In this document: positions 1 to 64,000 of the stretch, in pieces | Layout of the letters: every line of letters starts with the position of its first letter | How positions within the stretch are numbered: the first letter of the stretch is position 1 | Assembly (NCBI GenBank): GCA_965248925.1 | Contig: CBDFLE010000005.1 | Coordinates: forward strand, 480,001 to 544,000 | Source of the DNA: Candidatus Multivoradales bacterium | Lineage (GTDB): Bacteria; Acidobacteriota; Thermoanaerobaculia; Multivoradales; J023 | Direction of reading: 5' to 3' | Length of the DNA: 64,000 bases | Position numbers and translations under genes: made by a program | Notes under the pieces: model-generated | Database searches by the model: none | What the model was told of the DNA's origin: nothing | Seen by the model: the letters and a program-made list of their open reading frames with translations, nothing else

Positions 1-812
1 ATGCGCTGACGAACCTGGTCTAGGGGCAGCCGCCAATCAACCGACAGCACCTCCACCGGCAGAGCCGCCAACTCGTCCAATAAGTGGGCGCCACCGTTGA
101 CATAGAAGATCAAAGGCACCTTGCCGGCCAGTGGTTCGAGAATTTTCAGCAGCGAGGGCAGGGCGATCTCCCGCCAGCGCCGGGCATCGAGCAAGCCGCC
201 CCAACTATCGAAGAGTTGGAGTGCCTGGGCGCCGGCGTCAATCTGCGCTTGCAGGTAGAGCAGCGAGGTTTCGGCCACCTTCGAGAGCAGCTGGCGCAGG
301 CCGCTCGGGTCGCGGTAGCTCCAGCCGAGCAAGTGGGCGAAGGATTTCGAAGCCCCTCCTTCTACCAGATAAGCGGCCAGGGTCCAGGGGGTGCCACCGA
401 AACCGATCAGCGGCACCCGTCCGGCTAGCTCGCGACGGAGCAGGCGAATGGCATCGAGCACGTAGCCGAGGCTAGCTTCGATGTCCGGGATCTTCAGGCG
501 CGCCGCGGCTGCCGCATCGCGCACCGGTTCGAGCTGCGGCCCCTTGCCCTCGCTGAACCGCAGGCCGCTGCCCATCGCTTCGAGAGGTAAGAGAATGTCG
601 GCGAACAGTATGGCGGCATCGACGCCGAGCACATCGATTGGCTGGAGGGTGACCTTTGCCGCCAACTCCGGTGTCTTGCACAGAGTCAGAAAGTCAGCTT
701 GCTGGCGCACCTCCCGATATTGGGGCAGGTAGCGCCCTGCTTGGCGCATGATCCACACCGGAACGCGCTCGACGTCTTCACCATGGCAGGCTCTCAAGAA
801 TAGGTCGTTCAT
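1..812 (-). CDS. hemE: Uroporphyrinogen decarboxylase (3' end runs off the window)
   Basis: Not in the ORF track. Manual translation from ATG at 812 gives MNDLFLRACHGEDVERVPVWIMRQAGRYLPQY...DAAILFADIL...LIGFGGTPWT...QLFDSW...SVDW, the HemE signature motifs. The frame is open to position 1. Confidence 0.95.
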   Translation of the reverse strand, partial: MNDLFLRACHGEDVERVPVWIMRQAGRYLPQYREVRQQADFLTLCKTPELAAKVTLQPIDVLGVDAAILFADILLPLEAMGSGLRFSEGKGPQLEPVRDAAAAARLKIPDIEASLGYVLDAIRLLRRELAGRVPLIGFGGTPWTLAAYLVEGGASKSFAHLLGWSYRDPSGLRQLLSKVAETSLLYLQAQIDAGAQALQLFDSWGGLLDARRWREIALPSLLKILEPLAGKVPLIFYVNGGAHLLDELAALPVEVLSVDWRLPLDQVRQR

Positions 813-860
813 CAACTCAAGCCTAGCAGAGGCGTGGCCTGGGATAAGATCTAAGCCACC

Positions 861-2732
861 ATGTTTCGACTCGTCGCCTACGCACACAATGGGGTCCATC
901 GCTTCGCGGTAGACCGTCGGGAGATGCTGCTCGGTAGCGCCGAAAGCTGCGCCATTCACCTACCATTTCCTGGGGTTAGTAGCCAGCATGCACGGCTGGT
1001 TGTCGACGGCGAAACACTGACTTTGCATGATCTTGGCGCCCGCAAGGGCCTGCTCGTCAATGGTGAGCGAGTGAAGTCGGCATCCCTGGAGGTGCTCGAC
1101 GAGATCCGTCTGGGTTCGATCGCCCTACTGGTCGAAGACGTGGTGCAAGAGGTAGCCACCGAGATACCCTCCGACGCGTCGCCGGTCACCCTGCCAACGA
1201 TCGATGCTGCCACCATGCTGCAGCACCTCATTCGCGTATCCGACTGGGTGCTTGCCGACTCTGCCAGCAACACCACTCTGGAATCCCTGGTCATCGAGCT
1301 GATCAAAGATTTCGGTGGTGGCGTGCTCTACCTTTTTCAGGGTGAAGACGAGCGCCGGGCGATCAAGTTCGTGGTCTCGTCCGAGGGCAAATGGCTGACC
1401 AGTGGGGAAGCTTTGCTGGCGCAAGTGGATACTGCTCGAGAGAGCCTTGGGCGGACGAGTAGACGGCCCACCTTCGGCCGCGCCGCGGCTCAACCGAGCG
1501 CCCCTCGCAGCGGTGGCGAGTTCGCAGGACGGCTCGACAGCGGCGACGCTTGGCTAGCTTTTCAGTCCCTCGAGGCTCTCGACCGGCCCTATCTTTTCGT
1601 CGCCGCTTTTCCCAATTATAGGCAGCAAGATTGGTCGCCGATCGATGGGCTGGGGATTCTCGGCAACCTGCTGATTCTCGGGTTGGTACACCATATCGGC
1701 CACTTCGAACCGATTCTATTGGGCTTGCCGTCGAGTGCCGAGCTGACTTTGGCGCCCGGCTTGGTGGTCGGCCAATCGGCGGCCATGCGGCGGGTGCTCG
1801 ATGAACTGCGGGCAGCCATCGATTCGCCGGTGCATGTGCTCTTGCGCGGTGAACCCGGAGTATTGAAGGAGCTCTTGGCGCGCTCGCTGCATCTTTCGGG
1901 AGCGCGCGCCGCCGGACCGTTTGAGGTGGTGTGTTGCGCTGGTGCCAAGCCGATGCAGGTCGAAGCAGAGCTCTTTGGCGGCCGGGTCGAGGGTCGCGTC
2001 GAGGCGGTGATTCGCCAGGGCAAATTGCAGACCGCCGACGGTGGCAGCTTGCTGCTGGAGGATGTCGAGACGCTGCCCCTGCCGTTGCAGGATCGCTTGA
2101 TGCGCTTTTTGCGCACCGGCCAGCCGGAATCGGTAGACGGATCGCCCGCGGCGGCATGCGATGTCCGCCTGATCTGCTCGTCGAGGGCCCCTCTGGAGGC
2201 TCTCGCAGCCCGTGATCAGCTGCGTATCGATCTCGCTTACAGCTTGTCGCGTTTCGCCGTGGACGTTCCCGCATTGCGCGAGCGACGGGAAGATTTGCCG
2301 ATGCTGATCCAGGCGGAGATCAATCGCTGTTGCCATGAAACCGGCAAACGAATCCACGGCATCACTGTCAAGGCCCTCGAAGCACTGGCAGTCTATGACT
2401 ATCCGGGCAACTTGATCGAATTGGAGAATATCGTTCGCCGGCTGGTCTATCTGTGCCCCTCCGGCCGTCCGATCGACGAAGCGATGCTGCCGCAGGAGAT
2501 TCGCCTGGCGAAGATCGCCGGCTTGAAGCCTGACATCAGCTCTGAGCTGGATCTCGAACGGCTGGTGGCCGACTGCGAGCGCGCTGCCATTCGAGAGGCA
2601 TTGCGGCGCAGTGATGGCAACAAAGCTGCCGCTGCTCGCGCCCTTGGCTTGTCTCGCAATGGGTTGGCGATGAAGATGAATCGCCTTGGCCTGGGGCGCG
2701 GCAAGGTCCAGCGTGGGGCGGTGTCGAGCTGA
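861..2732 (+). CDS. FHA-like domain + sigma54-activator-like AAA+ domain + Fis-type HTH regulator (catalytic motifs degenerate)
   Basis: N-terminal FHA-like fold (LLGS...VSSQHARL...DLG...VNG). bEBP-type motifs VLLRGEPG, ELFG, QDRLMRFL, DVRLICSS, LRERREDL, YDYPGNLIELEN. C-terminal GNKAAAARALGLSR HTH. Confidence 0.88.
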   Translation: MFRLVAYAHNGVHRFAVDRREMLLGSAESCAIHLPFPGVSSQHARLVVDGETLTLHDLGARKGLLVNGERVKSASLEVLDEIRLGSIALLVEDVVQEVATEIPSDASPVTLPTIDAATMLQHLIRVSDWVLADSASNTTLESLVIELIKDFGGGVLYLFQGEDERRAIKFVVSSEGKWLTSGEALLAQVDTARESLGRTSRRPTFGRAAAQPSAPRSGGEFAGRLDSGDAWLAFQSLEALDRPYLFVAAFPNYRQQDWSPIDGLGILGNLLILGLVHHIGHFEPILLGLPSSAELTLAPGLVVGQSAAMRRVLDELRAAIDSPVHVLLRGEPGVLKELLARSLHLSGARAAGPFEVVCCAGAKPMQVEAELFGGRVEGRVEAVIRQGKLQTADGGSLLLEDVETLPLPLQDRLMRFLRTGQPESVDGSPAAACDVRLICSSRAPLEALAARDQLRIDLAYSLSRFAVDVPALRERREDLPMLIQAEINRCCHETGKRIHGITVKALEALAVYDYPGNLIELENIVRRLVYLCPSGRPIDEAMLPQEIRLAKIAGLKPDISSELDLERLVADCERAAIREALRRSDGNKAAAARALGLSRNGLAMKMNRLGLGRGKVQRGAVSS

Positions 2733-5700
2733 GCGGCAGGCGGCTCTCCCAGCTCCGCCGCTGGGCGCTCATCTGCGGTCTCGCCCTGTGGGCATGGAGC
2801 CCCGCCGGTGCCAGTTCGATCTGCGGTGCGCGGGGCGAGAGACGGGTCGCGGCAGCTTATGAGCAGTTGTGGCAGCAACTCCGCGTGCAGGCCAGCGAAG
2901 CGGCGCAGGGGGCTCCCACGGCTGACCGGCTGGCGGCATTCCGCTATCTCATACGCCTGGCCGGCGAGGCGCCAGACCTCACCCTGATCTTGCTCGATGC
3001 CGATGGTGAACCCTATGCCTGGGGGGGGCCTGGGCTGCGCGAGGAGCTGAGGTTTGCGTCCTTGCCCAGAACCGGCATTGCTCACCACGCGAGCTATACC
3101 GCCGTCACCCTGATGGCTATCGCACCCCTGACCGCTGAGCGGCGCTCATGGCGAGTGGTGGCTGGGCGCAGCTTGGCTTATCACCGCCTGCCCTTCGGTG
3201 CCGCGGCGAGGGATCGCCATCGCTGGGCGATCGACAGCCCGCCGGCCGGCAGCACCCAGGTGCTCGAAGTAGCGGTGGAGGGGCTGCCGACCCTCTTTGT
3301 GGACTGCGCGGTGAGCGTTGAAGCGGGCGATTCGAGGAGCGCTGAGGGCCGCTTGCTCTCGCGCGGCTGGGCCTTCTGGTGGGTCGGCCTGCTGCTCTTG
3401 ATGGCGGTTGGGTGGCTGCGCCGGGTCAGCGGCGAGCGGCGGGCCAGGCAATGGCCGTTGCTGGCGACGTGGAGTGCCGCGGCGGTCGCTTTGGCGGCGT
3501 TGGGCTGGCCAGTGGCGCCAGAGTCGGCCTGCTTGCTGGCCCTCGGCTGCTGGCTGGCGGTGGCGGGTTGGTGGGGCAGCCGAAGGGATTCTCGCACCGG
3601 TGCTACGGCGCTGTTGGGAGCGTTGGCGCCAGCTCTGCTAGGAGCGGTTTGCTGGGCCAGCCAGCGGCATTTTGGTGCGCTCGACTTGGCCGGCGACTTT
3701 CTGGGTAACGCAGACGTGATGGTGCGTCGCCTGGGCTTGTGCCTGGCCATACTCGGCGCTTTGACCTGGGCTGCCGGTCGTGGTGGCCTGGGCGAGCGCC
3801 GACGATGGCTGTGGTTGGCCGCCACACTACTCACTTTGGCAGCTTGTGGCCACGACTTAACGCTGCTGGCCTGGCCTCTGGTGTGTCTGGCTGCGCTAGC
3901 GGTGGCGCTGTGGTTGCGCGGCGTCGAGTATCGCCAACGCATTGCTGCCGCCGGCCTGCTGCTGCTGCTCGCCTCGGGACTCTCGGCGGTGGTTTGGGAA
4001 TGTACCTACCGCCAGGAATTTCGCCACCTGGCAGGCGACGAGTTGCTGCAACTCCTGCTGCCGCCCACTGAGCAAGAACTCGAGAAATTACGCCTCGAAG
4101 CCTTTGATTTCTTTGATTTGCGAGAGATGAAGGATTGGGTGCCCGGAGCGGAGTCTGAACTCGATAGCAGCGACCTGGCACTACAGTTGTGGCGCCACTC
4201 GCCGCTGGCCGAACGGGACGCTTTGTCGGCCTTGGTCATCGAACCACTGCACCAAGATGCCTCCAGTTTCTCTTTCGGCCTGCCTCTGACCCCGGGCCTT
4301 TTCTACGATCAAACTCGAGACTGGCGCTCGCGCTGTAACGTGCCGTCGGTGGCCGCCTGGCAACATCCGGTGGTCTACGGCGAGCACGATCTGAACCTTG
4401 AGGGTGAGCTTTGGGGCACGGTGCGTTATTGGTTGTTGCTACGGCCGGGTTTCCGCCTGCCGGTGCGCGAAGTCGACGAGCTGTCGCGCGCGCTACTGCG
4501 GGGTGAAGCGCCGTGTCGCGAAGTGGATGGCTTACCTCGAGACCTACTCTTCGCCGTCTACGCCGCGGACGGACGTGCGGTGGCCAGTCCGTGGGAAGAG
4601 GAGCCACCACTGGAACTCGACCCGCGAGCTCAACCACGGGGCGTTGCCGCCACACCGGTGGGCCGCAGCTGGTATTGGGCGAACGCCGATGAAGAGGCGG
4701 TCGAAGTGCTCTATCTGCCACTGCTGGGCCCCTTGGAAGGCTTGGAGCGTGCCGCGACCCATGCTCTGGGGACGCTGATACCGCTGGCTTTGCTCGGTCT
4801 CTTGGGCCTTGCTCTCGCCCTCCCGAGGGCAGCTTTCAGGGCCTTCTTGTCGCGCATCTGGCGCTCCTACTCGAAGCGGCTACTGCTGGTCTTCACGGTC
4901 TTGCTGTTCGTGCCCTTGCTGGCCCTCAACTTGGTCTTGCTGAATAGCTTCGAGGATCGACTCCGGCGCGAGCAACTGGCCAAGGGGGAAGCCGCTATCG
5001 CTTCGGCACGGCTGTATTTGATCTCCTACGTGCGCGGGCTGCGGGTGGGCTTTGATTTCGAGAGTGCGATCAGCGATGAGCTGTTCGATTGGATCTCGCG
5101 GATCGTCAACCACCAGGTCAGTTTGTACTGGGGGAGCACTCGCCTGGCTTCCAGTCGGCCAGAGCTGTTCACCACCGGCTTGTTGCCGGAGCGCATCCCC
5201 GGTGAGATCTACTCCCGCTTGGCTCTTCAGGGCTATCGGGTGAGCAGCCGGGCGCGAGAGGCTGAAGATGCGTCTTATCTGGAACTCTACGCACCGCTGG
5301 GCACCGGCGACGAGGAAGGGCTGGGAGAGAGCCTGTTCATTTCCGTGCCGTTGCTCGAGCAGCAACGGGGGGTTACCCGTGAATTGGCCACGCTGCGTCG
5401 CCAAGCGGTGCTGGTGACCGCCGCATTGTTCCTCGCCCTGCTGGCGGTCGGTAGCCGTCTGGCGCGAAGTTTCACCCGCCCGATCCGCCAACTGGTGGCG
5501 GGCACTCAGAGAATTGCCGAAGGCGCTCCCGCGCTCGGCCTGGCACCCCGCGAAGAGGAGTTGGCTCTGCTCGCCGATGCGATCGATCAGATGGCCCGGC
5601 GCATCGCCGTCGGCCGCCATGCGTTGGAGCGTGAGAAGGGAGTGATGGAACGGATGGTCGAGAACATCACCTCCGGGGTGGTGTCTCTCGACCGCCAGGG

Positions 5701-6643
5701 CCGGGTGTTGCTGCACAACCGGGTAGCGATTGAGCTGCTCGGAAGCAAAGTGGGGAAACCGCTGGCCGAGACTCTGGCTGGTGAAGCGCGCCTGGCGGCG
5801 GTGGCGCGCTTCGCCGCTGAGCAAGGAAAGCTTGCGCGCCGCGGCAACATCCGTTTGACCGACGACGACGGCCAGGATCGCGAGTGGGCCTTGACTTGGG
5901 TACCGGTGCCGGGCAGCGACGATCCCGCCGCCTTGCTGGTGGTGGACGACGCCACGGAGGTGTTGCGCAGCGAGCGTCTCGAAGCCTGGGTCGAGATGGC
6001 GCGCATCATCGCCCATGAGATCAAGAACCCGCTGACTCCGATCCGTCTCTCGGCCGAGCATCTGCGCGAAGTGTGGCGGCGTCACCCTGAGCGGCTCGAC
6101 GAGGTCTTCGAGCGTTGCACCAGCAACATTCTGAAACAGGTGGAAGCCCTGCGCCTGACCGCCAGCGATTTCTCGACCTATAGTCGCGTTCCACGGGCCG
6201 AACTTGCGGCCGGTGACTTGCGCGAACCGCTGCAAGAGATCTGTGATGCCTATGCCGACTCCGCCCGCGAAGGGGTGACCCTGGAATTGCAGCTGCCCGC
6301 CGAACCAGTTCCGGCACTATTCGATTTCCGGCTGCTCGGCCGGGCTTTGCGCAATTTGCTGGAGAACGCCCTCCGTGCCAGTGGTGACGGTGGCGTTGTG
6401 GAGGTGTCCGTCGAGGCCCAGCAGGCAGCCGTCATCACCGTCCGCGACGCGGGCCCAGGGGTTGACGAGTCGGCCTTGCCGCGAATCTTCGATCCCTATT
6501 TCTCTACTCATGACACTGGCACCGGGTTGGGCTTGGCGATCACCCGGCGCATCGTCGAAGAACACGGCGGCGTGATCGAAGCTCGCAACTGGGCTGGCGG
6601 CGGGCTTGAGGTGACTATTACAATGCCCTTGGCCAATGTCTGA
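2729..6643 (+). CDS. Large multi-pass membrane sensor histidine kinase (NtrY-like: TM region, HAMP, PAS-like, HisKA, HATPase)
   Basis: H-box IAHEIKNPLTPI, N-box NLLENALRA, DAGPG, FDPYFST, GTGLGL. The ORF track starts at TTG 2867, but the frame is open back to CTG 2729, which overlaps the upstream TGA and adds a signal-peptide-like N-terminus. Confidence 0.9.
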   Translation: MSGRRLSQLRRWALICGLALWAWSPAGASSICGARGERRVAAAYEQLWQQLRVQASEAAQGAPTADRLAAFRYLIRLAGEAPDLTLILLDADGEPYAWGGPGLREELRFASLPRTGIAHHASYTAVTLMAIAPLTAERRSWRVVAGRSLAYHRLPFGAAARDRHRWAIDSPPAGSTQVLEVAVEGLPTLFVDCAVSVEAGDSRSAEGRLLSRGWAFWWVGLLLLMAVGWLRRVSGERRARQWPLLATWSAAAVALAALGWPVAPESACLLALGCWLAVAGWWGSRRDSRTGATALLGALAPALLGAVCWASQRHFGALDLAGDFLGNADVMVRRLGLCLAILGALTWAAGRGGLGERRRWLWLAATLLTLAACGHDLTLLAWPLVCLAALAVALWLRGVEYRQRIAAAGLLLLLASGLSAVVWECTYRQEFRHLAGDELLQLLLPPTEQELEKLRLEAFDFFDLREMKDWVPGAESELDSSDLALQLWRHSPLAERDALSALVIEPLHQDASSFSFGLPLTPGLFYDQTRDWRSRCNVPSVAAWQHPVVYGEHDLNLEGELWGTVRYWLLLRPGFRLPVREVDELSRALLRGEAPCREVDGLPRDLLFAVYAADGRAVASPWEEEPPLELDPRAQPRGVAATPVGRSWYWANADEEAVEVLYLPLLGPLEGLERAATHALGTLIPLALLGLLGLALALPRAAFRAFLSRIWRSYSKRLLLVFTVLLFVPLLALNLVLLNSFEDRLRREQLAKGEAAIASARLYLISYVRGLRVGFDFESAISDELFDWISRIVNHQVSLYWGSTRLASSRPELFTTGLLPERIPGEIYSRLALQGYRVSSRAREAEDASYLELYAPLGTGDEEGLGESLFISVPLLEQQRGVTRELATLRRQAVLVTAALFLALLAVGSRLARSFTRPIRQLVAGTQRIAEGAPALGLAPREEELALLADAIDQMARRIAVGRHALEREKGVMERMVENITSGVVSLDRQGRVLLHNRVAIELLGSKVGKPLAETLAGEARLAAVARFAAEQGKLARRGNIRLTDDDGQDREWALTWVPVPGSDDPAALLVVDDATEVLRSERLEAWVEMARIIAHEIKNPLTPIRLSAEHLREVWRRHPERLDEVFERCTSNILKQVEALRLTASDFSTYSRVPRAELAAGDLREPLQEICDAYADSAREGVTLELQLPAEPVPALFDFRLLGRALRNLLENALRASGDGGVVEVSVEAQQAAVITVRDAGPGVDESALPRIFDPYFSTHDTGTGLGLAITRRIVEEHGGVIEARNWAGGGLEVTITMPLANV

Positions 6644-8144
6644 GATACAACACTTTCAACGACGCCATCCTGGTTTGGGGCGCGCGGGTTGTCTGCTGGT
6701 CGCGCTGGCGGTCCTGTGGACTAGCGCCTGCGACTCACAGCGAGCGCGCAAACCACCCAGCTCGGCCATCTGGCTGGGCAGCAACGCGCCTTTGCTGGAG
6801 GCCAGCCACTTGTCCCGCTTGCGGGCTGCCGGAGTAGACGAGCTGTTCTTACAAGCCGCTGAACTGAGTTCCTCTGGTTCCCTGGCGCAGCGCTTCGAAC
6901 TCCCCCGGTTACCGCCTGGCACCACCGCTACTTTGGTGTTGACCGGCGCCTTGGATCCGCTGGCGGTAGACGTCGAGAGCTTGGCCGCCGATCTGCGTCA
7001 GCTGCGATTTGAGGCCGAAGGGGAGGGAATAGTGCCGCTGGGCTTTCATTTCGACCTCTTGGAGGTCGGCAGTCGCAGCGCCTATGCTGAGATGTTCGGC
7101 GAGCTGCGGCCCAAGCTCGGCGGTAGCTCCTACTTGTCGGCCAGCGCGCCGCGGCAGTGGGTGGGTAGCGTGGGCTATGCGGAGTTGTCCAAGGCGACTG
7201 ATTTCCTGGTGGTATTTCTCTATGGCCAAAGGGTGCATGAGCTAGAGGATTTGGCGGCTTGGGATCAGACCGAGATCGAACGTCAGCTGCAGCAGATCGA
7301 AGCCTTGGCCCAACCTTATTTGCTTGGCTTGGTGACTTTGGGCACCGCCACTCATCTGACATCAGGCGGCCAAGTTCGGGCGCGGACCACCCGCATCAGT
7401 CTGCCCGAGGTGTTGTGGAATCGGGCGCTCAAGCTACAGCCAGGGTTCACTTTGGCGGCCGGTAGTCGACGGGTTTATGAGGTCGGTGCCCTGCGCCGAG
7501 CAACCGTCGGCCCGTTTGAACTCAAGAGTGGCGACCGGGTGCGGGTAGTGCGACCGGCGAGTGCCGACTTGGAGGAACTCGGCAGGCTGCTCGGCGCCTG
7601 GCACACCCCGAATTGCCTTGGCCGGCTGTACTATCGCCTGGCCGGAGACGAAGAGCGCCTCTCGCTGAGTCTCGGCAACTTGCTCAATGCCCTCGATCCC
7701 AATCCCGCCACCCCGGACCTGGAGCTGCAAGCGGCGGTGCAACGCCGGATCGGCGGTGGCTACCGCATGCGTTTCGCTATTCGCAATCGCAATGGTGAGA
7801 TCACCGATCTCTCGCTGCTCGACAACAACTACTTGCAGGTGACGGTCAAGAACGGCACGGTGATCGGCCACCGGGTCGACGTGGGTGATTTCTATCGCTT
7901 CGACCTGCTGCGCCACGATAGCGACGGCGAACTCGAACGCACTTTTCGTAATCCCGATGTGATCCGCCTGCACCTTGCCATCCTCGGCGGTGACCAGCGG
8001 GTGGAGACTGGCGATCTGGAGCTGCGCACCCGCGGGGTGCCGGAATTAGAGTTGCGAGCGGTCTTCCTGCTCAGCGACGGGCGCAACCTGGAGGTCGGCC
8101 CGACCCATTGGCGCGGCAGCGAGCAGGTCGGTGGTGGCGGTTGA
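6636..8144 (+). CDS. Putative lipoprotein with a DUF3142/GH18-like barrel and a C-terminal beta-rich domain
   Basis: Hydrophobic signal ending LWTSA-C (lipobox-like). GFHFDL, LSASAPRQW and TDFLVVFLYG resemble DUF3142-type motifs. Overlaps the kinase stop. Family assignment is tentative. Confidence 0.6.
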   Translation: MSEIQHFQRRHPGLGRAGCLLVALAVLWTSACDSQRARKPPSSAIWLGSNAPLLEASHLSRLRAAGVDELFLQAAELSSSGSLAQRFELPRLPPGTTATLVLTGALDPLAVDVESLAADLRQLRFEAEGEGIVPLGFHFDLLEVGSRSAYAEMFGELRPKLGGSSYLSASAPRQWVGSVGYAELSKATDFLVVFLYGQRVHELEDLAAWDQTEIERQLQQIEALAQPYLLGLVTLGTATHLTSGGQVRARTTRISLPEVLWNRALKLQPGFTLAAGSRRVYEVGALRRATVGPFELKSGDRVRVVRPASADLEELGRLLGAWHTPNCLGRLYYRLAGDEERLSLSLGNLLNALDPNPATPDLELQAAVQRRIGGGYRMRFAIRNRNGEITDLSLLDNNYLQVTVKNGTVIGHRVDVGDFYRFDLLRHDSDGELERTFRNPDVIRLHLAILGGDQRVETGDLELRTRGVPELELRAVFLLSDGRNLEVGPTHWRGSEQVGGGG

Positions 8145-8863
8145 GCAGGCTGCTGCAGGCAGCCGCGGCACCGGTGGTGGATGTCTACCGTGGCCTTGAT
8201 CGTTGCTTGGCGGCAGGCTGGAGCGGCTTGCTGCGGGTCGTCGCCGGACTGCTTTTGGGCTGGTGGATCTACGTCCCCTGGCACGAACTACTGCACGCCT
8301 TAGGCTGCTGGGCAAGCGGCGGCCAGGTGGGTCGATTGGAGATTGCCGAACTCTATGGCGGCAAGGTGCTGGCCCATTACTTCAGCTTTGTCGAGGCGGG
8401 TGGGGAGTACGCCGGCCGCCTGGCTGACTTCGACACCGGCGGTAGTGATGTCATTTATCTGGCCACTGACCTGGCTCCCTTTTTACTGACTCTGTGGCCT
8501 GGGGTTTGGCTGTTGCGAAGAATGGCGCGGGGCGGACGGCCGCTGTTTTTCGGCGGCGCGCTGCCCTTCGCCTTGGCCCCCTTCTTGTCGCTGACCGGCG
8601 ATGCCTACGAAATCGGCTCGATTCTGGTCACTCGCCTGCCACCGTGGCAGGCGCTGAGCGAAGTCTTGCGGGGTGACGATATCGCCAAGGTGGCGATGGG
8701 TCTGGCGGCGGCCGGCCCGGTAGCTTGGACAGGGTGGGTAATGGCCGGCGTTCTGGGAGCTGTTTGGGCGTGGCTCAGTTGGCGGCTGGGGTCAGCGGTT
8801 GCCGGCCGGTTTGCACAACCTTCACTCGAGGCCTTTATGCCGCCAACCGCAGAGTTGGAGTGA
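8141..8863 (+). CDS. Integral membrane protein with an HExxH motif (putative zinc metalloprotease, M50-like)
   Basis: WHELLHALG lies at the end of a hydrophobic helix, with several more TM segments and a downstream GDAYE. TTG at 8141 overlaps the upstream TGA (the track starts at 8108). Confidence 0.65.
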   Translation: MSRLLQAAAAPVVDVYRGLDRCLAAGWSGLLRVVAGLLLGWWIYVPWHELLHALGCWASGGQVGRLEIAELYGGKVLAHYFSFVEAGGEYAGRLADFDTGGSDVIYLATDLAPFLLTLWPGVWLLRRMARGGRPLFFGGALPFALAPFLSLTGDAYEIGSILVTRLPPWQALSEVLRGDDIAKVAMGLAAAGPVAWTGWVMAGVLGAVWAWLSWRLGSAVAGRFAQPSLEAFMPPTAELE

Positions 8864-9137
8864 GATCATCGAATGTACTGGCTAGTGCCAGTGCTCTGCC
8901 TCGAGGCCCTGTTGGGAGTAGCCCCGCCGGCGGTTGGCTGCCGTCTGCGCGACGCGGGAATCACAGTCCAGACGGTGCGGCTGACGGCAGCTGCCGCGAC
9001 TCCGTGCTACCGTGCTGGCAACGAGGCCCCGGCAGCTGCCTTGAGACTAGGCACCCGAGCGGGCCGATCTCTGCGTAGCTGGTGATCGGCGTTTGATCGC
9101 CAGCCGTGGCACCAACGACCAAGACTGGAGTGACACC

Positions 9138-9407
9138 ATCAAGACAATCCGCAATGTGACGACCCGGCCTCTCAAGGTGCCCTTGCCACGCGGCAAGGTG
9201 CTTTTCCTGAGTCCCCAAAAAACCGGAGGGATCGCTGATCGGGCGGTGGATCATCCGCCGCTCGCTCGCCTGGTGGAAGCTGGCGAGCTGGAAGTGGTCA
9301 GTAACGCTAGCCACACAGAGCTGCAGAAGGGCTCACCGGGTGCGGTACGCGCTTCGAACCAGGATGCCCACCCGGAACGCACCATGCGTCAACGCGGCGA
9401 CCGTTAG
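9138..9407 (+). CDS. Small hypothetical protein
   Basis: Protein-like sequence IKTIRNVTTRPLKVPLPRGKVLFL...DHPPLARLVEAGELEV. SD GGAG at 9127-9130 sits 7 nt before an in-frame ATC at 9138. Alternative start TTG 9093. Confidence 0.55.
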   Translation: MKTIRNVTTRPLKVPLPRGKVLFLSPQKTGGIADRAVDHPPLARLVEAGELEVVSNASHTELQKGSPGAVRASNQDAHPERTMRQRGDR

Positions 9408-9462
9408 CCGCCGGCCAAGAGAGGTAGGACTTGGTGATCCGCAATCGTCCGGCACAGGCGGC

Positions 9463-9860
9463 TCAGAACTCCCACAGGGCGCGTATCGGCAGTGCGTCGA
9501 TCCGTGGCCCGCAGGGTAGGGCTTGGTCACCGCGATGCAGCAAGATTCCGCGGTGAAACCGCTCGCCGGTGCTTGCCGCCAGTGTCTTGAGTCCACGCAG
9601 GTCATTCCAATCCCAAGTGGCTCCAGCCTCGACCTCAATGCCAAGAACGCGACCTGCGGCGTCTTCCAACACCAGGTCAACCTCTTGGGCGCTCGAGGTA
9701 CGGAAATGAAATTGGTCAGTCAAACCCGCGATATTCGCCAGATCCCGAATGTCGCGTTGCAGAATAGTGGTGATGTAGGCTGAGAACCAGGCGGAGCGCC
9801 GGTCGTCATCCTGGCGGCTGACGACCTCTGGAAAGCCCCCGGTACATGCTCTGCGAATCA
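9463..9860 (-). pseudogene. Remnant of an AAA+ ATPase/DUF4143 gene (5' truncated, internally deleted)
   Basis: GGFPE...YITTILQRDIRDL joins directly to FHFRT..QEVDLVLE...GIEVE. The Walker A region and the middle of DUF4143 are missing. Confidence 0.8.
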
Positions 9861-9931
9861 ACTCGCTGGCCGATGTTAGCGGCTGAGCAAGAACGTATCT
9901 ATTCGGTGTGATCCGAACCGGGGCGCTGCCC

Positions 9932-10240
9932 CTACTCGCGACCAGCGGTGCTTTGGAGATATTTGAGATACCCTTCGATGTCTTCAAGGCCGTCGAGTTC
10001 TCGGATCACCGGCACAACATAGGCCAGGGATCGGATCTTGGCTAGCTTTGGTGCCTCTGGAGATCGAAGGATTCGTCGACCGGATGCGAGGAGAATGGCT
10101 GCTCTGATCTGTTCGAAGGAGACTTGCTGCTGGTGGAGATCTAGAGCGAGCACGCGGTCAGTGGGCCTTGCCTGAGCAGGGGTCTCCCGCTGCTCGAGGT
10201 AGGCTCTGAGAACCGCTTGGACGTAGTCGCACTGGCTCAT
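9932..10240 (-). CDS. Hypothetical protein coupled to istB (IS21-like element passenger)
   Basis: ATGA overlap with the istB stop. Motifs YVQAVLRAY, RPTDRVLA and IRSLAYVVPVIREL resemble a small ORF family recalled next to IS21-like genes (not verified). Confidence 0.6.
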   Translation of the reverse strand: MSQCDYVQAVLRAYLEQRETPAQARPTDRVLALDLHQQQVSFEQIRAAILLASGRRILRSPEAPKLAKIRSLAYVVPVIRELDGLEDIEGYLKYLQSTAGRE

Positions 10241-10902
10241 GACGCCTTCGCCTTTCGCCGCCGGGCACGGTCTTGTGCTCGCCGTTTCTTTTCCTCTTCT
10301 GCTTCTTTGCGCCGATAGGAGTCGCCGTCGGTGGTCAGCAGAATAGATTTCTTCTGATACCTCCGGCTTACCACCTCGAAGAGGAGGTCGGCGTGGCGAT
10401 GGTCATAGGACAGGTAGCCTAGCTCGTCAATGGCCAGCAGATCGGGCCGGGTGTAGAGGGCCAGGCGCCGCTGCAGAGCCCTGGAACTCTCTTGTGCCGC
10501 GAGGTCGTTGAGCAGCTCGCTGGCGGTGAGCATGCGTCCGGTGGCGCCCCGCAGCAGGGCCTGATAGGTGAGATTCTGAACGATCATCGACTTGCCGACG
10601 CCGTTGGGACCGAAGAGGATGACGTTGGCTCCTTCTTCGAGCCATTGGAAGTTGAAGAGGTCTTCCACCATCAGGCGATCGATCTTTCGTGGCCACTTGT
10701 AGTCGAAGTCGGCCATCGGCTTGAAGGTGCCGATGTGGGCGTTGCGGATTTCTCTCTCGAGGCTCCTCTGGTGTCGCACTATCTCCTCTCGGTCGATCAG
10801 GGGCAGCACCCAAGGCTGGTTTTGAAGTTGACTCCAATCTTCGACCAGACCGTGCAGCCCGAGCTTCTTGGCCCGGATGAGCAGATCCTCAGTCGTCGTC
10901 AT
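10237..10902 (-). pseudogene. istB: IS21-family helper ATPase IstB with an internal C-terminal deletion
   Basis: FDYKWP, Walker A GPNGVGKS, Walker B LLAIDELGYL. ILLTT joins directly to DGDSYRR, so the usual N..F.EW...DRL.H segment is absent. SD GGAGG precedes ATG 10902. Confidence 0.85.
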
Positions 10903-10995
10903 GAGGATCCTCCTGGCGGCTAAGACGGTCGTAGTCGTTGAGATCATGAGGGCGCACGTCGAGATCCCGGATTCTGGGATCTTTGGGGGGCCCAG
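10889..10995 (-). pseudogene. Probable C-terminal remnant of the IS21 transposase IstA
   Basis: KDPRIRDLDVRPHDLNDYDRL ends overlapping the istB start, like the 'L..YD.L' IstA tail. No DDE core is present upstream. Confidence 0.6.
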
Positions 10996-11291
10996 CGACA
11001 CTTAGACCTGTGCATCTGAGTTGAGCTCCCAGCTCTTCCGGTTCTTGCACTGGCCTGCGGCGATTTCCGGGAGGGTCGAACGAGAGACGTGGTCGGCTGT
11101 GGTGGACTGGGGCCTTGCGCATGGGCTGTCGAGATGCCGAGTCTATTTCTCGATGGTGATAAGCAAATCGCTGGAAACAAGAGACTTGAAGGCGGCACGG
11201 TGGCTGCAGGCATGCATGGCGGCGAAATATCTGCTCTGGGCGGCGATTTCGGCGTCGTCCAGGGGGCTGGAACTCCTGCTTTCATCGATAT

Positions 11292-11320
11292 TTGACACGG
11301 GAGTGCCAGGGCTCTAGCAT
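11292..11320 (+). promoter_or_regulatory. Sigma70-type promoter upstream of spoVG
   Basis: TTGACA (11292-11297), 17-nt spacer, TAGCAT (11315-11320). Confidence 0.7.
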
Positions 11321-11543
11321 TGGCTGGCCGGCCTTGCGCGATGGTCTTCTTGGAGTTTATCGAACTTGGGCGGCAACGCCGGGTCTGTTGGGTTCAGCCA
11401 GGCGCTTTGAGATCTAGAAACGCTGGGTTGAAGACGACAAATCGCGGTACTTCTTCAGTCGCATGCTTCCAGTGACGAGAAGGGGGGAATTGGCTTCAGG
11501 GAGTTTATGCCAATTGCCCGCCACAGCTTGGAGATGGCTTTTT

Positions 11544-11984
11544 ATGGAAATCACCCAGGTCAAAGTGTTCCCGGTCCACGAGGACAAGCTTAAAGCGTTC
11601 GTTTCGGTGGTCTTTGATCACTGCTTCATGGTCAATGACATCAAGATCATTCAGGGTAAGGACGGGCTGTTTCTCAGTATGCCTAGCCGGCGCAAGAAGA
11701 CTGGCGAGTTCAAGGATGTTGCCCATCCTTTGAACAACGAGACCCGTCGCTTGCTCGAAGAGAGGGTGTTGACGGAGTATCGTCAGATGGTGGACGACCC
11801 GACCCCCCGGCGCCCCGACCGCGAGGGTGAGGAGGAGGGAGAGGCGGCCACTGCCTCGGCCGGCGACTCCCAGCCCGAGGTCTCCGCGCCAGCCACCGGC
11901 GAAGGTCTCGACAGCAAGGCCGAAAAGACTCTCGAAGAAGTGCAGGAAATGCATTTGCGAGACTCTTTTTGGAGTGTTTCGTGA
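11544..11984 (+). CDS. spoVG: SpoVG family nucleic-acid-binding regulator with an acidic C-terminal extension
   Basis: MEITQVKV...LKAFVSVVFD.CFMVNDIKIIQG..GLFLSMPSRR...FKDVAHPLN. SD GGAG before ATG 11544. Confidence 0.93.
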   Translation: MEITQVKVFPVHEDKLKAFVSVVFDHCFMVNDIKIIQGKDGLFLSMPSRRKKTGEFKDVAHPLNNETRRLLEERVLTEYRQMVDDPTPRRPDREGEEEGEAATASAGDSQPEVSAPATGEGLDSKAEKTLEEVQEMHLRDSFWSVS

Positions 11985-12282
11985 CCTAGGTGCCACACTT
12001 TCTTGGACGGATGGCAGCGGCCGCCGCTGACCGCTGGCCTGCAGACCGTGGTGGTGTTGGTTTGCTCTGCCTCTGAATTCGGCCGCGGCGCGAAAATGTA
12101 CCCAAGAATCCTCACGACTCGGTTACAATCCCGCTGCCGCTCCCGGTTGCAAGAGGCTTGATGCTGCGGCCCGTCGCGGGCTGAGCGCGGCTTTCCGTCC
12201 GCCAGGGGGCGCAAAAGGCAGGCCAGCGGGCCTATATCCGATGACAGTCGACGGCGGCGGCTACCGCCCGAGTGAGCACAGA

Positions 12283-13224
12283 ATGTATGGCGAGCTGAAG
12301 ATTTTCAGTGGCAGCGCTCATCCGCAGTTGACTGAGGATATCTGCCAGTATCTGAACGTGCCGCAAGGGAAGCTCGAGATCTTCAGCTTCTCAGATGGTG
12401 AGAAGTTCTGCCAGCTGAGCGAGAACGTGCGCGGCTGCGATGCTTTCTTGGTGCAACCGACCTGTGCCCCGGCTAACGACAATCTGGTCGAGCTGCTGAT
12501 CATCCTCGACGCCCTGAGGCGGGCTTCGGTGTGTCGGGTAACGGCGGTGTTGCCGTACTACGGCTATGCTCGCCAGGACAAGAAAGACGCTCCCCGAGTG
12601 CCGATTACTGCCAAGTTGGTCGCCGATTTGATCACTACCGCCGGCGCCGACCGACTTCTCACCATGGATCTGCACGCACCGCAGATTCAAGGCTTCTTCA
12701 ACATTCCAGTGGACCACCTTTTTGCCGCTCCGGTGGTCCTCGATGCAATCCGCGAGATGGAGATCGAGGATCTGGTGATCGTCTCGCCGGACGCTGGCGG
12801 GGTGGAGCGGGCGCGAGCGATCGCCAAACGCTTGGAGACCGGCCTGGCCATCGTCGACAAGCGGCGCAGCAAGCCCAACGAAGCCTCGGTGATGCATGTC
12901 ATCGGCGAGGTTCAAGGCAGAACGGCTTTGATCCTCGATGATATCGTCGATACCGCCGGCACTTTGGTGCATACAGTGCAGGCGTTGGTGGACAAAGGCG
13001 CGCACCGGGTGCTGGCGGCCGGCGTTCACGGTATACTCTCCGGCCCGGCCTTGGAGCGCATCGAGAAATCACCCGTGGAGCGGGTTTTGATCACAAATAC
13101 CACTCCGCTTACCGAGAAACTGCGGCATTCAACCAAGTTGCAGCCGCTGACTGTCGCACCGTTGCTCGGCGAAGCGATCCAGAGAATTCACAGCAATAGC
13201 TCGGTCTCGTCGCTGTTTGTCTGA
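12283..13224 (+). CDS. prs: Ribose-phosphate pyrophosphokinase
   Basis: FSDGE, PYYGYARQDKK, DLHAPQIQGFF, VSPDAGGVERA, DDIVDTAGT. Alternative start 12241. Confidence 0.97.
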   Translation: MYGELKIFSGSAHPQLTEDICQYLNVPQGKLEIFSFSDGEKFCQLSENVRGCDAFLVQPTCAPANDNLVELLIILDALRRASVCRVTAVLPYYGYARQDKKDAPRVPITAKLVADLITTAGADRLLTMDLHAPQIQGFFNIPVDHLFAAPVVLDAIREMEIEDLVIVSPDAGGVERARAIAKRLETGLAIVDKRRSKPNEASVMHVIGEVQGRTALILDDIVDTAGTLVHTVQALVDKGAHRVLAAGVHGILSGPALERIEKSPVERVLITNTTPLTEKLRHSTKLQPLTVAPLLGEAIQRIHSNSSVSSLFV

Positions 13225-13269
13225 AGCGATGATCGTCTGTTGACCGATTAGATCCGTGAGGAAGCAGCT

Positions 13270-13929
13270 ATGAGCGAGTCCACTATCGAAGTGCAACAGC
13301 GTGTCGCCGAGGGCAAGAACGCCAATCGGCGGCTGCGCGCCGCTGGAGTTATTCCGGCGGTACTCTACGGCGGCGGGGGCGACTCGGTGCCAATCCAGAT
13401 CAACCAGCACCAAATCGACGAGCTGCTGCGCTCTCGGGCCGGTGAGAACACGGTCTTCTTGCTCAAGCTAGAAGGCACCAAGAAGAGCCGTCACTCGATG
13501 ATCCGCGACCTGCAGAAGGATTCCATCACCGGCCACCTGATTCACATCGACTTCCAGCGCATTCTGCTAGATCAGAAGATTAAGCTGGCGGTGCCGGTCG
13601 AGATCGTTGGTGTACCAGAGGGGGTCAAGACCGAAGGCGGCATACTCGACTTCGTAACTCGGGAAGTCGAAATCGAGTGCTTACCGACCCAGATACCGAA
13701 CCAGATCAGGGTTGATGTCGAAGCGCTACATGTTGGCCAGCACATCGAGGCTGGGCAGATTGAACTGCCCAAGGGCATCGAGCTGCTGACCGATCGAGAG
13801 CGCGTGCTGGTGTCGATCGCCATCGCCCGGGTCGTCGAGGAAGAGGCCGAGGAGAGCGAGGAGCTACTCGAGGCCGAGACTGCGCAGCCTGAAGTGGTGG
13901 GTGGGGACTCTGAGGAAGGCGCCGGCTAA
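13270..13929 (+). CDS. rplY: 50S ribosomal protein L25/Ctc
   Basis: RRLRAAGVIPAVLYG, HIDFQR, GVKTEGG; Ctc-type C-terminal domain with an acidic tail. Confidence 0.96.
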   Translation: MSESTIEVQQRVAEGKNANRRLRAAGVIPAVLYGGGGDSVPIQINQHQIDELLRSRAGENTVFLLKLEGTKKSRHSMIRDLQKDSITGHLIHIDFQRILLDQKIKLAVPVEIVGVPEGVKTEGGILDFVTREVEIECLPTQIPNQIRVDVEALHVGQHIEAGQIELPKGIELLTDRERVLVSIAIARVVEEEAEESEELLEAETAQPEVVGGDSEEGAG

Positions 13930-13940
13930 GAGTTGGCCAT

Positions 13941-13982
13941 AGGTCGCTGCCGGCTAGGTTTGTCTGGCCGGCTGACCGACCT
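13941..13982 (+). other. GC-rich stem-loop between rplY and pth
   Basis: AGGTCG/CGACCT outer arms and GCCGGCTAG/CTGGCCGGC inner arms; no U-tract. Confidence 0.45.
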
Positions 13983-13997
13983 GTCTCAGACTGCACT

Positions 13998-14591
13998 ATG
14001 AAACGAGACGATAATTCCAAAACCACCGCCCCAGCGGTGGTTTTGGGGCTTGGCAACCCTGGCCGGCGCTTTGTTGCGACTCGCCATAACGTGGGCTTTC
14101 GAGTGCTCGACGAGCTGGCACGCCGACGCGAGGTGGCGTTGGATCACCAAGAGTGCGGCGCGCTGATAGGTGAAGGTAGCGAACTGTTGCTGGTGGCGCC
14201 GCAGATCTACATGAATCGCAGCGGCTTCACCGCCCGCTGTTTGGTCGAGCGTCGAGGGGTAACGCCTGAACGCATCTTGGTGGTCTATGACGAACTACGC
14301 CTACCTCTCGGCAAGCTTCGGCTGCGCCGCGCCGGCAGTCCCGGCGGGCATCGGGGGATGGAGTCCGTAGCCGAGAATTTAGGTAGTGATCAAGTGCCGC
14401 GACTGCGTCTTGGAGTGGGCAGCCTGGATGGGGATCCGGATGGAGGCGAAGCACAGGTTGATTTTGTGCTCTCACCTTTCGCCAAGGAGCAGTTCGAGGC
14501 AGTGGAAAAGATGATCTGTCGCGCGGCCGATGCCTGCGAGACTTGGCTGAGTGATGGAATTGAGGTCGCCATGCAACGATTTAACGGCTGA
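13998..14591 (+). CDS. pth: Peptidyl-tRNA hydrolase
   Basis: GLGNPG, TRHNVGF, YMNRSG, VVYDEL, GGHRG, RLRLGVG. Confidence 0.96.
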   Translation: MKRDDNSKTTAPAVVLGLGNPGRRFVATRHNVGFRVLDELARRREVALDHQECGALIGEGSELLLVAPQIYMNRSGFTARCLVERRGVTPERILVVYDELRLPLGKLRLRRAGSPGGHRGMESVAENLGSDQVPRLRLGVGSLDGDPDGGEAQVDFVLSPFAKEQFEAVEKMICRAADACETWLSDGIEVAMQRFNG

Positions 14592-14668
14592 GCCGGAGTT
14601 GCTGGACGAGTTGCAAGCTGACTTTAGTCGTACCACGACATCGCATCGCATACGAGCAGGACACCGGA

Positions 14669-14706
14669 GGCGAGGCTGAGCCGACCTTTCGCTGGCCTGC
14701 CAGTGG
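14669..14706 (+). promoter_or_regulatory. Candidate cis-regulatory RNA hairpin (possible Na+-sensing riboswitch) upstream of hppA
   Basis: GGC-G-AGGCU-G-AG-C-CGA[CCUU]UCG-CU-GGCCU-GCC forms a bulged hairpin followed by AGUGG, about 80 nt before the start of a putative Na+ pump. Family identity is unverified. Confidence 0.4.
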
Positions 14707-14783
14707 AGTTGGAGAATTCGCCAGAAGCCGCCGTGGAGGTGGTGCTGAACAGAGGCCCCCCTGTGGGGCAGGAAGGAGAAGAA

Positions 14784-16865
14784 GTGGACAGCCAAACAAT
14801 CTTGTACGCCATTCCCTTGGCGGGAGTGTTGGCATTGATCTTCGCCGCGCTACGCGCCCGCTGGATCGGTGCCCAGGATGCGGGCAACGCCGAGATGATC
14901 ACCATCGCCGGTCACATTCGTGATGGCGCGATGGCATTTCTACGCCGTGAATACACCGTTTTGGCCATTTTCGTCGTCGTTGTGGCGGCGTTGCTAGCCT
15001 TTGCTAATAGCGGCCGTGCCGACAGCTCATCGTTGATCGGCCTGTCGGTATTGGCTGGTGCGGTGTGCTCGGGCCTAGCCGGTTTCTTCGGCATGCGGGT
15101 GGCCACCGCCGCCAACGTGCGCACCGCGTCGGCCGCGCGTAGCGGCCTCAACGGTGCTCTGAGAGTCGCTTTCTCGGGTGGCGCGGTGATGGGATTCTGC
15201 GTCGTTGGTCTGGGAGTGTTGGGGCTGTCACTGCTCTTCTTGCTGTACGCCAGCCAGTTTGCCGGCGCCGACGGCGGTACGGATTGGGTGCGGGTGATCC
15301 GCGTGGTCACTGGCTTCTCATTCGGCGCTAGCTCGATCGCTCTCTTCGCTCGGGTCGGCGGTGGTATCTACACCAAGGCGGCCGATGTCGGCGCTGATCT
15401 GGTGGGTAAGGTGGAAGCGGGCATTCCCGAGGACGATCCGCGCAACCCGGCGGTGATCGCTGACGCCGTTGGCGACAACGTTGGCGATGTCGCCGGGATG
15501 GGAGCCGACCTCTTCGAGTCCTATGTTGGGGCCATCGTTGGCGCCTTGGTGCTTGGCGGTGCCGCCACGGTCTCCGCCGGAGCCGGCACCACGGGCATTC
15601 CCCGCCTGGTGCTGTTGCCGTTGGTGCTGGCTGCGTTGGGCATCGTCGTATCGTTGGCCGGCACCTTGTTGGTGCGGACGAAGGATGGCGGTAACCCCAG
15701 CCACGCCCTGCATCGAGGCACTCTGGGTTCGGCCATTGTGATGTTAGTCGCTACCTTCTTCGTGACTCGTGCTTTGTTGCCGGGGACCTACAATCTCGAG
15801 GGCCAGGATTTTGGCGCCAGTGGCGTCTTCTGGGCTACTTTGGCGGGCCTGTTGGCAGGAGTGTTGATTGGTCTAATCACCGAGTACTACACTTCGGAAG
15901 AGCGGGCGCCGGCGCGGGCCATTGCTCGTGAGAGCGAAACCGGTGCGGCCACCAACATCATTGCCGGCCTCGCGCTGGGCATGAAATCGACCGCCTTGCC
16001 GGTGATCGTGCTGGTCGCCGCCATGCTGGTGGCCTTCGACCAGGCGGGCCTCTATGGCATCGCCATTGCTGCCCTGGGCATGCTTTCCACTACCGGCATC
16101 CAGTTGGCGGTCGATGCCTACGGCCCGATCGCCGACAATGCCGGCGGTATCGCCGAGATGGCTCATCTGGGCGAGGACGTTCGGGCGCGTACCGATAAGC
16201 TCGACGCGGTGGGCAACACCACGGCGGCCATCGGTAAGGGCTTCGCCATTGGTTCGGCGGCGCTCACCGCGCTGGCGTTGTTCGCTGCTTTCCGCACTGA
16301 GGCGGGGGTCACCGACATCATCCTCACCGATCCCCTGGTTATGGCCGGCCTGTTCATCGGCGCGATGCTGCCTTTCTTGTTCTCGGCGATGGCTATGCAG
16401 GCGGTTGGCAAAGCAGCTTTCGAGATGATCGAAGAGGTTCGCCATCAGTTCAAGACGATTGACGGCTTGATGGAGGGCAAGGCGCAGCCCGACTATGCCA
16501 AATGCATCGATATTTCCACCAAGGCGGCCATTCGCGAGATGGTGCTGCCAGGTCTGCTGGCGATCACGGTGCCGGTAGCTGTAGGGTTCATTTTCGATGC
16601 CAAGGCCCTTTGCGGGGTGCTCGCTGGAGTCACCACCAGCGGCGTCATGCTGGCCATTTTCCAGGCCAACGCCGGCGGCGCTTGGGACAACGCCAAGAAG
16701 TACATCGAGGCTGGGCACCACGGCGGCAAGGGCTCCGATGCCCACCACGCGGCGGTAACGGGCGATACGGTTGGCGACCCATTCAAGGACACCTCGGGAC
16801 CGAGCTTGAACATCTTGATCAAGCTGATGACCGTCGTTTCTCTAGTTATTGCGCCGATGCTCTAA
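14784..16865 (+). CDS. hppA: Membrane-bound K+-dependent, probably Na+-translocating, pyrophosphatase
   Basis: [58 protein letters not shown] (Ala marks the K+-dependent type), [22 protein letters not shown] before GTG 14784. Confidence 0.95.
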
Positions 16866-16962
16866 GCTTCCAGCGCGACTGTGGCTTGCGTTTTTGGTCG
16901 GAAGGCTTAGAATAGCGAGCTTCCTGCGGGCTATCCGTTAGGGTGTGGCCCGCACCACACAC

Positions 16963-17017
16963 CACCTCTCTGTTCCGCGCAGCAAGACGCGGGACCGAAT
17001 GAGGCCAGAGGGAGGTC
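16963..17017 (+). promoter_or_regulatory. rpsF leader (S6:S18-binding autoregulatory RNA)
   Basis: Outer stem ACCUCUCUG/CAGAGGGAGGU includes the SD. Inner stem UUCCGCG/CGCGGGA is followed directly by unpaired CCG, matching the known S6:S18 leader architecture. Confidence 0.7.
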
Positions 17018-17022
17018 CATTG

Positions 17023-17433
17023 ATGACCCGTACCTACGAGTTGGGCTTTGTAGTAGAACCTCGTCAGAGTGACGAGGAAGTGCAAGCCCTGACCGACAAA
17101 TACAAAGAGATGATTGTGGCCGCCGGCGCCGAGGTCACCTACGAAGATCATTGGGGCAAGCGCAAGCTGGCCTATCCGATCGAAAAGTACACCGAGGGCA
17201 AATACGTCTTCCTGTACATCTCCGCCAATGGCACGGTGCCGCCGTTCCCTGAGATTGAGCGCCTGATGGGCCAGAACGACAAGGTGCTGCGGTTCCTGAC
17301 AGTGCGCACCGATGAGGGCATCAAGCGGGCGATGCGCAAGGGCAAGATCAAGCCCCACATTCCCGGTCAAGAAGAAGAAGCAGAGCCCGCGGTCGAGGAG
17401 ACCGACAAGGCTGACGAGAGCCAGGAGAGCTGA
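17023..17433 (+). CDS. rpsF: 30S ribosomal protein S6
   Basis: RTYE...[18 protein letters not shown]...[15 protein letters not shown] upstream. Confidence 0.96.
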
Positions 17434-17435
17434 AG

Positions 17436-17666
17436 ATGGCCAGGAAGAAAGTCTTCTACCGCCGCCGCAAGGTCTGCAAATTCACCGTCGAGGGAATCGA
17501 GTACATCGATTACAAAGACACCAAGCTGTTGCAGCAGTACATCCTTGAGCGGGCCAAGATTCTGCCGCGTCGTATTTCCGGTACTTCCGCCCGCCACCAG
17601 CGTATGCTGGCTCAGGCGATCAAACGCGCCCGTCACCTGGCGCTGATCCCGTTCACCGCTGATTAA
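17436..17666 (+). CDS. rpsR: 30S ribosomal protein S18
   Basis: [21 protein letters not shown]...HQR.LA.AIKRAR.LALIPF. Confidence 0.97.
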
Positions 17667-17679
17667 GAGGGCCGGAGCG

Positions 17680-18129
17680 ATGGAAATCATCCTGATGGAA
17701 GACCAGCGCAACCTCGGTAAGCGCGGTGAGGTCATCAACGTCAAACCGGGTTACGCCCGCAACTACCTACTGCCCAAGGGCATTGCGCTGCACGCGTCGA
17801 AGGGCAACGTCGCCTTCTTCGAGCAGCAGCGTAAGAAGATCGATGTGCGGCACAGCAAGGAGCGCGACGAGGCGGCCGAAATCGCGGCGCATCTGGCCAG
17901 CCTGAAGATCTCGATCAGCAAGCGGGCCGGCGAGACCGAGACCCTCTACGGTTCGGTCACCAATGGCGAAATTGCTGATCTGCTGGCCGAGAAAGGCGTG
18001 CGCATTGATCGACGCAAAATCGATATTGGCCTCGGCATCAAGACTCTCGGTGATCATCTGGTGGCGGTCGACCTGCACCCCGAGATCATGGCCGAGTTGA
18101 CGGTGTCAGTGGTTCCGGAAGAGCACTAG
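17680..18129 (+). CDS. rplI: 50S ribosomal protein L9
   Basis: LGKRGEVINVKPGYARNYLLP, LYGSVT, IKTLG, LHPE. Confidence 0.97.
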   Translation: MEIILMEDQRNLGKRGEVINVKPGYARNYLLPKGIALHASKGNVAFFEQQRKKIDVRHSKERDEAAEIAAHLASLKISISKRAGETETLYGSVTNGEIADLLAEKGVRIDRRKIDIGLGIKTLGDHLVAVDLHPEIMAELTVSVVPEEH

Positions 18130-19395
18130 TTGGAAGGTCGGCGCGGCGTGGCGAAGGAGACCGCTGGGCGGGATCAGAGCGCCACGCCGTCGATCGATCA
18201 ATTTCTCGATCAGCCGACCCGAGATCTGGGCCATTGGGCCTGGTTGTGGGAGGGCGATCAGCGCTTTCCGATCCGTGGCAGCCGCGGCATATTGGGCCGC
18301 GGGAAAGCGCTTCTCAAGCGTCTCCTGCGGCCCTTTCTGCGTCTGGCTCTAGCCGAGACCTTTGATCGCCAGCGGGTTTTTAACCTGATTCTGATCGAGA
18401 CTCTCGAGCGTCAGCGCCACAGCTTGCGCAGCGACATTGATGGCTTGCGGCAGCATATCGAAGCGATTCACCACGATCATCAAAGCGCCATCGAAGCCCA
18501 TGCCGAGCGCTTGGTGCAACTCGACCGCCGCCTCGCCCAGAGCTTGCAAGATGTGATGAAGCATAACGACGCGCTGGTCGCCCGCCTCGATCAGAAGCTC
18601 GATCGCTACCGTCGCGAAGCCCGTACCCTTTCGTCTCAGCTCGGTGCTTTCATTGCCGCCCGCCAGGCCGAGCCGCCGCAACCCCTGGCCGCGGTGCAGA
18701 GGGAGCAGACCTACCTGGCCTTGGAGCTACGGCATCGCGGCTCGGAAGAGGAGATTGGCCAGCGGGTCAACACCTACTTACCTTTTCTCAAGCACCGGGG
18801 CCTGATTCTCGATCTCGGTTGTGGCCGTGGCGAAGCCCTGGCAGTGCTCAATAGCCATGGTTACCCAGCGCGCGGAATCGACTCGAGCAGCGAAATGGTG
18901 GGCTTGTGTATGGCCAAGGGCCTGGACGCCGTCAACGGCCAGCTGTTCGATTATCTGACCGAGGAGGTAGATCCCGACTCGTTGGGTGGGGTGGTGTCAT
19001 TCCACGTCATCGAGCACCTGCCTGCAGACTCGTTAGAGCGCCTGGTGCGCCTCGCCTGGCGGGCCCTGGCACCGGGTGGCGTGTTGATTTTGGAAACACC
19101 GAGTCCGCTGTCTGTAGTGATGGCAGCTCGCGATTTCTGGACCGATCCCACGCACTTGCGGCCGGTACACCCGGCCAGTCTTGAGGTGGCTTACCGCGAG
19201 GCTGGATTCGAGCCGGTGCATCGCCTTGACCTGCATCCGTTCCCCACGGCGCAGCAGTTGCCGCAGATCGATCTCGGCGACTTGCCGGCAAGCCAGAGGC
19301 AGTTGGGCGATCAGGTCAACCGTTTGCGGGACCGCCTCGACGAATTGTTGCACGGCCACCGGGATTACGCTTTGATCGGTGTCAAGCCCGCTTGA
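18130..19395 (+). CDS. Coiled-coil + class I SAM-dependent methyltransferase (surface-glycan terminator-like)
   Basis: Long helical N-terminal region, then RHRGSEEEI, LDLGCGRGE, FHVIEHL, LILETP, FWTDPTH.RP. Start may be GTG 18148. Confidence 0.85.
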   Translation: MEGRRGVAKETAGRDQSATPSIDQFLDQPTRDLGHWAWLWEGDQRFPIRGSRGILGRGKALLKRLLRPFLRLALAETFDRQRVFNLILIETLERQRHSLRSDIDGLRQHIEAIHHDHQSAIEAHAERLVQLDRRLAQSLQDVMKHNDALVARLDQKLDRYRREARTLSSQLGAFIAARQAEPPQPLAAVQREQTYLALELRHRGSEEEIGQRVNTYLPFLKHRGLILDLGCGRGEALAVLNSHGYPARGIDSSSEMVGLCMAKGLDAVNGQLFDYLTEEVDPDSLGGVVSFHVIEHLPADSLERLVRLAWRALAPGGVLILETPSPLSVVMAARDFWTDPTHLRPVHPASLEVAYREAGFEPVHRLDLHPFPTAQQLPQIDLGDLPASQRQLGDQVNRLRDRLDELLHGHRDYALIGVKPA

Positions 19396-19417
19396 GCGGC
19401 CGCGACCCTGCTGCGAG

Positions 19418-19446
19418 TTGCACAGTCGCCCAAAGCCCGGTAGGCT
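19418..19446 (+). promoter_or_regulatory. Sigma70-type promoter for the cus leader ORF (probably leaderless mRNA)
   Basis: TTGCAC (19418-19423), 17-nt spacer, TAGGCT (19441-19446), then ATG 7 nt later at 19454 with no SD. Confidence 0.65.
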
Positions 19447-19453
19447 TATGGAC

Positions 19454-19891
19454 ATGTCGTCACGCTCGCTCGCTGGAGTCCTCATTCTGCTTCTTTTCGC
19501 CGCGCCGCTCGGTGCGTCGGTGTGCGGTGGATGTGGTCCCGAGCACTGTCAGATGGCTGGCATGGCTGGCATGGTTGGGGCGTCAGGGATCAGCGAGCCA
19601 GCAGCTGGGGATCACTGTCCGGCTGCCGGAGATGCCGCTGAGCAGGCAGCTCCTTGCGTCTCTCTGGGGTCGGTAAGAGTTGTTGCCGGCTGCTGCGTGG
19701 TTGAGGCGGCTCGAGAATCAGAGAGTAGCTCCACAGCAGTTGTTTCGACCTCTCTTGACTCCGTTTTCGAGCTTGCTCTAGCGATTGATGCTCGGGTCCT
19801 CGGGCCTCTCTTCGCCGCGAGCCGGCTGGAGGCCCCGCCGCGCCTGGCCCTCCAGCCCCTTTACACCCTGTACAGTTCCCTGCTGATTTGA
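19454..19891 (+). CDS. Secreted Cys/Met/His-rich leader protein with a C-terminal PP motif (DUF2946/HYC_CC_PP-like)
   Basis: Signal peptide MSSRSLAGVLILLLFAAPLGA; CGGC..HC.MAGMAGM, HC and CC motifs; ends EAPPRLALQPLYTLYSSLLI. First gene of the cus-like operon. Confidence 0.75.
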   Translation: MSSRSLAGVLILLLFAAPLGASVCGGCGPEHCQMAGMAGMVGASGISEPAAGDHCPAAGDAAEQAAPCVSLGSVRVVAGCCVVEAARESESSSTAVVSTSLDSVFELALAIDARVLGPLFAASRLEAPPRLALQPLYTLYSSLLI

Positions 19892-19959
19892 TTCACCTTT
19901 CGGCGTAGTGCGTTCCGCGTCTTTCGACGCGTGATCACCCCTACTCGGAAGGAGAATCA
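19889..19959 (+). promoter_or_regulatory. Stem-loop sequestering the SD and start of the TolC-family gene
   Basis: UGAUUC-A-CCUUUCGG-C-GUAG (19889-19908) pairs with CUAC-UCGGAAGG-A-GAAUCA (19941-19959). Inner hairpin CGCGUC[UUUC]GACGCG. Confidence 0.7.
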
Positions 19960-21350
19960 TGTTGCTCAAGGAGTTTGTGCCTTTACTGGTCGCGTACCAG
20001 GTTTTCGGGTTCGGCGTTCCTAGTATGGCGCCAGCGGAGTTGCCCTCGCAGCTTGCCGGTGAGGGGTTGGTGGCCGAGGGTGGACTGCTGCTCGGCGGCC
20101 CGACGGGCGCTTTGATCGCCGGCCAAGAATCCGCCGCGCTGCGGCAGGTGGGGAAGGAAGTGTTAGCCCGCCACCCTGGGATTGCTCGTGCGCGGCGGCA
20201 GGCCGCGGCAGCTGCCGCGCGGGCGCCACAGGTGCGTTCCTTGCCCGATCCGGTGGCGGCCCTGACTCTCTTTGCGCTGCCGCCTGAGACTCGGGTTGGC
20301 CCGCAGCGGCTGAGCGCATCGATTCGGCAGAGATTCCCCTGGTTCGGCAAGCTGGCCCTCAAGGAACAAGCAGCCCTCTACGATGCGGCGGCTGTCGCAG
20401 CCAAGGTAGAGGTATTGCGGCTCGATGTGCTCACTGAAGTGCGGCGGCTGGTGCTTGAGTTGAGCTTTCTCGACTCCCACCAGGCGATTGTCGGTGGGGA
20501 GCGCGGCACTCTGGTGCGGTTTGAGCAGGCGGCTCAGGCGCGCTACTCGGCGGGCACCGGATTGCAGCAGGAGAGCGTGCGCATCCAGGCGCAGATCACC
20601 CGTACAGACACTCGCTTGTTGAACATCGCCGAGCGCCGAGCTTCGCTGCTGGCCACGCTCAATGCCCTGCGCGATCGGCCGGCGGATCAGGGGGTGGCAG
20701 GGGTGCAACCGCCGGTCCCAAGCCAGCCGCTCTTCGATCGCCAAGAATTGGGCCGAGAAGCCCGCTCGCGGCGACCCGAAATGGCGGTAGCGATCGCTGA
20801 AGTTGCCGCGGCAGCAACTCGAGTGGAGCTGGCCGAAAAGAGCTTCCATCCCGATTTCACTCTCGGTTTCTCTTACACGGCAGTGGGCAAACGCCGCGAT
20901 GCAGCGGGCCGCGCGACTCCACCCTCGGGCAACGGTGACGACATTCTCGCCCTTACCGGCTCTCTCAACCTGCCGGTGTGGCGGCGCAAGTTGGTGGCCG
21001 GGGTCGAAGAAGCCCAGGCCAACCATTGGGCGGCGCAAGAGAAGAAGCGCGAAGTCCTCGCCGGTATCGAGCGCTCGATCGGCGATCTCACCGCCCGCAT
21101 GCCGTTGCTTTTCGAGCATTGGCGGCTGCTCGATACGGTGCTGCGAGTTCAAGCACGGGAGGCGTTGCGCTCGGCCGAAACCGCTTACAGCACGGGCAAG
21201 CTGAACGCGGTAGATCTGCTCGATGCTGAGGTCGTGCTCTTCGATGTCCGCATCGCCACGGCTCGTACTCGCACCGATCTCGCCATAGCTCAAGCCGAAT
21301 TAGAGCGCGCAGTTGCTCACTCGCTGCTACCTGTCCAGGAGGGTCTATAG
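19959..21350 (+). CDS. TolC-family outer membrane efflux protein (CusC-like)
   Basis: SLPDP...QRFPWFGKL, ARYSAG, PDFTLG, LNLPVW, AYSTGK...DLLDAE. SD AAGGAG; precedes MFP and RND genes. Confidence 0.9.
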   Translation: MLLKEFVPLLVAYQVFGFGVPSMAPAELPSQLAGEGLVAEGGLLLGGPTGALIAGQESAALRQVGKEVLARHPGIARARRQAAAAAARAPQVRSLPDPVAALTLFALPPETRVGPQRLSASIRQRFPWFGKLALKEQAALYDAAAVAAKVEVLRLDVLTEVRRLVLELSFLDSHQAIVGGERGTLVRFEQAAQARYSAGTGLQQESVRIQAQITRTDTRLLNIAERRASLLATLNALRDRPADQGVAGVQPPVPSQPLFDRQELGREARSRRPEMAVAIAEVAAAATRVELAEKSFHPDFTLGFSYTAVGKRRDAAGRATPPSGNGDDILALTGSLNLPVWRRKLVAGVEEAQANHWAAQEKKREVLAGIERSIGDLTARMPLLFEHWRLLDTVLRVQAREALRSAETAYSTGKLNAVDLLDAEVVLFDVRIATARTRTDLAIAQAELERAVAHSLLPVQEGL

Positions 21351-21351
21351 C

Positions 21352-22809
21352 ATGTCCGATGAGAATGTTGGCAAGATGAGTCCACGAAGCGTGATGTTTC
21401 TGGCCGTTGCCCTCATCGCCGGGGTGCTGCTGGCGCAGTTGCTGCCACCCGACCTCTTGGGCTTGCGGCACCGATCCACTTCTGTGAGCGGTGAACCCGA
21501 GGTTGCGGTCGATGGCCAGCTGTGGACCTGTGGCATGCACCCGCACGTGATCGAGCACGAGTCGGGGCAGTGTCCGATTTGCGGTATGAACCTGGTGCCC
21601 ATGCGAGGTCTGGATGGCGCCGAGCCCATCCCCGATCAAGTGGCGCAGCCGGAACTGCTCTTCTACCGCAATCCGATGGACCCATCCATCACCTCGCCGG
21701 TGCCGGCCCAGGACAGCATGGGGATGGCCTATGTGCCGGTCTACAGCGATCCCGGGGCTGTTCCAGGGGCTGCTCTAGGTGCTGGATCGGGAGCGACAGT
21801 GCGTATTGACCCGGCGGTGGTGCAGAACATGAATGTCCGCACCGAGATCGTCGAGCGTCGCGACCTCACCCAGCCGATCCGCACCGTCGGCTACCTGGAG
21901 TACGACCAGCAACGGATGGTCACGGTGACCACCAAGTACTCGGGTTGGGTCGAGAAGGTCTACGTCAACTACGTCGGCGAGAAGGTGCGCCGCGGCCAGC
22001 CCCTGTTCGAGGTCTACTCCCCCGAGCTGGTGCAGACCGAGCAGGAGCTGCTGTCGGCGTTGGAATTCGCCCGCCAGCTGGCCGACGCGCCGGAGGATGC
22101 GCGCGCGCGTGCCGAGTCGCTGGTCGATTCGGCACGCACCCGGCTCGGCTATTGGGATATCTCACCGCGGCAGATCGCCGTCCTGGAGGAAACCGGTGAG
22201 GTCTTCCGCACCCTCAAGGTGGCGGCCAAGTCCGGCGGCTTGGTGATGAAGCGGATGGCCGGCCTGGAAGGCATGGCGATCAAGCCGGGGATGAAGATCT
22301 TCCACATTGCCGACCTGTCGAGCTTGTGGATCTCGGCGGAGCTTTTCGAAGACCAGGTCGCTTGGGTGCGGGAAGGCACCCCCGCCGAGATCGCCCTGGC
22401 CTATTTCCCCGGCAAAAATTTCACCGGCAAGGTGCGTTTCCTCGAGCCCGAGTTGTCGGAGAAGACCCGCACCATGCGGGCCAAGATCGAAGTGCCCAAC
22501 CCCGGCGGCCGGCTGCGCAAGGGGATGTTCGCGACGGTGGAGTTTCAACCGGTGATCGTTCGCGATGCGGTGGCGGTGCCGGCGCAGGCGGTGCTGCGCA
22601 CCGGGCTGCGCAACGTGGTGGTGGTCGCTCTCGGCGAGGGGCGTTTCGTGCCGCGGGAGGTCATCATTGGTCACGAGGCCGAAGGCTATGCCCAGATCCT
22701 CAACGGTCTCGAAGCGGGAGTGGAGGTGGTCACCTCGGCCCAGTTCCTGCTCGATTCCGAATCCAAGCTGCGGGAAGCGATCCAGAAGATGATCGCCGGT
22801 CGTTCGTAG
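21352..22809 (+). CDS. cusB: CusB-type RND periplasmic adaptor with two heavy-metal-binding modules
   Basis: WTCGMHP...CPICGMNLVP and YRNPMDP..SPVP..DSMGM.YVPVY modules; YSPEL..EQE, IADLS.LW, FLLDSES.L. Confidence 0.9.
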   Translation: MSDENVGKMSPRSVMFLAVALIAGVLLAQLLPPDLLGLRHRSTSVSGEPEVAVDGQLWTCGMHPHVIEHESGQCPICGMNLVPMRGLDGAEPIPDQVAQPELLFYRNPMDPSITSPVPAQDSMGMAYVPVYSDPGAVPGAALGAGSGATVRIDPAVVQNMNVRTEIVERRDLTQPIRTVGYLEYDQQRMVTVTTKYSGWVEKVYVNYVGEKVRRGQPLFEVYSPELVQTEQELLSALEFARQLADAPEDARARAESLVDSARTRLGYWDISPRQIAVLEETGEVFRTLKVAAKSGGLVMKRMAGLEGMAIKPGMKIFHIADLSSLWISAELFEDQVAWVREGTPAEIALAYFPGKNFTGKVRFLEPELSEKTRTMRAKIEVPNPGGRLRKGMFATVEFQPVIVRDAVAVPAQAVLRTGLRNVVVVALGEGRFVPREVIIGHEAEGYAQILNGLEAGVEVVTSAQFLLDSESKLREAIQKMIAGRS

Positions 22810-22819
22810 GGGACAAGCA

Positions 22820-25800
22820 ATGCTCAACCGTGTCATCGAGTGGTCTCTCAAGAATCAGCTGCTGGTTCTGGTGGCCCTGCTGTTGGCCGTCCTTGGCGGT
22901 GTCTGGTCGATCAGCGAGACCCGCGTCGACGCCATTCCTGATCTGTCCGATGTGCAGGTGATCATCTACACTGAGTTCCCCGGGCAGGCTCCACAGGTGA
23001 TCGAGGATCAGGTCACCTACCCGCTGACCTCTAAAATGCTGGCAGTACCTTTCGCCAAGGTGGTGCGCGGCTACTCCTTCTTCGGCTTCTCGTTTGTCTA
23101 CGTGATCTTCGAAGACGGCACCGATCTCTACTGGGCGCGCTCGCGAGTGCTCGAATACCTCTCGGCGCTGGCCGGCAAGTTGCCGCCGGGAGTGACGCCG
23201 CAACTCGGCCCCGATGCCACCGGGGTTGGCTGGGCCTTCATGTACGTGCTCAACTCGCCGCAGCGTTCGCTGGCCGAACTCCGCAGCTATCAGGATTGGT
23301 ACCTGCAATATGGCTTGTCGTCGGTGGAGGGAGTTTCGGAAGTGGCGTCGATCGGTGGATTTGTGCGCCAATACCAAGTAGAGGTCGACCCGGTGCGGCT
23401 GCGCGCCTACAGCATGCCGCTGAAGAGGATCAAGCGAGCTATTCAACAGTCCAACATCGACGTCGGTGGTCGTCTTTTGGAGATCGCCGAGCGCGAATAC
23501 ATGGTCCGCGGCAGGGGCTATATCAAGGGTGTGGAGGATCTCGAGAATATTGTGCTGTCGGTGGGTCCAGGTGGCGTGCCGGTGCTGCTCAAGGATGTCG
23601 CTCGGGTGGTCATTGGCCCGGACGTTCGCCGCGGTCTGGCGGATTGGAACGGCGAAGGGGAGACGGTGGGCGGCATCGTCGTGGTGCGCTCCGGCGCCGA
23701 CACCCGCACCACCATTCAGCGGGTCAAGGAGAAGCTCGAGGAGCTCAAGGCCGGGCTGCCGGACGATGTCGAGATCGAGGTGGCCTACGACCGCAGTGGC
23801 CTGATCGAGCGTTCCATCGCCACCCTCATCGATACTTTGATCGAAGAGCTGGTGGTGGTCTCATTGATCTGCATCCTCTTCCTCTTCCACTTCCGTTCCG
23901 CTTTCGTCGCCATCGTCTCGATTCCGCTGTCGATCTTGCTGGCTTTTATTCTGATGCGCTGGCAGGGGCTGGGGGCCAACATCATGTCCTTGGGGGGGAT
24001 CGCCATCTCGATCGGGGTGTTGGTCGACGCCGCCATCATCATGGTGGAGAACGCCCACAAGCATTACGAGGAGTGGCAGGGCAAGCGATCTCACTTCGAG
24101 ATTATCTTGCGTTCGGCGCAGGAGGTCGGGCCGACCCTCTTCTTCACCTTGCTGGTGATCACCGTCTCCTTCATGCCGGTGTTCACCTTGCAAGCTCAGG
24201 AGGGCAGACTGTTCAGTCCTCTGGCCTTCACCAAGACTTTTGCCATGGGCATGTCGGCGATCTTGGCGGTGACCGTGGTGCCGGTACTGATGTATTGGTT
24301 TGTGCGCGGCAAGATCCACGGCGAAGCCAAGCATCCGGTATCGCGGCTGCTGCGCTTTCTCTACACCCCGGTCTTGCATCTGGCGTTGCGTTGGCGCTGG
24401 CAGGTGATCATCGCCATGGCGGTGATTCTGGCGGTGACGGTGATTCCTCTGCGGCGCATCGGCTCGGAGTTCATGCCGCCGCTATGGGAAGGAGACCTGC
24501 TCTACATGCCGACCACCTTCCCCGGTCTGTCGATCACCAAGGCGAAGGAGATCTTGCAGCAGACCGACAAGATCATCCGCACTTTCCCGGAGGTGGAATC
24601 GGTCTTCGGCAAGGTTGGCCGGGCCGAGACCGCCACCGATCCGGCGCCCCTATCGATGATCGAGACCACCATCGTGCTCAAAGATCCGAGCGAGTGGCGG
24701 CCGGGGCTGACCCGCGATGAGCTGATCGCCGAGCTCGATAGAGCGGTGCAGATTCCGGGTCTCACCAACGCCTGGACGATGCCGATCAAGACCCGTATCG
24801 ACATGCTTTCCACCGGCATCAAGACACCGGTGGGGATCAAGATCGGTGGCCCGGACCTGCGCACCTTGGAAGGCATCGCCAAGCGGGTCGAAGCGGTGGT
24901 CAAGCCCTTGCCCGGCACCCTCTCGGCCTATGCCGAAAGGGTCATGGGTGGCAGCTACTTGGACTTCGACATCGACCGCCAAGCGGCCGCCCGTTTCGGC
25001 CTCAATGTCGGCGATGTTCAAGATGTCATCCGCTCCGCCGTCGGCGGCATGAACGTCTCCTGGACGGTCGAAGGGCTGGAGCGCTATCCGATCAACGTGC
25101 GCTACCCGCGGGAGCTGCGCGACAGCCCGGCGGCCCTCGGTGAGATCCTGGTGGCAACTCCGGCGGGAGGGCAAGTGCCGCTCAAGCAGCTCGCCAAGCT
25201 CGAGCTGCGCGATGGGCCGCCGGGCATCAAGTCCGAGGGTGCCCGCCCCAACGCCTGGATCTATGTCGACCTGCGGGGTGTCGATGTCGGCTCGTGGGTC
25301 GAGCGGGCCAAGGAGGAGGTGGCTGCCCAGGTGGAGATACCGCCCGGCTACACCATCTTCTGGTCGGGTCAGTACGAGTACATGCAGCGGGCCAAGGCTC
25401 GGCTGCTGCTCATCGTGCCGATCACTCTCTTGCTGATCTTCCTGATCCTCTACTTCCACACCCAGTCGGTCATCAAGACCGCCATCGTCTTGTCGGCGAT
25501 CCCCTTCTCCTTGGTGGGCTCGGTCTGGCTGATGGATTTCTTGGGTTACAACTGGTCGGTGGCAGTGATCGTCGGCCTGATCGCCCTGGCCGGGCTGGCG
25601 GCCGAGACCGGAGTGGTGATGCTGCTCTACCTCGATATCGCCTACGACCGCTGGCAGGAGCAGGGCCGCATGCTCAGCTTCTCGCATCTGCGTGAGGCGG
25701 TCGATCACGGCGCCGTGCAGCGCATCCGGCCGAAGATGATGACTGTCGCCGCCACCTTCTTCTCCCTGGTACCGATCCTCTGGGCCACCGGCACCGGCTC

Positions 25801-25981
25801 CGACGTCATGCGGCGTATCGCCGCGCCGATGGTCGGCGGGGTCTTCACCTCCTTCCTGGCGGAGTTGGTGGTGTTTCCGGCCATCTACTTCATCTGGCGC
25901 GGAGTCGGCCTGCAAAGAACGGCCCTTTTCGCCACTGTCGAGCGGTTGCAACCGACCGCAGAACCAGGAGATAGCCAATGA
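22820..25981 (+). CDS. cusA: CusA-type Cu/Ag RND efflux pump
   Basis: DAIPDLSDVQVI, EDQVTYPL, LGPDATGVGW, NIMSLGGIAI, GSEFMPPL.EG, AWTMPIKTRIDML, RIRPKMMT. Confidence 0.95.
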   Translation: MLNRVIEWSLKNQLLVLVALLLAVLGGVWSISETRVDAIPDLSDVQVIIYTEFPGQAPQVIEDQVTYPLTSKMLAVPFAKVVRGYSFFGFSFVYVIFEDGTDLYWARSRVLEYLSALAGKLPPGVTPQLGPDATGVGWAFMYVLNSPQRSLAELRSYQDWYLQYGLSSVEGVSEVASIGGFVRQYQVEVDPVRLRAYSMPLKRIKRAIQQSNIDVGGRLLEIAEREYMVRGRGYIKGVEDLENIVLSVGPGGVPVLLKDVARVVIGPDVRRGLADWNGEGETVGGIVVVRSGADTRTTIQRVKEKLEELKAGLPDDVEIEVAYDRSGLIERSIATLIDTLIEELVVVSLICILFLFHFRSAFVAIVSIPLSILLAFILMRWQGLGANIMSLGGIAISIGVLVDAAIIMVENAHKHYEEWQGKRSHFEIILRSAQEVGPTLFFTLLVITVSFMPVFTLQAQEGRLFSPLAFTKTFAMGMSAILAVTVVPVLMYWFVRGKIHGEAKHPVSRLLRFLYTPVLHLALRWRWQVIIAMAVILAVTVIPLRRIGSEFMPPLWEGDLLYMPTTFPGLSITKAKEILQQTDKIIRTFPEVESVFGKVGRAETATDPAPLSMIETTIVLKDPSEWRPGLTRDELIAELDRAVQIPGLTNAWTMPIKTRIDMLSTGIKTPVGIKIGGPDLRTLEGIAKRVEAVVKPLPGTLSAYAERVMGGSYLDFDIDRQAAARFGLNVGDVQDVIRSAVGGMNVSWTVEGLERYPINVRYPRELRDSPAALGEILVATPAGGQVPLKQLAKLELRDGPPGIKSEGARPNAWIYVDLRGVDVGSWVERAKEEVAAQVEIPPGYTIFWSGQYEYMQRAKARLLLIVPITLLLIFLILYFHTQSVIKTAIVLSAIPFSLVGSVWLMDFLGYNWSVAVIVGLIALAGLAAETGVVMLLYLDIAYDRWQEQGRMLSFSHLREAVDHGAVQRIRPKMMTVAATFFSLVPILWATGTGSDVMRRIAAPMVGGVFTSFLAELVVFPAIYFIWRGVGLQRTALFATVERLQPTAEPGDSQ

Positions 25982-27237
25982 TCGAGATCCTCTTTGACAC
26001 TGACCCGACCCGCGGAGACCTCAGCCGCGCTGGCTTCACCTTGTTGGCGTTCACCCTGATGCTCGCCGCTTGCTCAGTGCAGCCCGGTTCGCAACCCCAG
26101 GACCCGGACGCGCCCGCGGTGGCGCGTAGCGGAATTCGTTTCATCGACCCGCCGTCGGGTTCCGGGGCGATGGCGCCCAGCCTGACCACGGGCCAAGACG
26201 GCGCCCTGCTGAGCTGGCTCGAGCCGACGGCCAGCGGCCACACTCTGTACTTCGCTGAATTTGCAGGTGAGAGCTGGTCGGCGCCGCTGCAAATTGCCTC
26301 CGGCGAAGCATTCTTTGCCAATTGGGCAGACTTGCCGCAGCTGGTGGTGTCCGCCGAGGGCACCCACTTTGCCCACTGGTTGCAGAAGTTGGGCGAGGAC
26401 ACTTATGCCTACGGCGCTTCCTTGGCGCGCTCGCGAGACGGCGGTGAGAGCTGGCAGCAGCTTGGCCTGCTGCACGACGACGCCACCCCGGCCGAGCACG
26501 GCTTCGTCTCGTACGCGCCGCTGGCCAGTGGTGGAGTGCAGGCATTCTGGCTCGATGGCCGGCTGATGCCCGGCGGCGGCGATATGCAGCTGCGCACCAG
26601 CTGGCTCGGCGAGGGCGCGGTCGAGGCCAGCACCCTGCTCGATGATCGGGTGTGCGAATGCTGCGCCACCGACGCGGCGACCACCAGCGCCGGTCCGGTG
26701 GTGGTTTACCGCGATCGTAGTTCGACGGAGATTCGCGATATCGCCCTCATTCGCGCAACCAGTGACGGCTGGAGCAAGCCTGTGGTGATCCATCAAGACG
26801 GGTGGCAGATTCAAGGCTGCCCGGTGAACGGTCCGGCGATTGCGGCCCAGGGCAATCGGGTCGCGGTTGCGTGGTTTTCCGCCGCGGGCGAACAGCCGAC
26901 GGTCAAACTGGCGTTTTCAAGCGATGCTGGAGCCCACTTTGCGGCGCCGATCTCGGTGGATGACACCAAGCCAATGGGGCGAGTCGACGTGATTCTCGAT
27001 CAGCGCGGGCTGGCGGTTGTTAGCTGGATGGGCCCAACAAGTGGTGGCGCGGAGATTCGCTGGCGCCAGATTGCTATCGACGGCGAGCGCGGTGCCGTGC
27101 AGATTGTTGCCGCGACCACGGCTGCGCGTTCGGCCGGCGTATCGAAGATGGCGCCCTGGGGCGATGGAATGCTCTTCGCTTGGGTCGAAGACGGCAAGCC
27201 CAGTCGCCTACGGACTGGCCTCGTCGGGTTGCGGTAG
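25978..27237 (+). CDS. Lipoprotein with a BNR/sialidase-like beta-propeller, copper-cluster associated
   Basis: LAA-C lipobox; Asp-boxes SRDGGESW and SSDAGAHF; CECC and GCPVNGP motifs; ATGA-coupled to cusA. Confidence 0.75.
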   Translation: MIEILFDTDPTRGDLSRAGFTLLAFTLMLAACSVQPGSQPQDPDAPAVARSGIRFIDPPSGSGAMAPSLTTGQDGALLSWLEPTASGHTLYFAEFAGESWSAPLQIASGEAFFANWADLPQLVVSAEGTHFAHWLQKLGEDTYAYGASLARSRDGGESWQQLGLLHDDATPAEHGFVSYAPLASGGVQAFWLDGRLMPGGGDMQLRTSWLGEGAVEASTLLDDRVCECCATDAATTSAGPVVVYRDRSSTEIRDIALIRATSDGWSKPVVIHQDGWQIQGCPVNGPAIAAQGNRVAVAWFSAAGEQPTVKLAFSSDAGAHFAAPISVDDTKPMGRVDVILDQRGLAVVSWMGPTSGGAEIRWRQIAIDGERGAVQIVAATTAARSAGVSKMAPWGDGMLFAWVEDGKPSRLRTGLVGLR

Positions 27238-27404
27238 GAGTTCCTGGAGGAGTCGAAGTCGGGGTGGGTCATCGAGAGCTGCTTTGCTTTCCGGTTTACC
27301 TGGTAAGGGATATTCGAGGTACCTGCCCGTGAGCCTCAGCGTGGGGTACAGCGAGACCCTGGAACCCGTTTCGAGAGAAGATATCTAGGTGCAACGTACT
27401 CTCC

Positions 27405-27660
27405 TCAGCTGGCTGCAGGGAGGACCCGGAGTCCGAGTTCGGCAGCGCAGTTCCGGACTTGCTGGTCGAGGGTCGGGAGGTAGGTTTCGGGGTTCGTTGT
27501 CGCGGTGTGAAGAACGCTGCGAGGTGGAGGGCGTCGAGCGAGCGGATCGGCGGTCCTGGAAACGACTGCCGCGCCCGTTCGACAATCGGGTCGCTGAAGG
27601 GGAGCAGAATCCAGCTCTCGGCCAACCGCCCGAGTTCAGTGCAAAGATCGGCGAAGCAGT
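27405..27660 (-). pseudogene. VapC/PIN toxin C-terminal remnant (frameshifted)
   Basis: IVERARQSFPGPPIRSLDALHLA, then in another frame TLDQQVRNCAAELGLRVLP*. The N-terminal half is missing. Confidence 0.75.
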
Positions 27661-27689
27661 GCGGCGATAGATCACCGAGGCTGTGGGCG

Positions 27690-27819
27690 CGGTGGAAGGC
27701 GCGCTCAAATCGGCTACAACCTTGCCGTGGGAAGAGACTCGGATCCTTGCACCGGCTCGGACACGGCGAATGTACTCACTGAAGTGGCTCTTCAGCTTGC
27801 GAATGCCGACGGTGTCCTT
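27690..27819 (-). pseudogene. Phd/YefM antitoxin remnant
   Basis: Manual translation gives (K)DTVGIRKLKSHFSEYIRRVRAGARIRVSSHGKVVADLSAP. AAG sits where the start ATG is expected, and there is no other in-frame start. Confidence 0.75.
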
Positions 27820-27855
27820 CGGCTCAAGTGCAACCTCATGTAGTCACGAAGTCAA

Positions 27856-30800
27856 TTACTGCGGGTGCGGCGGCAGGCGCGGTGCCTGGTGAGTGGCCGG
27901 CGAAGGCGTGACCGAGAGCAAGTTGCCCTGACTTCTTTCAAAAAGATCTCTATTTTTCCTCGAGCGGCGGACCGAGTTCCTGCTTGAGGACGGTGACCTA
28001 TTGGCCGCAGTCCAGGCCTGCGATGCGAAATGATCTGTCGGTCCTGCTTCACTCTCCGAGTCGTGAGCTGCGAACCAGCCGTAGATCGCCGGCAGCACCA
28101 GCAGGGTCAGCAGGGTCGAAGTCACCAGGCCGCCGATCACTACGGTGGCCAGCGGTCGTTGCACTTCGGCGCCAGCACTGGTGGCCAGAGCCATGGGGAT
28201 GAAGCCGAAGGAAGCGACCATCGCCGTCATCAGTACCGGTCGCAAGCGGGTCAAGGCGCCTTGCCGTGCTGCCTCATCGGCGCTAAGGCCATGATTGCGT
28301 TTCTCGACCACGTAGGAAATCAGCACCACGCCATTTAGGACGGCGACACCGAAGAGGGCGATAAAGCCGACTCCGGCCGAGATCGAGAAGGGGTAGCCAC
28401 GCAGCAGGAGCGCGACCAATCCGCCGCTGATCGCCAGCGGAACGTTGAAGAAAATCAGGGTGGCCAGTCGGGCCGAGCCGAAAGTGGTGTAGAGCAGCAC
28501 GAAGATCAGCACAAGGGCCAGAGGAACCAGCAAGGCTAGCCGCGCCGAGGCTGCTTGCAAGTTTTCGAACTGTCCACCCCATTCTATCGTCCACCCCGGT
28601 GGCACCTCGACTTGCCGCTCCACTGCTGCTTGCGCTGCCGCCGCGAAGGAAGCAAGGTCGCGTCCGCGAACGTTCGCCTCGACATTGATCCGCCGGCTGA
28701 TGCGATCGCGGCTGATCTGCGCCGGACCATCCTCGATGCGAATATCAGTGAGCTGGGCTAGGGGGATCAGCCGTTGAGGAGAGCCCGGCGCAGCTGGGGC
28801 GGCGACTCGCAGGGTGCGGAGACGATCCAGGTCGGCTAGCACCTCGGGGCTGAAGCGGACTTGCAAGACGAAGCGTTTTTGACCCTCCAGCACGACGCCG
28901 AGCTGCTTGCCGCCGAGGGTCTCCACCACGTCGAGCACGTCCGCGGCGTTGATGCCATGGCGGGCGATGGCTTGGCGGTCGACTCGGATCCGCAACATCG
29001 GTAAGCCCAGGGTCTGCTCTGCTTTGACGTCGGCGGCTCCGGGAATCTCTTGCAGCACCCGCGCCACGGCATCGGCTTTCTCTTTCAACAGCGCCAGATC
29101 GTCGCCGTAGATGTGGACGGCGATGTCGGAACGAACTCCTGAGATGAGTTCGGAGACGCGCAGCTCGATGGGCTGGGAGTAACTGAAGATGGCGCCGGTG
29201 ACGTTCTTTTGTAGGGCTTGGTCGATGGCTTCGATCAGCGCCTCTTTGGTGTCGTAGCGCCAGGTTTCTCGGGGTGCCAGCATCAGGTAGGTGTCGCTGA
29301 TCTCCACGCCCATGGGGTCGGTGGCGATCTCCGCCCGCCCGGTGCGCGAGATTACCGTCTCGATCTCGGGAAATTGCTCTTTCAAGACCTTTTCAGCCAC
29401 CGTTGAGATCTCATTCGACTGCTCGAGAGAAATCGATGGCAGGCGCCAGATCTGCACTGCGATAGCCCCTTCGTCGAGGCGCGGAATGAACTCCGCGCCA
29501 AGGAAAGGGGCAATAGCCAGGCTGGCCAAGAACAACCCCACGGCAACGCCGACGGTGACTTTCTTGTGCCGCATGGAGTGGCCCAGCAGCGGCAGGTAGA
29601 GACGCTTGGCAAGGCGGAAGAGGAAGGCCTCTTCTTCCGCCACCCGCTGTAGCAGCAAGCTTGCCAGCACCGGCATCAAGGTCAGGGCGCAGACCAGCGA
29701 CGCCGCCAGGGCGAAGACCACGGTCATTGCCATCGGCCCGAACATCTTGCCCTCGATGCCGCGCAGCGCCAGGATCGGCAGATAGACGATCATGATGATG
29801 CCGACCGCGAAAACCACCGGCCTGGCGACTTGATGGGCCGCTTGGCGAACTTTTTCGCGATGCGGTGTGCGGTGATCTTGGCGGCGTTCGCGCAACACTC
29901 GGGAGATGTTCTCGATCATCACCACCGAGCCATCGACGATCAGGCCAAAGTCGATCGCCCCCAAGCTCATCAGATTGCCGGAAATGCCGGCCTGACGCAT
30001 GGCGATGAAGGCCGCCAGCATCGACAGCGGGATGGCCAAGGAGACGATCAATCCGCCTCGCAGACTGCCCAGCAAGAGGAGCAAGACTAGGATCACCAAA
30101 AGGCCGCCTTCGCCGAGGTTTTTGGCCACCGTCTTGATCGTCCGCCGCACCAGCTCGGTGCGGTCGTAGAAGGGGTCGATGCTAACGCCGACCGGTAGGG
30201 TCTTCTCAAGCTGGGCGATCTTCTCCTTCACCTGATCGACCACCACCCGCGAGTTCTCACCGATCAGCATCATGACGACACCGACCACCGCCTCGCCGCG
30301 GCCGTCTCGGGTCACGGCTCCTTGGCGGATCATCGGCGCCAGCTCGGCGCGACCGACATCGCGCACGAACACCGGTGTGCCCTTCTCGTCCTGGGCCAAG
30401 ACCACGGATTCGAGGTCTTCTAGGGTCTCTATCAAACCCTCGCCGCGGATCAGGTATTGCTCGCCACCGTGGGAGATATAGCCGCCGCCGACATTGCGAT
30501 TGTTGGCTTCGATGGCCGAGAAGACGTCCCCGACCGCCAAGCCATAGGACACTAAGCGATCCGGATCAAGGGTTATCTGATAGGTCTTCAGCTGGCCGCC
30601 GAAGGAATTTACTTCAACGATGCCGGGTACCGAGCGCAGCTGGTAGTTGACAAACCAATCGAGGATGGTGCGGAGCTGCATCGGGGTGTAGCAGTCGTCG
30701 GCCGGCGGCACGCCAGCCTGGACCACGTCGCCGGGCTGGGTAGGGGCGCACATGGTCTCACCTCGGACCTCGAATTGATAGATCTCGCCAAGACCAGTGG

Positions 30801-31200
30801 AGATGGGGCCCATTTCGGGCTTGCCATATCCGGCGGGGATCTGCTCGCGGGCGGCGGTCAAGCGCTCAGCCACGAGCTGGCGGGCCCAGTAGATGTCGGT
30901 GCCTTCGTCGAAGACCACCGTCACCACCGACAGACCGAATTTCGACACCGAGCGAATCTCCTCGATCTTGGGTAGTCCGCTCATCGTGGTCTCGACCGGA
31001 AAGGAGATGAAGCGCTCGACTTCCTCCGGCGCTAGGCCCGGACTGTTGGTCAGCACCTGCACTTGGACGTTAGTGACGTCTGGCACCGCGTCGATAGGCA
31101 GCCTGATGAGGGAATGTACGCCCAAAGCTGCTACCAGCAACCACAGAACCAAGACTAGAAAGCGGTTGTCGAGCGAGAAGTCGATCAGCTTGTTGATCAT
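27856..31200 (-). CDS. czcA: CzcA-type divalent-metal RND efflux pump
   Basis: LPIDAVPDVTNVQVQV, GPISTGLGEIYQF, GNLMSLGAIDFGLIVDG, GAEFIPRLDEG, ATDPMG, LRPVLMTA, GAEVQRPLATVVIGG. Confidence 0.94.
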   Translation of the reverse strand: MINKLIDFSLDNRFLVLVLWLLVAALGVHSLIRLPIDAVPDVTNVQVQVLTNSPGLAPEEVERFISFPVETTMSGLPKIEEIRSVSKFGLSVVTVVFDEGTDIYWARQLVAERLTAAREQIPAGYGKPEMGPISTGLGEIYQFEVRGETMCAPTQPGDVVQAGVPPADDCYTPMQLRTILDWFVNYQLRSVPGIVEVNSFGGQLKTYQITLDPDRLVSYGLAVGDVFSAIEANNRNVGGGYISHGGEQYLIRGEGLIETLEDLESVVLAQDEKGTPVFVRDVGRAELAPMIRQGAVTRDGRGEAVVGVVMMLIGENSRVVVDQVKEKIAQLEKTLPVGVSIDPFYDRTELVRRTIKTVAKNLGEGGLLVILVLLLLLGSLRGGLIVSLAIPLSMLAAFIAMRQAGISGNLMSLGAIDFGLIVDGSVVMIENISRVLRERRQDHRTPHREKVRQAAHQVARPVVFAVGIIMIVYLPILALRGIEGKMFGPMAMTVVFALAASLVCALTLMPVLASLLLQRVAEEEAFLFRLAKRLYLPLLGHSMRHKKVTVGVAVGLFLASLAIAPFLGAEFIPRLDEGAIAVQIWRLPSISLEQSNEISTVAEKVLKEQFPEIETVISRTGRAEIATDPMGVEISDTYLMLAPRETWRYDTKEALIEAIDQALQKNVTGAIFSYSQPIELRVSELISGVRSDIAVHIYGDDLALLKEKADAVARVLQEIPGAADVKAEQTLGLPMLRIRVDRQAIARHGINAADVLDVVETLGGKQLGVVLEGQKRFVLQVRFSPEVLADLDRLRTLRVAAPAAPGSPQRLIPLAQLTDIRIEDGPAQISRDRISRRINVEANVRGRDLASFAAAAQAAVERQVEVPPGWTIEWGGQFENLQAASARLALLVPLALVLIFVLLYTTFGSARLATLIFFNVPLAISGGLVALLLRGYPFSISAGVGFIALFGVAVLNGVVLISYVVEKRNHGLSADEAARQGALTRLRPVLMTAMVASFGFIPMALATSAGAEVQRPLATVVIGGLVTSTLLTLLVLPAIYGWFAAHDSESEAGPTDHFASQAWTAANRSPSSSRNSVRRSRKNRDLFERSQGNLLSVTPSPATHQAPRLPPHPQ

Positions 31201-31212
31201 AGTTGCCGCTCC

Positions 31213-32475
31213 CTAGTGGTCGTGACCGCCGACCAAGGACTCCTTGGCCGCCGCGGATTTGAGCAAGAACGCACCTTCGACCACCACCGAGTCACCTTTC
31301 TGGACCCCGGTTTCGGTGGCCCCCGGCAAGATCTCGACAAAGCCTCCTGCGTGACGGCCAGTCCGAATCTGGCGCTTCTCGAAACGGTGCTCCGCAATGG
31401 CGACGAAGACGAAGAATTGGTTGCCGGCTCGCACCACCGCGCTCTCCGGCAGCGCCAGGCTAGCGGCCCGTAGCCCACTGCCATTGCCCGCGTGGGGGTC
31501 GATGAGATCGACCTCGACGAACATTCCGGGGCGCAGCTTGCCCGCCGGGTTGCTGACCTCCAGGCGGGCTCGAACGGTGCGGGTGTCAGTGTCGACTTGG
31601 GCGCTGAGATAGGAGACCTTGCCGGCGAAGACTTCATTCGGAAAAGCATCGACCCGTGCCCGCGCGTGGTCGTCCACATGCACTCCACCAAGATCTCGTT
31701 GATAAATATCGATCCAGATCCACACCCGGCTGAGATCGGCGAGGGTGAAAAGATTGCGCTCCGGGGTTACCAATTCGCCGATGGTGGCGTGGCGTTCGAC
31801 GATGGTGCCGGCGAAGGGTGCTCGCAGCGGGTAGATCGACGCCTCGCGATCGTCGTATGTCAAAGCGTCTACCTGCTGTTGGCTGAGGCCGTAGAGATGC
31901 AGCGTCTCTTCGGTGGTGCGCAGTCCAGCGGTCGCTTCTCGCAGCTTTGCTTCGGCCTCCAGCATGCTCTGTTCGGAGGCGATGCGGTCGACGAACAAGC
32001 TCTCGGCGCGAGCGAAAGTCCTGCGGGCCAGCTCCTCCTTCGCTTTGGTTTGAAGAAAGGCCGCCTTGGCCTGGCCCAACTCTATCGAGTCGACCTCAGC
32101 CAGCCGCTGACCGGCGTCGACGTGCTGGCGGAGGACCACGTTGACTCGATGCACCCGACCGGAAATTCGTGGGCTTACGTGGGCCAGGCGAGTTTGGTCG
32201 AAGTCCACTTGCCCAGTGGTCGAAAGCTGGGTGCCAAGGACACGGAGCTGAACCGGCGCGGTGCGGAGGTCGATGCGAGCAGCAGCTTCGGCGGATAGTT
32301 CGACGACCCCCGCCGCGGGTTCCTCGGGGTGGACGTAGCCGTCAGCCGGAGCAGCCCCCTTGCTATCTCCTGGGTGGGTCTGCTCCGAGCCTGTTTCAGG
32401 ACGGCCGCAAGCCGCCGTGACGATCAGTAGAGCGAGAGTCGCGACGATCAATGAGTGATTTTCCTGGAGATTCAC
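31213..32475 (-). CDS. czcB: CzcB-type RND periplasmic adaptor (lipoprotein)
   Basis: TAA-C lipobox, AHVSPRISGRV, LRAPFAGTIVER, LADLSRVW, LRPGMF, ends GGHDH. SD GAGG before GTG 32475. Confidence 0.9.
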   Translation of the reverse strand: MNLQENHSLIVATLALLIVTAACGRPETGSEQTHPGDSKGAAPADGYVHPEEPAAGVVELSAEAAARIDLRTAPVQLRVLGTQLSTTGQVDFDQTRLAHVSPRISGRVHRVNVVLRQHVDAGQRLAEVDSIELGQAKAAFLQTKAKEELARRTFARAESLFVDRIASEQSMLEAEAKLREATAGLRTTEETLHLYGLSQQQVDALTYDDREASIYPLRAPFAGTIVERHATIGELVTPERNLFTLADLSRVWIWIDIYQRDLGGVHVDDHARARVDAFPNEVFAGKVSYLSAQVDTDTRTVRARLEVSNPAGKLRPGMFVEVDLIDPHAGNGSGLRAASLALPESAVVRAGNQFFVFVAIAEHRFEKRQIRTGRHAGGFVEILPGATETGVQKGDSVVVEGAFLLKSAAAKESLVGGHDH

Positions 32476-32635
32476 GGCAGCACCTCGGCATTTCTAAATA
32501 TTGCACAGCCTTAATTCTTGTCAGACAAGCGTCTACCGGGAAGATCCAGCGATCGCCCGGTCTCATCCCGCGTCCGGCCGGACCTTGCGGCCGGCGCCAC
32601 GAGACGCACCTCACCTATCGATTCCGGGACTCGGT

Positions 32636-32968
32636 TCAGACTTGAGGAGGGCGATCAATGCCCGGCCAGAAGCTGGGCGGCTTTAGGGCTGGAGCCAGTG
32701 CTGCTGCGAAAATGGAGCTTTCGAGAACCACCGTGGGTGGGCTCTGTGGGCCGAGAAAGACCAGATTTTGGTGACAGCCGCAGAGGTGAAAGGTCCCATT
32801 GCAGCCGTGCTCAGGGCCGTTCGGCTGGTGGTGATCTCCATCGGCTGCCGCATGCGCCAGATGGCCGGCAGTGGCGAGGTGAAAGGCGCTCTCCATGACC
32901 TCGGCCGCACCTGGCATTATCGCCAGAGCCAAGATGAGAGCACAGAATCTGCAGCGCCAGGAATTCAT
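32636..32968 (-). CDS. Secreted His/Cys-rich leader protein ending in an RPP motif (CzcI/DUF2946-like)
   Basis: From ATG 32968: hydrophobic N-terminus FCALILALAIMPGAA, then HLATAGHLAH...DHH...EHGC.GTFHLCGCH, ending PGIDRPPQV*. TATACT (32983-32978) lies 9 nt upstream. Confidence 0.75.
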   Translation of the reverse strand: MNSWRCRFCALILALAIMPGAAEVMESAFHLATAGHLAHAAADGDHHQPNGPEHGCNGTFHLCGCHQNLVFLGPQSPPTVVLESSIFAAALAPALKPPSFWPGIDRPPQV

Positions 32969-33012
32969 GAGGGCCAGAGTATACGTTACGGAGCACGGCT
33001 GGGAGAGAAGCG

Positions 33013-33720
33013 TTAGCCCGGCGGTTCCATCGTCGGACCTTGTTCGCTGTCCGAGGACCTGAGGTGTTGATAGATCGCCGCGCCGATCAATGCACCCGAG
33101 ATCGGGCCCAGCCAGTAAAGCCAATGATCCTGCCAAGTTGCCGACAGCAAGGCGGGGCCGAAGGAGCGCGCCGGGTTCATCGAGGCACCGCTGATCGGTC
33201 CACCCCACAGCGCGCCGAGGGCCACCACCGAACCGATGGTGATCGCCGCCAACTCGCCGACCGCGCGGGTATCGGTGGCCACCGCCGTGATGCTGAACAT
33301 CAAGGTGGCAGTCAGCAGTGTTTCGAGAGCTAGAGATTGAAGCGATGAGCCCGTTGGCACGGTCGCGCCGAGTGCCGCCTGGTCACCAAAGAGCCCGAGC
33401 AAGACCGCCGCCCCAAGGCTCGCACCAAGCAGCTGCGCCGCTATGTAGGCAGGCACCTCACGTAGCGGAAAGTGGCGAATGGTGGCGAAGGCGAGGGTCA
33501 CCGCGGGATTCAGGTGAGCGCCGGAGATGTGTCCGGTGACCGCCACCATGACGGTGATCACCAGGCCAAACGCCAGCGCGACGCCGAGATGCCCCAGGGC
33601 GCCGGTCTGGGATTGGACGACGATGGCGCCACAGCCAGCGGTGACCAAGGCAAAAGTGCCCAACGCCTCGGCAAATAGCCGATGCCGGAGGAAAGTTCCG
33701 CCGCGGTTCCCAGCGCTCAC
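33013..33720 (-). CDS. MIP/aquaporin family channel (probable arsenite channel)
   Basis: AEALGTF, ISGAHLNPAVT, SGASMNPARSFGPA, HWLYWLGP. GTGA overlap with arsR. Confidence 0.92.
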   Translation of the reverse strand: MSAGNRGGTFLRHRLFAEALGTFALVTAGCGAIVVQSQTGALGHLGVALAFGLVITVMVAVTGHISGAHLNPAVTLAFATIRHFPLREVPAYIAAQLLGASLGAAVLLGLFGDQAALGATVPTGSSLQSLALETLLTATLMFSITAVATDTRAVGELAAITIGSVVALGALWGGPISGASMNPARSFGPALLSATWQDHWLYWLGPISGALIGAAIYQHLRSSDSEQGPTMEPPG

Positions 33721-34043
33721 AGAGCCGCCGTCAGAACCTTGAGGCGTTCTATCGTCCGCTCCGCTAGGCAGTAGCAAACCCGCGGGGCCTCGACCTCGCC
33801 TCGCACCAGTCCGGCTTGCTTCAGGGTCCGCAAATGCTGCGAGACGGTCGATTGAGCGAGGGGAATGTGAAGCACGATCTCGCCACAGAGGCAACTACCT
33901 CGCCGCGCCAGCAAGCGCAGGATTCGCAAGCGAACGGGATGCCCCAGGGCCTTGAATAGCTCAGCCAGCTCCACATCTGCCGCGTCCCCCTCGAGGGGGC
34001 GAGTGTCAGTTTCCGGCGGGCAGGTACAGCTTTCATCGCTCAT
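33717..34043 (-). CDS. arsR: ArsR/SmtB family metalloregulator
   Basis: N-terminal CTC, FKALGHPVRLRIL, SCLCGEIV, LAQSTVSQHLR.LK.AGLV, RVCYC. Confidence 0.92.
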   Translation of the reverse strand: MSDESCTCPPETDTRPLEGDAADVELAELFKALGHPVRLRILRLLARRGSCLCGEIVLHIPLAQSTVSQHLRTLKQAGLVRGEVEAPRVCYCLAERTIERLKVLTAAL

Positions 34044-34081
34044 CGTAGATGTACGATAAAGGCTGTAGAACCGGCTGTCAA
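34042..34081 (-). promoter_or_regulatory. arsR promoter with a palindromic operator
   Basis: TTGACA (34081-34076), 17-nt spacer, TATCGT (34058-34053). Perfect inverted repeat ATCGTA-N4-TACGAT (34042-34057) overlaps the -10 and the start codon. Confidence 0.8.
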
Positions 34082-34192
34082 TCCACGCTCTCCAAGGAAG
34101 CAGGGCGTTAAGAGCCCGATCGTGTTGTCCAGTCGATTGAAGAAACTGGCTCAATGTCGAGCAAGCCCCGCCCCGCGGAGGGCGCCGCTAAC

Positions 34193-36748
34193 TCAACCAC
34201 GAGGGCCGCGGTCTTTGGTTTTCCACGAATCCTGCACTGCGGTCCAGTCTTTGATCTGGGAGGGCATGCGCTCGCCTTCTTTGGGCAGGTAGTAGGCTTC
34301 TTGCTGGTACCACGGCAGGAGCATGATGCGCTGCCATTGCTCGCTGTAGGCGCGTTCGGGTTCGGTGCCTTCGACGAAGATCTCTTTTCGTTTGGCTTCT
34401 GCCTCGGGGCTCCAGCGCAGGCCAGTGGCTGGTTCGATTTCTACCTCGACCAGGCCCGGTGGGCGGCGGAAAGTCTCGCCGCTGCCTAGCCAGCCGTCTT
34501 CGAGACCGCGCTCGATTAGTAGTTTCCAGATCGGTAGGGCGGCGGCGGCACCGGTCATGCCGCGGCCGATAGAGCTGTTCTTGTCGTAACCCACCCAAGA
34601 GACGATGGTGTAGCGCGGGGTGAAGCCTGCGAACCAGGCGTCGGAGTAGCGGTCGGTGGTGCCGGTCTTGCCCCCTAAATCAATATCAAAGTTGGCCAGA
34701 GCATGGCCGGTGCCGTGGTCGACCACCCCTTTGAGCATGCGGGTAAGTACGTAGGCTACTTCCGGCTCCATCGCTTTCTGCGCTTGGGGTGGATGTTCTT
34801 CGATCACTCGGCCGTCACGACTGAGAATGCGCTCGATCAAGTAGGGCTCGACGAAGACTCCGTGATTGACGATGGCGGCGTAGGCGGCGGCCAACTCTAG
34901 CGGCGTCAAGTCGGCGGCTCCCAAGGCCAAACTGGGGTAAGGAGGCAGGTTGGATTGCATGCCGCAGCGGCGGGCGAAGTCGACCACTTGCTGGGCGCCG
35001 ACCAGGTCGAGCAATTTGACCGCTGAGACGTTGACCGATCTCTCGAGCGCGCGCCGCAAGGTGATGATGCCGTGGTATTTGCGCTTGTTGTTGCGTGGGC
35101 TGTAGGAGTCGTCCTCAGTGGCGCCAGGAAAGAGCACCGGGCCGTCGAAGATGGTGTCGGCGGCAGTGAAGCCGTTTTCGAGGGCGGCGCCGTAGACGAA
35201 GGGTTTGAAGGCCGAGCCGACTTGCCTCCGGGCCTGGGTGGCGCGGTTGAATTCGTTGCGCTGGTAGTCCCAACCGCCGATCATCGCTCGCACCGCGCCA
35301 GTGGCCGACTCCAGCACCACCACGGCCGCTTCGAGTTCGGGTTCCTGGGTCAGCATCAGTCGCAGCGGCAGCTCTTCGTCTGCTTGCGGTGAAAAATAAA
35401 ACCAGGCGACATCGGCGGGTTTCAAGAGGTCTTTCGGCCGTTTCTTGCGCGTCCATCGGAACCCTTTGGGGATGAGTTCGAAGACCTTTCCGGCGATCTT
35501 CACCTGGGCGGTTTTGGCACCGCTGGTGAGCACGATGCCTCGGTACCAGTGGCCAGGGATGAGTTCCTCGTCGCTTTTCCAAGAAGGGAGCGCCAGATCT
35601 TCGATGGCCTCCTCACCAGGTTCGAGATGGTCGATCGGGCCGCGCCAGCCTTTGCGCTGGTCTAGCTTCTGCAAGCCTTGACGCACGGCATATTCGGCGG
35701 CTCTTTGAATACCACGGTCGAGGGTGGTCTGCACCTCTAGACCGCGGTCATAGAGTATGTCGGTGCCGTAGGTCTTGGCCAGGTAGCGGCGGATTTCTTC
35801 GGCGTAATAGGGGCCGATCTGCCTTTCCCGCTGGCGTTGGGCGGTCAAGATGGGCTGGATGATCGCCTCTTGGTACTGCTGGGAGTCGATGTAGCCTTCG
35901 TCGAGCATCCGCTTGAGAACTACGTTGCGGCGCTTCTTGGTCCGTTCTTTGTTGTTGTAGGGGCTGTGGCTGGCCGGCCGCTGGGGGATACCGGCCAAGG
36001 TGGCGGCTTCGGCCAATGTCAGATCGGCCACGGTCTTGTTGAAATAAGCTTGAGCCGCCGCTTCGACACTGTAGTTACCGTGGCCGTAGTTGATCAGGTT
36101 GACGTACATGGTGAGGATCTGCTGCTTGCTGAACTGCTTTTCCAGATGCACGGCGGTGAAAGACTCTTCGATCTTGCGTTTCCAGGTCCGCTCACGGGTG
36201 TAGAACAACTCGCGGGCTAATTGCATGGTGATCGTCGAGGCGCCTTCGGTGCGCTTGCCGGTGATGTAGTTCTTGAGTAGCGCCCGGGCGACGCCCTTGA
36301 GGTCGATGCCGCCGTGGCGGTAGAAGTTGGCGTCTTCGACCGCCACCGTAGCGTCGTGCAGCAGCGGTGGAATCTCACCTTCTTTTAGCAGAATGCGGTT
36401 CTCCCGCGAATAGCTGCGGAAGGTCTGGCCGCCGCGGTCTTGCAGGTGAGTCACCAGTTTGGGGACAAAGTCCTCCAACGCCTTGTCGATCTCCGGCATG
36501 TGGATCGAGGCGGCGACGCCGATGCCGGTGGCGGTCGCCGCAACGACGGTCAACAGGGGCAGGCCCAGCCAGCGCAGCAAGTAGCGACGACGACGCGGCT
36601 CAGGAGCAGGAGGCTCAAGGCCGTGGCGTGGTCCGCGGTCAGCTTGCGCGGCGGGAGCATTGGCGCTCTGGCCGTGGTCCAGCCGCGCCTGGTCGATCGG
36701 CTGGTCTTTGTTGGCGGGCGATCCCTCTGGCTCTGGCTTTCCATCCAT
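34193..36748 (-). CDS. Class A penicillin-binding protein (PBP1A family)
   Basis: Transglycosylase motifs EDANFYRHGGID, GASTITMQLAR, RKIEE; transpeptidase motifs SAFK, SVN, KTGT. Start at ATG 36748 (MDGKP), 6 nt after TATAAT. Confidence 0.94.
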   Translation of the reverse strand: MDGKPEPEGSPANKDQPIDQARLDHGQSANAPAAQADRGPRHGLEPPAPEPRRRRYLLRWLGLPLLTVVAATATGIGVAASIHMPEIDKALEDFVPKLVTHLQDRGGQTFRSYSRENRILLKEGEIPPLLHDATVAVEDANFYRHGGIDLKGVARALLKNYITGKRTEGASTITMQLARELFYTRERTWKRKIEESFTAVHLEKQFSKQQILTMYVNLINYGHGNYSVEAAAQAYFNKTVADLTLAEAATLAGIPQRPASHSPYNNKERTKKRRNVVLKRMLDEGYIDSQQYQEAIIQPILTAQRQRERQIGPYYAEEIRRYLAKTYGTDILYDRGLEVQTTLDRGIQRAAEYAVRQGLQKLDQRKGWRGPIDHLEPGEEAIEDLALPSWKSDEELIPGHWYRGIVLTSGAKTAQVKIAGKVFELIPKGFRWTRKKRPKDLLKPADVAWFYFSPQADEELPLRLMLTQEPELEAAVVVLESATGAVRAMIGGWDYQRNEFNRATQARRQVGSAFKPFVYGAALENGFTAADTIFDGPVLFPGATEDDSYSPRNNKRKYHGIITLRRALERSVNVSAVKLLDLVGAQQVVDFARRCGMQSNLPPYPSLALGAADLTPLELAAAYAAIVNHGVFVEPYLIERILSRDGRVIEEHPPQAQKAMEPEVAYVLTRMLKGVVDHGTGHALANFDIDLGGKTGTTDRYSDAWFAGFTPRYTIVSWVGYDKNSSIGRGMTGAAAALPIWKLLIERGLEDGWLGSGETFRRPPGLVEVEIEPATGLRWSPEAEAKRKEIFVEGTEPERAYSEQWQRIMLLPWYQQEAYYLPKEGERMPSQIKDWTAVQDSWKTKDRGPRG

Positions 36749-36833
36749 GGACTGATTATAAGCAGTGGATTGTGTCGATGCCGAGGCAGGGGCAGAGCAT
36801 TTCGCCGCCGAGACCGCTCGGTCCCCCTGGTTG

Positions 36834-37724
36834 CTAGTCGGAGTTAGGCTGCCAGGGCTGGCGCAGCAAGGCCACTCGGTAGTCGTCGATGCGTTCGAAA
36901 CCCAGCGCGGCGTAGGCCCGGCGAGCGGGCTGGTTGCTGTCTTCGGTGAACAGCACCGCTCGCGGTGTGCCACGGGCTTGGCTGGCGCGTAGCGAGGCGG
37001 CGACAGCTGCCCGGCCATAGCCGCGACCGCGCAGGCCCGGTGGGGTGTAGACGCCGCCAACTTGGACGATCTCTGGCAAGACGGCGTTGAAGGAACTGGA
37101 AGCGACGGCCTGGCCAGCATTTTCCAGCACCCAGGTCTGCCCAGAGTCGAGGGAGCGCTGCATGTCCTGGCGGCATTTGTTGTGCAAATCCGGACCATCG
37201 TCCAGGCCCAGTGCTTCCACACAGTAGGCCAACCGCCAAGCCGTTTCGCGGGTCAGATCGTCGCCGGTCATCACTCTGCCGGTGAGCACTCCGGCGGCGA
37301 GCAGCTGGGGAACGCGGAGCTGGGCGAGGTCAAGTGCGTAGAGACCTTCCGGGCCATCTAGTGCCAGGTCATCCGGGTGGATGCCGAGCAGGCGCATGGC
37401 ATCCACCACCTGGTGGTCGGGGCCGATGATTCCAGCCACTGGCCTGAGTCCCAGGTTGCTGAGGAAAGTGAGCAGCGCCGCCAGTCCGCGCGGAGCTTGC
37501 AGGAGGATATTGCCGTTCCAACACAGCGCTGCCACACCGACTAGTCGCTGCTGCTCAACCGCCGCCAAGTAAGTTGCTTGCAAGGGTTGACCGCGATCCA
37601 CCAAGCCGGCCCGGCGAGAGTTGTTGAGCAGGAACATCGAGGACTCGATCCGCGGACCGAGGAAGTCTTCCAGCAGTGGCTGTTGGTGCTGATCCAGAAG
37701 CCTGATTTGCGGTTCTTGAGGCAT
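36834..37724 (-). CDS. GNAT family acetyltransferase
   Basis: QVGGVYTPPGLRGRGYG acetyl-CoA motif and N.PARRAYAALGF. SD GAGGA before ATG 37724. Confidence 0.88.
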   Translation of the reverse strand: MPQEPQIRLLDQHQQPLLEDFLGPRIESSMFLLNNSRRAGLVDRGQPLQATYLAAVEQQRLVGVAALCWNGNILLQAPRGLAALLTFLSNLGLRPVAGIIGPDHQVVDAMRLLGIHPDDLALDGPEGLYALDLAQLRVPQLLAAGVLTGRVMTGDDLTRETAWRLAYCVEALGLDDGPDLHNKCRQDMQRSLDSGQTWVLENAGQAVASSSFNAVLPEIVQVGGVYTPPGLRGRGYGRAAVAASLRASQARGTPRAVLFTEDSNQPARRAYAALGFERIDDYRVALLRQPWQPNSD

Positions 37725-37880
37725 CTGATCCTCGCTTGTCTTAGCCGGGTGAACTGGGCGTAGGCGGGGGGCGATGACCACCCTCTGCTCGCTTTCGACT
37801 TACGCCCGCTTTGCGGTAGGGTCGGCGGGCAGTGATCATACTATCGGCGCCGTCGTCGGTCGCCCATCCAAGGAGAGTGA

Positions 37881-39869
<1,989 letters not shown>

Positions 39870-39901
39870 GCAGACTCGGTCCACGCTAGCATGCCGTCGC
39901 C

Positions 39902-41737
39902 ATGGCCCACCCCCAGGTTCAACAACGCATCCGCCAGCTGCCCGAGAAGCCGGGAATCTACATTTTTCGCGATGGCGATGGCCAGCCGCTCTATGTCGGC
40001 AAGGCGAAATCGCTGCGCAAGCGCGGTGGCAACTATTTGCGCGAGAGCCAGGAACCGCGCCTGGCCGCCATGCTGGAGGATGCGCGGGAACTCGACTTCG
40101 TGCTCACCGGCACCGAAGCCGAGGCCCTGGGAGTCGAGAATGCGTGGATCAAGCAGCACCAACCGCGCTTCAATATTCGTTTGCGGGACGATAAGACCTA
40201 TCCCTACCTCAAACTCACTCTGCGGCAGAAGACGCCGCGGATCGCCTTCACCCGGCGTATTCTCGACGATGGGGCTGAGTATTTTGGCCCTTATCTGCCG
40301 GCGGGTTTGGCGCGCAAGGCGATCAAGCTGGTGCAGAAATTGTTTCAGGTGCGCATTTGCCGCATTCCGATCGATGGCCAGTTGCCGCGCCCTTGTCTCT
40401 TCTGGGATATGCGGCGTTGTCTCGGTCCCTGCGTCGATGGCTTGACCAGCCACTCGGCCTATGCCGCCGCGGTCGAACAAGCACGGCTCTTCCTCGCTGG
40501 CCGCAATGACCAGCTGCTGCGCCAGCTCAAGCAGCAGATGCAAGTCGCCGCCGAGCAGCTCGAGTTCGAAGAGGCAGCCCGGCTGCGCGACTTGATCGCC
40601 GAAATCAACGAAATCGGCCAGCGTCGGCGGCTGTCCTCGCTCCGTGGCGAGGATGTCGACGTCTTTGGCGCCCACGTTGCGGCCGGCAATGTCTCGCTGA
40701 CCATTCTGGTGATGCGCGGTGGCCATTTGCTCGATCGCCGAGAGTTGTTTTGGGAAGGGCAAGGTGAGATCGAGGTCTCGCGTCTTCTTTCTGAGGTCTT
40801 GCCGCAGATTTACGATCGCACGACTTTCGTCCCCAAGGAGGTGCATCTGCCGGCGCCGGTGGATGATGATGAGCTGCTCGCCGAATGGCTCAGTGAGCGT
40901 AAGGGAGAGCGAGTCTATCTGCGAGTTCCATCACGGGGGACCAAGGCCGATCGGGTGCGGCTGGCGGTACGCAATGCCGAATTGGCCTGGAAGCGGCGCT
41001 TCCGCACCGAGAGCCGCGGCGCGGTGGCAGCCCGGGCGTTGCGCCAACACCTCGACCTCAGCGAGCCGCCGCAGCGCATCGAAGGCTTCGACATCTCCCA
41101 TTTCCAGGGTTCGCAGACGGTGGCATCGTTGGTGGTTTGGGAGGCTGGCAAGATGCTCAAGAGCGACTATCGGAGCTTCAACATCCGTGACCTCGACCGG
41201 CCAGACGACTTCGCCGCGATGCGCCAAGCGGTGCTGCGGCGCTATCGGCGACGCTTGGAGGAAGTCGGCGCGATGCCTGATCTGGTGTTGGTCGATGGGG
41301 GTCGAGGACAACTCAACGCCGCCCTCGACGCTCTGGCCGAACTTGGCGTCGAGGAAACGCCGATCGTCGGTTTGGCGAAACGTCAGGAGGAGATCTACCT
41401 TCCCCAACGTCCTGAGCCTTTGCGTTTGCCGCGCAGTGATTCCGGTTTGCAGCTGCTGCAAGAGATCCGCGATGAGTCGCATCGCTTCGCGGTGGCCAAA
41501 CACCGTAGCCGGCGCCGCCGCAGCAGCATGAGTAGCAGCCTCGATCAGCTGCCCGGAGTGGGTCCTAAGCGGCGGCGAGCGCTGCTGCGCCGCTTCGGCA
41601 GCATCCAGGGGGTGCGCGAGGCTGCTGCAGATCAGCTGATTGAGGTGTTGGGGCAGAAACTCGGGCAGGCGGTTCATTGGCAGCTGCATCGAGCTGTCGA
41701 GGATGCTGTGAAATCCAATCCGGGTAGCAATGTCTAG
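39902..41737 (+). CDS. uvrC: Excinuclease ABC subunit C
   Basis: GIY-YIG (PGIY...YVGKAK), DDKTYPY, RIEGFDISH, DGGRGQL, RDESHRFA, HhH GVGPKRR. Confidence 0.97.
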   Translation: MAHPQVQQRIRQLPEKPGIYIFRDGDGQPLYVGKAKSLRKRGGNYLRESQEPRLAAMLEDARELDFVLTGTEAEALGVENAWIKQHQPRFNIRLRDDKTYPYLKLTLRQKTPRIAFTRRILDDGAEYFGPYLPAGLARKAIKLVQKLFQVRICRIPIDGQLPRPCLFWDMRRCLGPCVDGLTSHSAYAAAVEQARLFLAGRNDQLLRQLKQQMQVAAEQLEFEEAARLRDLIAEINEIGQRRRLSSLRGEDVDVFGAHVAAGNVSLTILVMRGGHLLDRRELFWEGQGEIEVSRLLSEVLPQIYDRTTFVPKEVHLPAPVDDDELLAEWLSERKGERVYLRVPSRGTKADRVRLAVRNAELAWKRRFRTESRGAVAARALRQHLDLSEPPQRIEGFDISHFQGSQTVASLVVWEAGKMLKSDYRSFNIRDLDRPDDFAAMRQAVLRRYRRRLEEVGAMPDLVLVDGGRGQLNAALDALAELGVEETPIVGLAKRQEEIYLPQRPEPLRLPRSDSGLQLLQEIRDESHRFAVAKHRSRRRRSSMSSSLDQLPGVGPKRRRALLRRFGSIQGVREAAADQLIEVLGQKLGQAVHWQLHRAVEDAVKSNPGSNV

Positions 41738-41937
41738 ATCAAGCTTTTTGCGATATCCTTGAACGGACTTCGCGGCCTGTTGATGGCGACCCCGCCCTTC
41801 TGTGGGTCGCATCCGCCACAGAGGAATACTAGCTTGATGATTGCATCTTTCCGAGTCCACAAGCCCCAATCGCCTGAGGGTTGCTGGGGAGCGCCAGTAG
41901 GGGTGCGGATTCGAGCGGGCGGGGAGGGTGTCTGAGG

Positions 41938-43395
41938 GTGGCGAAGAAGCTCCTGCTCGAAGTCGTTCGCACGGTCTACATGAGACGCCTGTCCGGGGTC
42001 GTGGAAGTGCAGGTCGGTGCCCAGCCGACACGCCTTCGCTTTCGCCAGGGTGAGATGTTCGTCGCCCGTGACCATCCGAGTGCCGAGGCCCTAGGGCAGA
42101 TCGTGAGCGAACGAGCGGCCGGTCAACAGCAGCGTCACAGCGAGCCGCTACTCTTGCAGATGAGCGAAGAAATCGGCCGTGGCTATGCCGCGTGGGTAAG
42201 CCAGCCGGCGCGCTTCCTGCTCGGCGCGGAGGGGGATTGCGTCGGCCCGCTATCGACCGCCCGGGTGGTGATGAAGATGGCGGTGCATGGTTGCGATAAC
42301 GGGCGGCTGATGGCCCGCTTGGGTGGGCCGGGCGTGCGCTTGCGCAGCGAACCTCACTCGCCGGCCATGCGCCATCTGCGGCGTCTCGATCCGACCATGG
42401 CGCGCCTGCTCGAGTGGTTGGCCAAGCCGCAGCCGGTGAGCGACTTGCTCGGCGGCCAGGAGGATACTTCCGATCGCTTGCGGGCGCTGGTTCAGCTGTG
42501 GTCGGTCGGCCTGGTTATCGAGAGCCAAGAGAGTGAAGCGCGCTCGCCGACGATCGCCCCTGGGGGGCTGGTGCTGACCGAGAAGCTGCTGCGCCGATTC
42601 TCGGATCGGATCGCCGAAGATCTCAGTGCCGATCCTCTAGATGTGGCACGTACAGAGCATCGGCAGCAGTTGGCCAATCTACTGGGCAACCTGGGCGAAT
42701 TGAGCCACTACGATCTTCTTAAGGTGGCGATTAAGGCGGAGACGCCCGAGATCCATGCGGCCTATAATGAGTTGGGCCGTCTGGTCCATCCCAGCCATGC
42801 TGCGGCCTTGGGTTTGGCCGGTCGCGAGGCAGCGCTGCAGGTGCTCTTCGAGCGCGCGACAGAAGCCTATTTGACGCTTTCGGATCCCCGCCGTCGCAGT
42901 AGCTACAACCTGCTCACCGACATGCCCGTCCAGGTCAAAGTCGACCGGCAGAAGCGCGATGAGGAGCGCCAGCAGTTGGCCGTGGAGCACTACCGCAGAG
43001 CCACCCAATTCCTCTCTGCGATGGACTACTCGATCGCTGTGGATCTGCTCAAGGAGGCCGTTCGCCTTGATCCTCAGGCCCGCTATTTCGCCCTGCTGGG
43101 TCAGGCTCAGGCAAAGAACCCACGCTGGTTCCGCCACGCCTTGGGGAACTATAAGCAGGCCGCCGAACTCGATCCGGACGACGCAGGCATTCGGGCCGCT
43201 TTCGGCGAGCTGCTAGAGCGCATGGAGCGCTTCAGCGAAGCCCGCACTCAATACCAGAGCGCCCTCAGATTGATGCCCGACCATGTCGGTGCCGAGGAAG
43301 GGTTGGGCCGCCTGGGCGGTGTTCGTCTTGCCAAGGCTGGGAGCAAGGTACGGGGGGGGTTGCGCGGCCTCTTCGGCCGCAGCGGCGAAGACTAG
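41938..43395 (+). CDS. J-domain-like + TPR protein
   Basis: HYDLLKV...IHAAY..L..LVHPS...EAYLTLSDP.RR.SY J-like domain, followed by TPR-like helices. The start is uncertain (41881 or 41938). Confidence 0.8.
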   Translation: MAKKLLLEVVRTVYMRRLSGVVEVQVGAQPTRLRFRQGEMFVARDHPSAEALGQIVSERAAGQQQRHSEPLLLQMSEEIGRGYAAWVSQPARFLLGAEGDCVGPLSTARVVMKMAVHGCDNGRLMARLGGPGVRLRSEPHSPAMRHLRRLDPTMARLLEWLAKPQPVSDLLGGQEDTSDRLRALVQLWSVGLVIESQESEARSPTIAPGGLVLTEKLLRRFSDRIAEDLSADPLDVARTEHRQQLANLLGNLGELSHYDLLKVAIKAETPEIHAAYNELGRLVHPSHAAALGLAGREAALQVLFERATEAYLTLSDPRRRSSYNLLTDMPVQVKVDRQKRDEERQQLAVEHYRRATQFLSAMDYSIAVDLLKEAVRLDPQARYFALLGQAQAKNPRWFRHALGNYKQAAELDPDDAGIRAAFGELLERMERFSEARTQYQSALRLMPDHVGAEEGLGRLGGVRLAKAGSKVRGGLRGLFGRSGED

Positions 43396-43427
43396 AGACA
43401 GCCCGTAGATTTGATACTATCGGTTTC

Positions 43428-43830
<403 letters not shown>

Positions 43831-43845
43831 ATTCTTCAGCAATAC

Positions 43846-44838
43846 TTGACCGCCAATTTGCCAATGTTGTCTGAATCCCCCGCACTTGTTGCTACCCGGC
43901 TTCCGCCAGCGGTGCGCGAGGGAGCGAAAATTGGCATTGCGGCTCTCTCCGGCATCGTCGATCCGGGGCTCTTGCGAGCTGGTATTCGAGCTCTGTGGGA
44001 GATGGGTTTTGAGCCGATCGAAGCGGAAAATCTACGTAGTCGGTCGGCGGGTATGTTTGCCGGCACCGAGGCCCAGCGCCTCGGTGCTTTTCACCGTTTG
44101 GCCGCCGATCCAGAGATCGCGGCGATCATTTTTGCCCGGGGTGGTCATGGTGTTCTGGCACTAATGCCAGCGATTGACTGGTCGCTGCTGGCCCGCACGC
44201 CTCGCTCCTATGTCGGCTATTCCGACTTGACGCCGCTGCTGGACCAGGTGGTCAGGCGGCTCGGCTTGGTGGCCTTGCATGGCCCGATGGTGGCGGCAGA
44301 CGTTGCCCGCGGTTTGCAGGCCGCTGAACAGCAGAGCTTCGTAGCGGCGTTGGCGGGGCATTTCCCCGCGGCTTGGGAACTTGGCGGTGGATTCGGCAAC
44401 CAGCCCGTCGAGGGGCGGTTGGTGGGTGGTTGTTTGAGCCTGCTGGCGGCTACCCAGGGCACTCCCTGGGCATTCGCAGCGGGGGGGGCGGTGCTTTTCT
44501 TGGAAGAGGTGGGCGAGCCGCTGTATCGTCTTGACAGAATGTTGACCCACCTGCGCCTCTCAGGTACTCTGGGTGCTATCCGTGGGATCGTCTTCGGCCA
44601 TCTGACGGCTGTGGCAAAGGCGGGCCAGATGTCGCCGTCGGCCGCCTCGCCAGTGGGTGCCGCGCCCCCTGGGATTCCACTGGCCTGGATAGCGGAACTC
44701 AGCGACAAGTTGGCGATCCCAGTCGCCTGGGGGCTTGATGCCGGACATGCGGCGCCGAATCTGACGCTACCTTTGGGGCTCACCGTGCGGCTCGATGCAG
44801 CCGGGCGCCGGCTGGCGGTAGTCACCGAAGCTATTTGA
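43846..44838 (+). CDS. LD-carboxypeptidase (peptidase S66)
   Basis: ARGGHG, VGYSDLT (Ser), HGPM, LFLEEVGE (Glu), AGH (His). Confidence 0.92.
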   Translation: MTANLPMLSESPALVATRLPPAVREGAKIGIAALSGIVDPGLLRAGIRALWEMGFEPIEAENLRSRSAGMFAGTEAQRLGAFHRLAADPEIAAIIFARGGHGVLALMPAIDWSLLARTPRSYVGYSDLTPLLDQVVRRLGLVALHGPMVAADVARGLQAAEQQSFVAALAGHFPAAWELGGGFGNQPVEGRLVGGCLSLLAATQGTPWAFAAGGAVLFLEEVGEPLYRLDRMLTHLRLSGTLGAIRGIVFGHLTAVAKAGQMSPSAASPVGAAPPGIPLAWIAELSDKLAIPVAWGLDAGHAAPNLTLPLGLTVRLDAAGRRLAVVTEAI

Positions 44839-44891
44839 AGCAAGAGCCTATTCGCTGGGACGACGGGCCGAATCAAGGGATCCAACGCAAG

Positions 44892-45677
44892 ATGGTCAAG
44901 CCGGTCTTCAAAGCACGAGGCACCAAGAACTCGCCGAGTTACTCGGCTGACTATCAGCCGGGCGAAGAGATTTTCCGCGAGGGCGACCTGGGGACGGACA
45001 TGTTCATCATCCAGGAAGGCAAAGTGGAGATTCTCAAGAGCGTTGGCGATGAAGACAAGGCCTTGGCGCTGCTGGAGAAGGGTGATTTCTTCGGCGAGAT
45101 GTCGATTCTCGAAGATTTGCCGCGGGCTGCCACCGCCGTAGCGCGCGTGCCGGTCAAGCTGCTGCAGATCAACGGCACCACTTTTGACCAAATGCTGCGC
45201 AAGAATCCGGAGATCGCGGTGCGCATGATGCGCAAGCTATCGCGCCGCCTGCGCGAGACCGATCTGCTGCTGCGCGCTGAACTGGGCGATGAGGAAGGTG
45301 GTCAGGCACCTGAGATTCCGACTCCGGAAGAGCCGGCCACTAGCTTTGGCCCGGAGAAGATGATTCACGACCCCTCGGGGATGGAGTTCTTCCTTGCCGA
45401 AGGCGACGAAACCACTGTCGGCAGACGCGATCCGGTGACCGGTATCCACCCCGGAATCGACTTGACGCCGGTCGATTCCCAGCGCTCGATCAGCCGTCGT
45501 CATTCGAAGATTTTCCGCCGTGGCGATCGCTATTTCGTACGCGAAGAAATCGGCACCATGAACGGCACTTTCGTCAACGGTGCGCGGGTCGAAACCGGTG
45601 TGCCCAGCGAATTCAAGAATGGTGACGAAGTTCGCTTCGGCCTGGTCAAGACCTTCTTCCATCAAAGCAAGGATTGA
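44892..45677 (+). CDS. cNMP-binding domain + FHA domain protein
   Basis: IFREGD..MFII.EG.V...GDFFGEMSIL..PRAATA, then TVGRRD...SISRRH...NGTFVNG. Alternative start TTG 44835. Confidence 0.9.
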   Translation: MVKPVFKARGTKNSPSYSADYQPGEEIFREGDLGTDMFIIQEGKVEILKSVGDEDKALALLEKGDFFGEMSILEDLPRAATAVARVPVKLLQINGTTFDQMLRKNPEIAVRMMRKLSRRLRETDLLLRAELGDEEGGQAPEIPTPEEPATSFGPEKMIHDPSGMEFFLAEGDETTVGRRDPVTGIHPGIDLTPVDSQRSISRRHSKIFRRGDRYFVREEIGTMNGTFVNGARVETGVPSEFKNGDEVRFGLVKTFFHQSKD

Positions 45678-47770
45678 CCCCGGTTTCCGCTTCCACTCCG
45701 GCCGCTAGCCGCTGCTCGTTAGATAGTCCGCTCAGTAGCTTGTCCGGCATCGGACCTTCCCGCCAGCGGCAACTGGCGGTGGTCGGTCTGCGTACTTTGG
45801 CGGATCTGCTCGAGATTCTGCCCACCGGTTACCGCGATTTTTCTCTCTTTCTACGTCCAAGCTCAGTGGTCGAGGCCGGTGAGCAAGCGGTGCAGGGGCG
45901 GCTGGGCAAAGTACGTGTTATCCGTCGGCGAGGTCGGCGAGGAGCCATGGTACTGGCTGAACTCAGCGATGATCGTTCGACCCTCGCCCTGCTCTGGCCA
46001 GCCCAACCCTGGCAGCAGCGGCGCCTGGAAGGACTGCGCGAAGTCACTTTCTACGGCAAAGTCGAAGACACCGCACGGGGCTGGCGGATGTTGAATCCGC
46101 GGCTGCTGGATCCGTCCGAAGTGGAGCAGGCGGGGCCGCGGCCAACCTATGCCGACCTACCCGGTCTTGGTCGCACCCTGGCTGGCCGTGCTCGACAGGC
46201 CGCCTTGGAGTTGTTGGCGAGCCGCGGGCGAGAAGACTGGCTGCCAGCAAGGCTGCGGCGGCAAGAAAATCTGCCCGAGCTGGCGGCGGCTCTTTTCGCC
46301 CTGCACTGCCCCGACCCCGCGGACGACCTGCTGGCGTTGCAGCAGCAGCGCACGCCAGCCTGGCGGCGCCTGCTGTGGGGCGAACTGGTGGAGCAGCAGC
46401 TGTTTTTCTGTTGGCGCTTGCAGCGACGGCGTCGGGGTGTGAGCGGGGTCGCAGACCTCTCGCTTCCACCGCTGCCCGCCCGTTTGCAGGCCGGGTTGCC
46501 TTTCGAGTTGACCTCTTCCCAGCAGCGGGTCAGTGCCGAGATTGTGGCCGACCTGATCTCTCCCCAGCCGATGCGTCGTCTACTGACCGGCGATGTTGGC
46601 TGTGGTAAGACGGTGGTGCTAGCTCTGGCCATCGAGCAGGTTCTGCGGCGCGGTCAGCAAGCGGCGCTGATGGCGCCGACCGAACTATTGGCCGAGCAGC
46701 ACTACGATAGCTTGCGCGGATTCTTGCCGGCGGACTACAGCATCGGCCTACTCAGTAGTTCGACGGCGGACGCAGCTGCGGTGCGCCAGACGTTGGCCGC
46801 CGGCACCATGGATCTGGTGGTGGGCACCCATGCCTTGGCCCAGCCTGAGCTGCGCTTTGCTCGCTTGGGCCTAGTGGTGATCGATGAACAACATCGCTTT
46901 GGTGTCGGTCAGCGGCGGGATCTGCTTTGCAAGGGCCGAGGTGCCGATCTGTTAATCACCAGTGCCACGCCGATTCCCCGCAGCCTGGCCCTGGCCGCCT
47001 TTGGCGACTTCGATATGTCGCTGATCGACGAGCCGCCGCCGGGGCGCTTGCCGACCCGCACTGAGGTGCTGCCACTGAGCAGCAGAAAATCGGTTTATCG
47101 CCGTCTTCGTGGCCGGCTCGATAAAGGCGAGCAGGCCTTTATTGTGGTGCCGCGGATCGAACCGGGCGCTGCCGGCGTTGTTTCCCTGCGCCAGCGGGTT
47201 TCGACTCTCGGCGTATTGTTGGGCGGTTTACCGTTTGCTGAGTTGAGCGGACGCACGCCAGCGCCCCAACGACGGTTGGTTCTAGAGGCTTTTATCAGTG
47301 GCAAAATCAGAGTTCTGGTGGCAACCACGGTGCTAGAGGTTGGGGTGGACGTTGCCGCCGCCACCGTCATGATCATCGAGGGCGCGGAGCATTTCGGCCT
47401 CGCCCAGCTGCATCAGCTGCGTGGTAGGGTCGGCCGCGGTTCGCAAGCGGCCCTCTGCATCGCTCTGCATGGTCGCACCAGCGCCGCCGGTCAGCGACGG
47501 CTGCGAGCATTCGCTGAGACCGATGATGGCTTTGCTCTGGCGCAAGCAGATCTGCGGCAGCGCGGTCCGGGCGAGTTGTTGGGTCAGCGGCAGACGGGTA
47601 ATGGAGGGCGAGCGGTGGCATGGGCTCTGGCCGATCCGGAATCACTGCTGAGTGCCAGAAAAGCTGGTGTCGGTTTGTGCGCCGAGTTGGCGCACCGACG
47701 ACCGACCGTTCTGCGCCGTCGGCTGGCCGCTCGCTTGCTGGCCGAACGCCGATCTTCAAGAGGAGTTTGA
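45674..47770 (+). CDS. recG: ATP-dependent DNA helicase RecG
   Basis: GDVGCGKT, MAPTELLAEQH, VGTHAL, DEQHRFGV, SATPIPRSL, TTVLEVGVD, QLHQLRGRVGRG, DGF.LA..DL..RGPG. Confidence 0.94.
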   Translation: MTPVSASTPAASRCSLDSPLSSLSGIGPSRQRQLAVVGLRTLADLLEILPTGYRDFSLFLRPSSVVEAGEQAVQGRLGKVRVIRRRGRRGAMVLAELSDDRSTLALLWPAQPWQQRRLEGLREVTFYGKVEDTARGWRMLNPRLLDPSEVEQAGPRPTYADLPGLGRTLAGRARQAALELLASRGREDWLPARLRRQENLPELAAALFALHCPDPADDLLALQQQRTPAWRRLLWGELVEQQLFFCWRLQRRRRGVSGVADLSLPPLPARLQAGLPFELTSSQQRVSAEIVADLISPQPMRRLLTGDVGCGKTVVLALAIEQVLRRGQQAALMAPTELLAEQHYDSLRGFLPADYSIGLLSSSTADAAAVRQTLAAGTMDLVVGTHALAQPELRFARLGLVVIDEQHRFGVGQRRDLLCKGRGADLLITSATPIPRSLALAAFGDFDMSLIDEPPPGRLPTRTEVLPLSSRKSVYRRLRGRLDKGEQAFIVVPRIEPGAAGVVSLRQRVSTLGVLLGGLPFAELSGRTPAPQRRLVLEAFISGKIRVLVATTVLEVGVDVAAATVMIIEGAEHFGLAQLHQLRGRVGRGSQAALCIALHGRTSAAGQRRLRAFAETDDGFALAQADLRQRGPGELLGQRQTGNGGRAVAWALADPESLLSARKAGVGLCAELAHRRPTVLRRRLAARLLAERRSSRGV

Positions 47771-47777
47771 ACGACCG

Positions 47778-48920
47778 ATGCGGGTGTTGTTGGTGGCCAA
47801 CACGCTGCCTCCCAAAGACATTTCCGGCGCTGGCGAGCAAGTGTTGCAGCTGGCGGTTGGGCTGCGCCAAGTAGGGCACGAAGTTGAAGTGCTGGGCCGA
47901 GGGCCGGGTGGTGCGCCTGGACCCAAGGTCTTGTTTCCCCTGACGATTCTGGCGGCTGCTTGGCGCTGCTTGCGCCGCTTTCGCCCCCATGTAGTGCAGG
48001 TCAACGAGTCCGACGCCGGCCTGGTGGCTTTGTTGGTGCGCGTTGCGCGCCCTTGGCTCAAGCCGCGACCGCGCCTGCTGGCTCTGTTGCAAGTCAGCTA
48101 TGTCGAGGAGATTCGCGCCGTGCGTCCGCTACGCCACGGTGGTCGGGTTCTCGGCCGACCGAGTGCCGTCGAGCGACGCTTCCGCCTGGGTAAAGGGCCG
48201 TTGCAAGTGATTCTGGGCTGCTTGACTGCTTGGCTGGCGGATCTCAACATGGCACCGAGCCGGCGTACCGCCGACGAAGTGGAAAAGGACTACCGGGTTC
48301 GGGGAGTGCGGGTGTTGCCCAATGTCACCGGCGGCCTGGCGGTGCCGCCAGCAACCGCCGCAGAGCATCCGCCGGGCTACCTGCTCTATGTCGGCCGTTT
48401 GCGGATTCGCAAAGGGGTTGAAGTGTTGCTCGAGGCCCTGCCAGCGGTGCGCCAGGCGGTTCCCGGCGTGCGCTTGTTGATCGCTGGTACTGGCGAACAG
48501 CTGCCGGCACTGCAGCGCAAGGTGCGCCAGCTTGGGCTCGGCCAGCAAGTCGAGTTTCTTGGCCGGCGGGATGCAGCGGGAGTGCGGGGTCTGCTCCGCG
48601 GAGCCCGCTGCCTAGTGGTTCCCTCGACATACGAGGGTATGCCGCTGGTGATTTTGGAAGCGATGTCAGAAGCCGTGCCGGTGGTCGCCAGCGCGGTCAG
48701 CGGCATCCCTGAAGTGGTGGTCGATGGTGTCACCGGCTGGGTGCTACCGGCTGAAGATCCGCCACGGCTGGCCGATGCTCTGATTCAGGCGCTGAGCGAT
48801 AGGGCCGCGGCCAAACGCCGTGGCCAAGCGGGACGGCAACGCCTCCAAGGCGAGTACACCCCGGCGCGGGCCGCCGAGATCTGGCAGCGAGCGCTGGCGT
48901 CGCTAGACGAATCTGACTGA
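47778..48920 (+). CDS. Glycosyltransferase family 4
   Basis: YVGRL..RKG, EGMPLVILEAM (EX7E), SGIPEVV.DG.TG. Confidence 0.9.
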   Translation: MRVLLVANTLPPKDISGAGEQVLQLAVGLRQVGHEVEVLGRGPGGAPGPKVLFPLTILAAAWRCLRRFRPHVVQVNESDAGLVALLVRVARPWLKPRPRLLALLQVSYVEEIRAVRPLRHGGRVLGRPSAVERRFRLGKGPLQVILGCLTAWLADLNMAPSRRTADEVEKDYRVRGVRVLPNVTGGLAVPPATAAEHPPGYLLYVGRLRIRKGVEVLLEALPAVRQAVPGVRLLIAGTGEQLPALQRKVRQLGLGQQVEFLGRRDAAGVRGLLRGARCLVVPSTYEGMPLVILEAMSEAVPVVASAVSGIPEVVVDGVTGWVLPAEDPPRLADALIQALSDRAAAKRRGQAGRQRLQGEYTPARAAEIWQRALASLDESD

Positions 48921-48983
48921 GGAAGCTGCTATACTGCGCCGCTCTCCGACTGCTCCCGAGATCGGTCAGGAAAAGCCGACGAA

Positions 48984-49787
48984 ATGAAGCGAATTTCCGT
49001 GCCGACGACCGGCACCCTCCCAGAGTCTTGGCATGTGCACCTGCCGGTCTTCGAAGGTCCGCTGGATCTGCTGTTGCAGTTGATCCGGGTCAATAAGGTC
49101 GAGATCACCGACATTCCGGTGGCGTTGATCTGCGACCAGTACCACCAGTACCTGAATCTGATGGAGACCTTGGATCTCGATATCGCCGGCGACTATATCT
49201 ACATGGCGGCCTACCTGATCCACCTCAAGTCCAAGCTGTTGCTGCCGCGGCCCAAGGCTGATGTGGCGGGGGGCGAGCCGGAGGATCCGCGCCAACACCT
49301 AGTCGAGCGTCTGTTGGAATACCGCCGGCTGAAGGAGGCGGCGCAGACCCTGGCCGAGGTCGACGGGGTGCGTCGCGGCATGTGGGTTCGGCGCAGCGAC
49401 GAGATCCGGCGGATCACCAAGGCCGAGGTGCCGGATCTCGATCTCAGCGAGCTGTCGATGTTCGACTTGCTAAAGACCTTCAAGGGGGTTCTTGATCGCT
49501 TTGATCGCGAACACCCCGAACCGCTGCACCTGATCGGCGAGATGTATGCGGTGCGTGATCAGATCGAGCGCTTGCTGCGTCTGCTTGATGCCGCCAGACC
49601 GCACGATTTATTTGACGATTTACGGGCTTTGTCGTGTCGCCGCGAGGCGATCGCGGCCTTCTTGGCGGTTTTGGAGATGGCGAAGTTGAGCCTGCTACGG
49701 GTGCACCAGACCCGCGATGGCTCGGTGTTGCTCTACCGCACCACGCGGGAGCTTTCGGTGAGTGATTTGGAGGCGATTCAGGGATGA
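48984..49787 (+). CDS. scpA: Segregation/condensation protein A
   Basis: FEGPLDLLLQLI, KSKLLLP, LVERLLEY, FLAVLEMAK. Confidence 0.95.
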   Translation: MKRISVPTTGTLPESWHVHLPVFEGPLDLLLQLIRVNKVEITDIPVALICDQYHQYLNLMETLDLDIAGDYIYMAAYLIHLKSKLLLPRPKADVAGGEPEDPRQHLVERLLEYRRLKEAAQTLAEVDGVRRGMWVRRSDEIRRITKAEVPDLDLSELSMFDLLKTFKGVLDRFDREHPEPLHLIGEMYAVRDQIERLLRLLDAARPHDLFDDLRALSCRREAIAAFLAVLEMAKLSLLRVHQTRDGSVLLYRTTRELSVSDLEAIQG

Positions 49788-50614
49788 CCGAGCGGCAGGA
49801 TATGGAGGCAGTGCTGGAGGCTATCTTGTTCGTCGCGACCGAGCCGGTATCGCCGGACAAGATGCTCGAAGTATTTGCCGAACGCGAGCGGGTGGTGGCG
49901 GCGGCGGCCTTGGAGACGGTGCTTGAGCGCTATCAGGAGCAGAGTGGCCACGGAGTGCTGATCGACCGAGCGGCCGGCGGTTTGCGGCTGGTCAGCCGGC
50001 CCGATCTGCATGGCTATCTGCGGCGCTTTTTTGAGGTTAGCGGTAGTAACAAGCTGTCGATGGCGGGGCTCGAGACTTTGGCGATCATCGCCTATCGGCA
50101 ACCGATCACCGCACCGGAGATCCAGGAGCTGCGCGGAGTCAACTCGTCCGGGGTGCTGAAAACCCTGTTGGAGCGACGGTTGATTCGCATCAGCGGCCGC
50201 AAAGAGGTGGTGGGCAAGCCATTCTTATATGCCACGACGAGAGAGTTTCTGCTGCACTTTGGCCTTGCCGGGCTGAAGGAGCTGCCGCCGTTAGATGAGT
50301 TCGAAGAGTTGTTCGGGGCTGAACTCGAGTCGGGCGAGATGGAGAATTCTGCAACGGATCACGAAGAGGAAGTGCGGCGACAGATGGACGAATTGGAAAC
50401 TAGCGAAGCAACCGCCGAGAGTGATGCCGATGATCTACGCCAGGCCGCCGCAGAAGCCGACTTGCTGATCGCTGGTGAAGTGCCCAGCGACGTTGAAGAA
50501 GTTGTCGTCATGGCAGCAGACACGGCCCAGGCGAAGGCTGAAAAATACACCGATGAGACCGCTGGCGCAGCTCAAGTCGCAGTCCCTGAGCCGGTGGTCG
50601 AGGAGGTCGGCTGA
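49784..50614 (+). CDS. scpB: SMC-Scp complex subunit ScpB with an acidic tail
   Basis: LEAILF, LETLAIIAYRQPIT..EI..LRGV, GKPFLYATT.EFL..FGL..L.ELP. Confidence 0.95.
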   Translation: MTERQDMEAVLEAILFVATEPVSPDKMLEVFAERERVVAAAALETVLERYQEQSGHGVLIDRAAGGLRLVSRPDLHGYLRRFFEVSGSNKLSMAGLETLAIIAYRQPITAPEIQELRGVNSSGVLKTLLERRLIRISGRKEVVGKPFLYATTREFLLHFGLAGLKELPPLDEFEELFGAELESGEMENSATDHEEEVRRQMDELETSEATAESDADDLRQAAAEADLLIAGEVPSDVEEVVVMAADTAQAKAEKYTDETAGAAQVAVPEPVVEEVG

Positions 50615-51693
50615 TGGCCGAACGAATTCAGAAGATCCTCGCGCGGGCCGGCTTGGCGTCTCGCCGTCAAGCCGAGGAGATGATTCGCGATGGCCGGGTT
50701 ACGGTCAATGGCAAAGTGGCGCGGCTCGGAGACACCGCCGAGCTCGACAAAGACGCCGTCAAGCTCGATGGCCGGCGGGTCTCCACGCCTCAAGGGCCGC
50801 ATCGTTACCTCCTGGTCAACAAGCCACGCAACGTAGTCTCCACTCTGTCGGACCCACAGGGTCGGCCGACAGTGATTGATTTGGTGCCACAGAGCTTTCG
50901 CCGCGGCTTGTTCCCGGTTGGGCGTTTGGACTTCGATTCTGAAGGGCTACTTCTGCTCACCGACGACGGTGAGTTGGCCCAGCATGTCGCTCACCCCCGG
51001 TACGGCTGCGGTAAGACCTACGAGATCAAGGTTCGGGGAGTGCCTGACGAGGCGGCGCTCGACAAGCTGCGCCACGGCATCGTCTTGGAGGGGCGTCGTA
51101 CCGCGCCGGCCGAGATCACCCGGCGTACCGGCATCCGTGGCTCTCGGGATGCCACCACCAGTACCTGGTGGCGGGTGGTGCTGCGTGAGGGGCGCACGCG
51201 GCAGCTACGGCAGATGTTCTTGCGCATTGGCTGTTCAGTGATGCGTTTGCGCCGGGTGGCGGTGGGGCCGCTGCGCGACAGGAGCCTGCGTCGGGGCGAT
51301 TGGCGGCAACTTGGCGAAGCTGAGGTAGAACTGCTGCGGCGGGTCACCGCGCGGCCCAAGCCGAGAGTCACCGCGGCGAGTCGACCGCGTCGGGCGCGCG
51401 CAGCGTCCCTCCGATCCGCCGCTCCCCGCGGCGGTTCCTCGCGGGCGGCACGCGGGACGACCACTGGGGCTTCCCGTGCTCGCTCGGCGCGCGGCACTAC
51501 CGCTGCTCGCGGCGGTACAGTTCGCGGCGGTACAGCTCGATCCGGCGGTTCGGCTCGTGGCGCCCGTGGCGGCGCTCCTCGAGCAGCTTCTCGCGGTCGT
51601 CCGCGGCGCCCCAGAGAGGGTTCGCCCCGGGGAGGCGGCGTTCGGCGGCCGCGCGGTGTGCGCCGCGGACCGCGGCGAGGAGGGGGGCGGTGA
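50614..51693 (+). CDS. rluB: rRNA pseudouridine synthase (RluB/RsuA family) with an Arg/Gly-rich tail
   Basis: S4 domain ERIQKILARAGLASRR, NKP, VGRLDFDSEGLLLLT, EGRTRQLR. Confidence 0.9.
   Translation: MAERIQKILARAGLASRRQAEEMIRDGRVTVNGKVARLGDTAELDKDAVKLDGRRVSTPQGPHRYLLVNKPRNVVSTLSDPQGRPTVIDLVPQSFRRGLFPVGRLDFDSEGLLLLTDDGELAQHVAHPRYGCGKTYEIKVRGVPDEAALDKLRHGIVLEGRRTAPAEITRRTGIRGSRDATTSTWWRVVLREGRTRQLRQMFLRIGCSVMRLRRVAVGPLRDRSLRRGDWRQLGEAEVELLRRVTARPKPRVTAASRPRRARAASLRSAAPRGGSSRAARGTTTGASRARSARGTTAARGGTVRGGTARSGGSARGARGGAPRAASRGRPRRPREGSPRGGGVRRPRGVRRGPRRGGGR
51345..51690 (+). repeat. Low-complexity RGG/ARG-type coding repeat
   Basis: Near-tandem 15-mer CGCGGCGGTACAG(T/C)T at 51508-51537 within degenerate ARGTT/ARGG units. 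Confidence 0.7.
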
Positions 51694-52373
51694 GCGCTTT
51701 GGTGGTGGCGATCGATGGCCCTTCCGGGGTTGGCAAGAGCACCACGGCTCGCCGTCTGGCTGAGCGGCTGGGTGTTCCGGTGCTTGACACTGGAGCCATG
51801 TATCGCGCCGCGGCTTTGCATGTGCTGCGCAATGGGGTCTCGCCCGCTGAGCGACCGCGCGCGGTAGAGCTGGCGGTGGCGGCACCGGTCGAGGTGCGCA
51901 AGACCTCTGATGGTGCGCTCGAAGTGCTGCTCGGTGGTGAGTCAGTGGAACCCGCCATCCGCACTCCAGAGGTGGCCGATGCGACCTCTCGCTTGTCGGT
52001 GGAGGAAGCGGTGCGGCGGCGAATGGTCGAGCTGCAAAGACGTTCTGCTGAACTCGCCGGAGCGGTGGTCGAGGGACGGGACATTGGCACGGTGGTGTTT
52101 CCCGACACTCCTTATAAGTTCTTTCTCGACGCCGATCCGGAAATCCGCGCCGCTCGCCGCCACCGCCAGCTCGCCGGCTCGGCCGCCGACAAGTCGCTTC
52201 GGGTTCTGCGCAGTGAGCTTGAGGCTCGCGATGCCCGCGATCGCGAAAGGCGGTTGGCGCCGTTGCGTTGCGACCCGAGTTACCAGCGGATCGATACCTC
52301 CCGGTTCTCATTAGAAGAGGTAGTAGAGCAGATGATGCTCCGAGTCCGTGGTGGTGCTGGGCCAGCGTCTTAA
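51690..52373 (+). CDS. cmk: Cytidylate kinase
   Basis: AIDGPSGVGKST, LDTGAMYR, EGRDIGTVVFP. Confidence 0.96.
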   Translation: MSALVVAIDGPSGVGKSTTARRLAERLGVPVLDTGAMYRAAALHVLRNGVSPAERPRAVELAVAAPVEVRKTSDGALEVLLGGESVEPAIRTPEVADATSRLSVEEAVRRRMVELQRRSAELAGAVVEGRDIGTVVFPDTPYKFFLDADPEIRAARRHRQLAGSAADKSLRVLRSELEARDARDRERRLAPLRCDPSYQRIDTSRFSLEEVVEQMMLRVRGGAGPAS

Positions 52374-52437
52374 CGGCGCTAAGGAGCGCAGAATTTCATC
52401 TTCAGCGGGGTGGTGAGAGGGATCGTGGCTGCGGCTG

Positions 52438-52466
52438 TTGACACCTCGTAAACGCACACCTATACT
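52438..52466 (+). promoter_or_regulatory. Near-consensus sigma70 promoter of rpsA
   Basis: TTGACA, 17-nt spacer, TATACT. Confidence 0.85.
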
Positions 52467-52642
52467 CCAACGTCCCGAGTTCTCAGGCACTTACCGACGC
52501 AACGCCGGGTCCCAAGGTGCCCGGACGAACTCGCAGATTCGGCCGTTTGCAGCGAGAGCCATCTCGGCACACGACCCCCAGGCGGGCGGCGTTCGCCCGC
52601 GAAATCGATAACTTCCGACTGCAATTCCCCAGGTCAACAACA

Positions 52643-54619
52643 ATGACAGAACCCAATGACGAGGCGGTGATCGAGGCCGAGACCTTGAGTACCGGACTCG
52701 ACGCCAAGGCGATCTTAGACGCCGGTGGAGAGCTGAGCTACGAACAGCTCGTCGCACTCTATGACGAGAGCATGCGACACCTTGAAGAGGGCGAGCTGGT
52801 AAAGGGCCAGGTCGTCGACATCACCGCTAACGAAGTAGTGGTGGATGTCGGATATAAGTCCGAGGGGTTGATCCCGCGGCAAGAATTCACTGACCATTCC
52901 GGCGAACTCAAGATAGAGATCGGCGATGAGGTCGAAGTTTTACTCGAGAAGACCGAAGACGCGGAAGGCCATGTGCTGCTGTCCAAGCACAAGGCCGAGC
53001 GGATGCGGGTGTGGCAAGAGATCGAAACGGCCTACAAAGATGGCAAGATCATCAGTGGTCGGGTGGTTGATCGCATCAAGGGCGGCCTGACGGTCGACGT
53101 CGGCTTGCGGGCCTTTCTACCCGGCTCCCTGGTCGACATCAAGCCGGTCAAGCATCTTGAGTCGATGAAGGGCCAGGAGTTCGAGTTCAAGGTCATCAGT
53201 CTCGATCGGCGGCGCAATAACATCGTCTTGTCGCGCAAGGCCGTGCTGGAGAAGGAATTCGCCAAGAAAAAGTCCGAGACGATTCTCAAGCTGGTCGAGG
53301 GCGCGCGCCTACCGGGCGTGGTCAAGAACATCACCGACTATGGTGTGTTCATCGACCTCGGCGGAATCGACGGCCTGTTGCACATCACCGACATCTCTTG
53401 GGGCCGGGTCAACCATCCTTCAGAGCACTTCTCGGTCGGCGACGAGACCGAGATCGTGATCCTCAAATTCGATCCCGAGACCGAGCGTGTTTCGCTGGGC
53501 TACAAACAGCGCAGTGAGGATCCCTGGACTTTGGTCGATAAGAAGTACCCGATCGGTTCGCGCGTCCAGGGCAAGGTGGTCAGCTTGGTGGACTACGGCG
53601 CCTTTGTCGAGATCGAGGAAGGGGTTGAAGGTCTGATCCACGTCAGTGAGATGTCCTGGACCAAGAAGGTGGTCAATCCATCGAAACTGGTAACGGTTGG
53701 CGAGGAGGTCGAAGCGATCGTCTCCGAACTCGACATGGGCCAGCGACGGATCAGCCTGTCTTTGCGGCAGACCGAGCGCAACCCTTGGGAAGAGCTGGCC
53801 GACAGCTTCCCGATTGGCTCGATCATCGAGGGCAAGGTCCGTAACCTCACCGAGTTCGGTGCTTTCGTCGAGATCACCGATGATATCGATGGCCTGATCC
53901 ACGTCTCTGACATGAGCTGGACTAAACGCGTCAAGCACCCCAGCGAAGTGTTGAAGAAGGGCGAGCTAGTCAAAGCCCGGATCACCAACATCGATGTCGG
54001 CAACCAGCGGGTTTCCCTGTCGATCAAGGAGTTCCTGCCCAACGAGTGGGACAACTTCGTCGAGAAGTACATGGTGGGTGACACCTTGGACGGCAAGGTC
54101 GTCAACGTCACCGACTTCGGTCTCTTTATCGATATCTACCAGGGCCTCGAAGGTCTGGCTCACATCAGTGAGATCGACCTGCCGGGGGGCAAGCTGGAAG
54201 ACCGCTACCGGGTTGGTGAGTGGGTCAGCGCCCGCATTCTGCGAATCGAGGAAGAAGACAAGAAGGTGGGCTTGACGATGCGTGGCGTGCCGCAGCCTTC
54301 GCCTGAAGAGATACCGGAACTCGAAGCGGCAGCTGCTGCTGAGCGCGGCATCTCTCTCGCTGTCGTTAGCGTGGAGGAACCGGCCGAGGAAGCTGCGGCG
54401 GAAGAGGTTCCTAGTGAAGCAGCAGCTGCTGAGGAAACCGCGGCTAGCGCAACCGAGGCAGAGGAGACCGCGAGCGAAGAGCTGGCTGCCGAGGCTGAAG
54501 AAGAGGTGGCCGAAGAGCCGGCTGCCGAGGAGGCTGGTGCCGAGGAAGCTGAAGAAGCTACCGAAGTTTCGGCAGAGGTGGAGGCGGCGGCTGAGTCGGA
54601 CGACAAGTCGGACGCCTAG
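52643..54619 (+). CDS. rpsA: 30S ribosomal protein S1 with a long Glu/Ala tail
   Basis: Six S1 repeats (DVGYKSEG, RAFLPGS, YGVFIDLGGIDGLLH, YGAFVE, FGAFVE, FGLFID). ATG 52643 follows an A/C-rich stretch with no clear SD. Confidence 0.96.
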   Translation: MTEPNDEAVIEAETLSTGLDAKAILDAGGELSYEQLVALYDESMRHLEEGELVKGQVVDITANEVVVDVGYKSEGLIPRQEFTDHSGELKIEIGDEVEVLLEKTEDAEGHVLLSKHKAERMRVWQEIETAYKDGKIISGRVVDRIKGGLTVDVGLRAFLPGSLVDIKPVKHLESMKGQEFEFKVISLDRRRNNIVLSRKAVLEKEFAKKKSETILKLVEGARLPGVVKNITDYGVFIDLGGIDGLLHITDISWGRVNHPSEHFSVGDETEIVILKFDPETERVSLGYKQRSEDPWTLVDKKYPIGSRVQGKVVSLVDYGAFVEIEEGVEGLIHVSEMSWTKKVVNPSKLVTVGEEVEAIVSELDMGQRRISLSLRQTERNPWEELADSFPIGSIIEGKVRNLTEFGAFVEITDDIDGLIHVSDMSWTKRVKHPSEVLKKGELVKARITNIDVGNQRVSLSIKEFLPNEWDNFVEKYMVGDTLDGKVVNVTDFGLFIDIYQGLEGLAHISEIDLPGGKLEDRYRVGEWVSARILRIEEEDKKVGLTMRGVPQPSPEEIPELEAAAAAERGISLAVVSVEEPAEEAAAEEVPSEAAAAEETAASATEAEETASEELAAEAEEEVAEEPAAEEAGAEEAEEATEVSAEVEAAAESDDKSDA

Positions 54620-54676
54620 GTCGTCGATGGTGATCAATCCGTTGCGGAGGAGCGCACTGTGCCGACTCGCGATGCT

Positions 54677-54958
54677 ATGACCAAAGCAGAACTCGTGGAA
54701 CGTGTCGCGAGTATGACGCAGTTGACTAAAAAGCATGCCGAGATCATTGTCAACACGGTCTTCGAGAGTATTGTCCGGTCGCTAAGATCGGGAGAGAAGA
54801 TCGAGTTGCGGGGTTTCGGTAGCTTTCGAATTCGTCAGCGGGGGGCGCGTATTGGGCGCAATCCGAAGACGGGCGCGAAGGTCAACGTACCTGCGAAGCG
54901 GATCCCATACTTCAAGCCTGGTAAGGAGCTCAAAGAGCTTCTTAACCAGAAGCCCTGA
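54677..54958 (+). CDS. ihfB: Integration host factor beta / HU family protein
   Basis: MTKAELV, IELRGFGSF, GRNPKTG, PYFKPGKELKE. Confidence 0.88.
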   Translation: MTKAELVERVASMTQLTKKHAEIIVNTVFESIVRSLRSGEKIELRGFGSFRIRQRGARIGRNPKTGAKVNVPAKRIPYFKPGKELKELLNQKP

Positions 54959-54968
54959 CGGTTCCTAG

Positions 54969-54998
54969 CCCGGTGGAGGTCTTCTCCTCCGGGCTTTA
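54969..54998 (+). terminator. Possible intrinsic terminator after ihfB
   Basis: CCCGG.GGAG[GUCUU]CUCC.CCGGG followed by CUUUAA (short U-tract). Confidence 0.4.
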
Positions 54999-55020
54999 AG
55001 CGAAGTCCGTGGAGACCAAC

Positions 55021-55488
55021 ATGGCCAAAAAGCGCACCGTGAAGGGATCCGGTGCCAAGGTAAAGAAGAGCGCTGCTCGAGAGCGGGTCAGCCAGTCGGC
55101 CAAGGCTCCGGCGATCGCCTACGTGGCGTCGTTCTGCGCCTGGTTGGTGCCCGGATCGGGGCACCTGATGCTCGGCCGGCGGGGTCGTGGGCTTGCTTTT
55201 GCCGTGTTGGTTCTGGCAGCAGTGGCGCTGGGTTGTTTGTTGCACGGCCAGCTGTGGAGTACTTTTCGCGGCTCGCCGCTATTGATCTTGCGCAGCTTGG
55301 GCTGTCTGGGCTCTGGTTTGCCTTACTTTGCTCTGCTGCTGAGCGATTATAGTGGCCAAATCGAGAGCGTCAGCTTTGACTATGGCAGCGCTTTCCTGGT
55401 CACCGGCGGGCTGATGAACTTTCTCCTGGTCTTGGATACCTGGGACATCGCTACCGGCCGCAAGCCTGATGGAGACGGCGAGCAATGA
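55021..55488 (+). CDS. Membrane protein (DUF6677-like)
   Basis: AWLVPGSGHL.LGR..RG and GLMNFLLVLD; several TM segments. Confidence 0.7.
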   Translation: MAKKRTVKGSGAKVKKSAARERVSQSAKAPAIAYVASFCAWLVPGSGHLMLGRRGRGLAFAVLVLAAVALGCLLHGQLWSTFRGSPLLILRSLGCLGSGLPYFALLLSDYSGQIESVSFDYGSAFLVTGGLMNFLLVLDTWDIATGRKPDGDGEQ

Positions 55489-55676
55489 GTCATCTAGTAT
55501 TGATGGTGACCTACGCCGCCTTGGTTGGCGTCTTCTTCGCCCTCTTGTGGAAGCGTCAGCGAGCGGCGCAGGTCAAATTGTTCGCCAAGATCTTTCTCGG
55601 CCTGGTAATTGGCGGCTGGGTGATCGCTTGGTTGATGTTTTCCTTCCCGTCGGGGCCCCCTTCGCCTATTCCATGA
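55485..55676 (+). CDS. Small two-TM membrane protein
   Basis: ATGA-coupled to the upstream gene; two hydrophobic helices. Confidence 0.65.
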   Translation: MSHLVLMVTYAALVGVFFALLWKRQRAAQVKLFAKIFLGLVIGGWVIAWLMFSFPSGPPSPIP

Positions 55677-55686
55677 GCTTCGCTCG

Positions 55687-56832
55687 ATGAGCAAGACAGA
55701 TCTTCTGGTAGTAGCGGGCGAGGCCTCTGGCGACCTGCACGGTGCCCGTTTGCTCGCTCATCTGGCTGAGTTGGAGCCCGGCTTGCGGGCTTTTGGTCTT
55801 GGCGGCCAGGAGATGGCTGCCGGGGGCTTCGAGGCGCTCGCCGAGAGTTCTGAAATCTCGGTGGTGGGCTTCACCGAGGTGCTGAAAATTTTGCGCCGAG
55901 CACGCCAGATTTACTTTCAATTGTTGGCTGAGGTCGAGCGCCGCGGGGTCCGTCGCGCGCTGCTGATTGACTCGCCCGGTTTCAACTTGCGCCTGGCTCG
56001 GCAGCTGCATCGCCGTGGGGTGCAAGTGGTCTATTACATCAGTCCTCAGGTTTGGGCTTGGCGGCGCGGACGGGTGAAGACCATCGCCGCCAACATCGAC
56101 CGAATGCTGGTGTTGTTTCCCTTCGAAGTCGATTTCTACCAAAGCCATGGGGTCGCCGCAGTGCATGTTGGCCATCCATTGGTCGATGAGGTGCCCAAGC
56201 CCGAGTTTCAGGCTTGGGACAGGCCGCGGCGCGAGGGAGAGGAGTTTTCTGTTGCTTTGATGCCCGGCTCGAGACCCAGTGAAGTTCGCGTCCTGCTACC
56301 CGAGCTGTTGCAAGCGGGGCGTCAGCTGGGCCAGCGGCTGCCGGTCAAGCTGCTCTTGATTCAAGCACCCACTTTGGCCGAGTCGTTGCTGGATGAACTC
56401 GTTGCCAAATCCGGCGTGGCGGTCGAGAGGGTGCGGGAGGATCGCTTGCAGGTGATTGCCGACTGCCATTTGGCGATTTGCGCTTCAGGTACCGCCACCC
56501 TCGAAGTTGGTTTGCTCGGCACTCCCATGGTGGTGGTCTATAAGTTGAGTCCGTTGAGTTACTGGTTGGGTCGGCTATTGGTCGATTTGCCGCAGTTCAG
56601 CATGGTCAACCTGGTGTTGGGGGCTGGTGTCGTGCCTGAGCTGTTGCAAGGAGCTGCATCTGCGGCGGGGATCAGCGACGAAGCCGCCAGCTTGTTGGAG
56701 TCGCCAGCAGCGATCGATGCCATGCGCCGTTCGATGCTTGAGCTACGTCCTCGTTTGGGCAGCAGTGGCGCTAGCGCCCGCGCGGCTGCCGAGGTGGCCG
56801 ATTGTTGGCGCCTTGGAGTGGCCGCGAGATGA
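55687..56832 (+). CDS. lpxB: Lipid-A-disaccharide synthase
   Basis: AGEASGDLHG, IDSPGFN, YYISPQVWAWR, LFPFE, VGHPL, PGSR, SGTATLE. Confidence 0.96.
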   Translation: MSKTDLLVVAGEASGDLHGARLLAHLAELEPGLRAFGLGGQEMAAGGFEALAESSEISVVGFTEVLKILRRARQIYFQLLAEVERRGVRRALLIDSPGFNLRLARQLHRRGVQVVYYISPQVWAWRRGRVKTIAANIDRMLVLFPFEVDFYQSHGVAAVHVGHPLVDEVPKPEFQAWDRPRREGEEFSVALMPGSRPSEVRVLLPELLQAGRQLGQRLPVKLLLIQAPTLAESLLDELVAKSGVAVERVREDRLQVIADCHLAICASGTATLEVGLLGTPMVVVYKLSPLSYWLGRLLVDLPQFSMVNLVLGAGVVPELLQGAASAAGISDEAASLLESPAAIDAMRRSMLELRPRLGSSGASARAAAEVADCWRLGVAAR

Positions 56833-58727
56833 GTTTCGCTCGCTTCTTTTGGCCCTACTTGCGCGGCTATCGTCGGTGGATTCTTGGCGCTGCCCTCAGC
56901 ATTTCGGTGTTCTTCGCCGCCAGCGTGCTGCTCTTTGGTTTGATCCGGCCGATTTTTGTCAACGTTCTCGATGCCGAGGAAGAGGTGCCGAAAATACTCC
57001 GCACCAGCGTTGAGGACGCGGTGGACTCTGCCGAGCAAGGCGGCCTGGTGGAACGTTGGGCAGCCTCGCTCAATCTGCAAGTGTTAGTCGACCGGGCTTT
57101 CGACCGAGTGGCGGCGGCGATTGCCCTGCCGACCTATGCGCTGGTACCACTCTTGCTCTGGTTGTTCTTCCTACTACGCAGCGTTGCTGCTTTCGCCAAC
57201 GGCTATCTCTTCCAGAAAATCGGTCTGGGCGCTACTAACGATCTGCGCAACGATCTCTACCGCACGATTCTGCGTCAGTCGAGCCGTTTCTACGCCGAAC
57301 ACCCTTCCGGTGAGTTGCTCAGCCGGATTGGCAACGACGTGCAGGTCTTGCAGAATGTGGTGACGACCCGCTTACTTGATTTGGTGCAGCACTCGATTAC
57401 TTTGCTGGTGTTGATCTGGCTGCTGTTGTCGACCCACTGGGTATTTGGTTTGATCACCCTGGTGGTGGCGCCGGCCGTGGTGGTGCCGATTGTGCGCTTC
57501 GGCCGCGGCATGTTCAAGACCAGTCGGCACACGCAGGAGCGGATGGCCGAGCTGGCCAACTTGGTCAACGAGGCGGTGCGCGGCCATCGGGTGGTCAAGG
57601 CTTTTGGCATGGAGGGCTTCGAAGAGAGCCGCTTCCGAGCCGCCGCGGATCGCCACTTGTTGGTGAAACTGCGCGCTCAGCTGATCGCCACCGCTTCAAG
57701 TCCGGTGGTCGAGACCTTGATCGTCACCGGCGGTGCGGTGCTGCTGTTCTACGCCGGACGGGCGGTGGCAAGCGGCGATGTCGGTTCGGCTCAGCTGGTT
57801 ACCTTCTTGACTACCTTGGCGTTGATCCAAGATCCGGTGAGGAGGCTGAACAAGGTCAATTTGACTCTGCAAGAGTCGCTCGCCTGCGGCCAGCGGGTGC
57901 AAGAGCTGATCGCCATGCCCAATGAAATCGTCGACTCCGAGGGCACGGAGACTCTAGCCGCCTTGGGTCAGGGGTTGCACTTTGAGGCAGTGAGTTTCGC
58001 CTACGAAGATGACCTCGTGCTGGATCGGATCGACCTGCGAGTGCAGCCGGGTGAGACGATCGCATTAGTGGGGCCCTCCGGGGCTGGTAAGACCACTCTG
58101 GTCAACCTGGTGCCCCGATTCTTCGATCCCAGCCAAGGAGCGGTACGGATCGATGGCCACGACCTGCGGCAGGTCAGCCTGGCCAGCCTGCGAGCCCTGA
58201 TTGGCGTCGTCACCCAGGACACCGTGTTGTTCAATGACACCGTGCGCGACAACATCGCCTACGGGCGCTCTGATCTCTCGCTAGAGCGGGTACGGGCGGC
58301 GGCTCAAGCGGCGCACGCCGACGAGTTCATCATAGCCTTGCCGAAAGGCTATGACACGTTGATTGGCGAGAGTGGCTTGAAGCTCTCCGGCGGTCAGCGG
58401 CAGAGACTGGCGATCGCCCGCGCCTTGGTCAAGGATCCGCCGATTTTGATTCTCGATGAAGCTACCTCACACCTCGACAGCGCCTCCGAAGCGCTGGTGC
58501 AAGAAGCCTTGGACAATCTGATGCGGGGCCGCACCGTCCTGGTGGTGGCGCATCGTTTGTCGACCGTGCGGCGCGCCGATCGCATTATCGTAATGGACGG
58601 TGGCAGAATCGTCGAGGCTGGGAGCCATCGCCAGCTGCTGGCCGCAGGGGGTGCCTATCGCCGGTTGCACGATCTGAATTTGGCCTCTCCCGACGCAGGC
58701 ACGGCTGAGGAGCAAGAAGATGCGTAG
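56829..58727 (+). CDS. msbA: MsbA-like ABC exporter (TMD + NBD)
   Basis: GPSGAGKT, LSGGQRQR, ILDEATS, VAHRLST. Coupled to lpxB by an ATGA overlap at 56829. Confidence 0.85.
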   Translation: MSFARFFWPYLRGYRRWILGAALSISVFFAASVLLFGLIRPIFVNVLDAEEEVPKILRTSVEDAVDSAEQGGLVERWAASLNLQVLVDRAFDRVAAAIALPTYALVPLLLWLFFLLRSVAAFANGYLFQKIGLGATNDLRNDLYRTILRQSSRFYAEHPSGELLSRIGNDVQVLQNVVTTRLLDLVQHSITLLVLIWLLLSTHWVFGLITLVVAPAVVVPIVRFGRGMFKTSRHTQERMAELANLVNEAVRGHRVVKAFGMEGFEESRFRAAADRHLLVKLRAQLIATASSPVVETLIVTGGAVLLFYAGRAVASGDVGSAQLVTFLTTLALIQDPVRRLNKVNLTLQESLACGQRVQELIAMPNEIVDSEGTETLAALGQGLHFEAVSFAYEDDLVLDRIDLRVQPGETIALVGPSGAGKTTLVNLVPRFFDPSQGAVRIDGHDLRQVSLASLRALIGVVTQDTVLFNDTVRDNIAYGRSDLSLERVRAAAQAAHADEFIIALPKGYDTLIGESGLKLSGGQRQRLAIARALVKDPPILILDEATSHLDSASEALVQEALDNLMRGRTVLVVAHRLSTVRRADRIIVMDGGRIVEAGSHRQLLAAGGAYRRLHDLNLASPDAGTAEEQEDA

Positions 58728-59598
58728 CATGACTGGTTTTGGCCAAGCGAGTGGAGAAAATGACCGCTTCCGGGTCACCGTGACCTTGCGCGGTGTCAAT
58801 CATCGCTTTCTCGATCTCTCGTTGCGGTTGCGCGATGAGTACCGTGCGGCTGAGGCCGATCTACGCGAAGTGCTGATCGGCCAGCTCGAGCGTGGCAGGG
58901 TGGAAGTGACGGCCGATATCGAACCCTTAGTTTCGCGGCCGGTAGAACTACAAGTCGATCGCGAGTTGGCCTTGGCGGTGAGGCAGGCTACCGATTCCCT
59001 CGCCGCTCAAGGCTTGATCGAGCCTGAGCTGACGCTCAGCGACTTGATGAGCTTGCCGGAAGTGGTTCGTCTGCGGGTACGTCCCCTGGAGTGGCGAGAC
59101 GTGGATCAGGAGCTGCTGCTGACTATTGCTGGCCGCGCTCTGGTGCAATTGGTGGAGGCTCGAGCCACCGAGGGGCAGGACTTGGTGGCGGTGCTCGATC
59201 AGCGCTTGCAGGCCCTCGCCGGCCTCACTGCCGAGCTGGCGCAGCGTGCGGCGAAGTCGCCGACCGAGGCTGCGGCGGCCCTGCGCAAGCGGATCGGCGA
59301 ACTGCTCGAAGGGGAGTCGGTCGATGAGAATCGGCTGGCGCAAGAGATCGCGCTGCTGGTGGACAAGAGCGATGTCAGTGAAGAACTCGACCGCCTGCGC
59401 TCGCACTTGAAGCACTTCTCCTCCCTGTTTCAGCGCCAGGGTGCGGTGGGCAAGCGCTTGGAATTCCTTACCCAAGAAGTCCTGCGCGAACTCAACACGG
59501 TCGGTTCTAAGTGCCGCGATAGCGAGATGACCCGCCGGGTGCTCGAAGGCAAGGCGCTGTGTGAACAGGTTCGCGAGCAGGTGCAGAATGTTGAATAG
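58720..59598 (+). CDS. yicC: YicC/YloC family endoribonuclease
   Basis: MRSMTGFG, VNHRFLD, DVSEELDRL.SH, GKRLEFL.QE..RE.NT.GSK, EQVREQVQNVE. Confidence 0.94.
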   Translation: MRSMTGFGQASGENDRFRVTVTLRGVNHRFLDLSLRLRDEYRAAEADLREVLIGQLERGRVEVTADIEPLVSRPVELQVDRELALAVRQATDSLAAQGLIEPELTLSDLMSLPEVVRLRVRPLEWRDVDQELLLTIAGRALVQLVEARATEGQDLVAVLDQRLQALAGLTAELAQRAAKSPTEAAAALRKRIGELLEGESVDENRLAQEIALLVDKSDVSEELDRLRSHLKHFSSLFQRQGAVGKRLEFLTQEVLRELNTVGSKCRDSEMTRRVLEGKALCEQVREQVQNVE

Positions 59599-59758
59599 CC
59601 GATAGTTGGCCGAGCTGTGATATTCTGCCGCACAGGTGCAGGCCGCCTGGAACCACTACAGCTCGAAATCCGGACCGCAGATGCGTTGGGTATCTGCCTG
59701 AGGCTGGGCTGGCCCGCCAAGATCACGCCATCCACCGCATCTCAAGTGGAGTGTATTG

Positions 59759-60010
59759 ATGCAGGAAATTCCAGAAAAGATCGACAGTAAATTCCGTTTC
59801 GTACTGCTGGCCGCCAATCGGGCCGAGCAGTTGCTGCGCGGTGCTCTGCCCAAGCGAGACCATGGGCCGGTGAAGAAGACCCGGGCCGCCATGGACGAGA
59901 TCTTCGAAGAGACCATCGAATGGGACTACGGGCCGGCAGCCGAGCCGGTGGTAGACGACCCGGTGGACGTTGAGCCCATCGCCATGCCCAGCGACGAAGA
60001 GCAGAGCTGA
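59759..60010 (+). CDS. rpoZ: RNA polymerase omega subunit
   Basis: IDSKFRFVLLAANRAEQL..GA...AMDEI. SD GGAG; start TTG 59756 or ATG 59759. Confidence 0.9.
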   Translation: MQEIPEKIDSKFRFVLLAANRAEQLLRGALPKRDHGPVKKTRAAMDEIFEETIEWDYGPAAEPVVDDPVDVEPIAMPSDEEQS

Positions 60011-60080
60011 TCTCGCGGGGTATGCCGATGGCAGACCGTCGACGATGGGCGTGGTCGGGCGGGGAAGTAGGGAGAGCCTC

Positions 60081-60905
60081 TTGAGACCCCCGCTACCGGC
60101 GCCGTGGGTCGAGCTGCTGCGCTATCTCGATGGAGTTGGCTACAGCGAAATCTATTTGCCGCTGGCCCACTCAACCGGAGCCCAAGTCGCGCCGGCCGTG
60201 CCAGCAAGAAGTTCGCGGCCAGAGTCGACCTCAGCCCATATCAGCAAGCAAAGTTCCGAAGCTCTGGCGCTACCCCGAGCGGCGGCGCCGATCAGCAAGC
60301 CCAAGAACATTCCCGCCACAGCCACCGAGCAGTCTCAACCGTTAGCTGCCGATTTAGAACAACTAGGTGCTCAAGCGGCTGCTTGCACTGCTTGCCGCTT
60401 GGCTGAACGCCGCCACAGCGTAGTTTTTGGCAGCGGCGCTGCCAACGCTGACCTGATGTTCATAGGTGAAGGGCCGGGGGCCGAAGAGGACCGCCAGGGT
60501 CTGCCTTTTGTCGGCGCGGCTGGTCAGCTGCTGAGCAGAATCCTGCGGGCTATCAGCCTCGAACGCGATCAGGTTTACATCGCCAACGCGGTGAAGTGCC
60601 GACCCCCTGGCAACCGTAATCCGCAAGCCGATGAGATTGCCGCCTGCAGTGGCTTTCTGCGCCGCCAAATCGATTTAGTGCAGCCCAAAGTTATCGTCTT
60701 GCTGGGCAAAGTCGCGGCGCAGACCCTCCTCGGCTTCGATGAGGGAGTTCCTCTCTATCGCATGCGCGACCGCTGGCACACGGTAGCCAACACCCCCACC
60801 CGAGTGACTTACCACCCAGCGGCCCTGCTGCGCAACGCTTCCTACAAGCGGCCCACCTGGGATGACATGCAAGTGGTGCGTGACCGCTTGCGGGAAGTGG
60901 ACTAG
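60081..60905 (+). CDS. Uracil-DNA glycosylase family 4 (Fe-S)
   Basis: C..C.L, GEGPG..ED..G.PFVG.AG, N.VKCRPPGNR, TYHPAALLR. Start uncertain; TTG 60081 has an SD-like GGGAG. Confidence 0.92.
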   Translation: MRPPLPAPWVELLRYLDGVGYSEIYLPLAHSTGAQVAPAVPARSSRPESTSAHISKQSSEALALPRAAAPISKPKNIPATATEQSQPLAADLEQLGAQAAACTACRLAERRHSVVFGSGAANADLMFIGEGPGAEEDRQGLPFVGAAGQLLSRILRAISLERDQVYIANAVKCRPPGNRNPQADEIAACSGFLRRQIDLVQPKVIVLLGKVAAQTLLGFDEGVPLYRMRDRWHTVANTPTRVTYHPAALLRNASYKRPTWDDMQVVRDRLREVD

Positions 60906-60919
60906 AGCCAGCGGCGGGA

Positions 60920-61222
60920 ATGGCACGCAGCGAATACGATCCGGTCGGACCCCCCATCGGTCGGGGCGGACTTTCGCTGCTTGTCTGGGTGGCTATTTTT
61001 GTCCACACCAGTTCCTACGACTGGTCCCAACCGTTGGGCATCCTGGTTTGGACCACCACCGGCGGGCTTTTGGCCGGCAGCTGGCTAGCTTGGAGCGGCA
61101 AGAATCGGAGCGGCAAGCGGCCAGGGGTGGCGCGGGCTGGCTTGCTGCTTAACCTCGGTGGCTTGCTCTGCGTAGTCTTGCCGGTGCTGGTGTACTACCT
61201 GGTTTTTTGGTTGAGTAGCTGA
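60920..61222 (+). CDS. Small membrane protein
   Basis: Three hydrophobic segments; fills the gap between same-strand genes. Confidence 0.55.
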   Translation: MARSEYDPVGPPIGRGGLSLLVWVAIFVHTSSYDWSQPLGILVWTTTGGLLAGSWLAWSGKNRSGKRPGVARAGLLLNLGGLLCVVLPVLVYYLVFWLSS

Positions 61223-61256
61223 GTTCCAAGCCGCCTTGCCTGGTATCTTCGGGCGG

Positions 61257-62246
61257 ATGAAGGAGCCAGCCCCGTTTCCAGCCGCCGCCGGAGCGAAGAG
61301 GGAGATCGCAGGCGAAGCCGGTCGTCGTAGTGAGTTAGTGCTTCGCCTTTTGGCGGGAGAGCCGCTGGCTGAATTGGCCCGCGGGAGCGGCATCGATGCA
61401 GCTGCGCTGGAAGATTGGAGAAGCAGCTTCGTTGCGGCTGGGGAGGCGAGGATAGAGACGGATTTGGGGCGTGCAGGTGGGTTGGTGTTTGCGGTCGAGC
61501 TACTTGGAGTGCCGCGGGTTTATCGGCTGCAAGATGGGTGCCGCAAGGAGCTTCGCTGGGGCTTGCAGCGGGCCTTGATGACATTTTCCTACCTGTCTCT
61601 GGCGCCGCAGCGTAGTGCCTTCAAGGACGAACTTGAAGCAGCGCTGTGGCCGGAGGCGGGCGAACGTGAAGTGCAGCGAAATTTTCACCCGACCCTCAGC
61701 GCGGTGCGCCGTACTCTGGCCGGCGGGCCGTTGGCTGATGGCGCCGCGCCGCGCTTGTTGATCAGCCATCGGGGTGCTTATGAGCTGGTGCAGGAGGTCG
61801 ACTGGCAACTCGATGTCACCCGCTTTGAAACTGCCATCAAGCGCGGTAGGGAGTTGCAGCAAGCCAGGCACGATCAAGCCGCGGCGGAGTGCTGGGAGCA
61901 GGCATGGCGTCTTTACCGGGGCCCACTTTTGGCTGGCAACGATGCGCAGTGGATGGTCGCGCGAAGGGCGGAACTGCATCGCACCTACCTGCTTCTCTTG
62001 GCTGATCTGGGGCGGCTTTATCGGCACCTGGGGCGTTCCGTGGCTGCGATCGACGCCTTCCGCGCGCTGTTGCTGCAGGAGCCCTTCGAGGAAGCTGCTC
62101 ATTTGGCCTTGATGGAACTCTACTCCGAACAGGGCCGGCGAGATTTGGTGCGGCGGCAGTTTGTCCGCTTGCAAGAGTTGTTGGATGAACTGAACGTCGA
62201 GCCGCGCGAGGTGACGCAGCAGCGCTACTATGAACTGATGCGATAG
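61257..62246 (+). CDS. BTAD (SARP-type) regulator with an extra N-terminal HTH
   Basis: LWPEA, F..TLS.VRR.L, LDVTRFE, LYRGPLL, EPFEEAAH..LMELY...G. Confidence 0.85.
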   Translation: MKEPAPFPAAAGAKREIAGEAGRRSELVLRLLAGEPLAELARGSGIDAAALEDWRSSFVAAGEARIETDLGRAGGLVFAVELLGVPRVYRLQDGCRKELRWGLQRALMTFSYLSLAPQRSAFKDELEAALWPEAGEREVQRNFHPTLSAVRRTLAGGPLADGAAPRLLISHRGAYELVQEVDWQLDVTRFETAIKRGRELQQARHDQAAAECWEQAWRLYRGPLLAGNDAQWMVARRAELHRTYLLLLADLGRLYRHLGRSVAAIDAFRALLLQEPFEEAAHLALMELYSEQGRRDLVRRQFVRLQELLDELNVEPREVTQQRYYELMR

Positions 62247-62327
62247 CCTAGGGCCACTGAACGCGGGCTTGGCCCCCTTGCGGGGCGAGCATCTACCCAG
62301 CAGACAACTGACTAGACGGATACTAGA

Positions 62328-63335
62328 TTGATGAGCCGGACGAGCGAACAGGCCGAGCCGCGGCAGCCGGTGGCGGCCATAGCAAGCCCTTCCGGGGCGG
62401 CCAACCCCGAGATCAGCGTGTTAGTGCCGGTGCTCGACGAAGCCGAGACCATAGAAGAGCTGTCAACCCGTGTTGCGGCGGTACTCGAGGCCGAAGGCCG
62501 GAGTTTCGAGCTGGTTTTTATCGACGACGGGTCGCGGGATGGCACCAGTGAGCAAGTGCGTCGAGTTCATCTGCGGGACGCACGCGTCAAGTTGGTGCGG
62601 CTGCGGCGCAATTTCGGCAAGGCGGCCGCCCTCTGTGCCGGCATCGAGCACAGTTCTGGCCGGCTGGTGGTGACCATCGATGGTGATTTGCAGGACCAGC
62701 CGGAGGAGATTCCGCGCTTGCTCAGCAAGTTGGAAGACGAGGACCTCGACCTGGTTTCGGGCTGGAAGCGAGATCGCCAAGACCCGATGATGAAGACCCT
62801 TCCTTCGCGGCTGTTTAATTGGGCAACCCGCAAGCTGGCCCAAGTCGACTTGCACGACTTCAACTGTGGCTTCAAAGCCTATCGCCGCGAGGCTCTCGAA
62901 CAGATTTCGATCTATGGTGAGTTGCACCGCTACATTCCGGTGTTGGCCAGCCGTCGTGGGTTCAAAATCGGCGAGGTCCGGGTCGCCCATCAGGCGCGCC
63001 TACACGGGCAGAGCAAATATGGTCTCGATCGCTTCTACAAAGGGCTTATTGACCTGATCACGGTGCTCTTCGTCACCAAGTACAGCCGTCGGCCGCTGCA
63101 TCTGTTCGGCGCCATCGGATTGGGGGCGCTTGGCCTTGGTTTGGCCATCAACACCTACCTGGCGATCCTCTGGTTTCTCGGCCAGCCGCTGTCCAGTCGT
63201 CCCTTGCTGTTGCTCGGGGTGCTGTTGATGGTGCTGGGTTTCCAAGTCCTCACTACTGGCTTGATTGGTGAGATGATCACCCTCAAGAACTTCAAACGTA
63301 GCGACAGTTACTTGATCAAAGAGCGCCTCGAGTAG
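62328..63335 (+). CDS. Glycosyltransferase family 2 (ArnC/DPM-synthase-like)
   Basis: VPVLDEAE, IDDGSRDGT, RRNFGKAAA, IDGDLQD.P, DFNCGFK; two C-terminal TMs. Confidence 0.92.
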   Translation: MMSRTSEQAEPRQPVAAIASPSGAANPEISVLVPVLDEAETIEELSTRVAAVLEAEGRSFELVFIDDGSRDGTSEQVRRVHLRDARVKLVRLRRNFGKAAALCAGIEHSSGRLVVTIDGDLQDQPEEIPRLLSKLEDEDLDLVSGWKRDRQDPMMKTLPSRLFNWATRKLAQVDLHDFNCGFKAYRREALEQISIYGELHRYIPVLASRRGFKIGEVRVAHQARLHGQSKYGLDRFYKGLIDLITVLFVTKYSRRPLHLFGAIGLGALGLGLAINTYLAILWFLGQPLSSRPLLLLGVLLMVLGFQVLTTGLIGEMITLKNFKRSDSYLIKERLE

Positions 63336-63372
63336 GCGCTGGGCGACTTGTATCGAGCCCTGGAGATCTCCC

Positions 63373-64000
63373 CTGGCTAAGAGATTCCTGTTCCTGACCC
63401 AGACCTATCCGCGATTTGCCGGCGACCTCAGTGGGCCGTTCATTCGCGATATTGCTCGTGCTCTGGTGCGGGGTGGTGATCGGCTGACTGTGTTGGTGCC
63501 GCACGCTGAGGACATTCCGCCACTGTGGGATGATGATGGAGTGGAGGTGCTCAGCTTTCGCTATGCCCCAGAAGCTGCCGAATTGCTGGGTTATGGACGC
63601 AGTCTTGCTGCTGACGAGACGCCCAAGATCGGCGCGGCGGCGGTTACCCCACTGTATCTGGCGGGGGCCTTGAGGGCGGTACGTGGCGAATTGGCTCGGC
63701 GACCTTACGACTTGCTGCAATGCCATTGGGTGATTCCTAACGGTTTGGTGGGAGCAACTGTTGCCGGGCGGGTGCCTCTGGCGGTGGGCTTGCACGGCAG
63801 TGATGTCTTCATGGCTGAGAAGGCCTGGGTGCGGCCGGCGGTGCGGTGGGCGCTACGCCGCACTCGGGCGTTGACCGGCTGTTCACCGGAGCTGGTGGGT
63901 CGAATCTGCACCCTCGGTTTCCCACCACAACGGTCCGAAGTGATTCCCTACGGTGTAGATTCGCAAAAATTCTCCCCCGACTCTGGGAGGAGTTCGATCT
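63373..64000 (+). CDS. Glycosyltransferase family 4, N-terminal part (runs off the window)
   Basis: Not in the ORF track. Manual translation gives (M)AKRFLFLTQTYPRFAGDLSGPFI...FRYAP...HWVIPNG...LHGSDV...IPYGVD. Probable CTG start, 7 nt after GGAG. Confidence 0.85.
   Translation, partial: MAKRFLFLTQTYPRFAGDLSGPFIRDIARALVRGGDRLTVLVPHAEDIPPLWDDDGVEVLSFRYAPEAAELLGYGRSLAADETPKIGAAAVTPLYLAGALRAVRGELARRPYDLLQCHWVIPNGLVGATVAGRVPLAVGLHGSDVFMAEKAWVRPAVRWALRRTRALTGCSPELVGRICTLGFPPQRSEVIPYGVDSQKFSPDSGRSSI

Follow-up and report, generated by a model that had tools for sequence, protein, structure and literature searches.

How an RND efflux operon for copper or silver is controlled when no CusRS or CueR regulator lies beside it is the question raised by this locus. 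Within the whole stretch of DNA analysed (64,000 nt, hereafter the window), the operon comprises the following genes:

19959–21350, + strand: TolC/CusC-type outer membrane efflux protein (PF02321).
21313–22809, + strand: CusB-type adaptor with a heavy-metal-binding domain (NF007303 at E 1e-44, under its cut-off; PF16576; PF19335).
22820–25981, + strand: CusA-type RND pump (TIGR00914, above cut-off).
25978–27237, + strand: fourth operon gene, overlapping the cusA stop and encoding an exported BNR-repeat-like protein (BNR E 0.014, a weak match).

Having a CusA-type pump, a CusB adaptor (likely start, ATG 21355) and an outer membrane efflux protein (OEP) in one operon, the locus carries the gene set of a CusCBA copper/silver RND pump. 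The pump scored 1185 bits against E. coli CusA compared with 565 against ZneA, and its three Met-containing site motifs, which we take to be the metal site, aligned with E. coli CusA. Among the genes at 18–34 kb of the window we saw neither a sensor kinase nor a response regulator, and no MerR-type protein, in agreement with the sequence-only reading, which had noted the lack of CusRS and CueR in this island. Regulators exist farther off, namely an ArsR gene at 33717–34154 and a histidine kinase at 2867–6643, the genome carries four MerR genes at other loci, and distant transcriptional control of the efflux operon may occur. The cusC gene is preceded by a leader ORF, and the elements of this region are as follows:

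19418–19446, + strand: sigma-70-type promoter (−35 TTGCAC, 19418–19423; 17-nt spacer; −10 TAGGCT, 19441–19446).
19454–19891, + strand: leader ORF of 145 aa, predicted to be exported and largely disordered (ATG 19454, UGA 19889–19891).
19454–19519, + strand: signal peptide with approximate end, by inspection (hydrophobic N-terminus in all aligned leaders).
19523–19696, + strand: cysteine motifs C24xxC27..C32, H54-C55 and C80-C81, a putative metal/disulfide sensor.
19835–19840, + strand: Pro128-Pro129 (PP) in a variable proline-rich stretch (−18/−17, 16 codons before the stop).
19856–19891, + strand: C-terminal tail P-L-Y-T-L-(H/Y)-S-S-L-L-I plus UGA, a candidate termination-stage arrest element.
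19889–19959, + strand: predicted RNA stem, 5′ arm 19889–19908 with 19941–19959 (SD 19947–19954 and the A of AUG).
19916–19931, + strand: inner hairpin of the stem.

The promoter proposed earlier, TTGCAC-17-TAGGCT, would place the transcription start at about the leader ATG and give a leaderless mRNA. Its coordinates held, but each hexamer equals the consensus at just 3 of 6 positions, and a consensus promoter/terminator scan of the locus returned neither a promoter nor an intrinsic terminator. The call is supported by the conserved placement of TAnnnT rather than by the hexamer match: this pattern lies 5–9 nt upstream of the start in 22/25 orthologous leaders (2 of the 27 were omitted, their starts being unclear) compared with 147/7875 random ATGs, and it is joined by a TTG 16–18 nt farther upstream in 15/25 leaders and 11/7875 random ATGs. 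MerR-type promoters have a long spacer, unlike the 17-nt (16–18) spacer here.

Coordinates and translation of the 145-aa ORF agreed with the sequence, including the signal peptide and the CGGC..HC, MAGMAGM, HC and CC motifs claimed for it; the protein ends in EAPPRLALQPLYTLYSSLLI. The call of a signal peptide rests on visual inspection and on a structure model with an N-terminal helix at residues 2–24 (pLDDT 85). The same model, which is of low confidence and was built from 25 sequences, contained no folded domain (pTM 0.25) and weakly suggests that the leader is largely disordered. The Met-rich character ascribed to the leader was lost on alignment of 25 leaders: methionines were unconserved and lineage-specific, which rejected the Met-rich segment as the conserved sensor, whereas the cysteines were kept, C55 and C80 being invariant and C32 and C81 present in at least 90%. 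Searches of Pfam and NCBIfam gave no family for this leader, and searches with 25 of its 150 profile relatives gave no Pfam leader-type family, the best matches being HYC_CC_PP at 25.3 bits and CopL at E 0.02–0.04. Its ESM Atlas neighbours were unnamed clusters together with DUF8199, DUF6769, DUF6660 and DUF2946 clusters at 0.92–0.93, the latter with low shared-feature counts that make them leads only.

Relatives of the leader were gathered via the TolC gene and a profile; a single-sequence search among 437 candidates had found none at E 10. The leader was present in 40/44 assessable TolC-selected loci (27/29 in the first set and 13/15 in the second). A whole-leader profile matched in 5/301 genomes of the phylum, all of one order; beyond it, therefore, the tail can still be traced but the complete protein cannot.

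The leader and cusC are separated by a 67-nt intergenic region that contains the cusC SD (GGAAGGAG, 19947–19954) upstream of ATG 19959. Folding of 19860–19975 produced the expected stable stem (−38.7 kcal/mol, z −3.49, 0/200 shuffles equally stable), which counts 6+8+4 = 18 pairs from U19889, paired with A19959. The earlier description of an ~18-bp stem starting exactly at the UGA stood as to its pairing with the SD and the A of AUG but not as to its start, since a few weak additional pairs were predicted within the last codons of the leader. The stem was conserved and covarying in homologous loci, with compensatory changes: the stop region paired with the RBS in 37/40 leader loci (stop to +14; 25/27 in the first set, 12/13 in the second) compared with 11/150 control gene pairs, and the anti-RBS arm stayed at 0 to +14 from the stop while the intergenic length varied from 63 to 184 nt. 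In a covariation count that used the structure predicted from the window sequence itself, a choice biased against the slid controls, and kin that are not independent, 80% was paired compared with 73.7% after shuffling and 30–56% in the slid controls, with 36 double-change cells compared with 16.4. On the same 22-row MAFFT alignment, RNAalifold did not predict any consensus pair. The stop was UGA in 40/40 leaders of this clade, being fixed there because it pairs with the UCA before AUG; an RF2-specific need for UGA across the family was rejected, as the tails of other phyla use 35 TGA, 28 TAG and 15 TAA. Across phyla, where start codons were picked automatically, the segment from the stop to +14 reached 5 bp in only 18/48 loci and, with the last codons counted, 8 bp in 33/48 compared with 26/200 controls.

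In a ribosome footprint model, opening of the RBS cost 17.4–17.6 kcal/mol with a ribosome at the PP, the same as with no ribosome; it fell to 6.4–10.4 kcal/mol solely when UGA occupied the A site, and even then the RBS was only half open. This modelled cost and the position of the homologous arms bore out the earlier claim that a ribosome paused at the PP, verified as P128-P129 at 16 codons upstream of the stop, would be too far away to melt the stem.

The last 11 residues of the leader were kept at a fixed distance from the stop (clade consensus P-L-[YF]-T-L-H-S-x-[LF]-L-I-stop), the window having Tyr at the position where most leaders carry His. Mean pairwise identity was 53% in the tail compared with 11% in the spacer. 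The tail is selected at the peptide level, as its codons vary synonymously, its Ser being retained via both AGY and TCN codons; conserved residues at a fixed stop distance under such selection are what a termination-stage arrest peptide would show. A purely RNA-level constraint was rejected on the same variation, although some phyla have last codons that take part in pairing with the SD, and a transmembrane anchor was rejected by inspection, the tail being 10 residues long with basic residues absent after it. When the tail pattern was scanned with TGG allowed as an alternative to the stop, TGG occurred in 0/85 long-open-frame matches compared with 4/32 short chance frames. The tail was present in about ten phyla, ending exported leaders before TolC, CusF, ZnuA, SulP or DabA genes, and it also ends the NCBIfam HYC_CC_PP proteins. 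Literature searches, including one with the literal motif and covering few subscription papers, found neither the tail nor a stop-anchored stem nor the spacing ruler described; the Bacteroidota clusters of Ozturk 2023 may already show the tail. At the level of sequence comparison, the leader, the stop-anchored stem and the tail were confirmed as conserved and their arrangement as real.

The cysteines were also kept at a defined distance from the stop. From the last CC to the C-terminus there were 61–81 residues in orthologous leaders (64 in the window), with a CV of 0.08 compared with 0.26 for the N-terminus-to-CC length, and 54/78 cross-phylum leaders selected by the tail alone had 59–92 residues. 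About 50 residues span the distance from the PTC to the periplasm, and folding of LepB pulls at about 70 (10.1101/2021.02.06.430026).

Our best reading, which holds about half of our confidence, is that the leader acts as a CutF-like cis-acting exported sensor and that a ribosome dwelling at its stop codon holds the stem open; it rests on anatomy, conservation, covariation, peptide-level selection of the tail and fixed spacing. The leader would be translated from the putative leaderless mRNA and threaded through Sec. With the ribosome at UGA, the CC would lie ~64 residues away, just beyond the membrane, and the last 11 residues in the exit tunnel, where the tail would cause the ribosome to dwell. 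A ribosome at the stop would cover exactly the 5′ arm, freeing the cusC SD and AUG for translation of the pump. Without copper or silver, the cysteines would fold or oxidise, and the chain would be pulled and quickly released, letting the stem re-form; bound metal would lengthen the dwell and turn efflux on, a polarity suggested by the operon function and by analogy with CutF.

The sequence-only reading, alone or as a two-step hybrid, places the metal-gated checkpoint at the proline stretch 16–18 codons before the stop, and we consider this doubtful. Here the ribosome would stall at the prolines without metal, leaving the stem shut, until metal-induced folding relieved the stall (the CruR polarity); ribosomes reaching UGA would then melt the stem through coupling, with the tail acting as a constitutive pause at most. 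The inability of a PP-stalled ribosome to open the stem itself in the footprint model fits this scheme, as do the Cu-relieved stalling and conserved spacing of CruR (PMC9426467) and the PP in the name and most inspected members of HYC_CC_PP. It keeps weight because the CC-to-PP distance is as tight as CC-to-stop and equals the 45 of CutF (42–58 residues to the first PP, mostly 45–48; SD 3.9, n=19 leaders), and proline is enriched at −18/−17 (73 and 94 of 150 profile relatives). However, PP within the last 30 residues was found in 19/27 orthologous leaders and 122/150 profile relatives, and the 8/27 lacking it keep the tail, stem and CC spacing; it is missing likewise in 28/150 profile relatives and 18/78 cross-phylum leaders, and one leader (L030) keeps the tail with zero proline among its last 24 residues. 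The last PP ranges from −12 to −19, RAPP/RGPP occurs in just 7/150, and the tail is far better conserved. The PP thus gave way to the stop codon as the pause site in our main reading.

It is unlikely that ribosome sensing is absent altogether, the product being a periplasmic peptide that binds metal, either short-lived or acting like a chaperone, whose tail is a protease/PDZ signal, with the stem serving plain coupling and any metal control being transcriptional through a regulator elsewhere. Plain coupling needs a stem at the stop codon, the genome has the four MerR genes, and the C-terminus is hydrophobic; non-polar C-termini can be degradation signals, as suggested for CruR (Roy 2022). Such a peptide leaves unexplained why the CC-to-stop length is fixed across a spacer that is 11% identical, why conservation reaches 10 residues back from the end, why the gene comes first in functionally diverse operons and why a fold is missing. 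Against it, too, the 17-nt (16–18) promoter spacer is not of the long MerR type. Also improbable, in our view, is that dwelling at the leader end sets Rho-dependent termination or mRNA decay, mRNA survival being the output and the stem secondary. CruR sets a precedent, the stem of cutFOG affects the stability of its mRNA, and 15/48 cross-phylum loci were without strong RBS pairing; however, the arm pairs specifically with the SD and AUG through compensatory changes, which termination control does not need, and the scan found no intrinsic terminator.

The preferred reading, stop-codon dwell, has a precedent in CutF of Rhodobacter capsulatus (PMC8456105, PMC9973294, 10.1101/2025.02.05.636593), likewise a small Sec-exported Cys-containing first ORF with a short intergenic stem-loop covering the next SD, a copper-detoxifying gene downstream and a distance of about 45 residues between its Cys motif and PP, as in the leaders here. 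By the rules of Ozturk 2023, the leader has fewer than 150 aa (145), a Sec signal peptide (inspection and model) and a same-strand neighbour within 1000 nt (67), and its predicted intergenic stem-loop, computed and comparative, shields the downstream SD; its PP (−18/−17) lies outside the last 15 residues, within which 55/150 relatives have one. CutF ends PEPEGPPPRL, with the prolines 2–4 residues before the stop as the stall site, whereas here PP is 16 codons off the stop, optional and followed by the conserved hydrophobic/His tail; moreover, the motif kept best is CC, not CxxxC, and a profile match is absent. In the survey of Ozturk 2023, the genes most often found next to CutF-like ones are those for OEP/CusC, and that work has already connected such leaders with RND outer-membrane genes.

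CruR of Bordetella pertussis (DUF2946, PF11162; PMC9426467) is also a poorly structured first ORF before copper genes, in which the distance between a Cys motif and a C-terminal motif is conserved, and the CXXC of this family occurs here as C24GGC27 and in 77/150 profile relatives. CruR differs in having RAPP, in acting through Rho, in being switched off by Cu, in controlling uptake and in its 162-nt intergenic region, whereas the window has EAPP at −20..−17, 67 nt, an SD-covering stem and efflux. The PF11162 profile did not match the window protein and matched 1/25 aligned leaders at E 0.71. The earlier proposal of a putatively cis-acting leader, analogous to CutF and CruR, on an RND efflux operon was supported. 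PepNL (PMC11890864), a precedent for arrest at a stop codon, and TnaC (PMC8450073) share key residues at fixed distances from the stop, but both are short cytoplasmic peptides, neither of them reported there as exported or metal-linked.

More tentatively, P-L-[YF]-x-L-H-x-x-[LF]-L-I-stop may be an undescribed force-sensitive termination-stage arrest peptide, used in about ten phyla as a plug-in module with a 60–70-residue ruler to interchangeable periplasmic sensors. The sensor would be Cys-rich where Cu/Ag efflux genes follow and His-rich where the next gene is one for Zn/Co/Ni efflux, CusF, cytochrome c or ZnuA, and SulP/DabA inorganic-carbon transporter genes would follow an acidic, Cys-poor sensor with a non-metal signal; a profile of the acidic leaders matched in 2/81 genomes of their order. 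The operons headed by tail-bearing leaders had very different functions, with the leader gene first. The tested metal-sensing leader peptides are only CutF and CruR, each stalling at proline motifs, and this locus would represent a second, sequence-distinct design that predicts a pause at the stop, an arm under the terminating ribosome and a fixed sensor distance. If true, it would explain metal-efflux control without adjacent CusRS/CueR in many Acidobacteriota, Bacteroidota, Planctomycetota and other little-studied bacteria and add an exported member to the few termination-arresting peptides, although the surprise is limited because the general class and the RND pump link are already published.

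The tail would then also be the missing mechanism of HYC_CC_PP (NF047658), the counterpart of RAPP/RGPP where those are absent, and give this annotated, unexplained family a function. Its members share with the leader a signal peptide, a Cys motif, PP, a similar terminal tail and neighbours (CusA, HMA-like, TonB-type), the window having CC at 64, PP at −18 and a tail aligning with a member, whereas H-[YF]-C, a motif read from the family name and members, is absent from the window, which has EHC and DHC only. Against NF047658 (cut-off 28 bits), the window protein gave no match at E 0.1 and 0/25 aligned leaders (24 orthologues) matched, while one profile relative (P0107) reached 25.3 bits. CC lay 68–78 residues from the end in 25/26 Bacteroidota-side members inspected and at 98 in the other, these members having been chosen by a profile that itself fixes the spacing. 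Three tail-selected leaders (L040, L041 and L081) passed the NF047658 cut-off, with the profile reaching position 130–131 of 131, and in a profile comparison of the leader with L040 only the last 13 residues aligned.

By Pfam and NCBIfam profiles, the operon headed by the leader encodes an outer-membrane efflux protein together with a CusB-type adaptor and a CusA-type pump; the pump scores 1185 bits to E. coli CusA versus 565 to ZneA. The elements at its start, on the plus strand, are as follows.

19418, plus strand: −35 hexamer TTGCAC, with −10 hexamer TAGGCT at 19441 (read from the sequence)
19454, plus strand: leader start ATG, seven bases past the −10 box (sequence)
19454–19891, plus strand: leader ORF of 145 codons, UGA at 19889–19891 (translation)
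19959, plus strand: next ATG, that of the outer-membrane efflux gene, preceded by GGAAGGAG (sequence)

The promoter hexamers of the sequence-only reading are present at these positions and the spacing of the −10 element is conserved, but the match to consensus is weak and a consensus promoter scan missed it. A −10-like hexamer lies so near the start codon (5–9 nt upstream in 22 of 25 leaders, versus 147 of 7875 random ATGs) that the leader mRNA is probably leaderless.

Because no Pfam or NCBIfam family matched the leader and a single-sequence search with it found no homologue, loci were chosen through the TolC gene, independently of the leader. This gene was matched in 54 of 61 related genomes. 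The first set of 30 loci, including the window, held the leader in 27; one locus lay at the edge of its contig, and two others (L018 and L025) had no leader, but the genomes of these two each carry a second TolC copy with one (L185 and L182, respectively). In the second set of 16, the leader was present in 13, one locus was cut short, and none was seen in two distant paralogues (~29–30% identity), giving 40 of 44 assessable TolC-selected loci. When 25 of the 27 first-set leaders were aligned (two with unclear starts omitted; mean column identity 24%), the conserved parts were the hydrophobic N-terminus, C32, C55, the C80–C81 pair (CC) and the C-terminal tail P-L-[YF]-T-L-H-S-x-[LF]-L-I-stop. 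The methionines, which had suggested a Met-rich protein, are not conserved. The signal helix was the sole confident part of the AlphaFold model (pTM 0.25).

Folding of 19860–19975 gave a z-score of −3.49, matched in stability by 0 of 200 shuffles, with a predicted 18-pair stem starting at U19889, whose partner is the A of the AUG. UGA was the stop in 40 of 40 leaders, compared to 1573 of 2633 long ORFs of the window's genome. The 15 nt from the stop had at least five expected pairs with the downstream ribosome-binding site (RBS) in 25 of the 27 first-set and 12 of the 13 second-set loci with a leader, versus 11 of 150 control gene pairs of the window's genome, and in 11 of 27 minimum-energy folds the UGA paired exactly with the UCA whose A opens the start codon. 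On an alignment of 22 regions (the five longest omitted), the structure had 80% paired cells versus 73.7% when shuffled and 30–56% when slid. Covariation had been proposed earlier as a check: double-change cells numbered 36 versus 16.4 in shuffles. On the other side, RNAalifold returned no consensus pair on this gappy alignment, the structure used for the counts came from the window's own sequence, and the loci are kin. Taken together, the leader and stem are a real, conserved regulatory unit.

In folds including 90 nt of coding sequence, the anti-RBS arm at stop 0 to +14 averaged 10.4 pairs (controls 0.5), and −60 to −31, the place of a ribosome stalled at P128–P129 (PP), 16 codons before the stop, averaged 0.16 (controls 0.9). 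In a footprint model, opening the RBS cost 17.6 kcal/mol without a ribosome; placing Pro129 in the P site gave 17.4–17.6 kcal/mol, and placing UGA in the A site 6.4–10.4 kcal/mol. The sequence-only reading was right in its geometry, in which the arm lies at the stop and a ribosome paused at PP would leave the stem closed.

Mean pairwise identity (ungapped) was 53% over the last 11 residues and 11% over the preceding spacer. The tail codons vary at the third position, and the conserved Ser at −5 is encoded by both serine codon families, which argues that the tail is selected as peptide. The last CC lies 61–81 residues from the C-terminus (CV 0.08), and the N-terminus 36–113 residues from CC (CV 0.26). 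Since the path between peptidyl transferase centre and periplasm is reported to take ~50 extended residues, and LepB to pull at ~70 as it folds (10.1101/2021.02.06.430026), CC would have just come out by the time the ribosome reaches the stop; disulfide folding of PhoA is reported to transmit force (PMC7513700).

The likeliest reading, which we consider about evenly balanced, is that the leader is an exported sensor peptide whose ribosome would dwell at the stop codon when metal is present and would thereby open the cusC RBS; its metal response, stalling and action in cis are all three inferred by us. A checkpoint at PP, or a hybrid of the two, seems rather unlikely: CC-to-PP distance in the 19 PP-bearing leaders is as tight (42–58 residues) as CC-to-stop and matches the 45 residues from Cys motif to PP in CutF, but 8 of 27 leaders have no PP among their last 30 residues and still retain tail, UGA and CC spacing, and one leader (L030) has no proline within its last 24. 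The ruler supports co-translational sensing and gives no choice between PP and stop. Plain coupling, with the leader a degron-bearing protein or chaperone, we hold to be improbable, and control at the transcript level slightly more so.

Among known systems, CruR is described as having CXXC plus RAPP, with an arrest relieved by Cu and termination by Rho (Roy 2022, PMC9426467). CutF ends in PEPEGPPPRL, and its stalling is reported to be Cu-induced, opening a stem-loop (Ozturk 2021/2023/2025, PMC8456105, PMC9973294, 10.1101/2025.02.05.636593). A survey that required PP among the final 15 residues gave 5334 CutF-like proteins, many from Bacteroidota, with OEP the commonest neighbour genes (Ozturk 2023, PMC9973294). 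A survey of RAPP/RGPP leaders upstream of metal genes reports them absent for Cu genes in Bacteroidota (PMC12992588). Arrest at a UGA is reported for PepNL (PMC11890864) and RF2 blockage for TnaC (PMC8450073). The leader matched neither the DUF2946 nor the HYC_CC_PP profile, the families suggested for it; it most likely works like CutF. By sequence it has the layout and tail of HYC_CC_PP, whose profile-fetched members have related tails, with CC at 68–78 residues from the end; three tail-selected leaders passed the NCBIfam cut-off. Literature searches found neither the tail nor a stop-codon mechanism for such leaders, and the Ozturk 2023 logos may still show the tail. The leader class is already published; a clear experiment is offered by the tail, by how widely it occurs and by the non-metal settings in which it is found.

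A leader profile found 241 proteins at E 0.001, and the best 150 of these had the tail at the C-terminus (L−10 in 134, L−7 in 136, H−6 in 116, L−2 in 145), counts that are circular because the tail was part of the profile. Scanning DNA with a pattern for just the tail gave at least 117 stretches; of those listed, 85 lie in open frames of 90 codons or more and 32 are short chance frames, the latter including all four TGG read-through cases. Among the matches listed, the long-frame stretches mostly look like exported leaders, and their record titles name Acidobacteriota, Bacteroidota including Ignavibacteria, Planctomycetota, Methylomirabilota/Rokubacteria, Gemmatimonadota, Zixibacteria, Verrucomicrobiota, Desulfobacterota, Nitrospirota and Proteobacteria. 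From 57 fully flanked long-frame loci among these matches, less four duplicates and one without a downstream ORF, Pfam assigned the 52 downstream proteins to OEP (24), SulP (5), CusF (3), further cytochrome c (3) and, one each, DabA, CusB, multicopper oxidase, ZnuA, HMA, YHS, HMBD, methyltransferase, SHOCT and YfiR; seven had no Pfam family. The 78 non-duplicate tail leaders among the matches listed use all three stops (35 TGA, 28 TAG, 15 TAA), and 54 have CC, 59–92 residues from the end. With eight loci dropped (duplicates or no usable start), RBS pairing of stop to +14 was found in 18 of 48 listed loci, weaker than in the TolC-selected loci; when the last codons are counted too, pairing at 8 bp was reached in 33 of 48 versus 26 of 200 controls. 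In L031, L034, L040, L041, L058, L081, L084, L088, L090, L094, L095 and L109, the tail's pyrimidine-rich codons, not post-stop bases, are the predicted RBS partner.

Cys-poor, acidic exported leaders with the tail (L038, L042, L053, L059, L063, L105, L178) lie upstream of genes for SulP or DabA in records titled Cyclobacteriaceae plus a relative; whatever these leaders sense would not be copper. His-rich tail leaders (L035, L043, L048, L065, L068, L072, L084, L097), mostly from Rokubacteria/Methylomirabilota records, are followed by CusF, cytochrome c, OEP and one ZnuA uptake gene, the last of which would need opposite polarity.

Further leaders and neighbouring features, all on the minus strand, are the following.

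Window 32974–32636, minus strand: second small exported leader, 112 aa, His-rich, ending ...GIDRPPQV (ORF translation)
Window 33013–34154, minus strand: ArsR regulator plus a MIP-family channel, immediately upstream of the second leader (profile search)
Window 27296–27708, minus strand: short ORF pieces with an 'SLDALHLAA' segment, between the two efflux operons
Window 9932–11001, minus strand: IS21-type IstB ATP-binding gene, apparently truncated
Contig C6 of the window's genome (G000), 1512557–1513099, minus strand: His-rich leader L201 with the same tail (…PPPLFTTHCSLLI-UGA), before a TolC/adaptor operon (profile match)

The second window leader, without a Pfam or NCBIfam family, lies 160 nt ahead of a CzcB-type adaptor (32475) and a CusA/CzcA-family pump (31200), in an operon with no TolC gene. 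Its proline motif, two residues from the stop, is nearer the CutF/RAPP type, and its fold has a z-score of only −1.71. In L201 a local hairpin begins at the UGA; an SD and a 5-codon ORF come after it, and the TolC-like gene lies ~390–410 nt further on; L201 is possibly an interrupted or differently wired copy. The 'SLDALHLAA' pieces resemble a broken PIN-domain toxin gene, with no Pfam match at 1e-6. Transcription of the ArsR/MIP arsenic-type unit may continue into the second efflux operon.

Follow-up and report, generated by a model that had tools for sequence, protein, structure and literature searches.

The locus examined here raises the question of whether a short, exported peptide, encoded immediately upstream of the genes for a heavy-metal efflux pump, senses metal while still on the ribosome and thereby controls the pump, and whether it still does so in this genome. 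In the window, i.e., the entire 64,000-nucleotide stretch of Candidatus Multivoradales bacterium DNA that was analyzed, the reverse strand encodes a CzcA-type heavy-metal RND transporter of the CusA/CzcA family (27856 to 31200; TIGR00914), which is 48.8% identical to Cupriavidus CzcA, and a czcB-type periplasmic adaptor (31213 to 32475; PF16576, with TIGR01730 above and TIGR00999 below the cut-off). The CzcA protein carries the motif DFG..DGS..EN and the cusA product of the same window the motif AISIG..DAA..EN, which we take to be divalent and monovalent signatures, respectively. On the same strand, the czcB gene begins 160 nt downstream of a 110-amino-acid open reading frame (ORF), the leader. 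Upstream of the latter, genes for an ArsR-family regulator and an MIP aquaporin (33013 to 34049, reverse strand) end 45 nt before the leader, and their transcription may run through into it. A 419-residue lipoprotein-like ORF with a weak BNR repeat match (25978 to 27237, forward strand) lies directly after cusA and is convergent on czcA.

The leader ORF (P0001, 32968 to 32636, reverse strand) translates with the His/Cys-rich stretches quoted in the initial annotation and with the C terminus IDRPPQV, followed by the stop. Likewise as described there, the hexamer TATACT (32978 to 32983, reverse strand), similar to a -10 box, is located 9 nt 5' of the leader ATG, and a Shine-Dalgarno (SD) sequence is absent before that start; a good -35 element or an extended -10 is not visible around TATACT in the window copy. 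The same arrangement recurs in the homologues: 42 of 44 distinct loci have a TAnnnT hexamer 4 to 11 nt ahead of the start, compared to 202 of 10,520 background ATG/GTG codons (1.9%), and an SD-like duplex at the leader start occurs in only 2 of the 44. Judging from this arrangement, the leader transcript is likely leaderless or nearly so. Short-read contigs (four sets from one sample) reproduce window positions 32000 to 33400 with zero differences, which is a check on the assembly only, as the contig sample is possibly the source sample. A search of positions 32300 to 33100 against Rfam returned no match.

The 110-residue ORF is real and conserved. Among 38 candidates, 32 proved to be homologues at an E value of at most 0.01, and a profile search retrieved 446 representatives (50% clustering) at an E value of at most 1e-3. 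The family is present in 15 of the 24 genomes of the host's family, in 25 of the 401 genomes of a class sample, and in 8 of the 401 genomes of a phylum sample, with the host's own genome included; the named relatives are mostly metagenome-assembled genomes of Acidobacteriota, and a tblastn search of plasmids with a distant family member gave no match. The window leader has no Pfam or NCBIfam match, and a Foldseek search of its structure model against the PDB found nothing at an E value of at most 0.001. We are dealing with a leader family that is widespread and without a name.

Conservation was counted in the best 150 of the 446 representatives, where C63 and C65 occur in 150, C56, H61, and H39 in 149, E53 in 148, H30 in 146, and H54 in 144. 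Together with H36, H47, and H66, these residues outline a predicted metal site spanning residues 30 to 66 (32771 to 32881, reverse strand), and the conservation of the His/Cys motifs expected in the initial annotation is therefore borne out. Its further proposal that a His-rich ligand set had been matched to CzcA is not supported, since conservation is just as high for three Cys as for the His residues, so that the ligands do not reveal which metal is bound. The site is preceded by a basic and hydrophobic N-terminal segment (32906 to 32968, reverse strand; helix at residues 4 to 17 in the model), likely a Sec signal or anchor: 79 of 82 members have a hydrophobic N-terminal 10-mer, 78 of 82 have K/R ahead of it, and the median length of the uncharged N-terminal run in the 82 members is 13. 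In the structure model (pTM 0.39), there are two helices at the N terminus, and the C-terminal half has no structure; the last 40 residues are variable in sequence and fixed in length, with the terminal PP kept.

This terminal PP is the second conserved element. Among the same best 150 representatives, PP occurs within the last 12 residues in 144, with exactly two residues separating it from the stop in 118, and the residue preceding it is R in 103 and H in 24 (Arg or His in 127 of the 144). The terminal RPP foreseen by the initial annotation is hence conserved as regards PP, the Arg alone not being fixed. Moreover, the distance from the histidine of CxCH to PP is 41 to 44 residues in 103 of the 110 members having both. 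The argument that the tail belongs to the established RAPP/RxPP arrest motifs fails, because the tail is [RH]PP rather than RAPP/RGPP: the window sequence is DRPP, RAPP/RGPP is found in none of the 150 and RxPP in 5, RAPP-type arrest peptides need an Arg two residues before PP according to PMC12992588, and RPP alone is reported not to have stalled ribosomes in Escherichia coli (PMC4176338).

The gene order around the leader is equally constant. The next gene over the 44 distinct loci (duplicates, the marginal non-member matches L036 and L068, and L052, which has no HMM match, having been left out) is czcC in 33 and czcB in 8, one of them broken, the 3 remaining contigs being too short; a czc gene thus follows in 41 of the 41 loci with a match, in agreement with the position ahead of czc genes that had been put forward. 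In members from other classes, czcC comes next in both of two clear matches. The spacer between the leader tail and the next start is 70 to 344 nt long.

What would connect the tail with the pump genes is found in its codons. In the window, R-P-P is encoded by CGC CCU CCU (32645 to 32653, reverse strand), and CCUCC is an anti-SD sequence. CCU encodes the first Pro in 41 of the 44 loci; it makes up 49 of the 365 remaining Pro codons in these leaders and, across this genome, encodes the first Pro in 509 of 5,061 PP pairs; according to PMC8129111, CCU is normally avoided at the first Pro of PP pairs. Folding, from which L003 (downstream gene broken) and L046 (21 nt downstream) were left out, predicted pairing of at least 5 bp between tail and start zone in 26 of 40 loci, with the qualification that the SD itself was one of the criteria by which the downstream starts had been picked, and that two of them lack a tblastn match. 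The duplex energy of the tail is strongest at the start zone (-22.4, versus about -13 to -19 elsewhere), and cognate tail-start pairs exceed noncognate pairs. Furthermore, the real codons do better than synonymous shuffles in 29 of the 40 loci, with p of at most 0.05 in 15; when CCUCC is excluded and one locus per clade is drawn, the median p is 0.001 with 26 clusters and 0.0015 with 16 clusters, the worst draws giving 0.014 and 0.12.

Different clades carry different perfect tail-SD helices of 7 to 9 bp. Two helices named by hand are 72.7% paired in an 18-row alignment (18 of 42 loci), a value reached by none of 500 shuffles and compared with 34 to 48% in slid controls, the structure having been read from the same sequences on which it was scored. 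RNAalifold, applied to the gappy alignment, found no consensus structure. Thus, by computation, the PP codons, the stop, and the next bases of the relatives pair with the czcC SD zone, with covariation between clades, and the earlier suggestion that the PP codons act as an anti-SD sequence is upheld at the level of the family. With a simulated ribosome footprint on PP, the start zone becomes easier to open by at least 2 kcal/mol in 21 of 42 loci and harder to open in none, whereas a control footprint further upstream gives the same drop in 3 of 42; the other 21 loci show no predicted switch. Folds with swapped tails still score 10 to 14 of 42, compared with 21 for the real tails, and a swap with the three nearest kin scores 25 of 42 (p 0.28, not significant).

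At L024 to L027, L031, L034, L037, L038, L066, and L067, the SD pairs with post-stop bases, and CCU is mostly kept at the first Pro. The retention of CCU in such clades could reflect a codon-level role (slow or slippery CCU-C) beside that of anti-SD. A programmed frameshift at a slippery CCU-C into the pump gene was discarded, given that neither frame is open in any of the 42 loci.

In the relatives, the last codons are predicted to mask the start signal of the pump by pairing with it; for this reason the family is likely a metal sensor, and its best reading, by analogy, is that of a CutF-like nascent-chain sensor for a divalent-metal pump. The leader would be translated constitutively from a leaderless transcript and exported cotranslationally. 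With PP at the catalytic center, the His/Glu/Cys site, 41 to 44 residues upstream, would lie outside the ribosome tunnel, where it could bind Zn, Co, Ni, or Cd; the bound metal would prolong a weak and probably EF-P-dependent pause at PP, as in CutF, and the ribosome standing there would free the czcC SD zone, so that metal would turn on the czcCBA pump. Export, metal binding, and pausing are here extrapolated from CutF and CruR. The pause is the weak point of the mechanism, because the tail is not RAPP and because of the E. coli result with RPP. We consider it fairly probable that an exported leader senses divalent metal on the ribosome and that its pause at the terminal PP opens a helix hiding the start of the first pump gene, with czcC deleted and the helix predicted to have decayed in the genome studied here.

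The window copy, in fact, differs from its relatives in what lies downstream. No tblastn match to czcC was found in this 97% complete genome, which encodes other outer-membrane factors. Between leader and czcB there is a putative czcC remnant (32472 to 32513, reverse strand) that aligns with the czcC starts of relatives (MFRNE.., MFRYE..) and consists of a decayed SD, an ATA replacing ATG, and the 9 codons IFRNAEVLP with a stop; this stop overlaps the czcB start, as the czcC stops of relatives do. An internal deletion of czcC may thus have occurred in this genome. An assembly error was dismissed as the cause of the loss, as the contig sets mentioned above match without difference. At L005:6544, L011:6582, and L018, a czcC-like N terminus (MFRNE.., MSRYQ.., MLRND..) is fused in frame to czcB; such fusions keep the ancestral start zone, and czcC loss is repeated in the lineage. 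At L003, czcC is gone and czcB is broken. The window CzcA has 1,114 residues, its C terminus (27856 to 28050, reverse strand) being about 60 to 70 residues longer than in relatives (about 1,042 to 1,061), possibly through a lost stop and another sign of operon decay.

The pairing of the RPPQ codons with a downstream SD-like site, AGGUGAGG (32609 to 32616, reverse strand), on which the initial annotation had relied, does fold: the site is located 19 nt 3' of the leader stop, and its UGAGG pairs with CCUCA of the PPQ codons in both the minimum free energy and the centroid structures. The local fold is not unusual (z of -1.71), because 12 of 200 shuffles are equally stable, and AGGUGAGG is not conserved in the relatives, whose tail is predicted to pair with the distant czcC SD; nor is it the SD of czcB. 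It heads an unconserved 29-codon ORF (GUG at 32600) and no pump gene. A relay, in which a PP ribosome would free AGGUGAGG and translation of the 29-codon ORF would melt the czcB hairpin, was likewise rejected, as the opening energies do not change (17.1 versus 17.8 and 11.5 versus 11.6 kcal/mol).

For the window copy alone, the leader may have ceased to control the pump: after the loss of czcC, czcB would be expressed from a weak spacer promoter of its own or by transcripts reading through from arsR-aquaporin, and the leader would be a relic or act in trans. To this we assign an even chance. Beyond the czcC remnant and the missing czcC gene, the predicted hairpin burying the czcB SD (32464 to 32549, reverse strand) is leader independent, the complementarity of the window tail to the start zone is 3 bp (the joint lowest), and a PP ribosome is not predicted to change access to czcB (opening of 11.5 versus 10.1 kcal/mol in one model and a change of -0.3 kcal/mol in another), contrary to the leader control of czcB initially assumed. 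No terminator was detected in the stretch that separates the leader from the aquaporin gene, and a sigma70-like site (CTGACA-16-AATATT with TG before the -10; 32524 to 32497, reverse strand) could serve as a leader-independent czcB promoter, the short transcript from which would have a more open czcB start (6.2 versus 11.5 kcal/mol). The initial annotation had considered a czcB promoter of this kind between 32476 and 32635; the site is weak and near chance, one having been found where 0.3 +/- 0.6 were expected, and in the relatives its CTGA[CG]A contributes to the ancestral helix as well. On the other hand, the window leader retains all 8 invariant residues, the CCU CCU codons, and the -10 box, and equilibrium folding may miss a rewired cotranscriptional switch. 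As read from its sequence, the window copy keeps the conserved ORF, the -10 box, and the features of export and metal site intact; its helix is predicted to have decayed, the switch looks broken, and control of czcB by the window leader is doubtful.

For the family as a whole, the mature leader might instead be a periplasmic metal-binding modulator acting in trans, like CzcI, the helix reflecting ordinary translational coupling over a long distance, without a pause that depends on metal; a ribosome that translates or terminates is enough to open the helix. According to PMC10127602 and PMC9045368, CzcI quenches CzcCBA from the periplasm, its layout is alike (CxxCH ending at residue 67, DRP proline at 109), czcI2 is leaderless too (PMC10127602), the window leader has stayed intact despite its decayed helix, and RPP is not a known strong staller. 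Nevertheless, a C-terminal region that is variable, unstructured in the model, fixed in length, and closed by PP is more in keeping with a spacer for the tunnel than with a folded factor acting in trans, and PP is kept also in clades whose SD pairs with post-stop bases; we regard this alternative as unlikely. Still less probable is CruR-like control of transcription, in which ribosome dwell at the leader end would decide Rho-dependent or intrinsic termination in the spacer and SD pairing would be secondary, since, despite long spacers (cf. 162 nt in cruR) with several hairpins, the pairing of the tail is specific for the start zone, the window spacer has no terminator-like site, and the RAPP used by CruR is missing here.

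Returning to the nascent-chain sensor, the same genome offers two further leaders. The cus leader (19451 to 19958, forward strand), which ends in PPRLALQPLYTLYSSLLI and for which folding predicts that the 3' end, with the stop, covers the SD and start of cusC by pairing, showed no homology to the window czc leader by hhalign, so that the two are unrelated, as initially stated. A third leader (L070:2558-3076, reverse strand, corresponding to G000:C6:1512557-1513075) is His rich, ends in GPPPPLFTTHCSLLI, and comes first in another heavy-metal RND operon, which includes an outer-membrane factor of its own. It combines a His-rich site with a cus-type tail, which fits a modular swapping of sensor and tail. 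The modular family of metal-specific sensors proposed in the initial annotation exists as a class, and had already been published as CutF-like (PMC9973294).

A literature search, with subscription journals mostly outside its scope, found no paper on this leader family or on a tested divalent-metal leader; in the papers covered, the tested metal-sensing leaders (CutF, CruR, and CopL) are copper systems, and noncopper members are only predicted (PMC9973294). The family offers a precise test for a divalent-metal leader, with defined ligands, a defined pause site, and helices with compensatory changes (e.g., L002, L009, and L017), and, if the mechanism is true, it adds a pause motif that is neither RAPP nor PPP and whose codons work at both the peptide and the RNA level. 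The window copy is a poor test object and a natural example of switch decay after loss of the target gene. With somewhat less than even confidence, we advance the wider proposal that these are leaderless, exported Zn/Co/Ni/Cd sensors with a new [RH]PP pause motif, in which the normally avoided CCU-CC doubles as the czcC anti-SD sequence, and that they represent the first ribosome-pause switch for a noncopper pump and a model for CzcRS-independent induction of czcICBA.

Among known systems, the closest is CutF of Rhodobacter capsulatus with its CutF-like class, which, as published, includes His-rich clusters, OMF/CzcB/CzcA neighbors, and CzcI (PMC9973294). According to that report and to bioRxiv 10.1101/2025.02.05.636593, CutF shares with our family the small size, the signal (putative in our family), the Cys/His site, the C-terminal PP, the first position in a metal detoxification operon, and an RNA stem over the SD of the next gene, which in our case is a prediction. 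The differences from CutF as described there are the [RH]PP two residues from the stop instead of PPP, the motif EHGC-x4-H-x-C-x-C-H instead of CxxxC, a target of the CzcA type in place of a copper one, PP codons that would themselves supply the anti-SD strand of a long-range helix, and the leaderless-type start. The window leader, with 110 residues, is below the 150-residue limit of the CutF-like filter, has PP within its last 15 residues, and is followed on the same strand within 1,000 nt by a metal gene, czcB. The family thus falls within the length, PP, and downstream-gene filters of that class and outside DUF2946, RAPP, CzcI, and CopL membership.

The CruR/DUF2946 leader of Bordetella pertussis (PMC9426467), whose arrest is shown in PMC12992588, similarly has a metal motif at a fixed distance from a C-terminal proline motif (45 residues) and a long spacer. 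Different from CruR as reported, our family lacks both RAPP and CxxC (the site being C-x6-C-x-C), is predicted to act on translation initiation rather than through Rho, and heads an exporter, so that it is predicted to switch on and not off. The window leader does not match PF11162 (DUF2946) at an E value of at most 1, 11 of 82 members match it weakly (best E value, 0.0014, below the Pfam gathering cut-off), and one look-alike cluster in the atlas carries DUF2946 in 26%. CopL (NF033807) is also a cis-acting metal leader before a detoxification gene, its target being a copper oxidase instead of a czc pump. Its model does not match the window leader and matches 23 of 82 members weakly (best E value, 3.4e-6), three of which, scored singly, reach 19 to 25 bits against a cut-off of 40. 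These weak DUF2946 and CopL matches, as far as sequence comparison goes, reflect distant relation and not membership.

Finally, CzcI and CzcI2 of Cupriavidus metallidurans (NF045614) resemble the family in being encoded first before czcCBA, in the signal (putative in our family), the His cluster, and a Cys-x-x-Cys-His about 42 residues before DRP, as well as, for czcI2, in the leaderless start that we infer here; CzcI, the reported quencher, lacks the PP with which our family ends. Homology to CzcI was not detected (hhalign probability of 7%; the NF045614/NF045615 models match 0 of 82 members, while the CzcI control scores 172.9 bits). In Cupriavidus, according to PMC10127602, Zn raises the czcA mRNA level 16-fold, even when CzcRS is missing, and the activity of a czcI promoter fusion by about 30%. 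It is possible to hypothesize that a leader mechanism such as the one proposed here could explain this CzcRS-independent induction of czcA.
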